Below are positions 1 through 64,000 of a stretch of DNA of 64,000 nucleotides, piece after piece; within the stretch, counting starts at the first letter, position 1, and each line of letters starts with the position of its first letter. The DNA is taken from assembly GCF_964204645.1 (NCBI RefSeq), contig NC_134031.1:19041910-19105909 (forward strand). Reading direction: 5' to 3'. The stretch comes from Tubulanus polymorphus. Taxonomy: Eukaryota > Animalia > Nemertea. The translations under genes were made by a program, and so were the position numbers. Under the pieces are notes generated by a model. The model ran no database searches and was not told the origin of the DNA. It worked only from the letters and a program-made list of their open reading frames with translations.

Positions 1-90
1 TTCCCCCTCCTCAATACCCCTCCCCCCACCACCACCTACATATTATATTTGTATGGGATCTGATGATGATGTTAATTGATTTATTTACAG

Positions 91-270
91 ATGATGATTA
101 TAATGGGTGTTGTTATCGGCCTTGTTGTTATAGTGGTTGGATACTGGCTTTATACTAAGTTCCATACACCTGCCGCAGCTGCTGCTCCAGCTGCCGGAAC
201 GGCAGCCGGTACCGGCGCGCCGCCGCCCGCAGCCGGTCCGAGTCCCGCATCGGGCCCGGCCGCCGATTAG
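91..270 (+). CDS. Synaptobrevin/VAMP alternative terminal exon A (nSyb-like TM helix plus Ala/Pro/Gly-rich luminal tail); SNARE-motif exons lie upstream of the window
   Basis: Acceptor ttatttacag|ATG at 90/91; MMIIMGVVIGLVVIVVGYWLYTKFHTPAAAA...* resembles the MMIIMGV/MMIILGV start of the synaptobrevin TM exon. Confidence 0.7.
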   Translation: MMIIMGVVIGLVVIVVGYWLYTKFHTPAAAAAPAAGTAAGTGAPPPAAGPSPASGPAAD

Positions 271-1941
271 TCTCTTTAATCCATTTTGACTCCTACGATG
301 CCCATTGGTAATGATAAAAATATCGAACCGTCAAAAATAACGATTCTATTTCGTGATTAGCTTTCACCGCCGCGTCAGGCGTGGTCGCAACTGATACTCA
401 CCAGGTGGCGTTGCGACCGTGCCGAGTGTGCATATTTCTTTGCATGTTACCTATCTGCATCATTTACGATTTTCTCAGTTTTTATCTTCGTCATTTTTCA
501 TTCTGATGATATTTTGTCTCTTTCTCTTCGTAAAAGTGTTTTCGATGATTTATCGCGGCTTCGCTTTAGTTTTTCGGTGACCCCTGGCTCCACACGGCCT
601 TGCAGGGGTCACCGGCCCCGAACGATTTTGTAGAGATGCGCACCACCACCTGTTCTGGTGAACTTCAAAATATTCAAAACTTTTCGCTGAAATCTTAGAT
701 CGTAATTTCCAAAAAATTCGTCAAAACTTCTGGCTTTGATGGATGAATAAAGAATTAAAGAATAAGTTTTCGAAGCGCTATTTAAAGATGTCATGATGTA
801 ATATGACTTGATGAATATTGATAGAAGTAAATAAGACTTAGTGAACTGTGGGCGGGAATTGTGAGCCTTTCTGGATTAAAGAGAATCCAAACTCAGAATA
901 ATTGAAATTACTGATTCGAAACAAGCCTTGAATTTCTCCAACGCAAAACACTAAAAGTGTTCGTAGTGTTATTGATTTTGTTTTGTCCGTACAATATTTT
1001 TGCAAGAAACTGATTCTGAATATTCTGGATCCTGAGATAAATGTATTATACGCAGGTATCAATGTGCATCCTGGAACCCAGCTCTTCGTACATGCATCAA
1101 TTGTTGATACCTGAGTGAGCCTAGCACCGGCCTAGTTCGAGTTTTAAAGTCCTGCTCCTCACCTCTCTGAGCTCTTACCATATTCAGAATCAGTTCACAT
1201 AAATTCACTGTTAGTTAAATGTTGTTTTATTCACCGCGTTTTTTCTCTCTCTCTCTGAAAGTCGAGCAGACGACTTTCGATCGACCAATCACCATCGAGC
1301 TCTGGACGCGAGGATTTTGAGTTGTTTTCGGTTTACCTATGCCGTCACATTTGAGCCACTGGCGCGGTACCGCGGTTCTGACTTGTGTTCACGATTCGAA
1401 TCTACTCGTACCTTACAAATTGCATCCCAATATCGTTATCTGATATAATTTGAACTTTGTCAAGCATCTCATATCTCAGAATTTGTGGTAAACCTCTTGT
1501 CCCATGAGCAATCATTTCAGAAATGTTGCTGGCAATGAGAGATAATCCCCGATTACTATGACCGGTCTGCATTAGATTCATCTGTTCCGGAACAACAGAC
1601 TAGAAAGTGAAACTGAACCTGGCACAATTATTTATTTCGAGTTGGCAAAATGACCAAGAGAAAATTGAGACAAAAATTTTTCTAATTGGTCACCATAGCA
1701 TAAAATTTTTGACCGAATTCCGCAGTTGTTGGATTTTGTTTGAATCTAGAGTTGATTTTGATTAGAAGTTGGCTCTAGATTCAAATTCCGATTGGGAACT
1801 GCGCAACCAAATTCTGACAGTTTGTTTAATAAGAAATGTCCAGCTACAGTTGAGTGTAATGTACGCCGATCTTGTGATATCTGCACGGCGTGTTGTGTTG
1901 TGACTTTGTTGTTTTATTTTGTATATTTTATTGTTTTATAG

Positions 1942-3007
1942 ATGTGGATTATTTTGATATCTGTGATAGTAGTTATTTTAGTCATTATCATCGGTAAGTA
2001 TATCTCGCGATGCTTCATACCGACACCTCATGAGTTGAGATTCTAAAACTGTCCATCTATTGCAATCGGTAATGTCCTCAATTTTTCGAGTTCATTAAAT
2101 AAATCCCGCTCATTTTGTCGTCGTTTGAAGCGTCTGCTTTTCATTCAGTGTTATTTATATTATACCAGACCCGGTTTCATACTGAATTCAAATTTAAATC
2201 TATTGGAGTCGGGTGTTCTCGGTCCAGTGTCGTGAAAAAGTTAAACTGAAATTTTCGGTTTCGTAGCTATCGGCTATTTCATGTTTTCAATGATAACAAC
2301 AATATCAAGACTTCACTGTTTTGAGGTTAAACTTTTTCATGAAATTGGACCCTTGAATATTATATCTATCTGTGGAAAACACAGAAATTCTTCAATATAG
2401 TCAGTTATATGCGGGAGGCTTTACTCTTCTCGGGTCGCGACTGCTAATTTTGCGTCGAGCCGTGTTTCGATTAGTCTCTACCGATTCCCAAAATTCTCTT
2501 CTGGCCTACGTCCGTTTCGACCAGAATATGCTCTACCTATTCGAAAATACTAGAATTGACTAGAATACGTTCAATGTGTCTGAAGTTTCAATCCAATCGA
2601 AGAGAAAACAGAGAAAATTTCAATCAATCCAAGAAGAGCTCAGTCTATTGTATACAGAAATCAAAAACCACTGTATTACACCTGTATCGAATATTACGAG
2701 GTGACAGGTTTTCGCTTTATTTTAATCTGACTTTCTTTTCAATACGTATATATATATATATATAAGACACTGTCATCCGATGAAAGCATGAAATTTGATC
2801 TATTTTATATCGGATCATCGTAACGAATGACGAATCAATATCGATCAAATCGATCTCAGCCTCGACTCGGAGAAAAAACTGTTTAAATCTCCTTACGAGA
2901 AATACAAACATTTGTGACGCGTACAACTTAAGCTTTATTTGACTTGACGAGATTATTTTTCTTCTATTTCAGTATGGGTAGTGCTTAAAAACAAGAAGCA
3001 GACATAA
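1942..3007 (+). CDS. VAMP3: Synaptobrevin/VAMP alternative terminal exons B (1942-1993, 2973-3007), cellubrevin/VAMP3-like C-terminus; partial gene
   Basis: ttttatag|ATGTGG...ATC G|gtaagt (52 nt) spliced to tttcag|TA TGG GTA...TAA gives MWIILISVIVVILVIIIVWVVLKNKKQT*, resembling VAMP3 MW...IIIIVWVV, with the same phase-1 intron at the end of the TM helix. Confidence 0.75.
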
Positions 3008-3039
3008 AAAAACCAGTGAGGATTCGACTAGCTACACAA

Positions 3040-3136
3040 ATATATGCATATATTTATATATACGTGTATATACATATATGTATAGGTATTATGTATATAT
3101 ATATATGTGTATATATATATAATATATATGTATATA
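3040..3136. repeat. Imperfect (TA)n/(TATG) microsatellite in VAMP 3' UTR
   Basis: Runs of atatat/gtatat directly visible. Confidence 0.8.
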
Positions 3137-4080
3137 TTTTCTGGTTGTTCGGAGGTTCACGTTTGTGGCGACTCGATCATCTTGTTTACGATACGTCAAA
3201 TAGTTATTCGTGCAATAATTTTCTCCCGCCCCTCGCCCTCTTAAGAAAAAAGTCGTAGGGTTTGTTGTTCGTTTTCTTCTTTATTCCGGAAGCCGCGTCC
3301 CTAAATTCCCGGTCGCCACACAACGCGTAACTCGGCGTGTAGTCGACAGCGCCTCCTGGTGGTAATCGACGAAACTCGAGCGGACAGATGTATAGAGCAG
3401 ATGGACTATAGGGGGCGCTGTCGGATTGTGAATAATGAACGAATATCCAAACGTAATAATATATTGTGTAGCGAATTACTCGATGGTAACTGAATGCGTA
3501 TGGAAAAAAAACGTCGAAATTTCAACAAACAAAAAAAATTACGTCTAAAGCTGCACCTTTTGTCGTGAGTGTCGGAATAGAAACCCATTATTGTGTATTA
3601 TATAACAACAGAACAAATTATTATTCATGAAGGGAAAACCTAAAAATATGTAATCATTAATCGAATGAAAGATTTTGTAGCGAGTTTATGTCATTATCTC
3701 CCGTTGATTTTGGTTTATATACAAAACGAATCTTTCTTTCTTTTTTTTTGATTTATCAGCGCAAGGTTCGACAGTTGAAATGTGCACCTTTTATATGATG
3801 ATTTTTGTCAAACATATGTATATGATGTAATTTTTGTCCCATCGAAACGAGAATTGAACACCGCAAGAGCTCGGGGGGGGGGGGGGGTCGAGTTTAGTCG
3901 TTGATGGGGCTGTTCGTAAAGTGTGTACGCATCCATGGGGTGAGGGATGTTTTAGAAATTACTCGCTTCTCCCTATGTACATAAAATGCTTAAGATTGTT
4001 ATATTTTGCGTATGTAGTTTAAGCACAGCCCCTCTGACTTCGTAAGAACTATCGGGTAAATTGAAATACGCTTTAACTCT

Positions 4081-4217
4081 GGGGCTGGTTGCACAGTCGT
4101 GACTTATCGGTAAGTTCAAAAGTGGTCTTAAATCTTAAGACTGGTCTAAAGTTGTTAGATTGGGCTATAGAATTAAGTTGGTCCTTAGTCTTAAGCTGTG
4201 AGTACGCAACTTGCCCC
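4081..4217. mobile_element. Short MITE (possibly PIF/Harbinger-like)
   Basis: Imperfect TIRs ggggctggttgc...gcaacttgcccc with CTG on both flanks; internal aagttcaaaagtggtcttaaatc recurs in reverse at about 61845. Confidence 0.55.
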
Positions 4218-4237
4218 TGGTCTTATCTTCAAGATCT

Positions 4238-4915
4238 TTGAAACCGGCCATGCACAAGTGAAACCAGCCCCGCAGTAGTGGAACTGGCATCGGACTAGTG
4301 AAACCGGCCCCGCACTAGTGGAACCGGCATCGCACTATGGTGAAACCGGCCACGCACTAGTGGAACTGGTATCGCACTAGTGAAACCGGCCCCGCACTAG
4401 TGAAACCGGCATCGCAATAGTGGAACCGGCCTTGCACTGGTGGAACTGGCCTCGCACTAGTGAAACCGGCCCCGCACTAGTGAAACTGGCCTCGCACTGG
4501 TGAAACCGGCCCCGCACTAGTGGAACCGGCATCGCACTATGGTGAAACCGGCCCCGCACTAGTGGAACTGGTATCGCACTAGTGAAACCGGCCCCGCACT
4601 AGTGAAACCGGCATCGCAATAGTGGAACCGGCCTTGCACTGGTGGAACTGGCCTCGCACTGGTGGAACCGGCCCTGCACTAGTGGAACTGGCCTCGCACT
4701 AGTGGAACCGGCCCTGCACTAGTGGAACCGGCCCCGCACTAGTGAAACCGGCCCCGCACTAGTGGAACTGGCCTCGCACTGGTGGAACCGGCCCTGCACT
4801 AGTGGAACTGGCCTCGCACTAGTGGAACCGGCCCTGCACTAGTGGAACTGGCCTCGCACTAGTGGAACTGGCCCTGCACTAGTGGAACTGGCCTCGCACT
4901 GGTGGAACCGGCCCC
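4238..4915. repeat. 20-bp minisatellite (about 33 units, consensus gcactagtggaaccggcccc) with about 202-bp higher-order duplication
   Basis: Directly visible head-to-tail units; the same variant order starts at about 4298 and again at about 4500. Confidence 0.95.
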
Positions 4916-7297
4916 TGCTTCCACCTTATTTCCTCCTTTCTCTGATCATTCCATTTTGAATTGCTGACTGTATTTGTTGATGTACATGTTCTTATCAATT
5001 TCAAGTCTTAGACAAAATAAGCCATTATGATAATATAAGTAGAACCTCTTCTTGTGTCAGAATTTTCTCGCTAGCATTTCGATCTGAACATCGATGAAAA
5101 TACGTAACACAAAGCGCTCGAATCATTTTGGCTCGAACCTGATTTTACTAAATCTGTCGACTCTGGATTTACGAAACCGAAGAGCTCTTTGTCTATGATA
5201 ATATATTTGTAAGGAGTTTTTCGTAGAAGGGTCTCATCGGTTTTGTCATCTAGTCGGACATAGCGCTTGAGGAGGTCGAAGACCTGTCTCGATAGAGACT
5301 TGCATATAAAAGAAAATCGAATGTTTTGCAAAAGAAACAAATTTCGGAGAGAAATGGCTGGCTGTTAGTGAAATACTGATCGAGAGAGAATACGAATAGT
5401 GTGCGTGTCTTATCATCACTTATATCTAGAAAAAAAGGGGTTTATTATTGAGACCGCGGCTTAGAAAGACGAGAAATTTCTATATATCGGGAAAAAAGTT
5501 TGTTGTGCGTTGATTAAAAAGACCCCTGTTGTAAACTACCCTGAGAATGATAAATAAATCCTTGAAGTTATCATTATTATTATTATTAGTGTAAATAATA
5601 TAAGCGTAGAGTTATTATTGATATGATTATTATAATTTGTTTGTGTACTTATATATTATTATAAGAAATTCTATGTAACTATGTCGACGGGCAAATGTGA
5701 TTTTTGAATATGTTATTTACGAAAGAAAACGGTAAAGTCATCTGCGCGCATTTATCAATACACTCACTTGCCAGGGCTCTACTTCTATAAGTTTGAAAAC
5801 ATTAGAATCCAGTGAAAGTTTGAAACTAGGGTCGTCGTAAGTTGAGTCAGCCCTTGCTGTTTGACGAGGCCCGGGATCAAATTTCAGAGCTAATTTTATC
5901 AAACTTAAGCCTATATATAACTTCTGGACTTAACACTGAGTGTTGCCTGCCCCTGGCAGGTGGGTATTCATTTTCCGTTTCGCTTTTTCATATTAGAATT
6001 TGGAATAGTTTCCAGCCTGACCATAACACACACACGCAGACTGACAGTATCGTCACGCTTGATTAATCCGCTTGAGTTTCTCTCAGTATCTGGTGTAAAT
6101 TACCTGTAAAAAATGAACACTAAAATTAATAATAAACATATTATCAAATAAATAAATATTATTGCGACAAGATAAGTGTTGGGCAAAGACAATATAATAA
6201 GTACATACATGTTCTATTATTGAATATTGATTATTATTATTATTATTATTATTGTTAATCAGTATCGGGTTGATTGAAGTCGAACGTATTTTGTGTCATC
6301 TCCCGAGATTCCTCCCCTCCCCACATCTTCCATCTCGTACATTATAGTCATCATATTCTTTATAAGAGAAACCTAAACTATCGATGTTCATTTCCTAAAT
6401 GATGTTGATTTTTAGCGCCCGCGATTTCATGAAATTGTCGTTGAAGGAAGTTACCGAAAATGCGGAAAAACCAAAAATTTGAGTTCTTGATTCAGTGATT
6501 TATTCATTTTCACGCGAAAGTCACCTCTCTGAATCAATTTCATATGAACAATATTCGATCGGCTCAGATTCATGGTTGTAACTATTTTCTGTCCGTGTGA
6601 AGTTGTCATAAATGATCAGATTCATTAAAGAATATGAAAAAGAAATTCATCAAAACGTTTCGAATAGAATTTGCAGATTTGATGTAAATATAAAAGACGA
6701 CGATGTTGTTTGACTAGAAGCCGCTTATCAATTGTAAATAGCCCGCAGTGTTTAAAATCTGAATGTGTGCGAGGGGTCTTTATTGATACCCCTAACAACG
6801 ACCGTTCAACTCAGCACTCGCTGTCCGATTCCATGAGTTCAGTCCGTGATGCGACCTGTTCTTAAGACAGCGCATCCTCCTCGTTATAACTCGAGGGTTC
6901 ACGGATGCAAATTAGATATTTCTGCACACGGTTCCACGGCCCAAGTTCATTTCTGATGTCAAATTTTATCTCAGAACAGTTGCATCGGGTTCATATCTTC
7001 AAGAAGTCGTGTGAAAACGATTAATCCGAAATCTCTTGGTAAATTATGTTAGTTTTGAGTTTTGTCATTGGTCAAATCCCTAAAATTCCTTATCTCGTAT
7101 TCGTGTTCAAGGTTCGAGATATTATTTCGTTGTCAAATACTATTCGTCACTTTTTGGTTTGAAGAAAAAAGACCTTGAGCTCAAATGAATATTTTAAGAT
7201 GCCCCTGGACTAAAAACAATTTGATGGAAAGAAGTGTTTTTTTTTTAATTTCTGGAAGTCTGTATAACTGTAGATGATAAATATTAATAAGACGTAG

Positions 7298-7363
7298 CTT
7301 ACTGCCACGCGGGGACCGGTTCGAAATCTCCTTACTGTCACGCGGGGACCGGTTCGAAATCTC
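7298..7363. repeat. 33-bp tandem duplication
   Basis: cttactgYcacgcggggaccggttcgaaatctc x2. Confidence 0.9.
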
Positions 7364-7962
7364 CTAGTAGAACGGGGATAGCCCAAGATTGGAGACCTGA
7401 AGAACATCGAGAGTTTTAACCTCGATGACTGATAGTCAAGACTTTGGGTCGAAATTGAAACTCGTCCAGAAATATTGAAATTCATTGCGCAAGTGTTTGT
7501 GAACCAGTCCGATTCAGTGCGGGAACCAGTCCATCCGTCGTGATAACGATAAGCTACGTTCTTGTTTTTCGATACTTCTCTAGTGTTTATATAAATATTA
7601 TTAAACATTGTAGAATTGTGTAGTTGTCCAGTAGAGAATGTGTCTCTGTACAAAGAAATAAAGGTGACATGTATGAGAAATAATAACTTAATCGCCTTTC
7701 GTTTTCATTTGTCTCGCTGGAATTAATGAATGAACTATTGGTGTTAAAGAACTTCTGGCGTCCATTCTGCAACCAGGCTTCATCCCTCACAGGTGATCGA
7801 TACCTTTTCATCAATTTGCCAATTTCCCATGGTTCAAACTCGACTCAGTTCCGCGGGCTTCACGCGATAATTTTTGATCGAACAAACTACTAACACCTGT
7901 TCAATCAGTATTTTCATGGACTTTTGCTTTTGCATATGAAACTTTCTTCCTTTGGTACAGGG

Positions 7963-8140
7963 AGTACCGGTTAGCGAAAGTGAAACTAGTCACCTCTTGG
8001 TTTTTCCGCGTTCGCCTAAAACCGATGAGGTGCGCAGTACTGAACCTCAGCGTGTAGGCCTACCATGAAATTGGTTTTCCCTATTACCGCGTCTACTTCA
8101 GTTCATTAGTACCGGGTAGCGAAAGTGAAACTGCGTCACC
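7963..8140 (+). promoter_or_regulatory. Putative ZNFX1 promoter with two copies of an IRF-E/ISRE-like element and kB-like sites
   Basis: agtaccggKtagcGAAAGTGAAActVgtcacc at 7963-7994 and 8108-8140; ggtttttcc (about 7999) and ggttttccc (about 8073) lie between them; 300-470 bp upstream of the ATG. Confidence 0.5.
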
Positions 8141-8436
8141 GTTAAGGCGCGCAGCCGCAGTACTGAGTTTATTACCGGACAGTGAATCCGGCGCGACATA
8201 TTCAATAAGGGTCCAAAAGGAAACTTCACTGACCGGCAAGGCTTGAAATACATTCATTGTTCGTAAAGAACAAGCAATGGAGAATACAGTCAAAGTGTCG
8301 AAAAATTCGGTTCATAGAATTTGATAAGATACGGGCCAAAATTCACGTATGGAGATAGGTATGACAATAAACAGCTGTCATATTCCATGTATTTTCAGAG
8401 TTAATTAATCGTTCTAGAGAAAAGTGCAATATAAAA

Positions 8437-11400
8437 ATGTCAAGAAAGAAAAATAAGGCATTATTCGAGGTTTTTGTTAGGGGATTACCACAATTAGTTA
8501 AAGAAGAACAGCTGCGAGACTTCCTTTGGAATTCAGGTGGCGTCATGGTAACTATCCTTATGATTTTTCCAAATTATTTTGGTGACTTTCCGGTGTAAAG
8601 ACATTATCTATCTAGAGTTGACACGGGTTCAAACTCATCCTCCCGCGGCAGGGATTCGAACCTGATGGCATCGAGATTGCCACAGTGAGTGTAGCGATGC
8701 CATCAGGTTCGAATCCCTGCCGTGGGAGGATGGTTCAAAGTATTCTAAGACTAACTAAGTGTTTGTTTTCTAGGCGCAAGGGATAGAGCTACCAAAAAAT
8801 CGTGAGGGTAGAAATAAAGGCTTCGGTTTTATTCAGTTCAGGGACGAGAGATCATTTGAAAAGACCATTAATCTGAAAGAGGTGGTTACATATCGATACA
8901 TGTAGCTTTATGGACATGGCCTTTGCATCCTTGGATGTCATGGGTTGTTTTTTTATATATTCAGAAATTCTTTGGCAGGCCGTTGGTTTTTGTAGAATCA
9001 AACAAAGGTAAACGTAATTCGTCATGTTACAACCGGGATTTAATCATATTTCAATTTGTTAAGAGCATTCATCAAAACATGATTTGATAGGGTGGAATTT
9101 CTCGATGAGTTTTTAGAACATTATGTTATACATGTACTTTCGCCAGTTTCATTCATTCCTGAAAATGAAATTTCTATTTTATCAGGAAAATGTTTGCGAC
9201 CAGGTGGTCGTATGATCCATAAAGATGCCTCGCAGAAAAATGAATATAGAGCTAGAAGTAAAGAACATAGAAATTTACGGTAAATAACGATGCCCTTCTT
9301 GGCAAATACGTTCATTAACATACCATTTGTTTGTACACAGTAAAACTTTGCTTAATTCGGTTCGGGATTTTTCGGATTTTGATTTAAATTGCGCTGATGC
9401 AGTTCAGTTTGCCCTTTAAATCAAAGATTACTATCTCTTTCATTCGGATCCGACTTTTCTAAATTCGGACTAAAATATCAGTTCCTTAAGAAAATTTCTG
9501 TTGAAATAATTACAATTGATTCAGATCGGTAATATGCCTGTTAGTGTAGCCACAACGATCTCCCGATCTGACACAGTGTAACTTGTATTTCACTGCAACT
9601 ATGTGCTTCCGCGCTGTCTGCAGACATGTTTCTGTCACTGCGATTTTACTTTTCACTAGAGACCGGCGCACGCGAAGAACAAATATTTCTTTTGAATATG
9701 TTTCGCAGAATAAAGAGCATGGAGCTACTAGCAGTAAAGAACGTAGACGTTTACGGTAAATATTGATTCGCTTCTTGGCGAATAGATTCGTTAACGTACG
9801 ATTTGTTCATATGTGTAAAAATGTGCATTTTTGACAGGTTGCTACGTAAGATTGACGAATTGCTGCATCCTTTGCTTGATGATATGACTACACCAGAAAT
9901 CTTCGTCTACTTGAAAGATAATCTGCCTTTATTAAAGGATCTGATGGATGACAAGTTTATTTCTTCGGAAACGTTTGAAGTTCTCATTAAAGCTATACAA
10001 TCAATTTGTGGTCAAAGCGAGGATTTGCCTATTTTACACGCTATTATCAACTCTACTATTTACAATCCAGCTGGCACAATAGATAAATATTGTAATGATT
10101 GTAAAAAATTAGGACGCCTAGATGATAGTCAAATCGGTACATTTCTGAATGTATTAAAATTGTCCAATGAAATTCTCAAGAGGCTTCCCAATCAGGCGCA
10201 TCTTCGAATTTTGTTCGTCATAAAAGGATTTGAGATCACATTTGAGAAGATAGAAATGCAGAACACAGATGTGCTAGGGGAACTTGACCAATTGCAACAA
10301 CTACATGATACCACAATTAAGAAGGTACTTCGACAAGAAGCACGCGATGAAGGGACAGCGGAGAATGTTGATATATTACTTGGGTCTATACTACCAAAAG
10401 TTGAAGACTTTCGTATCAAACCACTAATTGATGAAAATCTAGTTTATGGTTGTTACAAATCAACAACGCATTACCTTAGTACTCAATTTCAGCTGTTACG
10501 TGAGGATTTTATTCGTCCAATTCGTTCTGCAGTACAGCAGTATCTAGCCAGCTTCAGTGATAAAAAGAAAATTACTCGTCTCCAAGATGCCTTCATTTAC
10601 CATGATGTCAGGTTTATTGCGACAGATTCGTTTGAAAAGACTCGTCTGCAGTTTCACTCGAGAAATCTAAAAAGAGTTCGATGGCAGAATTGTAAACGGT
10701 TTATCTATGGTTCGCTTGTTTGTTTATCAGCCGATCGATTTGAATCGATGATTATTGCTACTGTGATGGATCGTGACCCAAAAGAGTTGGCTGAAGGATA
10801 CGTAGATGTGAAAATAATATCTGCGGTTTCATCATTGCCATTAAACTATAAAGAGAAATGTTATGTCCTCATCGAGGGACAGTCTTACTTCGAAGCATAC
10901 CGTCATAATCTAAAACGACTTCAGTCTTTGAAAAGAGATTTTGATGCAGGCGTTGAGCTTCCATTCCGTGACTATTTTGTGAGTCCAAAGAATGTTACCG
11001 TCGCACACCCTAAGTATCTGTTGATAAGGAAATTAGAGTCTACTGACAGTGTCACTGACGAACCTCTTCCTGATGATATATTTTCTGATATAAATATGCA
11101 TTGCTTAAGGTCTGATGACACAGAGATGCGATTGAAAGAATTTTTGGATTTTTCTAATTGGCCATCAGAGGAAAATTCATGTTTGGATACATCGCAATTG
11201 GAAGCGTTACACCACGCATTAACACATGAGGTTGCAATTATCCAAGGTCCTCCAGGAACTGGCAAGACCTATCTTGGTCTAAAAGTAGTAGAATTCCTTT
11301 TTGACAATGAATCGGTCTGGGAAACAAAGGAGAAAAAGACATCGCTAGGGAATCCGAAACGAACAAAACAGTTTAAAGATAAAATCATGGTTGTCTGTTA

Positions 11401-14400
11401 TACTAACCATGCGCTAGACCAGTTCCTTTCAGAGATATTGACGCTCACTCGAATTAGATTAAAAACGGTGGTTAGAATTGGGGGCAGATGCAAAGATAAA
11501 AAGTTGGAAAGAATTACACTTAAAAGTCATCGAAGAAATCCGCATTACCATAGAAGTCATAGAAGTAATGGTAGAGATCTGTTAAAAATTAATAACGGTT
11601 TGAGCGATGTGCAGGCAGAATCAAAATACCTAAAATCAATGTTGAAAAATGTGTACGTGTTTAACATTACTGTGGGTGATTTGATGCAACAAGCAGTTGC
11701 TGGGCATAGACAACAATTTCTTGTTCCACGCTGCTCCATTCAAGAGACCATTATTTATTGGGTCTTGGGCAAAGATATAATGGCTGTAGTCAAGGCAAAG
11801 ATGGATGTGCAGAACGATGGTGAAGTGATTATTGAAGATATCCCAGATGAAGATATCCCATATGACGATATCCCAGATGAAGATATCCTATATGAAGATA
11901 TCCAAGATGAAGATATCCTATATGCACATATCCCAGATGAAGATGAACCAGAGGAAGTGATGGAAGTAGACGAACGACCAGCAGCAGAATCAGTTTTAGA
12001 TGAAATTCTGCCTGAACCCGGTGAAGATGAAGCCATTGACGTCGCGGAAGAAGCACAACTGATAACCGATGAAAGGTTTATATATGATGATATACATAAT
12101 GAGATATACGATGATCAGAATATTAACAATGATATAAGCCATTATAACAAAGAGTTTTTGCTAGATAAACGAGCACTTATGAATCCGTTATGGCCAGTTA
12201 AAGATCTGCTGAAAGAGCTAAATGCGTTAGGATGCCGGATCCAAGAGCGGAAGCTTTTGAATGTCGATTACCGAAGCCGAAGGATGAACATGAACATCTG
12301 GTCTATGAATATGGAAGAGCGTCTATTGTTGTATCTGTCATGGTATAAGGCAGCTAGATCCACTTGGCAAACACGATTGGAATCGTTAGAGATAACGAGT
12401 CTGTCGTTACAGGACGAGAAAGAGAAAGCTTATTTAGAGACGGACCAGTTCATTTTACAAAGTGCAGATATCATTGCTATGACGACCACCGGTGCATCAA
12501 AATTCAGTCATCTGATAGAAGCAGTTTGTCCAAAGATCGTCATCGTAGAGGAAAGTGCTGAAGTGTTGGAAGCGCACATCGTTACGTCACTAACAGTCGG
12601 TTGTGAACATCTAATACTAATTGGTGACCATAAACAACTGCGACCAAAACCAACAGATTTCGAATTAGCTCGCGATTATAACCTCGATATATCGTTCTTC
12701 GAGAGGCTTCAGAAGAATGGCCAACCCATCAAAACTCTTCAATTACAGCATAGAATGCGTCCTGAAATCTCTCGTTTACTAGTACCACATATATATGAAT
12801 CACTGATCGATCACGATTCTGTGAAAGATTTCGATGATATAAAAGGTTTTGAGACAAATATGTTCTTCTTGAACCACAGTGAAAGTGAAAAAGCTGAAAT
12901 CGAAGGATGCAGTCATAGTAATGATTTTGAAGCAGAAATGGTAAAAGCCATGAGCAAATACATTCTAATGCAGGGTTATCGACCAGACCAGATAACCGTT
13001 CTAACGCCATACGTTGGTCAGATGTTTGCCATAAAGAACATTTTGCCACGAAGGGAATTTGAAGGTATTCGAATTACTCCCATCGACAACTTCCAAGGCG
13101 AAGAAAATGATATCATAATTTTCAGTTTTGTGCGAAGCAACAAAATGGAGAAAATAGGATTTCTGAATACGCAGAACAGAATATGTGTTGCATTATCTAG
13201 GGCTAAAAAGGGATTCTATTGCTTGGGAAACTTTAAACTCTACGCAAAGAAATGTCGAGTTTGGAGAGATATTGTTACGGATCTCGAAGAAGCTGGAAAG
13301 ATTGGAAGTCATTTGACGTTAATTTGTCAAAATCACCCAAATACAAAAACACGTGTGACGACACCAGAGGATTTTGAAAAATGTCCATTTGGTGGCTGCC
13401 AAGAAAGCTGTTCTACGATGACATGTGGCCATAAATGTCCATTTAAATGCCATAAAGGCGACCATGTGGGCAAGTATAGATGTAGAGAAAAATGTCTACG
13501 TAGTTGTGAAGCAGCTGGCCATATTTGTAAAAAACTGTGTTTTGAAGAATGCTCTCCATGCCCAGAAGATTGCACTGAAGAAATAGAATGTGGCCATATA
13601 TGTCAACGTAAATGTGGAGATGTTTGCACAACCCGCTGTGCGATGCCATGTTCCAAAAGTCTACCTTGTTCTCACCAGTGTAAGAAGTTGTGCTATGAGC
13701 CATGTGAATGTTCTGAACCATGCGAGAAGGATTTAGAATGTGGTCATAGATGTGACAGACATTGCAGTGCTCCTTGTACGCCGCGTTGTACACGTCCATG
13801 TTTAAAGAGTCTACCATGCTCTCATCAGTGTCAGGAGTTGTGCTATGAGCCGTGTGAATGTTCTGAACCATGCGAGAAGGATTTAGAATGTGGTCATAGA
13901 TGCGACAGACATTGCAGTGCTCCTTGTACACTGCGTTGTACACGTCCATGTTTAAAGAGTCTACCATGCTCTCATCAGTGTCAGGAGTTGTGCTATGAGC
14001 CGTGTGAATGTTCTGAACCATGCGAGAAGGATTTAGAATGTGGTCATAGATGCGACAGACATTGCAGTGCTCCTTGTACACTGCGTTGTACACGTCCATG
14101 TTTAAAGAGTCTACCATGCTCTCATCAGTGTCAGGAGTTGTGCCATGAGCCGTGTGAATGTTTTGAACCATGTGAGAAGGATTTAGAATGCGGTCATGAA
14201 TGTCGTAATCGTTGCAGTGTTCCTTGCACGACTCGATGCCGGATGCCATGTTCCAAGACTTTACTATGTGGACATCAGTGTACGAAATTGTGTTATGCTA
14301 CATGTGGCAAATGCTTGACATTCATTACAGTTGAACTAGAATGTAGCCATACTTTGGAAAAGGTTTGCCACAAAGAAGCAACACAGGCTGATTGTGAGAC

Positions 14401-15891
14401 GCTTATGAAAACAACATTGTCTTGTTCTCATAAGATGCGTGTAAAATGTTGCCAATTGCTCGATAAGGCATCTATCAAGTGCGAAAAAATTGTTTCAAAA
14501 GCATTACCTTGCGATCATCAATTGTGGGGGAAATGTGGTGAATCAAATGAATCCATAGATTGTCAAGTGAAAGTGAAATATGAATTGCAGTGCGGTCATA
14601 ACAGATATATAGAATGCTGGCGTTATACGAAATATGAAAATCAAACTAATGACCTTCATGGAGCCGACTTATACTGCAGTGTGATGTGTAAAAGAAAACT
14701 ATTATGTGGCCATGAAATTTTGGCTGAATGTTCACAAAATTCAACGAACCAATCACATTGCAAAAGAGAGTGCGAGGCTCGTTGCTGGCACACAAGATGC
14801 AGGAATAATTGCAATGAGCGATGCTGGGTTTGTCGTCGTCCTTGCGGTTGGGAATGCAGTCATCAAAGATGCTCTAAAACCTGCTTCGAAGTATGCGACA
14901 GGAAACCCTGCGATGAACCGTGTAATCAGAAGACTATATGCGGACATGACTGTATGGGTTACTGCGGTGAACCTTGTCCGTTGATTTGTGGCAAATGCGG
15001 AACAGCAGCTGACCCACCCAGTGAAAGGGATCGCTACGTGTCACTGTATCCTTGTGGTCACAGTTTCCTCAGGTCAGTCATTGACCAGCATATGAAAATC
15101 AAGCATCGAGGTGGAATGAAAGTTGTGAATGTCCGTTGCTGTCCGTTGTCCAAATGCAGGAAACCTATTCTGTTTTGTCCACGATATAGTCATGTAATCA
15201 AGAATTATTTCCATGCAAAATACTTCCTCCATAGGAATGTACTCAACGGTGATTGGTTATGCTGTAAAAAATGTGGTAAGACAAATTTGAACACATATAG
15301 GGCTGCATGCGCAATGATAACTTCACTATCTCGCTGAAGTATTTTCCATAGCGAGTCAATATGAATCACCATTACGATCTAGCGCTTCATCTTCATTTAT
15401 ATGTACTTCTTTGTAACGTCATAGGATCCATCGATATAACCATGGACGTATAAACTAGTTTATACATCCATGATATAACATACATTACATTCGCGTTACA
15501 GGTTACTACATGGTTTCGGATCTTCAAGATCCTAGATGTGATCGTTGTGAGGGAAGATCATTGCGTAGAAAAAGACCGAGATCAACGCAGATTAGTAAGT
15601 TGACACGATGAAAATAAGATACCGGTAATGTTGAAATAAAACTACATGTATGATTACAGAATTGTTCAGTGCCAGTGACGCGTGGCTTTAGACGTACGTT
15701 GTATTTCTACACAAATATGGAATATTTCTTTTTACACTCGTTTATATCAAGATGGCGCTTATCTTAGAAAATACGACATACATGTATTATTTCTTTCAGC
15801 ACACGGCGAATATGCGTCCCGTTACTCGGGAATTCGGAGCAGCAGTAGATACGCTCATAGGAACTCGCAGAAGAGATTTCGCCGTTGGTAA
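8437..15891 (+). CDS. ZNFX1: RRM-containing ZNFX1-family protein (RRM + SF1/Upf1-like helicase + NF-X1-type zinc fingers + RING-like + degenerate RZ-like finger). Exons 8437-8547, 8774-8881, 8965-9007, 9186-9279, 9660-9755, 9838-15275, 15502-15594, possibly 15670-15693, 15800-15891; unspliced read-through stops at 15337
   Basis: ORF 9803-15337 has QFQLLREDFIRP, Walker A QGPPGTGKT, YTNHALDQF, Walker B IVEESAEV, LIGDHKQLRP, QHRMRPEIS, DNFQGEEND, VALSRAK and many CGH/CSH zinc fingers. Upstream exons join in frame with GT-AG and matching phases. The last two exons are less certain. Confidence 0.92.
8636..8732. mobile_element. 97-bp hairpin element (38-bp arms) with 9-bp TSD, in ZNFX1 intron
   Basis: catcctcccgcggcagggattcgaacctgatggcatcg ... 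cgatgccatcaggttcgaatccctgccgtgggaggatg; flanks gttcaaact / gttcaaagt. Confidence 0.75.
11834..11946 (+). repeat. 30-bp coding repeat (EDIPDEDIxY) x about 4 inside ZNFX1 helicase insertion
   Basis: gaagatatcccagatgaagatatccYatat units. Confidence 0.85.
13646..14280 (+). repeat. 150-bp coding tandem repeat (50-aa double zinc-finger unit) x about 4
   Basis: tttaaagagtctaccatgct recurs at 13801, 13951 and 14101, with diverged copies at 13651 and 14251. Confidence 0.95.
15441..15472. mobile_element. 32-bp palindrome with 7-bp TSD (P-element-like footprint)
   Basis: atataac|catggacgtataaactagtttatacatccatg|atataac. Confidence 0.7.
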
Positions 15892-18449
15892 CACATATGT
15901 TTGTGAACATGTGCACGGGTTAGATACAATCGTGTTTCTTCAAGCGATGTGTAAATTGAATATATCTTATATACCAGAGAATATAGTTTCATGGATGGCC
16001 AGTTACTTTTTTGAAAGCTTACAAGGAAAAAGCTAGCGATAGCACCTGTATTTGGAAAGTACCCGGCATATCCTGTCATGATTATGTCTATCGCTGCACG
16101 CATTGAGGAAACTCATTATCTACCTGTATATCGAGCTTGGACGATACCGAAATATCTTAATCAATATTAGGCTGGATCAAAAAGGAATAGAAAGAAAGAG
16201 CACTTTTTTCTCCATATTATGATCGGTATTTAGATAAGCAAACTAATATATTTTACTATTAACGTAATTTTCTCGATTTAACTATACAAATAGAATATCA
16301 CGTAATACGTAGGTAGTGTTTTTGTAAATTAGTTGTTGATACAGCCGTGAAGGTGCGCAATTTCGCCATAAAATGTTAAACTGAAACTGAAACTGTATTT
16401 AGGCCTAAAGCCTATTGTAATATTGTAGCTTTATATTTTATAGCTTAGTCATAGAATTGTTTTTATCAAAAGGTTGATATAATCATCGTAACGCAACAAG
16501 GTTCGACTGGAGTAAGGTCGAACAAGAGATTGTGGAGTCGACTGTAGAAGTATAATGTTGTTGCTGTCGTGGTAAAGAGAATAAATCCTTATCTGTAAAG
16601 GATCCGTTGTTTTCCTTGTTAATTTGTTCTACACATTTAAGTTTTGATTCTCTAAGCAACAATTAAGTTAATGGAAAGGAGTATGATACAACAGTGCAGA
16701 AAACTTAATGGCTGGTGAAATTGCGCGATAACGTAAGAGATTTGGCTTGTAAATACGACATTATCAACATCATGTCGTAGCTGAATACCCGTCCAATGGA
16801 CGGCTGGTTAGGCGCATGGGTGCGTTGGTCGCGAGAATCTCCTTTCGCATAATCCCGAGTTCTGCTATTTTTGTATACGAAATACATTCATCTTTTATTG
16901 GCTGGGAAATGCATCTAAATGCTTCAATGTTCTGGAGTCTTGGACAAACCCCCGTAAGTATACCTGTGGTTTAATTTATCGATCGGATATCTTTACAAAG
17001 CCTATCCACTTATAAGAATCTTCCCCCAACCACCACCAGGACACTAATAACTGTGGATCCCTTGATGGCGAACACATCTTTTTTAATCGAAGTTTGACTA
17101 CCTTGGACTGCCAGTCTTGCAACTTAACAATTGGAAAAACTGGCGTTAAGCATCAGTAAAACGACTTTTTAGTAAATGCATTAATTTCTCTTTGGCAATA
17201 TAACGTGCCTTTTAGGCAATTGATTCAATTTAATGTGCCCTTTTTGGCAATTGATTCATATTCTAATTCATGACAGGGCATTCACCTTGGACATAGGTCC
17301 TGACGTCGGATTATGGGGCGCTGTAGCGGGCCGGGTGGTATTTTTATGAGAATATTTTTGAAAAGGGCACTTTGACAAATTTAAGGGGTCGCACGTGCCG
17401 CGGGTGCGACCCCTGTATCCGCCCAAGTCACGAGAAAGAGGACATTCAGACAATCACTGTTGAAATGGGGTAATAAAGGTATAAACAGGTATTCCTCTCC
17501 TCACTTGAATAAATTGAGCCAGCTCCCGGTCTATAAGTATATTCACAGGGGCTCGTATTTGAAGTTTGGGGTTGTGAACTGTTGCTTAGATCATCCAATA
17601 TCCAAGGTACTTCTAAACCTCTAAAGAATTTTGTGACCAAATGAGAGAAATATGTTTTTCCGCGTTGAAGAATTTATTCCGTTTTTCTATAAATTACAAT
17701 AGTGAAGAATTATCAAAAATATTTGCAGAGTAAACGAGACACAACGATTGATTCCCGATGAATTACACAATAACTGAGCATAATCATCACATTAATATAC
17801 ATTGTGTTATAATGATCTAAAAACATTTGAAATAAATTTTTTACAATTCATCAATCGGAACTTTGATTCATGAAATACACAATCGGGACATTAAACTCAT
17901 TTAGCTTCCGGCACCTTTCATAAAGTACGTTCCAAAAGCTTTGCAGATTTTCAATGTATGCCACTTTAAAAGCGTTATTTACACAGGAAGAAGTGGTCAG
18001 TTCTCGTACCCCTCTCCTCATGAATGCGTTGGTTACTTTACGAATGGCCCTTCTTTAATCTAACTAACAGCTGTGTTTGATTGCAGAACCACCAAACCCT
18101 AGAGAGACTAAAGAAAATACACTGTTCTAACATATCAGGGAATCCAAAATTCCCTGATTTTCCCTGATGCCTGATTATAAGATATTTTTGTGGGAGCTAT
18201 TTCTTATGAAGAGGCTTGTGCCACTTGTCACCAGCAAGAACAAGACACAAAAAATTCAGATTTTTTTCAGATTTTCAAGAAAACAGTCAGAATTCCCCGA
18301 TTTTCACTTCAGGGAAAAATAAATCCAGAATTCCCTAATTTGTAAGAACCCTAGACCTGGTTCCACAGTTTGATAAAGTCAATTTCAATGAGTTGACTAT
18401 TGAATCAAATCTAAAACCAAGTCCTTCACATGAACGAACGAAGCCGCTT

Positions 18450-19520
18450 TCAAGGAATAGATGAATTATCTCTGATACAACATTGCGACGGCAGAACGCT
18501 CCAGTTATAAATATAAGAATTTAATAATTTGAATTGTTTCGCGCACAATTTATTCTTATTCACTAAATTCGAATGTAACTCGTTCAGTTGTTCGATCGTC
18601 TTTTTATGCGTGATTAAATAATCATCGTGGCAACCGCGCGATCGGTACTCGGTGTCGAAACGCGGGTCGTGCAGACGGTTTATCTCGAGCGGCGCGAGCC
18701 ACGCGCCGACCGACACGTCCTCGCTTTTATACCGTTTCAAATACGGCGCCGTAGCCGCGAGATAGTGAACCAGATCGGCGGAGATTACGTAACCTCCTCC
18801 GCGCGCGTACGGTAAATATCGGTCGCATAAAACCCAGTCTTTCTCGGCCCACTGACCGGTGTGTTTGACGCGACCGTTCCCGTAGAAGAATCCCCAGTAT
18901 AACCGCTGCGTACGTTTCCGTTTCAGCTCGTCGAAAATCGGACGCAATCGCACGTAGCTATCGTCGTCCGTTTTCAACACGTAACGATAATCCACGTTCG
19001 AGTCCAACCAGACGAACGTCTTCAGGACTTTATCCGTTAATTTATCGTAACCGTCGTGCACGTCCGACAGCAAGATCAAATCGTCGTGGACGGAATTCTC
19101 TTTTTTTAAATGCGCGACGGCCTCCGGCGCGAGCGCTTTCGTCCCGATCGCGAAGTAGACTTTCGCGTCGCCGCGGTGAGTCCGATTAACCACGGTCGAC
19201 GCCCACGTTTTACGGATCGCCATTCGCTGTTTGAAATTCGCGGGACTCGTCACGACGACCGCGACCAGGAACGCGTACGACCGACTCTCCGATCCGCGTA
19301 ACGCCGATTTCCATAAAGAGCGGCCGGACTGGTCATGGGCTCGAGCGTGGTCGACGTAATTTATCGGTTGGTTTTCGCCGATCCCGCACATCATCGTGTA
19401 AACGACTCCGCTGAGGAAGAGAAATACTGCACCGATCATGAGAGTCGTAGCGTGTCGGTTCAACTGCTGATAAATACCGACTCCCGTACGATCTCCTCGA
19501 TGATGATAGTTATTATACAT
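18450..19520 (-). CDS. B3GALT6: Beta-1,3-galactosyltransferase 6 (GT31), single coding exon
   Basis: Type II TM segment; RMAIRKTW, LKTDDDSYV, LYWGFF, WVLCDRYLPYARGGGYV, EDVSVGAWL, DPRFDTEYRSRGC, YIYNWSVLPSQCC. Confidence 0.95.
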   Translation of the reverse strand: MYNNYHHRGDRTGVGIYQQLNRHATTLMIGAVFLFLSGVVYTMMCGIGENQPINYVDHARAHDQSGRSLWKSALRGSESRSYAFLVAVVVTSPANFKQRMAIRKTWASTVVNRTHRGDAKVYFAIGTKALAPEAVAHLKKENSVHDDLILLSDVHDGYDKLTDKVLKTFVWLDSNVDYRYVLKTDDDSYVRLRPIFDELKRKRTQRLYWGFFYGNGRVKHTGQWAEKDWVLCDRYLPYARGGGYVISADLVHYLAATAPYLKRYKSEDVSVGAWLAPLEINRLHDPRFDTEYRSRGCHDDYLITHKKTIEQLNELHSNLVNKNKLCAKQFKLLNSYIYNWSVLPSQCCIRDNSSIP

Positions 19521-19799
19521 CTCTGATCTTCTTTCTGAGATGGGAAGAAATTCTTACTGTAAAAAAAAAGGGAAAAGATATCTTTACTTTCTAAATGAAT
19601 CACTTGCACTGGACTAGATTGATGATGATGATGGATGAACAAATGAAACGTACAGTTGTAGTAAGTAGTGCAGTGCAGTTGACCTGGCCCTGGGAATTTC
19701 ACTTTTTTTATTTTATTGGAATTAGTAATATTCGAGTTGACACATCAGCAATAATGGAAAAATGTGCAAATGAAAATCTACATTATATTTAACATAGTT

Positions 19800-20120
19800 T
19801 TACCTTCAATTAAGTAGTTAAACCATATTAAAGGCCTTAATTAACTACAAAAAACCTCTTAATATTTATTTGTTAATTCAATGCGCAACAACCTTCAGAT
19901 GTCGAGTATCGCGCGCCCAACTCACACGTATGGAAGCCCTGAGACGACATTCTGCCTTACAAAAAACCCGGTGCCAGCAGGTGCTGACACCACTTCACTG
20001 CGGCTGATCCCAAAACTAACCCGGAAATCAATAATAACCACGAAAGTCTGTGTTCTGGTTTTCCTCTAAATCTTCCCTTATTTCAAAGAACAGAAACTGA
20101 TTGATTGCGCTGATTGTGAG
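19800..20120. promoter_or_regulatory. Probable bidirectional promoter B3GALT6/UBE2J2
   Basis: Head-to-head genes; candidate 5'-UTR splice donors at about 19803 (-) and about 20116 (+); ETS-like ccggaaat at 20021. Confidence 0.5.
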
Positions 20121-20385
20121 TATTTTTCTCGACGATACGAATTTTCTGTATGTTATAAATATAATGATTTTAGAAATGGTCGATGGACAAGTTTTTCAGT
20201 TCAACCTTGTTGGAGTCGGGAGGGAGCCCTTAAGTTAATCTATCTTAAATCAGTCTAAATAAAACACGACGTCGTTAGCCTTGAGTTTTGGTTTCTCTTC
20301 AATCTGTAAACCCTATTGTTTAGACCTGCGCCGCACCGTACCTGACCGTTGTCATGTTCTATCTAGTTCTATATTTTACCGATAG

Positions 20386-22225
20386 ATGGCGTCTAAACGT
20401 ACGAACACGACTGCGACAGCGCGTTTAAAACAGGATTATCTACGTATTATGAAAGATCCCGTTCCTTACATCACCGCAGCACCGCTACCTTCAAATATAC
20501 TAGAATGGTACGTTACAATCGGTATCCACAACAATTCACCATCAGTTTCACAGAACTGTGGAACTGATTATAGGCCTAGGTCCTGTTTGATTGTAAATAG
20601 GTTATGAATTTTGTAAATTATTTATATTTCAGGCATTACGTAGTTTTTGGACCGGAAGATTCTCCTTATGAAGGTTAGTGAGTATAGGCCTAATAATCCG
20701 GTTCTGCAGTTCTCATGGCTCAAATCTCGCCGTCAAAACATCGAACAGTGTTTAACTGTAAGAATGTCAAATATCACCAGAGAACTGTGTGTAATCGGCA
20801 GGGTTCCTAAGATAATGGGAAAAACTTGGAAATTTCTAAATGTGCCTATTTCTGGTCAGGAATATTTGGGAATTTCAGAAATTTTCCTCTAATCCTGGAA
20901 ATGTTTGAAAGAAATTCATCCTCTAAGTTCTCTTTAAATTGTTTGTTTGTTATCTGATGTAGGTGGATTGTATCACGGACGGTTGGTGTTTCCTCGCGAA
21001 TTTCCGTTCAAACCTCCGAGTATCTACATGATTACACCTAATGGTCGATTTAAATGTAACACCAGGTTCGTGATTTCATTAGAAACATGTGACTCAATAT
21101 CTGTTCACAGGGTTGGATTCAGACTTAAGACCTAGTTTGTATTTCCAATTTCAATATTTACTAAGTTTAAGTCCTCAAGCAAGTGTCATCTTGAATCAAT
21201 TGTAAAGTTTTTATCCACAGCTGTTTTGTGCCGTTTGCCAGAATAGATATATATGATAACTAAAGTATAGCCTGGAAAACTGTTACAAAATGTCAGTTAT
21301 GAGAATGGAAAATAGAGGATATTCTGTTTTCCGAGGCCTTTTTTTTCTCTTAAAAAGTGTCCATGGAAATTACATAATATTTTGGCTGATTCTTCAATTG
21401 GCAGGTTGTGTTTATCAATCAGTGATTTTCATCCAGACACGTGGAATCCAGCTTGGTCTGTGTCGACTATTCTAACTGGTTTACTCAGTTTCATGGTGAG
21501 TTGAGTCCTTTATGATCCAACATGCTGCTGTCAAAGTTGTTGTTACTTTTATTTTCTTTATGAGGAAACTGCCTTATTTTCGTTAACGTTTTGTTTTTAT
21601 GTTTTTCAGTTAGAAAAAAGTCCAACATTGGGCAGTATAGAAACATCCGATTTCACTGTAAGTAGCACAACGATTTGAATTTTATCTCCAGATACCTTTC
21701 CATAGTTCGCACTCAATATTTGACTCTATTTTACACATTTTGAAAATGAACTGTGTAACTAGGTCGAGGAATCGATGGCACTATTTAGAAAATGGTCAAA
21801 ATAATGTTCTCTTACGATTTACAGAAGCGTCAATTGGCCGCACAGAGTGGAGAATTTAATCTTAGAAATAAAACATTTTGCGAAATATTTCCGATTGTCG
21901 AAAAGGTAATTATAGGGTCATTCCAGCAGCCAGGATTCATAGGAACCGTTAATTTAAATGTTTCGCGCTCAAATTTCAAATCGATTTAATTTTTCAGGAG
22001 ATCCGCGAGCGTCTGGCCATCCGTGATCGCGAACTACAACAGAGTACGGATTCTACGTCGACGGCGACGAGCGGGGTTAATCGCGCGTCAGGCGTAGCGC
22101 GGAATCAACCGGCAGCGAACGGACAAGGTTTACTCGCGAGTGCATTAACTAATATCGTCGTCATCGCTGGATTCGCTGCGTTCGCGTGGAGCGTGAAATA
22201 CGTTTTAAGGAGTATAGTCGAATGA
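20386..22225 (+). CDS. UBE2J2: Ubiquitin-conjugating enzyme E2 J2; exons 20386-20507, 20633-20673, 20963-21065, 21405-21495, 21610-21657, 21825-21905, 21998-22225
   Basis: [72 protein letters not shown], C-terminal TM GFAAFAWSVKYVLRSI. Confidence 0.96.
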
Positions 22226-22324
22226 TTCGTGGAAATCACAATTGCCGGTTATTTTGTGATATATCGTACACTTGTCTCCGAGTCGAAGGTGATGGCTGAT
22301 TCATTAGTAGAGCTGTCTGCATTC

Positions 22325-22597
22325 AGCTCCGATCCGCTGTCTGAATCCGGCTCTGGTCCACTGTCTACATCCAGCTCCAGTCCGCTGTCTACATCCAGCT
22401 CTGGTCCGCTGTCTACATCCAGCTCCGGTCCGCTGTCTACATCCAGCTCCGGTCCGCTGTCTACATCCAGCTCCGGTCCGCTGTCTACATCCAGCTCCGG
22501 TCCGCTGTCAACATCCAGCTCCGGTCCGCTGTCTACATCCAGCTCTGGTCCGCTGTCTACATCCAGCTCTGGTCCGCTGTACACATCCAGCTCCGGT
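22325..22597. repeat. 24-bp minisatellite (cagctccggtccgctgtctacatc x about 11) in UBE2J2 3' UTR
   Basis: Directly visible; explains the spurious ORFs on both strands. Confidence 0.95.
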
Positions 22598-25596
22598 TGC
22601 TGCGCTTTTCTGAAAACTTTTCAAACCCAATGGATGAATCTATTAACTGAATGGTGAAACAGCTACAGTGATTGGTGTTACCGTTTACAGTCATCGGTTG
22701 AAATCAGTCATTGAAATCACAGTCAGTAACCTGACTGATTTAGTTTTACTATCAGATATTTCATGTTGGTTTAAGCCCTGTCAATCTGCAGCTTGTATCA
22801 CCTTCTGCAGACATTGAACATAAAATGTCTTAAGTCTGATGTACTTAATTATTTTTTTTTCAATCAGAAATTGTTGTGAAACCCTGAACACACCCGTGTA
22901 GTGTGGAAGAATTGTGATAATTCTCCGCTGATGAAGAGTCAGGGTCCAACGAGGAGTAGATCACTAAACTATGTTTGAAACAATGGAGTGGGTTCATTTT
23001 AGAATTGGTTGGAACTGAAGCGGGTCTAGGGGTCCTTCTACAGAAAAAATGTGATGCTCAGAGGCCATAATGAGCCTGAGCAATTTCCATTGATATAATG
23101 AAGGTGTAAATAAATGAACAAATTATGCACTTATTATGTTATAATTTTGTCATAAAAAAGGTAGAAACGAAAACCTAGCTAATCTACTTTTGTTGTGGGG
23201 TTAGGCCCTATCTGTATCCCCCGCACTCCCCAACCCCATGCTAGACACCAGCGGAAATTATTTTAATATATCCTTCACTCTAGTCTTGGTAATTGAGTAT
23301 TTTAATTCAACTCTGGGACAGCAAGTAACTCCAATTCAACCCAAGTCTACTGTTGTATTCTTTTATTTATTCATGTTTGGACCCCAATCATTGATTTCAT
23401 ATTTTTTTCTGGTTGCTCGCCGAAGGTTTTACTGATGTAATTCCTGTAAAATCTTTACTCGTCATTTTTCAGTAGATTTTGACTTTTGTTTAAATTCATT
23501 GAAATTTCATAACATATGAATATATAATATTATATATATGTATATTGTATAGAATATATATATAATATTATATATTATTGATATATAATATATTATTCCA
23601 AATCTAATCTGTTGATATTTCAGGATAAATTCCTTTTTATTGTAAATAAATAAACTGAAAGAAAGTGTATAATTATTAGAAAAGGTTTTGATTCGTTATT
23701 CTTTTTTTTTAGTCCAAACCATATGTAGTCGAAAGGGATCTTACATAATTCTTACTGCTGGATACCAAAATAAGAATAATCATTGTTTATCCTATATTCC
23801 GAATAAGATCTACATCAATGAACCGGGTTTCAACCCAACACACCTCTTGGTGATTAGATCACTCACAGATGGCATTTGTGAAATGTAACTACCAGTCAAT
23901 TCCTTATATCTCTTGGTTCAGCAAAATTCCAATAGATGGCGAAGATGTCGCAATCAGACATCCACTGGGTTTTGGTCCTAGGACACCTTATGCAGCTTCT
24001 GGAGCAGTCAGTATTATTAATGGCCGTATTAGAACCTGGGACACCCATCTTCTACTAACAAGCATCCAGATGATTCCTCGGGAATCGCACAGAAAAACCA
24101 GACCACACATTTCTGGACAAACCTTCTTACAATGAAAAATTCATTTTATTTCAGCGGAAATACTTACAATAATATGAATATAATATTTATCTATACTTTG
24201 AAAGATTAGATTCTCAACTGAATTGTAATTGAATCCGCTGATTTCTAAAACTACAACTGCATAAAATATACACGATTTAAATAATAATATGACAAAATAT
24301 CGGGTGAAATTATCTCCTTAATATAAATGACTATAGAATGGAGGGAAAATTATCAATCAGTCAGTTTCACAATAGTGGTGCAAATATAAATACAGTCAAA
24401 CTTAAAGTTGAGTCATCGTCAGTTCGGATGATCATTGCGTCTATGACTTAGTAAAAAAATTGATAGCTCGTTTCACCTAATCGGCTAGTTCATTTTGTGA
24501 TAAAATTTGTATTAAATTCATTCCAATAAATGTCCTTTAAGCCCAGCAGAAATGAGAACCAAGGTATCAATTTTTCAAGCCTTTATCGAAATGACGACTT
24601 ACAATCTAAATTGAATTGGAAATACAGGAAATACATCACAATTAAAAATTTAAGCAGACGGCGACTAAACTGAGTTTGATCGTTTACATAAAGAAACTAG
24701 TCGTGTTAAACTACAAACAAAATCTTCAGTGAAATTAAGAAAATTAACAAACAAATAAATAAATAAATATATAAAGGTTAAGAATAAATGTATATATACT
24801 GTATAATATATGCGGAATGTACAATCTAAAACTGACTCTGTTCGGTCCAGTTCCACGGTTGTACATTTTAATTTTCAAACGCTGCAGCTAAATACAATTC
24901 TTTCCACGAAGTCAAATTAAGAAAAACTGTGCAACCGTGAAAAACTGCATCGGGAAAAAAATCGTTGGTAATTTGTTCTAGAACTGTGACACATTTTGTT
25001 ATCAAAACGACAGTAAACCTTCGCACTGTGCAGAAAATTTGTCATTTGAAAAATTAATCTGCTGTCTTTGGACTTTGGGTTACGGTAGTTGAGGTTTACT
25101 GCGCTTTATCCCCGATAAAACTCTGATACGCTATGAAATAAATATCAATTTAACCATTCACAACAACTACAGAAAGTGAAAATCAATCAAATTGTTATCA
25201 TGCAGAGCTATGTAAGGACCATGTGTTAGACTCCCCATTAGTCGGTAGGGACTGCTATAAATATTTCACATAGTTAAGAATCAGGGAATTTTTAAGGTTT
25301 TCTCTATTTGAATTCAAGAAAAATTCATGAAAACTTGAGTGGATTATCCAGGCGCCCAGTACCGAATAAGGCGGAGTCAGTATTCAATTAAAAGCCAATC
25401 ATTTTCAGAGAGGGTCCTGACACAATATAGGCTTATGTATGCCCTACTTATTCACAATATAACAAATTATCAGTACAATGTAGTAAGTGCTGTTAAGGAG
25501 TAACTGAGATACGGTTACAACACTCGTCCATGTATTTCCTGAGGTTAAGAGCGCACCGATGTCAATTGTTCGGGGTCATCGAGCTGTTTTTTTTTT

Positions 25597-28582
25597 CTAT
25601 GAATCGCCGTCAGTTTCGAAACACATGAAATCCTGCACGAAACAAACAAACAAATAATCCTCGACACACGTTCATGCTATCGTCACTACTTTTGAATTGA
25701 TAGTAGAATTTTTTCGTCGCATTTTGAAATTCTAGTCCGACACCCACCGATTAACGCTTGTTAGTTGTTATCCCTTTCAAATAGCATAAAATCCTAGAAA
25801 GTAGAAACAACCACCGGGTGCATAAGGAATCGTATAAACGGGTGAATTTAAACAAAAGAAGATATCATCCGTTATACATGTAAGAAGAAACGTCTGAATA
25901 AGTTAACAATTAATGTCAAAGCCTATTTCCATGCAATTGCAAAGACCTTTTCCAAGTGTTTTCAATGATATTTTCACTTATGAATGATAGACGGTTACTT
26001 TTTCTTCCACTATATTATGTTACATGCATGATTTTTAACCCGACAGCACCAGTGCTTAGTTGTGTATGTGCTTAATTTACGGTCAGTCTCCTCTCAACCT
26101 TTATCAATTATGATTAATAAACCTACCAGCAAGAATGCAGCACCGATCAATACCGCCTTCAATTTTACATCAAGATCAATAGGAACTGAAAATAAAACAT
26201 CGTAGTGAATATCGAACTACATTTTAATCCACTCGAGCCTTTTATGTTGAGAAACATCATTGTGTTGATGAAATTGAAATACAAATTTTGACCGAAAAGT
26301 AAAGTAGCCCGTGACAATAGATTGTTAATGGTTTGAAAAACTAGACAACTTTTTTCTTTAAACAGTCTTTTCCTAACACTTACAAGTGATTCCCAAATTG
26401 ACGGCATCTGTAAAAGCATCTTTCACGCAACCATTCCACTGTTTAGCAATGTTACAGACTTGTTTAGTCGGATCAGCGGCTGAGAAAATCTACATTACAA
26501 TAAAAAGAAATATTTAAATACTATCTAAAAAGCAACATTAAAACGCTATCTAGAGTATAGCGGCAATATCTGAGCGGGGTCAAAATAAACTCACACAACT
26601 GTGGAACTGGGTTCAAATTCAAATATAACCTCCAAACTTTAAAATCATAAATACTATTTGAAGAACTTACAGGAAAGTCGACATCTCCTCTACAGCAAAC
26701 AGCCTGACAAATACAACACGGTCCTTCGAGCGTAAATATGTGCGTCTTGTTCGCATCCAACAAAGCCAAACGTACACGCCACCCACTCTTCCTAAAATAT
26801 GCAACATTCATGATTATAAACGTTGCAGTCTCGGCGCGATACGAGATTAAATATAGCTCAATGGAGAATATTTACAGTTGTCGCACGTAACCGATGACAT
26901 TGCCGACCGGGGCCTCGATGTGTAACTCCTGAGCGCAGCAGTCCGTATCGGCGCACCAGCAACATCCGGCGCAGCATTTAAACGGACGATGAATTCGAAT
27001 CACCTCCTAAGGAATATAAAAACAAGGATTATTCAGGAAATAAATGATGGGTTGTAATAGTACAAGTGATCAATAGAAGGGCAGCGAGCGTTTCGGGCGT
27101 TTGACTCAGGGAGGCCAGGTCATGGGTTCAAACCCCGTACATTACTGTAGTGTCCATGGACAAGTCACTCATCCTCATTCCCCTTACTTCAATGAGGAAT
27201 AAATAGGTACTGGTCTGATGGATGAACCGAGTGCCCTAGTAGCTGCTCGGGTGTTACTTCTCCCCAGGGAGAAATGACTGATAAATGGTTTAGTTATAGG
27301 CTGGGGGTAATAATTGCTATATTACTGACTTCTTTGTGCCACTCGTCATTGGTAAGAACAACAAGTCACCAAAAATTCAAATCAAATTCAAGGACTGACT
27401 GAATAATCAAATTTTTAGTATCGAGATTATGGAGATCACAACTTCATTTGGGTCACTCAGGTAAATCATGGACGTATAAACTAGGTTATATATCCATGGG
27501 TAAAACAAATATCAGTTTGAAGACGTCTATTTGTGTTCACCACAGTAAGATATAATACAATGATTCGCTACTATATCATGAGAGCTTTACATTCATTCAC
27601 ATTCCATATATTAAACCACGTGGAAAATTAGAAATCATTTGTCTATTACTAACCGCTCCCGCATTGTCAACTACGTGCATTTCAAAACCACGACCGCTAC
27701 CACAGAACATTCGCATACAAGCATCGGACACTGTGGAAATCAGAGAAAATGAAAAACTCGAGTGTTAATGAAAATAAACTCGTATTTCGGTAGGATTGCT
27801 ATAGCTGGTATACGTACTTTCAAAAGCGTAGTAACTTTGTTGATCCATAGAATTCATCAGTTTGTATTTGTTTTTACATTCCCAGCCGGTGAACACTGAC
27901 AAAACAAACAAACAATCAAAATATCTAATTAATATCCTGTTAATATGCTAATTATTTTTTATTGAGACTAGGACCGGATTTACAAAAAAGTTAAACTCAA
28001 CTTTTTGGTTTAATTACTGTCACAGTTGCTTCATGTTTTCAACGAGAACAACAATTCAAACTCAACCCTTATTAAGCTCAAACTTTTTTTAAACTGACCC
28101 AAGCACTCGCGTACATTTCAGCGTAGTCAACATGAAACAGTTTGGACATCAGGATCTGGTTCCACAGGGGTGCAACTCAGATTGAACTCATCGAGAATGA
28201 ATTAATCTTAACTCAGCGAGTTAACTCTAACTCACAACGGATATCACTGAAAATGGGATAAATTCAATATCTCAAAGATGAATATTCTGCCTACCTTCGA
28301 GAAGTTCGACCATTTGTTTGATAATAATTTGGTCGAGTTGTGCCAAATATTCCAAACCGGGAGGAACGCCGCCGGTCATCTGCGGCTGGGTCGGTTGAGC
28401 CACGACTGCTACTCCGTCTGAAAACATCACCAAAAACAAAATCAGTAAAATTTTGCGTAGAGCAGACGAATTGTCGATCTTTCACATTTTTCCATATATT
28501 TTAATCGGCTTATATTCTACATTTCTTCACAAAAATATAGAATACCAGGAATGTCAAACTTACCTGCACCACCCTTAGACAT
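25597..28582 (-). CDS. Phospholipid scramblase (PLSCR family), about 9 coding exons
   Basis: MSKGGA|DGV...PPGLEYLAQLDQIIIKQMVELLE|VFTGWECKNKY...RPFKCCAGCCWC...GPCC...FPIDLDVKLKAVLIGAAFLL|DFMCFE; GT-AG junctions. Specific vertebrate paralogue not assignable. Confidence 0.92.
27080..27310 (+). mobile_element. Degenerate tRNA-derived SINE in scramblase intron
   Basis: B-box-like gggttcaaaccc followed by gtgtccatggacaagtcact (CORE/Deu-like), aataaataggtac and ctccccagggag; a similar head occurs at about 63243-63350. Confidence 0.5.
27467..27498. mobile_element. Second copy of 32-bp palindrome with 7-bp TSD
   Basis: ggtaaat|catggacgtataaactaggttatatatccatg|ggtaaaa. Confidence 0.7.
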
Positions 28583-30627
28583 TGTTATTATATTATTCTG
28601 ACGCTTTTAGAATCCGAACCTGAAAAACATGAACCACCGAATTTAAAAATCGATATCATTGAATCATCATACGTAAACGGTAAAGGTCAGGCGGAGTTCA
28701 TGTTTCAACAAAACAAAACCGGCAGTCATCGTCATAGAAACAACACTAATATTCTGCCTATTACTATATCAGATTGATTAACGCACATCAATAAATAATT
28801 CCTAATTAGAATTAATAATTAACTATTATATCTCACTAGGAGATTATCATATCCCTTGCGTATAGGCCTACTATATCTGTTCAACTCAAGTCAGATCTAT
28901 TCGTCAAATGCTTCAAAGATATCCAGCACACATGTCGTCGCTTGGCAGTGCAGCCACTCGTAACAATATGAAAGCTACTGTCTTCCTAAATCAATAAACT
29001 TACTCTATATTTTATAATCTGCCTAGATTTGTATTTTTATTGGTTGAATGTGACTTTCATAAACCGGATCAGAAATTACCAAACGGCAGACCAAACTTTT
29101 TTTAGGAAATAGATAAAAAAAGGACCGAATCTATCTTGATAGGCAAAAAGGAGTCATTTTTCGTACAGTAACCAGATTTTAAACGGAGGGAGGGGTCCCT
29201 AAACTGTATACCGGCTAAAAGACAAGTAACCTATTAGATAATTAGCTGAAACATTGCAGAAATAGAGAACATTTCGTATTTTGTCTGGAATAACTGTGGC
29301 AAATAACTGTGTGTCTCAGCTAAAAGAAAACAAAGATTGCGGTTTTTAGAGCTAATTTCCATTCTGAAATAATAATTCACGAAATTGCCATGAATCGTAT
29401 AAAATGATAAGACTTTATATTTGACAAACGTTTTGAATATCAAATATCGTTCATATACAAATAAGGTATATATAATATTGGTATTGGTTGTTAACCAAGG
29501 ACACACCTAGTTACAAACACAATTCCAGAGGTTCTACTGTGAAACTATAGCGGGCAACACCTTGATTAAATTTGGTTATCTAAAACCGAGTCAACATAAA
29601 CGTGCATTGACCAGTGGAGATCTAGCCTGTATTTTGCTAGTCACCTAGCTATGAAGACCACAAGAATTTCCAGAACTCAATAATCCACTAATCAGCCTGA
29701 AAGTCTTAGGAATATTAGTTTAATTTCAAAATTTTCAGGGGCAAGACCCTCTATATGATATATCATTATTGCAATTGAAGGTTGAAATTCATCAGCAGTT
29801 AGCAGCACAAGACTAGGCCCATTGCTTGCAAAATCATGTCTACTTTGGTCCATGACACAATATGTCACGATTGACGAGTGATGATAGATTCTATTGAATA
29901 TGACAACGCTCAGAGTACAGTAGAGTAGCCACCAAGCTGTTACACCAGACCTAGTGAATAGAAAGTCTCTATTTGTCCAGAGTTCTATTCCTGAACTCTT
30001 AATAGATAATCGATCAAATATTCACAAATGTATGTACATGTTAATCGTCAGGTAGGCCGCCTATATGAAGTTGTGTTGATAGATAGACCTAATAAACTTC
30101 AGTCACAATTGATTAAAAAAATAGCAGTAGGGCTACGTAATGTACAGAAAACAAGTTGTGAATTCATCAATGCAATGATTTATCGGTTTTTCAATATAAG
30201 CGAATAGGCTATACAAAACTCTATCAGGTTAGACCCAAAATATAACCCTCAACAATTGTGCAGTCGACACATAAAATGATCTCAATGCTTTAACTGTTGA
30301 CAACAGAACCATAAAAATGTTCTTCAAGTGGCCGATCTTAAAAATAAACTGCATGACTCACGAGGAGAAACTTAACCAGGCTAAAAAATTGAAGTAGATT
30401 ATTTTTGGAATGGTACCCAATGGGGGGATAGGACAAATGACAAATTTATACGCAATGCTCCCTAATAATATTGAAACGAATGAATCATACAGACAGGTGT
30501 ATATAAAACTATCGCAGCAGACACACTACATCTCTCTCATTTAACGTTCCGATTTCATCCGCACACATCACCATTCATTCTATTCTGGACGCAGCCTCTA
30601 TTCACTACCATCCAGCTTCATATAGGC

Positions 30628-30685
30628 TAGTCTGAATACCAGTCGTTGTTACGGTTCCCAGGAACAACGGCTAGGTACTAGACTA
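30628..30685. mobile_element. 58-bp hairpin element TAGTCT...AGACTA with perfect 9-bp TSD
   Basis: catataggc on both sides (30619-30627, 30686-30694); arms tagtctgaataccagtcgttgtt / aacaacggctaggtactagacta. Confidence 0.75.
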
Positions 30686-31481
30686 CATATAGGCCTATGT
30701 TTCAATTTCCATGTTTACATAGTCCTTTCTGTATAGGCTACCTAGTATATCACTATCAGGGGTGCGGATGGCCCTCTTACTTTTCAAATCCAATATCCAT
30801 ATTTTTTGGTTCCAAACTTTATATTTCCGTAAATTTCATAAATATTTTTATACCTAAAAATAGTCCAGACGTCGTTATTTGTGGAACGACGGCTAGCCAC
30901 AAGCTTTGACGGTGTTATAGTTCGTTCCCGTCCGCTCGTTCTAAATTTTGACCCCATTTGAAAAAAACAATCATCAAAAACAGTCAATCTTAATCATCCA
31001 GTATCGTAACCAGTGGTAACACAAGAATCACCACCACCGTTTGGAAAAAAACTACAACACCAACTTACCGAAAACAAGAGTGTTATTAGTTACCGGGTCA
31101 ATTAATCAGCGATGCGACCCAATTAATCAACTAGGCCTACTTGTTATAACCTGATAACAACTAGCACTGAAATATAGCCAGCAAGTACGAACTGCTCCGG
31201 TGAGTTCACAGTGAGCAGAACCGTAGAACTGCTCCGGTTAGTTCAAAGTCGGCTGATGGGCGATGTCATTTCAATGTACACTTTATTGATCATGGTCTGC
31301 GAGTAGCAGCCCCGGCGGTGTGTGCAGATCTTCGAATTTAATCAACGAATAATAAAATCCCTTTAGAAGTTACACTTTTTATGAAAGTGAGACTAAGGGG
31401 AACTTGGACTTATATTTCGTCTGGTATACCACACCACAGAAGGTTAAACGAACCACAACGAAATACAAAATGAGTTCTTGA

Positions 31482-31530
31482 GCTGCAACGTTTCAGCTAT
31501 GAATGCTCATTTAGCCATCATCAGGCGTAG
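31482..31530 (-). ncRNA. Candidate Penelope-type minimal hammerhead ribozyme motif (degenerate)
   Basis: Minus strand cgcCTGATGAt-ggcta-aatgagcattca-tagct-GAAACgttgc. Confidence 0.5.
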
Positions 31531-32106
31531 TACACTAAACAAATGAAACATTGCTCAAATTATATACTCTTCTATTCAAGAACTTCTCATCTTTGACCGA
31601 ATTATTGTGGGAGATTTCTTTCGTTATCCATCTTACACAGATTGTGTCTTCTCGACTCATCAAAAAACAAATTCCTCGAAAACAAAAGACAATTTTTTAG
31701 AAAAGGATGAATCTTATATTTTTATTGGCTGAATACATTTTGAGCAGAGAGGTTTTTCATGTTAGCTACCCGTGTAAACACATGTAAAAACCTCACGTTA
31801 CATTGATCTAGATCCTACATTCTATCCATAACTACAATAATACTTCTACCAACATTCTACAGGGGGACATCCTCACTTACCAGGGTTTCAATGCCTCCCA
31901 CTGCTCATGCCGACAAGTTTATCTACATCATAAAATGCATAATATATATATCTTAAATTCCAGCAGAGTTGTTTAATCGTTTATTAAATACCGAGTGCGA
32001 ACCAGCACAATTCAATCAATATAAAATACAGCGTCCAGCGCTACAAGACAAACTTCACATTCATAAGCCGCAGGGTTTCTAAAGCTGATCCTCGATAGTA
32101 TCTGCT

Positions 32107-34023
32107 TCATATCAGTCGATCCCAGCATCGCGAATGTTTATATAATTTAAACGATGAATTCGGTGGCGCCGTCTGCAGTGGAGGTTCGAACGACGGGAGA
32201 CCTTCGAGAACGAAACTAGCCGTCTCCGATTGGAGATCGCAATCGAAAAATTCCATCAAATCTGGTTCTTTAGATTTCTGATCCTACAATGATAATTATT
32301 CTTATATTTCAATAAAAGATGAATCAATTCAGAGCACAGTAGTAGACTACACGCTTGATGGGTCAGCATGACGCAGATTCAAATAAAATTGTTTCATTTT
32401 GTCATCCGGGGCTAATGATATTTAGCAGTAATCGGTTCTTGGCAACTGGTAAGTGGATAGGGGTATCTCCTGAACAAAATAGATATTCCAAATAATCAAA
32501 AGCATCAAAAATCCAATTCAAAAACAGTTCCAAAAAAATACTTCCAAACAACTGTAAAGAACATAAATTCAAATATTTCTAACCTTGGTTTTTGCAGAGA
32601 TGAGTTTTGCGGCGGCTTCTGATTGTTTCGTTTTGTCGCGTTCTTTACGACGGATCAACTCCTCGGCCGGTAATTCCAGACTATTCAAACATGTGAATGA
32701 TTCAGGTTTATTCACTTTCATCGCTCCCTGTTAGAAACAGAAAATCATTTCAATTCATGTCAAAACATCTAAAAATACGAGGTTTACGATTGGTCTCTAC
32801 TGCTTTTGGTACCTATGCCGGAAAAGCAATCTGTAAACCTTGAACCAGTTGCACATTTTAGATTTAAGACCGGAACCCAGTTCCACAGATGTGTCACAGG
32901 GACGTGCAAGCCACTTTTATTTGACTTGCTTTTTGAAAACAATCAAATAATGCACTCACTTTTTCCTCAATTTCAGTTTTAATTGACAATTTCTTCATTT
33001 TTTCTTCAACACGTTTTCGCACGTCGAGATCCTGTGTTTTTAATTGTTGTATTTCTCGCGTCACTTTCAACGTCGTTTGAAATTCCGGTTTTTTCAGTAT
33101 GTTCTCGTCGACGGGGTAGAGCGATGGCTTGTCACGGTGAAGAACGTCTTCATTCGTCGTCGTCTTTCTCGATGCGCGATATTTCCCTTTTTCGCGATGA
33201 CAAAAATCATCCGATGATTTTAGCGATGTCGTCGCTGTATTCGCGATCGGTTTCAGTGGCCGTTGTTGTTTCCGCGAAACGACGCCATTTTCTACTGGTT
33301 TCGATTGTTGTTGGTCATCGATGGTGATGTCTAGGTCGCTATCGATCAGAAATTGCGGCTCTGTTGTAACGGCCGGTGAATTTTCTTTATCGTCATCAAT
33401 GACAGTGACGTCTAACTGTGATGTATCTGTCAGAGCTAACGTATCGTCCAGCGTTCCGAGGGTTAAATCATCGTCAGCGGCGATGTCAACAATAGAAATC
33501 TCGGTCATTGACGCGCCGCCGCTGCTGCTGCTTTCAGACACCGATGGAACATTAAAACGAACCTACAACAGATAAACATGTTTTTACAATACAACGCACA
33601 CATATGACACGATGGCGTATTTACAAATTCCCTGAGTTTTTTATGTTATACACACAATTGTAATTCATCCATTTAGTTTGAAATTACCTTTTGTGGTGAA
33701 AAACAGAATTACATGTTTTATGCATAATTTGTCAAATTTCCCGAGTTTTGATTTCCTGAGAATGTCCAATTTAAGGTTTAATTCTTACAAACCTGTTTAG
33801 GTGTATGGCCACTGCCACTGTCATTTCCCTTGTCCGGACTTTCTTCGATTATAGTTTTATCAGGCGTCAGACACAGATCAGGGTCCGGATGGTGCATCAT
33901 CACACCAGACAACGTGCCACCAGCCGAGACTGTACTGCTGATTATTGTCGGTACAGGTCGCTGAAAACTCGGAGCTGCTTCATCTCCGCCGAATCTCATT
34001 CCAACAATAACGTTACTGGCCAT
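32107..34023 (-). CDS. PPP1R35: Protein phosphatase 1 regulatory subunit 35-like (centriolar); 4 coding exons (about 33793-34023, 32961-33562, 32584-32727, 32107-32283)
   Basis: PDLCLTP near the N-terminus; C-terminal KPEFQTTL...VEEKM...LNSLELPAEEL...EPDLMEF...LEGLP...SFKLYKHSRCW resembles the PPP1R35 C-terminal domain. Confidence 0.75.
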
Positions 34024-34747
34024 TTCCCTGTTTGGTAATAAAAATAATTGAATTTGAATTCAAATTGAGTAGAATTAGAAAGAATCTCGGACAAGCTGCC
34101 CCCTTTCAAAGCGATATCGAACAGTCTTATCGATCTAAATAGCACCCTGAAATACCTGAATTTATCTTTCTTTTTAGTCTATTACTCGTCAACTTCTGTC
34201 AATACAATTAAAAGGAGCATTTCAGCTAATGTATTGAGAGGATTCTGATTCGAAGATAAGCGCCTCCAAAAAGTGGAGGATGTCGAATGAAATTGTGTTT
34301 GGACGCTTGCCGCAGTAGGAACCACCAGCCTCCTTCGATAAACTCGCTTTCGAACCCAAAGGTGTAATCAGGTCAATTAATCAATCTATTTTCTTTGCCA
34401 TTTTCTTTGATATTCTTTTTCGTTGACATATTGCTAACGTTATAATGCATTATTTTGAAATTTACCAGTGTCAATAAAGAAAATTGAATAGAATTGTCAC
34501 TTGCCAGAGTGAGTTGTTTAAAATTAAAATATTTTTATGAAAAAATTCAATATCACTACGATTTAGATTTAATTCGCAGATGGTTGAAAATCCAACCATA
34601 TCAATTCTTTGTCAATACTGCTCTATTCTGTTATTTGAAATACTTTTCTAAAGATATTTGCATATTTCATTTACATAACGCTTTATTATATAATAACCGA
34701 GGGACGATTCAGCCACGAGTTTCCACTTCGTTATAAAACACTTCAAG

Positions 34748-37663
34748 ATGGCCGCTTTCGGTGCTCTCGCGAAATTTTCGCCAGCGAAAAAAGCTCTCAT
34801 TCAGCTAAACCAGGTACAATTTATTCATATTTGACAAGCCATGAAACGGGCAGTTATTTGATGATTAAGGAATTCCAATTTTGCGGTTTTTTTCATGTGG
34901 GTAGGGAATTTATGTGCGCTTGAATCTATAGAAAATGTTTGACCTTCTGAAAAAACACAATCCATCCAAGGACAAGGTCGTAGAAAAATAAATATTGCGA
35001 CGTCACCTTTAATTCTTTGGCAATTACTAGATTTGCTTCATAGTTAAAAGTGAAACGTTAATTTGTCTTACGAATTCTCAAAATATCACTTTTCCTCCAT
35101 CCTCTGCACTGCAGCTGACCTTTTCCCTAATTTGGTTGGTGACTTGTTGAGACGTTTGCACCCATTCCCAGCCCCCCCCCCATGCGCCAGGGCACCTTGC
35201 TATGCTTAGAAAATAGTTAATTTCAACAATTTTTGAAATTTTCAGGTACGATGTGCTGCTACTGCTGCTGCAGCTGTGGCTCCAAGGATGAAGAAGTTTC
35301 AAATTTACAGATATGTAAGTTGTTGACAAGCTGTCCTGCTGACGGATACTTCTTACATCGCGTAGTTACGCAAGCACCAACCTCAGCTGTTCTAACTTTA
35401 GATTGAATCTTGTTAAAGTGAAATCACTTGATATTTTATTGTTGTTTTCAGAATCCAGAAAAACCCGGAGATAAACCTCACGTACAAACATTTGAAATTG
35501 ATTTGAATTCGTAAGTATTATCAAAAGCGAGGTGGCACCACTGACCTGAAAATTAAAGGCATAGAAAGAATTGAGTACAAAAAACCATGGGAAATTTTAG
35601 GGAATTTGATAAATTTTGCCAAAAACCTGGAAAACGCAGGGAATTCACTATATGTGATTAAATGAAATCTCGAAATTTCTCTGATTCACTGTTCACTTGG
35701 AAAAATCATGGAATTCTTAGCGGGTGGGATTTGGGTCTAAAGTTTCGAGTTGAGTTAATCAAGCTGCTGATATCAAGTAACAGTGAGTAAATGTTTGATA
35801 TTTGCTCTCTCTCTCTCTCAGGTGCGGTCCGATGGTTTTGGACGCGTTGATAAAGATAAAAACCGATTTGGATCCGACTCTGACGTTTAGACGATCTTGT
35901 CGCGAAGGAATTTGCGGATCTTGTTCGATGAATATCGCCGGTTCGAACACACTCGCATGTTTGGCGTAAGTTTCTATTTACCAGGGGCTGCAGTTGCTCA
36001 AAAAGAGGTTGAAAATAATGAAATACCATTGTGTAACAATGAACTGTGAATTGTCACAACTATGTTAATTATCTATTGGTTAACTAATCTGTAGGGACCC
36101 TGCTAGAGTAATTGGGATTCGGTATCAAAGTCCAAAAAGTCTGAAAACTTCATTAAAAGTCTTTAAATTCTGGAATGACTGATTTGTAGGGACCCTGTTA
36201 ACTCTTACAAACTGTTGAGCACCTGGTCCCCGATCTTTTGAGTGAGAATTGACGGATGTCTCATTTTGCTATTTTGCTTTTTCAGTGAAATTGATCAGAA
36301 TTTAAGCAAAACGACAAAGATATACCCCCTTCCTCACATGTATGTGATTAAAGATTTAGTTCCGGTGAGTTAGAAATCAACGGACTGAAAATTGTAGTGA
36401 TTTCTGAGGATCTTAAGTTAAGACCTGAGTTAGATCTGACTCGGTGGTCATTCATGAAATGCTTTAAGCTTGAAAGGGTCGGTAATAAGTATTTTGAGGT
36501 TGATTTCAAAATTCCGTTGGTAATAAGTATTTCGAGGTTGATTTCAAAATCCTGTTAGATGTGGAGGGACAAATAATGAACGTGACATCATTTTGAAAGA
36601 TATTCCTTATTTCAAGATCAGAATGAACTATCATTTTAATGGCGAATCTCGATGAAACATCAGTTCAGTTTGGCGTTCGTGTTTTGTGTACGTGTTTTCT
36701 CGTTGACAGGATATGACAAATTTCTACGCTCAGTACCGATCAATTGAGCCGTACTTGAAGAAGAAAGACGTCAGCGAGGAGGACATCGGTAAAGAGCCGT
36801 ATTCACAAACTCCGGAGCAGCGAGCGAAGTTAGACGGTTTATACGAGTGTATCCTGTGCGCTTGTTGCAGTACGTCGTGTCCAAGTTACTGGTGGAGCGG
36901 AGATAGGTATCTCGGACCAGCCGTTCTCATGCAGGCTTACAGGTCAGTGTGTTTTCCCCCCTGGTAAATTACATAAATACCATGATTTGAGCTGTAAAAG
37001 AAGTTGTGTATCCGATGAAATTTGGCTGTCTTCAATTTATCACTCTTTAATGTATATATCACTTAGAGCCATTCAATTTTACTGATTATGGCTACACAGT
37101 CAGCCCCCGATATACCGTCCACATCGGTGCAGAACAATATTGGTGGTATAGAGAGTATAGTGGTATATCCGGGGGCGTTTTACTATGTATTTGTATAGAG
37201 TTGAGAAAACCTGGTGGTATGGGGGGGTGGCGGTAAATGCGAGGGCGGTTTATCAGGGGTTGGCTGTATTTACAATGAGAGGCTGAGAATAACTAACTTA
37301 CATCCTTATTGATATGAAATCGTGAATGCGAGAAATGTTGAATATGAATTATTTTGTGTTAATAGATGGATGGTTGATAGTAGAGATGATTACACGTTGG
37401 AGAGGATGAGAGAAATGGAAGATAAATTCTCGCTCTATCGGTGCCATACAATCATGAACTGTACAAAAACATGTCCTAAAGTAAGTAGTTTAAGAACAAA
37501 ACCAGGAGGGATGGTTCCACTCGGCGTTAACATCATTTGTTCTATTGAGATAAAAATCTTCTCAATCAAATTATTTCTATTCGCTCCTATTTTCTTCCAG
37601 GGATTGAATCCCGGTTTAGCGATCGGTGAAATCAAAAAGATGCTGGCCACGACCTCTCATTAA
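34748..37663 (+). CDS. SDHB: Succinate dehydrogenase iron-sulfur subunit, 8 exons
   Basis: Transit peptide; [69 protein letters not shown]. Confidence 0.97.
37097..37266. mobile_element. Tc1/mariner-like MITE in SDHB intron
   Basis: TIRs cagtcagcccccgatataccg ... cggtttatcaggggttggctg followed by TA. Confidence 0.55.
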
Positions 37664-38936
37664 AACGGAACGGAGAGAACTTTCGAGGCGATATTTCGGA
37701 AATTGCGCGCGCATCATCGGTTTCGGCGCGACCGAGGCATTGCATTGCCGTAAATGTTGTTTCAAGTATATCACTAGGAAACGTTCGATATAGAAGGAAT
37801 AAACTTTTAAAAATTTCTTGCAAGGTTTTACCATAACAAGTAGTTAACTGTACAGATGAACTTCAGTCAAGTCTACATAGCTGCCAACAAGTGATCAGTT
37901 ATAACTTATTATTAGTGAGCAGAAGGGGATCAATCCAGAAGCAACCAATGTCTTAGGAGCAAATTTTTTAACGAGTCCTAAATGGGTAGTTTGATATTTA
38001 TAAAAGCAATAATTATGTGTACACCCTCACTATCATTGCACCATTTTTCTTTGTTGATGAAAAAAAATCACACTCAAAAAAGAAGAATTGTGCATCTTTC
38101 AGGGTTATTGAATTGGAAATACAAATAGGGACCCAAAAATATTTGAAATACCCAAAAAATAGAGATAACTTCCGAAATATGTCTACTTATCAGTTGATGA
38201 CTTGACTGCGAGTTCTACTGTAACGTCAATAATTTCCTATTTCAAAATGATTTTCAAATAGACTGTATATTTGTGCTATCCATGTGAAATAGAACACTGC
38301 TTTATCCCGATACTGTAATCTTAACCACTGAGTTTTATTTATTTATTTACACTGATAGATAGTAACCACATATTGTAAATACACAGAAATAGACAATTTT
38401 GCTTCCGTTTACATTTTGTATTGAAATGTAGTGCGTTAAACTTGTATGTGAAATTTTTTTTGTCAGAATTGATAAATGACCTGGCTGAGATATTTATGGA
38501 TATTGCTTGTACATTAGTTTTCCTGTGTAATCAATAAACAAGTAATCGTTATATGTTAAAATATTTCTTTAGTTGTTGGTTTGATTGTATTCCCACAAGT
38601 TGTGGATTAGGTCATGTAAGCGTCGGTGCTGACTTAGTAGGTGGTTTTTCAACAGAACGTGAACTCTTGATAAAAGGACTTACATTGTTGGGAGAGCTAA
38701 AGATAGTAAGAATCCGTAAGAACTAAGAGGGCAGCACTGTACGGTTAACGCTGTTCACTCATTTCCATTCCTACTGTGGCAGTGCAGCAGTATTTTCGTT
38801 TTCGACCGCTAGGATGGCAGCACCAAACGGTCAGCTTTTATAGATCATAGCTGTCAAATTTGAGGAGAGAATCGGGACCAAAGTTTGAAATGCGGAATAT
38901 CTGCTGCGATGAAAGTTAATAGGAGGCATTTTAGCG

Positions 38937-41900
38937 ATGGACCGCCGTATAGGTATGAGATATACTTAGAATTATTAGTCACTCTGTTCTTTTGTTTTAT
39001 TCTTGTTGGATATCTTGTAATTCCTGTTCTCACACTATGGCTAATACTTAAAATGGTCTGAAGCCGAAACGTTCTTGCGCAAGAAATATATAGTTTACTC
39101 TTCTATTCAAGTTTCTCTTTTTGGTTGCATTCATTGTGGGATTTCTCGCGTTTATAAACTTTGAATACTTCTTATTAGAAATTGATTTCAATTGTACTGA
39201 AAGTTGAGTTGAATTCACAATTCCACTTTCCAAAATTAGCAAAACAGGTCTGACTATTGTAGTAGAATCACGCGGATGGCACAGAATCATATGACATAGT
39301 TAACCCAGTTTCTTCTGACTCTAATTTTTTAATAAGTGGTCCTTTTATTAAATCATTTATGGCTTAACTTAGTCATTAACCTGTCTGTGGTTTAGTTTCA
39401 CGATCGGATATTTTCACATGGTATAAGCCCATCCGATTAAAAAAAGCTTACCACCAACGATTAGGTAACTAACTAGGCTTAACTTTGCAGTGAGGGGCTT
39501 ATGACGGCTGGGGGGTTGGAGTTGAAAATCAAGGCTGTCCTTCTCCCCTTGTAGTCTAGAACTTCATGAGTTCAGTGTACTAGCACTAGAAGGAAATCAG
39601 CAACCTGTTAATCTTTCTTTAGTTCGTGTGAAAATATTGACATTGACCTCAATGTTTTCATTTCCTTAGTATATCTTATCATATCAAATTGTAGGAAATT
39701 TGATAATTTTTTTAAGTCTTCAAATGCTGATAACAGAAACTCTAAAACTAGCTGAACTGTCGTCTACAACGTCGTGTTCTTATATTTTAGATTGTATCAA
39801 TAAATAAATTCTCGATTTTAGAATTCTTTTAATTTGTAAATCGTGGGTTTTGATCTTATTATCTGTTAACCACGTTTGAGTATGGTTATCGTACTATCTA
39901 GCTGTTGTTCCTCAGGACAGTATTCAGACAAGCTGAACTGATATGTGTATGGTTATATTTCAGATGATAATAACTCATTGATGGATGGCCAGTTGTCTCA
40001 AATAAACCTCACAACTACAACAACATTAAACCCGGGCACTGATGAACATTTAGTACGTATAAAAATCTTTCAATTGAATATATGTAGAAATAGAACTGAA
40101 TTATAGCACTGAAAATATATGAACTTTTTTACTGCAACATTGTTCAGTATAAGTTGCTAGAATAATTTGATAGTTAGCCAGAAAATGTTCTTGTTTTGGC
40201 TGCCCTTTGAAGTCATGCACCTCCTTTGATATACCTACATAGAATTCATACCATTCTTGTTCACATTTCTTACATGACAAATTCATCCTCCACAAAAGTT
40301 ATATATGGATTCATCAAACCTTTCTATGATCTAACAAACTAAACTTGTAGCCCGAAAAATTTACATCATCGTCGTCCACTTGCAGGAATGTAAAGGCTAC
40401 GCTGAAAATAAATGCAAGAGAGTTTTGTATTATATTTTGGTGGTTTTATCATGTGGAATATTATTACTGATCATGCATTGGAAACCAGAATGGAAACTAA
40501 AACTAACCAAATCACTGTGTCCTCTTGTTTACGCCGATGCAGTTCTTCTGAAGGTAATAATCACAGTCACTGTTTCCTCGGAATTTTCTAGGGCGATGAG
40601 TAAGTTATGTAACTTAGTCAAAATGCTGACACCAATTATCTGTACCTGATAATTTGGTCCTTTTACGTTTACGTGATGAAACAAATTTTTTGATTCAAGA
40701 CTTGAATCTTCAACGTTTCAAGAAAACTGATGAATTCCGTAATTCATTGAGGTCTATTTTCTACTATTTCTACCGAGAAATTAAACTTATGTTTTGTCGG
40801 AATTGATGAAAAAATTAATATCTGTTTGAGTAGATATAGTGAGATGAGTACGACTCGTCTGAATACAGTAATTTACGTGGAATGTAAATTTTATTTTGTT
40901 AGGATCAGTATGGAACGCTACAGACTGAAGATATTATCAGTGTTTCTGAAGATGGAAAAAGGTACAGCCTTTGTTTATTAATCATTAAATTCATGCACAA
41001 TTTATTCAAAACATAAAACAAACAAAAAACGTGTCCTTCTTTGTTTCATTTTCGTAGGCTTCCAAACTCCAAAGATAATCTGAATTCGGACAGCAGCTAT
41101 AATGACACTACCGCTCTGCTTGAAGAACATACAGTGAGTCGATTCTCTCCAAAACACCCCTAATAATCGCGAGAAAAAATCTGAAAGCAGTTGAAGAGTT
41201 TATCAGCTATATTTGTGAAGTAGTTGATGTATATATTTGGCAATTTATAGATATTCATTCTCGATTGAAATGAGAATGGAGGCATTACTTTTCATAGAGT
41301 ATTAAATTTTTGCCTTTGGTTTTGCGATTACGTACTGAGCGCACGGTGCATGCAAATTTAACCCGAGTAATCTTATATCTGAAACCTGTGACCACGTTTG
41401 AAACATGTGTTCGCAGACAAATGCGGCGCAATAATCAATTCGCGTCTATTGTATTCATCAAACCGGAGTTTATTGAACGATTTTATGAATTTCGATCCAC
41501 CGGGCACACGATGATTGTTACTGACCTGATTATTTTTTCTCAAATTATAGACTAAAAAGAATTATCGTACTGCGCATAACGTAAAGAACAACGCGGTTGC
41601 TTTTGAATCCTCGTCTAAATTTGTAATTCGTAAAAAACTGGTAAAATTTATCATATCGAGATGAATATTCAATTCGCTTCGATAGCAGTTCTAATTGATT
41701 TTGGTGATTTTTTATTTAACTATTTCTTAAACTGGACCCTGTTCCACAGTTGTAAATCAAGATTTGACTCTTGCATTAAAAGAAACATTGAAAATTAACT
41801 AATTCTATCTCTAACTCACAGGACCTTGGTTGTTTTATTTAACCAATCTTCATTGGCAGACGAAATGTATTTATATTGCACTTAAAACTAATACTGTGCC

Positions 41901-44900
41901 TACAGTGCCGGCACAGCAGTACCTTGAAAATTCTAAGTAATAGAAACCACAAAAATTCTGGATTCCCTTCAAATATTCTGAACCCACCCCTGGATGGAAT
42001 CGTATCTTTTTATTACTTATAGCCTTCAGCATTACCCTCCCTTTCTGGGCCCTCTCCCTCTTTCATCATCTAGAGGGTAAACCCTAATTATCTGGGGTTG
42101 TTTCACCAACACTCTGAATAGGATTGAATCGGTACCAGGGCTGCAACTTAAGCTTTGAATTATCGAGAGAACTGTGGCATGTAGGATTTTTATCAGGATT
42201 TGAGCATAATAGCAATATGGCAAATGGGTGTTTATTTAAATATGGTTTTAGAATTTTAATTCATGGTATTTAGGTTTTCACGAAATGCATGAAAAAAAAA
42301 AATCCTATGAAATATCCATGAATGACTGAATCTCGTTCGACCTCCTTTTTGAGGCTTTGAATAATTTTATCTAAAATTTCGTACCTATGTTCATATGTCT
42401 AAAATGTGAATTGTTTTATCTTTCTTCATTTTACAATAGGACCAATTTCTGCGATATTTCGACCATCATCGAGTTCGCTACATTTGGGAAGATGATCTGA
42501 TGACTTTTAAACGACTCAAGTATGTGAAAACCTGCCTCAATTTCTTAGAATCGCTGTATCCATGATGAAGATGAATTGTGATTTTAAATGACCTTCGTTT
42601 TGATTTTGTTTATTTTCAGAGGGTTGGACGAGAATATGAAATGTTCGTCGTTCTATGAAAACTGTCCCGGTTTAACTGCGTCTGTGCAAGAACAGAAGTT
42701 ATTGATCTACGGAGGAAATCGAGTCGACATTGAAGTGAAATCATACTTCTGGCTTTTCATACAAGAGGTAGAAAATTGCAACATGGGTTGGGAGATGGAG
42801 GGGAGGCCGGATGAGCAGGGGGTCGGGTGGGTTGACAGATGGGGGAGGAGGATGTGGCCTTCGATGTATAGTAATTTCTGAATAAGATTTTAAATCTGAA
42901 ACGTTGTTGGAATGGTGCCCTAGTTGAATTTAGTGTCACACTATCAGTTACCTATATCGGGAAATTAGGGCCATCGTGTAAAATGTATCACATGAGATAA
43001 ATATTTATCATAATATTGAATGTATTTAACTATTGGCTGCTCGGGTCAATAACATCAGATAGAGCTCTAACATTAGATAGATAAAAACTTTTAATCGCTT
43101 AAGAAATCATATATTTCTCATATTTGACTTTATGTTAAAAGTCATATTTCTCAGTCAAATGTATACGGTATTCAAATGATCTACACCACATTGTCCCCCC
43201 CCCCCCATAATGTACCCTTATATTTTGATATGTTTCTTTAGAGCTAATTTCATTCTCATTTATTTATTACAGGTTTTGAATCCATTCTATATATTTCAAA
43301 TATTCAGTGTTGTTCTGTGGGCGTTGGATAACTATTACTATTACGCCGGGTGTATTGTGTTTATATCGGCCGTTTCTATAGGAATATCTCTTTATGAAAC
43401 CCGCAAGGTGAGCATCCAGTCCTTCGCTCAAAACTAACTCGTCTTAGTTCAGCACAGATTCTAAAGCTTTCTAAGCCACCATGGACCCAGTTCCACAGTT
43501 GTGAGTTAAGATTTGACTGAGAGTTTGAAACTCATTGAAAGTGAACTAATTTAACTTTAACTCACAACTGTGGAACTGGATCCATAGTTCTATGGTTAGT
43601 TAGTTACCTAATCATTGATAGTAAGGTTTTATAATCGGATGGGCTTATAACAATGTGCGATATTTGAAAATATCCATTTGTGAAACTACTGAGCTGCAGA
43701 CAGGTCACTGACTAGGTTTATAGTTTGTGAAACTAGATCCTGAATTGCTCAGATTACTTTATTTTTTAAACAATCTTAGGAAAAAACTTGGCAAAACTGT
43801 TTATCACAGAATTTTGATGGTATTTTAGTTTTATGGCTCATAATAATAATAATAATGACTGTTTAATCGATTGTATTCAGCAAAGCGTTACGTTGAGAGA
43901 TATGGTGAAATCACCGGATGAATCATTGTTGGTATCTCGCGGCGACGGCACGTTTGAATCGACCAGTACGTCTCGTCTCGTGCCCGGTGATGTGATTATT
44001 ATACCGCAGCAAGGATGTGTGATGCAGTGCGATGCCGTCCTCGTTGCCGGCAACTGCATCGTTAATGAAAGCATGTTAACAGGTAAAATCCATGTCTGTT
44101 TGAGGAATTGAATTGTGTGTGACGAACCAGTAGGTGAAACACAGTGTGACTTCAAGCACTGACAAATTTCTACTTAGCGCAAAACTGACCACAAACAATC
44201 GAAAAGAGAATCAATAGGATACTTAATTGATTCATTGCACATGATCATCACGCATCAGTTACTTTTTGTGGATAGCTTCCCAGCACCCGCTTCTGCAATC
44301 TCGATATAATTTGACTTCATATTTTGACTTCAACTGAAGTTATTGGCCATTCTGAGGGTCTGGTTTCACTATAGAATATTGAAATTCCCGGTAGTTTTAT
44401 GTTTTAACCCTAGCGTTTTTTGGCTGAGAACTATGGAACCTGGTTATTTGTGGTGAACTAAACATTTGGAATAAATAAAATTTCAACGGATGATATTTGT
44501 AATTTTCAGGCGAAAGCGTTCCGGTAACGAAGACCCCGCTGCATCACGATGAAGAGATCTACAATCCCGATATTCACAAACGACATACGTTATTCTGCGG
44601 TACTCACATCATACAAACACGTTACTACGGACAATCGAAGGTCACAGCAGTAGTCGTTCGAACAGGTATCGAAATAAAACTCTTCCCGCGGTTATAGGGT
44701 TGAAACCTGGCGCTGGTTTCATGAAACGAAATTTTTCTCTGATTTCTCATTATTAAGAATACAACAATACGATGCATTTTCCAGGATTCTCTACGGCTAA
44801 AGGCGACCTCGTACGAGCGATTCTATTCCCGAAACCGATGGATTTTAAATTCTACGAAGATTCGCTTCGATTTATCGGATTTCTGGCGTTGATCGCGGCG

Positions 44901-47900
44901 TGCGGGATGATTTATACAACAATAATCCTAATCCGTAACGGGGTAACCGTCCGTTTTACCGACATTCCCGATCTAGATTCGGCCGTGAAATGAAATAACT
45001 GTCGATTGCTGTCTGTGTTTTTAGGTGACTGTTTATAAAGTAGTAATGCGCGCGTTGGATATAGTAACAATCGCCGTGCCCCCGGCGTTGCCTGCGGCGA
45101 TGACAGTCGGCACGGTATACGCGCAGAATCGCATGAAAAAACAGAACATTTTCTGCATCAGTCCGCCGCGAATAAACGTCTGCGGAAAATTGAACGTCAT
45201 CTGTTTTGATAAGGTTAGTTGTTGATGAGGGTTAACTGCGGTGTGTCGGTGTTAGGTGAAGGAGTTGTACGAATTTAATTCGTTTGATATTCAATTTCAG
45301 ACTGGGACACTTACTGAAGATGGTTTGGATTTATGGGGAGTTGTTCCTACTGAATCTGCTGAGTAAGTTACTAGAGTACACACCCGTTTCAAGTTACATA
45401 TAACACGGTTCTTCGATTGAAAACCGGCTCTTGAAACTCGAGCAATTTTCCTGTTGTGAATGAACTGTATTTTCTATGAAAGGTTTTCGTCGGTTATTAT
45501 GAATATAAGTCACATGACCCGCGGGCCTTTCCTGGCCGCCATGGCGACGTGTCATTCGTTAACAATGATCGACGGTGAGCTCACCGGGGATCCTCTCGAT
45601 CTGAAGATGTTCGAAGCCACTCAATGGGTATGTCAATTTCTGGTTGTTTGTTTAGTTGTTGTTTAAGCACTGACCTCTAATAATCCCCAGTCTTTAATAT
45701 TAACTGGTTTTATTACGGTATATGAATATTCATTAACTTTACCTCATCTGAGACCTGTTCAATGGTCCTTACATATATATCTATATATTCTGGTAACTCA
45801 TTCAACGATAACTGTCTAAAATCCCTGTATTCAAACCTAATTTATTGTCTAACTCATAAGCAGGTTTATTCATTCTAACTGAATCGTGTTTCCTGAGGGG
45901 TTTTAAAATTGGTTTTGCTGTTTTCTCTTATGAAGTGTCGGGTTTGTTAACCTTCCTAGGTATATGTGTATCCAGCTGTATTTAATTTCACAAACTCACA
46001 ACCGTTCTTATTTCTAGTTCGAGCACTGAATCTTAAACACCAGAAGCCTCTGTTCTGGACCTAAGTCTACAGAATTTTGAAATATCAGAACATGGAATTA
46101 TTTCAATATTCAACAAAAGCCACAAGTATGGAACTGGATCCATATTTAAACCCACTAGTGGAACTAGTTCCAGAATTAGACCAACTGTGGGCCTGGGTTC
46201 AATTTGAACTCAGGGATTTTGGATTCACGCTGGTGTTTGAGAATCTACGTAATGTTAAACGTTTCGTACAGGTTTTCGAGGAACCGGGTGAAGAAGTGAC
46301 ACGTTTCGATAGTCTAGTTCCTACTGTAGTCAGTCCACCCGGTGAAACACTAAACATCGATTCTATCGACGAAAATAACTTCCAGGTGAAAATAACCAAC
46401 TACCATTCTAATCGTAATACATACATTCTGCTCCTATCAATCCTGCTTGAAACCTCTCCGATCAAAATCACTTTCTAATTCTCTAATCTATGTAAGTAAT
46501 CTAAGAAAACTATGATTTAGCCGCTAAGCGAGAATCTTTGCCCGGTGTTGTGCATGCGCTTCGCCTATGATTGGATTATGATTTCTGAATCGACGTTTCA
46601 AAAATTGCGGACATTTTTTATGGCAGGTCCTTCAAGAGCCCGGTCGTGACAGTTCCAAATATGACATGATAGCACCAACCGTAGTGATGCCTTGCACTAA
46701 AGATACATTCGCATCTGAGCAAATTGCAGATGATGAAAATCAGGTGAAATGATTGATTACTCCTAAAATTCATATTGATTGCGCTTCCTTACCTGTGGCC
46801 AGTTTTTTATAGTGCCGGGTTCAAATTTGACTCTAGGTTTGCAACATTGGCAATAAACTCCTTTTCACTGTAGAGTCAGATTTAAACAGTACTGTAAAAT
46901 TGGTTCCTGCATTTTCTAATGATACAGCCTCAAATGAATCCCTGAATACGCCTTTATCAATAAATTTGAGCTATCAATGTTTGTGCCTATGGGTCAATTT
47001 TTATTTTATAAACAGGACCTCTGATAATGGCCCCATGTTTAAAATGGATCTTCGTCGAGATTTTCAATTTGGAAATATTTTGAGAGTTAGTTTGATTTTC
47101 AGCCGCCGTATGAGATCGGTATCGTTCGTCAATTCACGTTCACGTCTGCTCTTCAACGTATGAGCGTCATCACTCGAACTCTAGGTCAAGGTCATATGGA
47201 TCTGTACGCGAAAGGCGCCCCGGAGAAAATTGCGTCTTTGTGCCTGAAACAAACCAGTGAGTCCTCAGTTTCGGAAAACCGTGTCAAATATTTCATCGAA
47301 ATGATACGGCTCGTTAAATGTCTGTTTTTCTATTCGTTTAGTTCCGGAAAACTTCCATAATATTTTACAACAGTACACGATGCAAGGATTTCGAGTAATA
47401 GCAGTCGCCTGGAGACCGTTAGATCAAAAACTGAGTTGGCATCAAGCGCAGCGTATAAATAGGTAAGATAACTGTACGATTGATGGAATGATAAAGAGCA
47501 ACGGATCTAGGAAAAATTGGAAGATGGGGGTCGTGCGCATTCCATGGATAAGCAGCCACATCGGAAAACACAAGCGGGGTTCCACCATTGGGTGTTTAGG
47601 AAATTTTGAGGGAATACAACCGAAAAGGGGCAATATAGAGAGAATCCCACGATGGTAATGAAAATAATATAAAGTCTGAAAATGTTACCGTGAACTAGTA
47701 GTTTATTCAACTTTTCGACTATATGCTAATAGTCATCTTCAGGAATATAAGGCAAGGGTCCAGACCATAGATCTGTTCATGGTAATGTGATTTGATAATT
47801 CGAAATTTACAGGATTTTTCTGTGTTATTGTATTTTCAGGGATCAAGTCGAATGTAATTTAGAGTTTTTAGGATTGATCGTGATGCAGAACACTTTGAAA

Positions 47901-50900
47901 CCAGAAACAACGCCGATAATACAAAAATTACACCGCGCTAATATCCGCACCGTCATGGTAACCGGTGATAACATGTTAACAGCGGTTAGCGTCGCGCGTG
48001 ATTGCAGCATGATCAAACCAGACGAACGTGTCGTATTAGTACAGGCTCATCCACCAGAGGGCGATCATACGGCGAGTATCGAGTGGACAGACGCGGAAAG
48101 CAGTCTCGTCGATTCAGACGGTGAATCGAGCGACACCGGCGAAAAAGAGTCAAAGGTCAGCTCCGAAATATTTCAGTTTTATGTACAGGTTCCCCTTGTA
48201 AAATGCTTTTAATGGTGTTTGAAATTTGGCATTTAGAAATTATCATCTAGTTAGTAGGTTGTACTATAAATTACCCCTAAATCAACTAAAGATGTGTTTA
48301 CATTTAATTTCTAGGTTTATCACGCTGTGAATATCGGACATGATAAATCTCAACGTTATCATTTCGCAATCAGCGGAAAATGTTTCTCCGTCATCAGACA
48401 ACATTTCCCAGAATTTATCCCGAGGGTGAGTACAGGCCGCGACCGGCGCTTGGTTTTAAAGCTGTCCGTTTGCACCCATTTTAAATGTGCTGTGGACTTA
48501 AACTGACTACACTGTTGAACTATGTCCTGCATTTTCGAAAGCAAAGATATTTTTTTCTTTCATTGAATGAATTATTTTTATATGAAATATATACCACTTA
48601 CAGAATGGAATTCAATCTTTACAAAAAACACAAAATTAACTGTACCTTTAGTCAAACCTCAACAGACAATCATAGAACTGGGTTTCATATCTGTGCCGTG
48701 TTCCACAGTTGTAAGAGTTAACTCTGAGTCAACGATAAGATTGTTTTTCAACCAAAAACTTCTAGGTCTCAGTTACTAGAATAATTGAATGATAAATGAA
48801 TACGTTTGTTTATGAAACAGTTGTCGATGCGAGGTACGGTATTCGCGCGGATGTCTCCCGATCAGAAAGCGACTCTAATCGAAGAGCTGCAGGATTTAAA
48901 CTACTGCGTCGGAATGTGCGGAGACGGCGCCAACGATTGCGGCGCGTTGAAGATGGCTCACGCGGGAATCTCTTTATCCGAGGCCGAGGCTTCGGTTGCT
49001 TCTCCATTCACGTCGAAAACTCCCAATATCGAATGCATTCCGATCGTTATCAAGTAAGTAATTACAAAAGTACGCTCGAAATCCGTTATAACGCTAACAT
49101 CGTTTTTAATGCAAACATTTTTCATAGAACAAATTTGCTCGATTTAACTCAAATTCAATAGAAATACCATTCTTTATAACGCCATGATTTCCATTTGTCC
49201 CAACAGTGATATTATAAACAGGACTTAAACTGTAGATCCCTCTCCTGATACACGACTGACGAGTGGTTTATTCGTGTTTATTTCAGGGAAGGTCGCGCGG
49301 CTTTAGTGACGTCGTTCGGTGTGTTTAAATACATGGCTCTCTACAGCATGATACAATTTATAACTGTGATTATTCTTTATCATGTAAGTGTTCACCGTAA
49401 AGTTGACCGCCAGGGGCTGCAGCTGATTATAAGTTGCTTAACCACTGGTGGAAAACCAAAGTTACAATGATGTTTTAATGTTCACTGTGTCAACTATCCA
49501 CACGTTTACTCAAACCACCTTCTGAGCAACTGGCCCCATTCTGCTTAATGTGCTGATAAAAAGTTATTTGTGAACTTTTCTCTTTCAGTTCATGACAAAT
49601 CTTGGTGATTTTCAATTCCTGTATATAGATCTCGTTATAACTACTACTGTTGCCATACTGAGTAAGTGTTTTTTTTTCAATGATTTCTGGAAGTATCTAC
49701 GGTAGTGTTATGAAGTTAGTTATATCATATCACGATTATTTCAGTGGGTCATACTGCTGCTTATGATAAACTGGTACCTGAACGTCCTAAAGGAAGTTTG
49801 CTCAGTCCGATTGTTTTAATATCGATCCTCGGACACATCACTTTACAAGCTGCTGTCCAGTATATAGCTCTACGTCTGCTTCAGCATCAGCCGTGGTGAG
49901 TTTTCAAACATCTGAACTCAGAACTCAGTAATAATAATATTCATAATAATATTTATTTCGCCATGAACATATGCAGTATAAATGATACATAGATTATAAA
50001 CAATTAACATACAAACACCGCTGGATGCTTGGAAAGCCAATGGAGGCCGTGTCCCGTAGGGATCCAAGCACCCAGAAAAAAAAATCAAAATTTAATAAAA
50101 TAAGGTAGAATGAGGGTGAAATGGAAACGCGAAATGGTAGTAATCTGTCCGCTGTAGAATTTTTGGATAAACCAGTTCAGAAAGGAATGAATGCATAGTC
50201 AATAATGATTTGGTGAATTGGTGTATTTACAGGTATATACGAACTCCAGGTAATACTCAGTCTGAACCTGTGATTTCGTGGGAAGTTTCACTTCTATTCA
50301 GTATATCAGCGTTTCAGTATTTGATTATGGCGTTCGTATTTTCGCAAGGACCGCCGTATAGGAAACCTATATGGAATAACAGTAGGTTTGGAGAGTAATA
50401 GTTTGAGTTTAAACTAAAAGAATCGGTAAATTTCTTCTTTATGAATTATTTCATGTTTTTCTCTATTTTCAGTGGCATTCTTGATTACGTTGATAGTTCT
50501 CACTGGTACAACTGCTTATCTGATGGTTTATCCGGCTAAACCTATCGCTCAATTCTTTAAGGTAAGAGTAATTGGTGACATCACCTGTATTTCTAACTAA
50601 GCTTATTTTCATTTCAAATGAAATTTTATCGGAAATATTTTTGGCACTGAACCATTGATGAAACACTCGTCAGCGTTGAACAATAGTGTAAAAATCCTGC
50701 TCTAAGAATGAAAATATAAGTCCGGAATTTCTGAAGATGACCATTAAGTTGAAGTGCCAATATATTTCATTACTAGCTCAAGAAAACATTTCCCACTTTA
50801 TTTTTCATCCTTCATTGTGGGATTTTCATATATTTTGTATCACCTCATGGTAAGTTGATCTGAAATCTTCTTTTCTAATTTTCAGCTGATTTTTGTTTCC

Positions 50901-51458
50901 GACGATTATTTAAACTTCAAACTGTCACTGCTCGGATTTCCGATCATAAACTTGCTTCTAGCTCTGATATTTGAAGTAAGTTACGAAGCGAATTACTCTA
51001 GGCTGAAATAAAATGATATGTTTCTTTCTCCTAATCAGTAGGGTCATTTTGTTAACTGCAATAAAATTTGCAAATCGGTTCATATCTGTGGTTGTTATGG
51101 TTAGTTTGATCATAAATAAATTTATGTACTCGGTCTGGGTCAACTTTTAAGCTCAACAAAAACGAGAAATAAGGTATCAATTCTTTTTAGCCTGGATTCT
51201 ATATGTTTGCTGCACGGCTTCAACATCATTTATTTTCCTCGTCTCATTTAGGATTACGTGGTGAACACTAAATGCATGTCGCGGTTTATTCGTTGGATTC
51301 GACGTAAAAAGAGCTCAAAGAGTAAATACAAACTGGTTGAACGTGAACTAGAAGAGCTTCCGAACTGGCCTCCGGTCGGTGAGCGCACGTACGCTGAACC
51401 AAACCTTCCCGACGATGAATTCCATTCTATACAACTAGAAAGACATTCGATTAATTAA
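38937..51458 (+). CDS. ATP13A3: P5B-type (polyamine-transporting) ATPase, ATP13A2/3-like, multi-exon
   Basis: [21 protein letters not shown]5B signature VPPALP, CFDK|[37 protein letters not shown]. Start exon (MDRRI at 38937) is less certain. Probably co-orthologous to several vertebrate ATP13A2-5 genes. Confidence 0.93.
43483..43583. mobile_element. About 100-bp MITE of an abundant family (ccagttccacagttgtgagtta TIR)
   Basis: Near-perfect TIRs; partial relatives at about 18357, 26590, 28156, 32877, 41737, 48699, 53172 and 61414. Confidence 0.75.
46272..46743 (+). other. Pair of paralogous, probably mutually exclusive exons in the ATPase (46272-46385, 46627-46743)
   Basis: [22 protein letters not shown]...FQ vs [22 protein letters not shown]...NQ; both phase 0-0, both ending CAG|gtgaaa. 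Confidence 0.8.
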
Positions 51459-52371
51459 TCTTTTTGGTTAGAAAATGAAACCTTGTTTCTCCTATTCGGC
51501 CGCATCACTTTTGTTAACTGCAATAAATTGTCAAACAGTTCATTTCCATAACTGCCATGTCTGTTATTGTTAGCTGTCATGATTTTTTTTAAAAGTTATG
51601 TACAGGGTAGATAGGGGCCGGCCGGGTCAACTGTAAAGCTCAGCAGAACGGAGAAACAAGGTATCAATTTAGCCTTAGCTCTAGTATAATTTAGATAAAA
51701 TATCTGTTGCTATGAGGTGTATGCTAGTCTGTGTAAAGGGCTCGGGGGGGGGGGGGGGTTTAAGAAACTGAGTCTATTGATGCTTGAACTGCCCCCAAAT
51801 TCGGACAATTTCGCTACCGGTAAATCTATGATAATTAGAAACGCTTATAGAAATTCGAGAAACATGTACACGATCAACTATGCTTCTATAAGCTGGAACT
51901 GGCAATAGTACCGGTATGGTATAACCGTGTAATAGGTGAACTGAAGATATTCATCGGGACCAAAATACAATATAAACGTTTCTACGATGTATGCAATGAT
52001 GATATAAGCATAGTGACTTAGAAAGATTTAAGGACCAATTTATGCCAGGTAAACATGTATACTCAGTCTCGGTATATTACACTTGTATCCTTTAGTCTTA
52101 TTCTTCCTGGGCTGGGGTAATGTTTTCTATATTTTTTTGTATTGTTTTATGACAGATCGTTCGACACTATTTGTATTTTGCTACTGCTCAATGTAGTGTC
52201 AGTCTTTTAGGGGCTTGTGATAACTTCAAACTTTTGATTCGTATACGACTGCCTTTGATTTGTAAACTGTAAGATGTTCAATATTATAACAAATAAAATC
52301 TACGTTTAGCATTAAACCAGCATTTTTAAGACAATATTCGGTTGTTCACAATTTATTTATTTGACAAACAA

Positions 52372-56260
<3,889 letters not shown>

Positions 56261-56428
56261 TATTAGTTTTTAGTAGATTTGTACATGTTACTTGTTCGAC
56301 GACCTTGAGAGAATTCGTGGGATATTGAACCGTATTTGCGGGATTCGAACCCACCCACGTCTTGACATAAACCCGGAAGTAAAACAAGGCTCCTTTCATT
56401 TTTTCTTCGTTTCACCTCTCTTAAAACG
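56261..56428. promoter_or_regulatory. 168-bp bidirectional promoter NSUN5 / SHP-like phosphatase
   Basis: Divergent ATGs at 56260 and 56429; ETS site ccggaagt at about 56373; B-box gggattcgaaccc at about 56340. Confidence 0.65.
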
Positions 56429-59400
56429 ATGGAAATCGAAACGGTTTCAGCGGTAACCTCTAACGGAGAAGCAGATTATGAGAACACGTTGACTGGTGCT
56501 GCAGTAAAATGGCAACATCGCAGTTATACGCGGTAAGGGCAACTCTTCTTCAGGTCACCGCCACGACGGGCGGAGATTTCACTTCAATCTTCCTCCTCCA
56601 CCACCAACCAGCACTGATAGCAGCAGACCAGCAGTGCGATGCCATGGTGCCATCCAATTTAACAAAAAAATTACGAATTAGAATAGGATGTTTTGTCATT
56701 CATCTTTTTGATATGATATTCATAAACATATGGTAGAAAAAGTGACGCTTCATAAAAAGTAGAAAATACTAAAGTGGCTATATGTACGGCGTCGTTAAGC
56801 AGTTGCATATTCTATATTTACGACAGTTCTATATTGAATTTAGGATTTGCCTTGAATTTTCTAAGTCGCGCACCCTAGTGGGCATGCGCAACCTGAGATA
56901 ACCAATCAGAATGAAACGTCGTAAATATAGCTGGTGTTGTCCGTCTACGGCGTCGTAACAATAGCCTGAGCGTAGAAAATACTTGTGGTTTTGAAATAGG
57001 GCCTAATATGCAAGATAGGTTGGCCTATCGATTAATCACCCAGTCCTGGCAGTGATCTAAACTTACCCTACGACATCTTACGTTTGTTCATTATATCATT
57101 TTGACGATAAATCTGGTTTTTAGAACGATTAAATTTAAGATACAAAAATGATGCAGGGTTTAGCGATGAGACACGCATCGCTCAAGTGTCTTGTTGGTAA
57201 CGAACTACATTGTTACAATGCCAAGTTTCAAAGTGAAAAAATGGTGTCATTTTTGCTATTTCTGTATTTATATCGCATCAAGCTTGGATTATGATGAAAG
57301 AACCTCCGAAAGAATATAATAATAAGAAAAATGAATATTTGAAGTTTGTAATGAGAGTTTATTTTTCACAATCGGTTTGGTGAAACTGGATATCTGGTGG
57401 TTTAAAGTCACAGTGATTGAAAAGTATTGAGAAAATGTCGTTCGTGTCTTTAGTGTCTGTGGTACATCAGACACTAAGGTTCTTGGTGAAATCAATTATT
57501 GATGTATTTGTAACTGTTTTCCATTGTGTAGATGCTATCATGCGAATATTAAAAGCAGTCAGGATGCTGAACGAGTTCTAATTGAGAAAGGACGAATCGG
57601 CAGTTTTCTGTTGAGACCGAGTAAGAATACGCCGGGAAACTTCACTATCTCCGTCAGGTACGAAACATCGTAATATTGATAATAAGATTGAGCCCTTATT
57701 TCCAATGGGATAGCCGCAACACTACTGAGGCAAGCGAGGATTCAGTGACAATCCACCAGATGTCACTACTTCTGCATTTCAATTAAATTAGAATCAACTT
57801 TTCTCATTATTCAATCAATTTTCAATTACTACCGTAGCTGAGTGAGAAAGTCAATCTTATACTTATCCGCTGACTTCTTTGATGATTTTCGCATTTGGAT
57901 GCCTAAAAATCAAGTTCAAATTTCATCGAAAATGAGCTGATTTTCACTATACGCATGACCCAGTGTTTTGTTACGCCATCTGGTGGTGCTGGTATCCCAT
58001 TAAATTCATCCAGTTCACTGTTGTTATAAGTGGGAGTTAAAGTGAGTTCATTTTAGTCGATTTTCGATGAGTGAAATCTTAAGTGACACAACCTGTAGTA
58101 CTGGATCCATTGTAATGTGTATTGTATATGACTAATGAATGATGCGTTTATTTCAGGCTCCCAGATAACAGTATTTTGCACATACGCATTAACAATGGCG
58201 GTGATTTCTATCAGATTTACGGCAGCACGCTCGATCAACTGGCATTCGCTAGTATCAACGATTTAATGGAGTACTACTCCAATCCCGAACATCCGCTAAC
58301 ACAACGTAATCAAACCATTGAATTGAAATATCCGCTCAATTGCGCAGACACTATAAACGAACGGTAAGATCAGGGATATTTATGTCCTGGGTCGGATCCT
58401 GGTGGAATTCTTTAGGGCAGATTATATTTTAGAAAAGGTGCGCTAGCTGTGGTGCAATTTTCACCGCAAATAATAATATGATGATTTATTTGCATAAAAG
58501 ATTGTTACGGAGTTAACGTATAAATACGTAATTTAAGCAAAACAATGTACCAATATATACGCGAGGAATAAGGAGAAGCCAAAGTTGGATAAATTTAGTC
58601 GTAATCCCCCGTCCTTTTACGCTCCACACAGACAAAGCCCACACCAAATCACATTCATTCCTAATTTACCAAACAACACAAATATCAATGTAAATAGAAA
58701 TTGGAAAAGCGATTTTGAAATAAAAAGGGCACTCAGGATTTTGAGGATCTTAATCTTATGCAAGTCTCATAAAACATAAAACATTGATTGTTTTGTATTC
58801 TAAATTGTGAAAATAGTTTACTGTAAATTCCGTCATTCAGCAAGATTTAACATAAATGGAATTTCAACATGAAGACTTGATATTATATAAACTAAACGAG
58901 GAAGTTTGCTAGACGTATTGAAGCGATATTTAGAGATTTAAAAGCATGGGTATCTATTTATAGGATATGACGTAATAGAAATTTTTAAGTTGTTTTTATT
59001 TCATAAATGTTTTGGGAAAAACCGGTTTTAGAAATTACTGGTTTGAAATATTTTGTTGATCTTGTAACCTGACGGACAACTCCTCCCAAAAATGTATCTC
59101 CATTCAACAAATTGACATCTCTTAATTACCGAGTTGCATTCGTTAATTGAATCAACTACACACGATTACTATAACTCCAACGCTACTGGCAATCAAGGAT
59201 TCACCAGGTGTCGCTAGTAATTACTCAGATTTCCACGTATAATTCCTTCTAGAATTCTGTTAAAATCGAATGAACTTTTTTTCTTGACCGAATCAATTAT
59301 TATCCATTAATTACCGAGTAGAAAAAATGAATTGAGAATACGTTTGATGGGTCCTTTGATAAATGTATTGATTCGCGAGCCTAAAAATACACTTTGAAAT

Positions 59401-62400
59401 TCATTGATACCGTAATTAAGATCGAACGCTCATCTGGCAATTTTGCGGTCCCAAATTTGAAACAAACTTCAATATTAATCATGTTATATTACTGGATTCA
59501 TGCATGGATTGTTGCCAGTTGAAATTTCTATTATTATTTGTCTAATCTAGGTGGTTCCATGGTCTCCTATCGAATAAAGATGCTGTTGAACTATTGAAAG
59601 ACGACGGTGATTTTCTGGTGCGAGAAAGTAATAAATCTCCCGGTAATTTCGTCATCTCGTTACTTATGGATGAAAAACCAGTTCATCTTCTTGTTGAACA
59701 CAAACCAGCGGTACGTGGTCTAAAATTTGCAAAATTATAAGATTTGTTCCTTAGAAATTATTCATAATGCTAAATGCTAAATTTCTCGTTTTCAGTAACT
59801 TCAACGATTCAGTGAAATTATGATTAGTTACTGATGACGACTTTCTCATTCTCATTAACTTCAATGATTCAGTAAAATTATGATTAGTTACTGATGACGA
59901 CTTTCTCATTCTCATTAACTTCAATGATTCAGTAAAATTATGATTAGTTACTGATGACAACTTTCTCATTCTCATTAACTTCAATGATTCAGTAAAATTA
60001 TGATTAGTTACTGATGACAACTTTCTCATTCTCATTAACTTCTATGATTCAGTAAAATTATGATTAGTTACTAACAACTACCTTCTCATTCCGGATGATT
60101 TCAGTAAAATGATAATTATAACTGTAGTGTAGAGAATTAAGCTTTCAATGATGACTTTTCTATATCTGTTTCAGGAGGGTGTGTTTAATATGTCGGGAAA
60201 ATCATACAATTCAATGAGCGAAATCATCGACATGATGACCGAATCGGCCTTTTATACGAAAGATGAAACCGCCATCTATCTGAGAACTCCGATCTACACG
60301 TCGACGGTTTTAAACGCGGCAGGAATCGCGAACCGCGTTCAACAACTTATCAGCACCGGCGTGAAATACGGTTTGAAAACCACTACAGAAATCGGTTTTA
60401 TCGAGGAATTTCAGGTCGGTATTTTTATGAAGAAGTGCCGGAATTTATACCATAACAATTCCGTCAACAATGAGAACCCCCGGGTGTCACTAACTATCTC
60501 CATCACCTGGCGTGATCAACAGTGCGAAAACTCGATCAAAATTTGACGAATCACGACTCTGGATAGAATCAGTTTGATCCGAAAGTTTCATTCGTATCGA
60601 CAATATTTATGAAATGAAGCGGCTAGAGGGTTACCGAGCCCGATGACATGCCTGTATATTACTACTATATGAGTTGAGTTTATATGAAAAACGGAAATCT
60701 GGAGAAATCTGGTATCGTCGATCGACACAGTTGACAGCCGAGTCAACGCACTGAAATACAGGGTCCGATCTAAAGGAATGAAAGCCACTTGTCCGGGGGC
60801 CAGCATATCTGAAATTTTGCTTGCCCCCCCTCCAAAAGGCTACTCGCCCTACACAGGCAGTCCGATTGGTGGCACTATCATCTGTTGTATCGAGTTGGAA
60901 AAAAGCTTTGTGACATGAAATTGCACTAGCCCGGGGGACAAGTGATAAATGATAACCTACTTGCCCTGATGAGAATATACTTGTCCCCGGCAATCGGTGC
61001 TTAGATCGGACCCTGGAAATACATGTATTGTATTGATTATTTTTCTAGGCACTTCAAACGATGGATACACGCGGTTATAACCAGGCGATCGCGAAAGCCG
61101 ACTTCAATCGAACGAGAAATCGATACAAGAACATTCTACCGTGTATTTATTATCATTTAGTCTACCAAATATTATGCGTGAACTATTTTTGCAATTCGGA
61201 TTTAAAAAAAAAACAAATTAATCGTCATTTTCAGATGATCATTGCCGGGTGGTTCTTAGAAACAGCGACCCCAGCACGAAAGGATCTGATTATATAAACG
61301 CTAGTTATATCACTGTAAGTAAGATACTAAACTCACATAACAAGCCCCACTTGTGTAGTTTTTGCCTATTGGGTTTTAAAACATCGGAAATGAGCTAATT
61401 TTTACTTGAGGGTCAACTGTGGAACTCGATTCTATACATTTTCACGGTAATTTAACTGTGAAACTGGGGGCCAACTCACAAACTGACTTAACACTTATTA
61501 AAGTTTCATTACTATAGTGTAATCATGACTACAAAACGCCCCCTAAAATACTAAAATCAAAACTATTTTTGTTAGGTAAAAATTATTGATTTTACATATA
61601 TCACAGCTTGAAGATGATACTTGTAAACACCAGCGAGTAATCGCCGCTCAAGGTCCGTTACAAGGAACGGTGACTGATTTCTGGAGAATGGTCTGGCAGG
61701 AGAACTCGCGTGTTATTATCATGGTTACGAAAGAGGTCGAATTAGGGAAAGTAAGTGCGGTGCCTGATAAACTCGAACAGCTCCATGTTAGATCAATTGA
61801 GATTGAGTTGGAATTCTATTGCCAATCTAACCTTACCGGTATGATTTAAGACCACTTTTAAACTTAAGTCGCTACTGGGCCCTGGTTAGAAGTTATATTT
61901 GATCTAAAAAACTAGCTCTTAGTGACTAAATTTTAGGAAAACAAAAACCATGTTGGTCATTTGCTCAAAACATATTAATGATATGAAACATTTTAAAGCA
62001 TAGTTCCCCTATTATATTCACAATTGTTGTTGTGTTTTAGAATAAATGTGCGCGATATTGGCCTGAGGTAGGCGAGACAGCGAACTACGATGCGCCTAAC
62101 GGAACGTTTATCATCAGAACCAGCGATGAACAAAATATGCCCGACCTCGTTGTACGACATTTTTACTTATCGATGGAAGGAGAGGTAAAAATCATCGACG
62201 GTTTCTGATCGTTTTAAAAATTGTTGTATTGGGATTTTTCTGATAAACGTTTCTCGTATTGTAGAAGGCGTCTCCGCGAAAAATCACGCAGTTATTCTTC
62301 AAAGTTTGGCCCGATCACGGAACGCCCACCGATCCCGGTGTAGTGCACAATATGTTGTACGAAGCGAACCAACACCAGCTGCCAAACGCTGGACCTATGG

Positions 62401-63668
62401 TCATACACTGCAGGTAAACACATGTATTTACCGTGTATCAAATATTTGTAAACATGAACAGTTGTCTGTTTGTCTGTATCTGTAAATGTCTGTAAGTTAT
62501 CGTCTGTATCGAAGAAAAACCCGCGATTGAAAGAAATACTGCAAGTAACTATGCTAAAAGAAATGATACCTTGTTTCTCTAAATCGGCCGGTCATTTTCT
62601 AAACCACAATAAGATTAGTAAAAAAAAAGGCAGACTAGCTCAATGATGAACGAATAGTAGTAATAAGGTTGAGTGTATTATCGTTTCAGCGCTGGAATTG
62701 GTCGTACCGGTACCGTCATTATGATCGACTTACTTTCGAATAAAATTCGCCAGTTGGGTAAGATGTTGAAAACGTATCCATTTCAGGCTGCAGTCGGTAG
62801 AACCCACTTAATTCAGATTCCTGGATATTAATCCGGTTTATGATATATCCAGATAAAACATACCTTAGAAGCGTTTATGTATAAATGGACGATAGATATC
62901 CAGATTAGATCGACTTATTGGTGTTTGATTGTAGTTTATTTGAAATTGATTTATTTAAATCACTGATAACTGATGAAATGTTTGTTGATATATATAGGTT
63001 TAGAATGTGAGATCGATATACAGAAGACGTTGTGTATTCTGCGTAGTCAGAGACCGGGAATGGTGCAAACCGTCGACCAGTATCGATATATTTATCTCGC
63101 GATGGCGAATTACGTAGACATGATTAAAGTCCGTCTGGAAGAAGAACAGGTTTGTGAACATGACTCGGAGGGTACGGGTTTATGCGGACACCGTTATCTT
63201 GACTAACTACAATAGAATTCCGGAAAGACAGTGTCCTGTCTTCATGGCTTGATTGATGGGGTGTTTGACTATGAATCGAGAGTTGTTGGGTTCAAACCAC
63301 AGTGAACCCATGCTACTTTTCGGTCAGGACACAAAATTCCCCAGCTCACTGGTTTAACAACCCAATTCCGGATGCAAAAACATCAAATTTGATCTCAGCA
63401 GCGCACAGAATACAGAATACTGGTTTTTGTCATATTGGTTGAAGGACTGGTACAATTTTAAGTAGTTCAGATAGAATCTGTTTAAGATTCTGAGAAAATG
63501 CTCAACAGTTGAATCTATATGTGAGATCCTGATATAACTGTTTTGTTTACAGAAAAGTCGAGAAGAAGATGGTAATGAATACGCTAATGTGATGTGTCGG
63601 GGAGGTGTAATAAACGTTATCAATGAAACACCAGCAGCTGCTCCTGCGGCTCCTATAGCTCCTCAACG
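56429..63668 (+). CDS. PTPN11: Tandem-SH2 non-receptor tyrosine phosphatase, SHP2/corkscrew-like but divergent; 3' end beyond the window
   Basis: N-SH2 GSFLLRPSK...NGGDFY...[10 protein letters not shown]; C-SH2 WFHG...GDFLVRES; [49 protein letters not shown]; tail EYANV. Orthology to PTPN11 versus a lineage-specific paralogue is unresolved. Confidence 0.85.
59795..60090. repeat. 60-bp intronic tandem repeat x about 5
   Basis: tgattagttactgatgacRactttctcattctcattaacttcaatgattcagtaaaatta repeated line for line. Confidence 0.95.
60759..61015. mobile_element. hAT-like MITE (CAGGG...CCCTG ends)
   Basis: 15-bp perfect TIR cagggtccgatctaa / ttagatcggaccctg; gaaata direct repeat on both flanks; repeated internal acttgYcc motifs. 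Confidence 0.7.
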
Positions 63669-63906
63669 GTTAGTTATTACTGGTTTATATTCACTGTCCA
63701 CTGGGCCCATTCATGAGCCAGGATCACACGAGTGTTTTTGACCCGGAACAATTGTTCACGCAAGTGCCAAATTGGGCTGGCACCAAAGCACAGGACAATC
63801 GATTGCGCGTGAATTGCAACTGGATCAAGACATGAATTTGTTTGAGCATTATTTAGTAACAAGTGAGTGGTTCGGGTGTGAGCGCGCTCTATAGGCACTG
63901 GGCCAA

Positions 63907-63984
63907 ATCTGACTCAGGCTTGATCCATGCCAATCTGACTCAGGCTTGATCCACGCCAATCTGACTCAGGTTTGATCCACGCAA
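63907..63984. repeat. 26-bp tandem repeat x3, each with TGACTCA (AP-1 consensus)
   Basis: aatctgactcaggcttgatccacgcc units. Confidence 0.85.
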
Positions 63985-64000
63985 ATTTGAATTGGCCTGG

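What the first reader, a model, noticed from the sequence alone, without database searches (positions are those of the whole stretch)
8437..9007. Hidden RRM domain fused to the N-terminus of a ZNFX1 helicase
Seen: three small exons absent from the ORF track splice in frame to give MSRKKNKALFEVFVRGLPQLVKEEQLRDFLWNSGGVM|AQGIELPKNREGRNKGFGFIQFRDERSFEKTINLKE|KFFGRPLVFVESNK, with textbook RNP2 (VFVRGL) and RNP1 (KGFGFIQF). Phases 0,0,1,2,2 lead through two Arg-rich exons into the 5.4-kb helicase exon. Known: canonical ZNFX1 (human, C. elegans) has no RRM. Inference: a domain-shuffled ZNFX1 paralogue with an extra ssRNA-binding module, a candidate new RNA sensor or small-RNA-pathway factor. I cannot tell whether this architecture is already catalogued.
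Basis: partly seen in the sequence, partly recalled or inferred. Interest (0 to 1): 0.85.

Follow-up and report, generated by a model that had tools for sequence, protein, structure and literature searches.

The report
RRM fused to ZNFX1-like helicase
A ribbon-worm (Tubulanus polymorphus) copy of the antiviral/small-RNA helicase ZNFX1 really does carry an extra single-stranded-RNA-binding RRM domain at its front end, a lineage-restricted domain addition that public annotation already models but nobody has described.

Summary
The three small exons (8437-8547, 8774-8881, 8965-9007) encode a canonical RRM. It scores Pfam RRM_1 45.9 bits against a cut-off of 20.7, and the predicted fold matches solved RRMs at TM 0.72-0.80. 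One spliced 650-nt contig from a public run joins E1-E2-E3-E4-E5 at exactly the predicted GT..AG sites.

My eight-exon join translates exactly to RefSeq XP_074655168.1 (2024 aa, Tubulanus polymorphus). [quoted passage not shown] The E5>E6 junction was not seen in reads. It rests on the RefSeq model, the reading frame and conservation in a paralogue.

A second intact paralogue 1.07 Mb away has the same RRM, basic linker and helicase layout. RRM dN/dS between the two genes is 0.35. This scan had already noted that paralogue (s1-516428).

Three other ZNFX1-like genes of this genome and 119 ZNFX1 homologues from other animals show no such RRM. The gene is not the canonical ZNFX1 orthologue. It lies on a long branch in a nemertean-only clade and lacks a recognisable RZ finger.

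Verdict: a real, lineage-restricted new variant of a known kind. Function is untested. Interest is moderate.

The parts
8167..8436 (+). 5' leader contiguous with exon 1 in the spliced RNA contig; holds four short upstream ATG reading frames and in-frame stops before the start codon
   Evidence: X2 record 9 starts at 8167; uATGs at 8277, 8349, 8361, 8387; stops upstream in frame
8437..8547 (+). Exon 1: start codon, RRM beta1 (RNP2 VFVRGL) and alpha1; 37 codons, ends in phase 0
   Evidence: RRM_1 profile 1-25; joint 8547>8774
8636..8733 (.). Palindromic MITE-like repeat inside intron 1; not part of the protein; absent from both paralogous copies
   Evidence: more than 80 matches in the genome on both strands; the paralogues skip query 237-378; depth spike in bin 8585-8781
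8774..8881 (+). Exon 2: RRM beta2, beta3 (RNP1 KGFGFIQF) and alpha2; 36 codons, ends in phase 0
   Evidence: (RRM_1 profile 27-57, E 3.5e-6)
8965..9007 (+). Exon 3: RRM beta4; 43 nt, ends in phase 1
   Evidence: (joints 8881>8965 and 9007>9186)
9186..9279 (+). Exon 4: basic (Arg/Lys-rich) linker, 94 nt, phase 1 to phase 2
   Evidence: (joint 9279>9660)
9660..9755 (+). Exon 5: second basic linker exon, 96 nt, phase 2 to phase 2; tandem duplicate of exon 4 with part of its following intron; the paralogue has only one such exon
   Evidence: (80 nt at 83% identity, spacing 476)
9838..15275 (+). Exon 6 (5438 nt): N-terminal region, ZNFX1 domain, UPF1-like SF1 helicase core, NFX1-type zinc fingers, RING-like region
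10577..10876 (+). ZNFX1 domain (Pfam PF25396)
   Evidence: 85.6 bits, residues 247-346 of the exon-6 translation
11195..13231 (+). SF1 helicase core (AAA_19/AAA_11/AAA_12) with intact Walker A, Walker B, motif III and motif VI; holds an acidic low-complexity insert at 11837-11956
13409..14998 (+). Cys/His-rich NFX1-type zinc-finger region (13 pattern matches), including three near-identical 50-residue tandem units at 13739-14185
   Evidence: the Pfam zinc-finger model itself gave no hit
14810..15205 (+). RING-like region that aligns to mammalian ZNFX1 (36% identity)
   Evidence: E 3e-23
15502..15594 (+). Exon 7: remnant of the RZ-finger position and start of the Arg/Ser-rich tail
15800..15891 (+). 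Exon 8: basic tail and stop codon

Best explanation
Window 8437-15891 (+) is one eight-exon gene of the ribbon worm Tubulanus polymorphus. It encodes a 2024-aa protein made of an N-terminal canonical RRM (three exons), a basic linker of about 63 residues (two duplicated exons), and a ZNFX1-like body. The body has a ZNFX1 domain, a UPF1-type SF1 helicase with intact ATPase motifs, NFX1-type zinc fingers and a RING-like region.

Shown: the RRM exons are spliced to the linker exons in RNA, and the whole join equals a RefSeq protein. A second intact paralogue keeps the same layout, and the RRM has been under purifying selection between the two.

Inferred: the RRM was added by exon shuffling on the branch leading to these two paralogues, inside a nemertean-specific ZNFX1-like clade that has lost a recognisable RZ (transthiolating E3) finger. 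The RRM, on its flexible basic tether, probably acts as an auxiliary single-stranded-RNA anchor that loads or holds the helicase on particular RNAs. In human ZNFX1, RNA is bound through the helicase core alone. Whether the pathway is antiviral sensing or small-RNA/germ-granule biology cannot be told from sequence.
For: Gene model:
- The exon join equals P0121 (XP_074655168.1) exactly.
- One RNA contig joins E1 to E5 at GT..AG.
- If intron 5 were retained, the frame would hit TAA one codon past the exon 5 end. Intron 5 is only 82 nt.

RRM:
- Pfam RRM_1 scores 45.9 bits, E 5e-12, over residues 12-77.
- The AlphaFold model has mean pLDDT 86 with beta-alpha-beta-beta-alpha-beta order.
- Foldseek top hits are all RRMs (RBM7, Rna15, TDP-43 RRM1, hnRNP A1) at TM 0.72-0.80.

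Body:
- ZNFX1 domain, AAA_11 and AAA_12 are all hit.
- Helicase motifs I, II, III and VI are the same as, or nearly the same as, those of mammalian ZNFX1.
- The RING-like region is 36% identical to mammalian ZNFX1.

Conservation:
- The paralogue at C7:17.974 Mb has RRM exons, one basic exon and a large exon, open for 1894 codons.
- RRM dN/dS is 0.35 at dS 0.70, and RNP1 and RNP2 are kept in both genes.

Restriction:
- No RRM lies near the other three ZNFX1-like loci.
- None is found in 119 homologues from other animals.
- Searches with residues 1-90 and 1-400 return only this gene.
- The tree places the pair in a nemertean-only clade with SH-aLRT 99.
Against: - The E5>E6 joint (9755>9838) is not covered by any listed contig. 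It rests on an automatic RefSeq model, the frame and the paralogue.
- Only one contig from one study shows the splicing, and the run's library type is not on record.
- RefSeq also lists isoform X2, which starts at the last codon of exon 1 and lacks beta1/alpha1 of the RRM. The share of each isoform is unknown.
- Absence of the fusion elsewhere rests on searches of limited reach: word-based candidates, only the top 120 or 150 rows listed, and multi-RRM proteins crowding the ranking. No other palaeonemertean genome could be searched.
- RNA binding by the RRM and any role in immunity or small-RNA pathways are untested.
Confidence: 0.85

Rival explanations
1. The RRM exons belong to a separate small gene, or to a read-through or chimeric transcript, and the helicase is translated on its own.
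For: The 9755>9838 joint was not seen in the laid contigs. Contigs of X3 and X4 cover introns 4 and 5 unspliced (records 16, 17, 24), though these may be DNA or pre-mRNA.
Against: - Exons 1-5 have no stop and no terminal exon. Retaining intron 4 or 5 gives TAA at once.
- Intron 5 is 82 nt and the phase fits the 5.4-kb exon.
- The large exon has no ATG near its start. The ORF listing opens its frame at a TTG at 9803, inside intron 5, and the exon itself begins in mid-codon.
- The RefSeq model joins them.
- The paralogue keeps the same phase-compatible layout across dS 0.7.
Confidence: 0.04
2. The RRM is transcribed but is a decaying or neutral appendage. The working product is the isoform without an intact RRM (X2), and the domain adds nothing to function.
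For: - RefSeq isoform X2 starts at residue 37 and lacks RNP2.
- The RRM is only 64% identical between the paralogues, against 89% for the large exon.
- A third copy of the 5' module is clearly dead.
Against: - dN/dS is 0.35 over the RRM. The lower identity reflects a higher dS (0.70), not relaxed constraint.
- RNP1 and RNP2 aromatic and basic residues are intact in both genes.
- The fold prediction is confident.
- Both genes keep all three exons open and spliceable.
Confidence: 0.08
3. The RRM works not as an RNA anchor but as a protein-interaction or autoinhibitory module. It would dock on the helicase or on a partner, as some RRM-like domains do.
For: Nothing direct. The domain sits on a long flexible basic tether next to a poorly conserved N-terminal region that has no homologues outside this gene.
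Against: The RNA-contacting RNP1 and RNP2 consensus positions are canonical. That is typical of RNA-binding RRMs, not of protein-binding variants (established knowledge of the family).
Confidence: 0.07

Closest known systems
[quoted passage not shown]
   Same: It shares the ZNFX1 domain and the UPF1-like SF1 helicase with the same motifs I, II, III and VI. It also shares the Cys/His-rich NFX1-type fingers and a RING-like region, 36% identical over 142 residues. Human ZNFX1 binds RNA through its helicase domain and is an E3 ligase with an RZ catalytic cysteine and a RING-like module (bioRxiv 10.1101/2025.09.05.674436).
   Different: This protein has an N-terminal RRM and a basic linker that none of 119 homologues show. 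It has no Pfam RZ finger, whereas the mammalian control scores 79 bits. It sits in a nemertean-only clade on a long branch, apart from the clade that holds vertebrate ZNFX1. Its first 400 residues have no detectable relatives.
C. elegans ZNFX-1 and S. pombe Hrr1 (small-RNA pathway ZNFX1 homologues)
   Same: Same helicase and zinc-finger family. They act on RNA in small-RNA inheritance and heterochromatin pathways (my own knowledge, not tested here).
   Different: To my knowledge they have no RRM.
NFX1 (transcription factor with NFX1-type fingers and a C-terminal R3H domain)
   Same: It combines NFX1-type zinc fingers with a small single-stranded nucleic-acid-binding module (my own knowledge).
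   Different: NFX1 has no helicase. Its added module is R3H at the C-terminus, not an RRM at the N-terminus.
DbpA/YxiN-type DEAD-box helicases with an appended RRM-fold RNA-binding domain
   Same: This is an analogy of mechanism. An RRM-fold module tethered to a helicase core anchors it to a specific RNA while the core works nearby (my own knowledge).
   Different: Those are bacterial SF2 helicases with a C-terminal module, so they are unrelated in descent. Here the helicase is a eukaryotic SF1 with an N-terminal canonical RRM.

Membership tests
RRM (Pfam PF00076 RRM_1) | Sequence passes the curated profile threshold | tested here: met
   45.9 bits against a cut-off of 20.7, E 5e-12, residues 12-77, profile 1-65/70. 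Exon by exon: E1 matches profile 1-25 and E2 matches 27-57.
RRM (Pfam PF00076 RRM_1) | RNP2 hexamer on beta1 and RNP1 octamer on beta3, with aromatic residues | tested here: met
   VFVRGL and KGFGFIQF in the window gene; VFVRGL and KGFGFIRF in the paralogue.
RRM (Pfam PF00076 RRM_1) | beta1-alpha1-beta2-beta3-alpha2-beta4 fold | tested here: met
   Predicted only. AlphaFold mean pLDDT is 86.1 with elements E10-15, H23-29, E36-42, E54-59, H62-69, E81-84. Foldseek hits solved RRMs at TM 0.72-0.80.
RRM (Pfam PF00076 RRM_1) | Binds single-stranded RNA | not testable with these tools
   Needs a binding assay.
ZNFX1 family | ZNFX1 domain (PF25396) followed by a UPF1-like SF1 helicase (AAA_11/AAA_12) with intact ATPase motifs | tested here: met
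   PF25396 85.6 bits, AAA_11 93.4 bits, AAA_12 140.6 bits. GPPGTGKT, VIVEESAE, GDHKQLRP and VALSRAK are present.
ZNFX1 family | NFX1-type zinc fingers C-terminal to the helicase | tested here: inconclusive
   13 matches to a Cys/His pattern that I wrote from memory of the published NFX1-type consensus. No Pfam zinc-finger model hit at E <= 1.
ZNFX1 family | RING-like region near the C-terminus | tested here: met
   Sequence similarity only: 36% identity over 142 residues to a mammalian ZNFX1, E 3e-23.
ZNFX1 family | RZ-type zinc finger (PF20173) with the catalytic cysteine | tested here: not met
   No hit on P0121:1280-2024 at E <= 1. The mammalian control P0095 scores 79.4 bits. Only a shortened, weakly alignable remnant lies at the same position. 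The two nemertean relatives tested (P0006, P0004) also lack it.
ZNFX1 family | Orthology to canonical ZNFX1 | tested here: not met
   The quick ML tree puts it in a nemertean-only clade (SH-aLRT 99) on a branch of 0.98. Two other Tubulanus loci group with mollusc ZNFX1-like genes. The long-branch warning applies.

The most novel reading that the evidence does not exclude
The RRM gives this helicase a sequence- or structure-selective hold on particular single-stranded RNAs. Together with loss of the RZ ubiquitin-ligase finger, this would mean the two paralogues have become a distinct kind of RNA-guided or RNA-sensing helicase in ribbon worms, for example a germline small-RNA factor or an antiviral sensor with a target range of its own. 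They would then be more than one further ZNFX1 copy.
Probability: 0.2. Interest if true: 0.6.

Novelty: new variant of a known kind. Interest (0 to 1): 0.38.

Why it matters
ZNFX1 is a conserved innate-immune and small-RNA helicase. How it picks its RNA targets is still being worked out, and human ZNFX1 binds RNA through its helicase core. A natural variant that bolts a canonical RRM onto the same core, while dropping the RZ ligase finger, is a ready-made experiment on how target choice and effector output can be rewired in this family.

It is also a clean case of domain gain by exon shuffling. The added unit is three exons with compatible phases, fixed in two paralogues.

The reach is limited. 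It is two genes in one little-studied phylum, the domains are all well known, and no functional data exist.

Tried and rejected
**Searches for the fusion elsewhere**
- The search for homologous proteins with P0121 region 1-90 returned only this gene among 17 candidates.
- The same search with region 1-400 returned only this gene among 4398 candidates.
- The exhaustive HMMER search with residues 1-90 gave 3676 RRM proteins. The listed top 150 are mostly multi-RRM proteins about 30-36% identical, and none other than self is a ZNFX1. This ranking favours proteins with many RRMs, so a single-RRM fusion elsewhere could be hidden.
- No donor gene for the RRM was found in the genome at E <= 0.01.

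**Reads**
- No listed run is on record as RNA.
- Only X2 gave a spliced contig, and the E5>E6 joint stayed uncovered.

**Domains and literature**
- The Pfam zinc-finger and RZ models gave nothing on the C-terminal 745 residues.
- Paper searches for ZNFX1 with 'RNA recognition motif' or 'domain architecture' found no description of such a fusion.

**The joined model**
- Exons were searched one by one by reference.
- After I used the stored RefSeq protein P0121, which equals the join.
This was only to check the frame and to run a local tblastn against the paralogous locus.

**Ideas considered and rejected**
- Separate RRM gene or read-through chimera: rejected.
- Chance RRM-like ORFs: rejected.
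- A RanBP2-like reading of the C-terminal Cys cluster: dropped, because no profile supports it.

Full report
**Joined spliced model.** I sent no typed joined sequence to any search tool. The exons were searched one by one by reference. From then on I used the stored RefSeq protein P0121, which equals the join.

**1. The observation**

Reading window 8000-10200 confirms every coordinate.
- E1 is 8437-8547 and begins with ATG.
- E2 is 8774-8881.
- E3 is 8965-9007.
- E4 is 9186-9279.
- E5 is 9660-9755.
- E6 begins at 9838.

All introns are GT..AG. In-frame stops lie upstream of the ATG at 8437.

Searched separately by reference, E1 hits Pfam RRM_1 at profile positions 1-25 (E 0.0086). E2 hits positions 27-57 (E 3.5e-6, above the gathering score on its own). 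Two neighbouring small ORFs that match consecutive halves of one profile, in compatible phases, are not a chance pattern.

**2. Transcript evidence**

The look-up of sequencing runs found four runs of one study that hold the stretch, and none has a library type on record. Laid on 7600-13500, run X2 gave one 650-nt contig (record 9, depth 39). It lies on 8167-8547, 8774-8881, 8965-9007, 9186-9279 and the first 25 nt or so of E5. All four joints have GT..AG ends (tables 5 and 8).

So X2 holds cDNA, and exons 1 to 5 are spliced as predicted in a single molecule. Run X1 covers the introns and looks like DNA.

The last joint, 9755>9838, is not covered by any listed contig. X3 and X4 have unspliced pieces over introns 4 and 5, which may be DNA or pre-mRNA.

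**3. The gene is already in RefSeq**

[quoted passage not shown] It lies on a contig of 21,623,276 bases, the same length as the contig holding the window. Its cluster also holds isoform X1, XP_074655168.1 (P0121, 2024 aa).

A join of eight exons translates exactly to P0121. These are the six above, with E6 ending at 15275, plus 15502-15594 and 15800-15891. Isoform X2 starts at the ATG that is the last codon of exon 1, so it lacks the first 36 residues of the RRM.

The organism is a palaeonemertean ribbon worm.

**4. The domain is a real RRM**

- On P0121:1-160, RRM_1 scores 45.9 bits (cut-off 20.7), E 5e-12, over residues 12-77.
- An AlphaFold model of residues 1-90 was built on an alignment of 41 RRMs. 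It has mean pLDDT 86 and the order beta-alpha-beta-beta-alpha-beta.
- Foldseek against the PDB returns only RRMs at the top (RBM7, Rna15, TDP-43 RRM1, hnRNP A1, RBM39) at TM 0.72-0.80.
- RNP2 (VFVRGL) and RNP1 (KGFGFIQF) are canonical.

**5. The rest of the protein**

- Exon 6 carries the ZNFX1 domain (PF25396), AAA_11 and AAA_12.
- Helicase motifs I, II, III and VI match those of mammalian ZNFX1.
- Thirteen NFX1-type Cys/His pattern matches follow, including three near-identical 50-residue units.
- A RING-like stretch is 36% identical to a mammalian ZNFX1 (E 3e-23).
- No RZ finger is detected at E <= 1. The same scan finds it at 79 bits in the mammalian control and fails in two other nemertean relatives. 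At the RZ position there is only a shortened remnant.
- Human ZNFX1 uses the RZ cysteine for transthiolation and binds RNA through the helicase core (bioRxiv 10.1101/2025.09.05.674436).
- The linker (E4 plus E5, 63 residues) has 19 Arg/Lys against 7 Asp/Glu.
- E4 and E5, with the starts of their following introns, are tandem duplicates: 83% over 80 nt, spacing 476.

**6. Paralogues**

The RRM exons have two further copies on the same chromosome, about 1.07 Mb away.

Copy B (L009 8434 onward) has three RRM exons, one basic exon and a large exon, open for 1894 codons up to the same donor. So the architecture is kept in a second intact gene. An earlier first-reader note (s1-516428) had flagged this gene. 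I confirmed its RRM, its helicase and an (RG)11 run in a downstream exon.

Copy A (L009 about 4538-5325) is 90-92% identical in DNA to the window's 5' module but is dead. It has a TAA in exon 1, a lost acceptor, a 1-nt deletion in exon 2, and ends inside intron 3.

Between the window gene and copy B, the RRM has dN/dS 0.35 at dS 0.70. The large exon has dS 0.13. The RRM has therefore been under purifying selection. The two parts of the genes have different histories, with gene conversion or a mosaic origin of the large exon as possible causes. I did not resolve this.

**7. How restricted is the fusion?**

- The genome has at least five ZNFX1-like loci, each with one very large exon.
- A local RRM profile finds RRM pieces only at the window gene and at the copy A/B locus. 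It finds none within about 6-7 kb upstream or 4-5 kb downstream of the large ORFs of the other three loci.
- None of the other 119 listed ZNFX1 homologues, from cnidarians to mammals and including Lineus longissimus and another Tubulanus paralogue, has a match to this RRM. None lists PF00076.
- Searches restricted to residues 1-90 and 1-400 return only this gene.
- The exhaustive profile-free search finds only generic RRM proteins about 30-36% identical.
- A quick ML tree of helicase cores puts the two RRM-bearing genes together on a long branch. That branch sits inside a nemertean-only clade with Tubulanus P0006 and two Lineus proteins (SH-aLRT 99). The two other Tubulanus loci group with mollusc ZNFX1-like genes. 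The program's long-branch warning applies.

The most economical reading is one gain of the RRM module on the branch leading to the two paralogues.

**8. Mechanism**

Shown: one transcript unit, a canonical RRM, intact helicase motifs, conservation in two genes, and no RZ finger.

Inferred: the RRM, held on a flexible basic tether, anchors or recruits the SF1 helicase to single-stranded RNA. This adds affinity or selectivity that canonical ZNFX1 lacks. The effector side may be reduced to the RING-like part.

The pathway, antiviral or small-RNA, is open. ZNFX1 families are also expanded in other spiralians, for example 11 copies in an earthworm (PMC7253469).

**9. Verdict**

The sequence is already in RefSeq under a generic name, and I found no paper describing an RRM-ZNFX1 fusion. 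It is a new variant of a known kind and of moderate interest. The main open points are the direct E5>E6 evidence, the balance between isoforms, the distribution in other nemerteans, and function.

Noticed in passing
window 8636-8733: Palindromic MITE-like element of about 98 nt in intron 1, with more than 80 matches across the genome on both strands. Both paralogous copies lack it, so it inserted after the duplication. Its arms resemble a tRNA T-arm (ggttcgaatccc).
   Followed up: partly
L009:4538-5325 (G000:C7:17970537-17971324): Dead partial copy of the window gene's 5' module (exons 1-3 and part of intron 3), 90-92% identical in DNA. It has a TAA in exon 1, a lost exon-2 acceptor and a 1-nt deletion. 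It lies 3.1 kb upstream of the intact paralogue's own RRM exons.
   Followed up: yes
window 8196-15609 against L009+L010: Mosaic divergence between the two RRM-ZNFX1 genes. The working 5' modules differ by about 27% in DNA (dS 0.70), but the large exon differs by only about 10% (dS 0.13), the same as the dead copy A. This suggests gene conversion or a recombinant origin. Unresolved.
   Followed up: partly
window 9186-9331 and 9660-9807: Exon 4 and exon 5, with the first 50 nt or so of their following introns, are a tandem duplication (83% over 80 nt). Exon 5 is symmetrical (96 nt, phase 2 to phase 2) and could be skipped in frame. The paralogue has one such exon.
   Followed up: yes
window 13739-14185: Three near-identical tandem units of 50 residues (150 nt) within the zinc-finger region, a recent internal expansion of finger pairs.
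   Followed up: partly
window 11837-11956: Acidic low-complexity insert (a D/E-I-P-type repeat of 40 residues) inside the helicase core, between Walker A and Walker B.
   Followed up: no
L010 about 5018 (G000:C7 about 17981017): The paralogue has an (RG)11 run in a small downstream exon, an RGG-like tail. The window gene's tail is Arg/Ser-rich instead.
   Followed up: partly
window 8277-8436: Four short upstream ATG reading frames lie in the 270-nt leader covered by the RNA contig. They may affect translation, or the leader may be spliced differently in other transcripts.
   Followed up: no
window 18450-19520 (-), 52372-53022 (-), 32894-33541 (-): Neighbouring ORFs: a galactosyltransferase (Galactosyl_T, E 4.7e-30), an RsmB/F-type methyltransferase exon (E 1.3e-8), and a weak PPP1R35 C-terminal match below the cut-off.
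   Followed up: partly
window 8545-8547: RefSeq isoform X2 (XP_074655169.1) begins at the last codon of exon 1 and so encodes a truncated RRM without RNP2. It may be a real alternative start or an annotation by-product.
   Followed up: no
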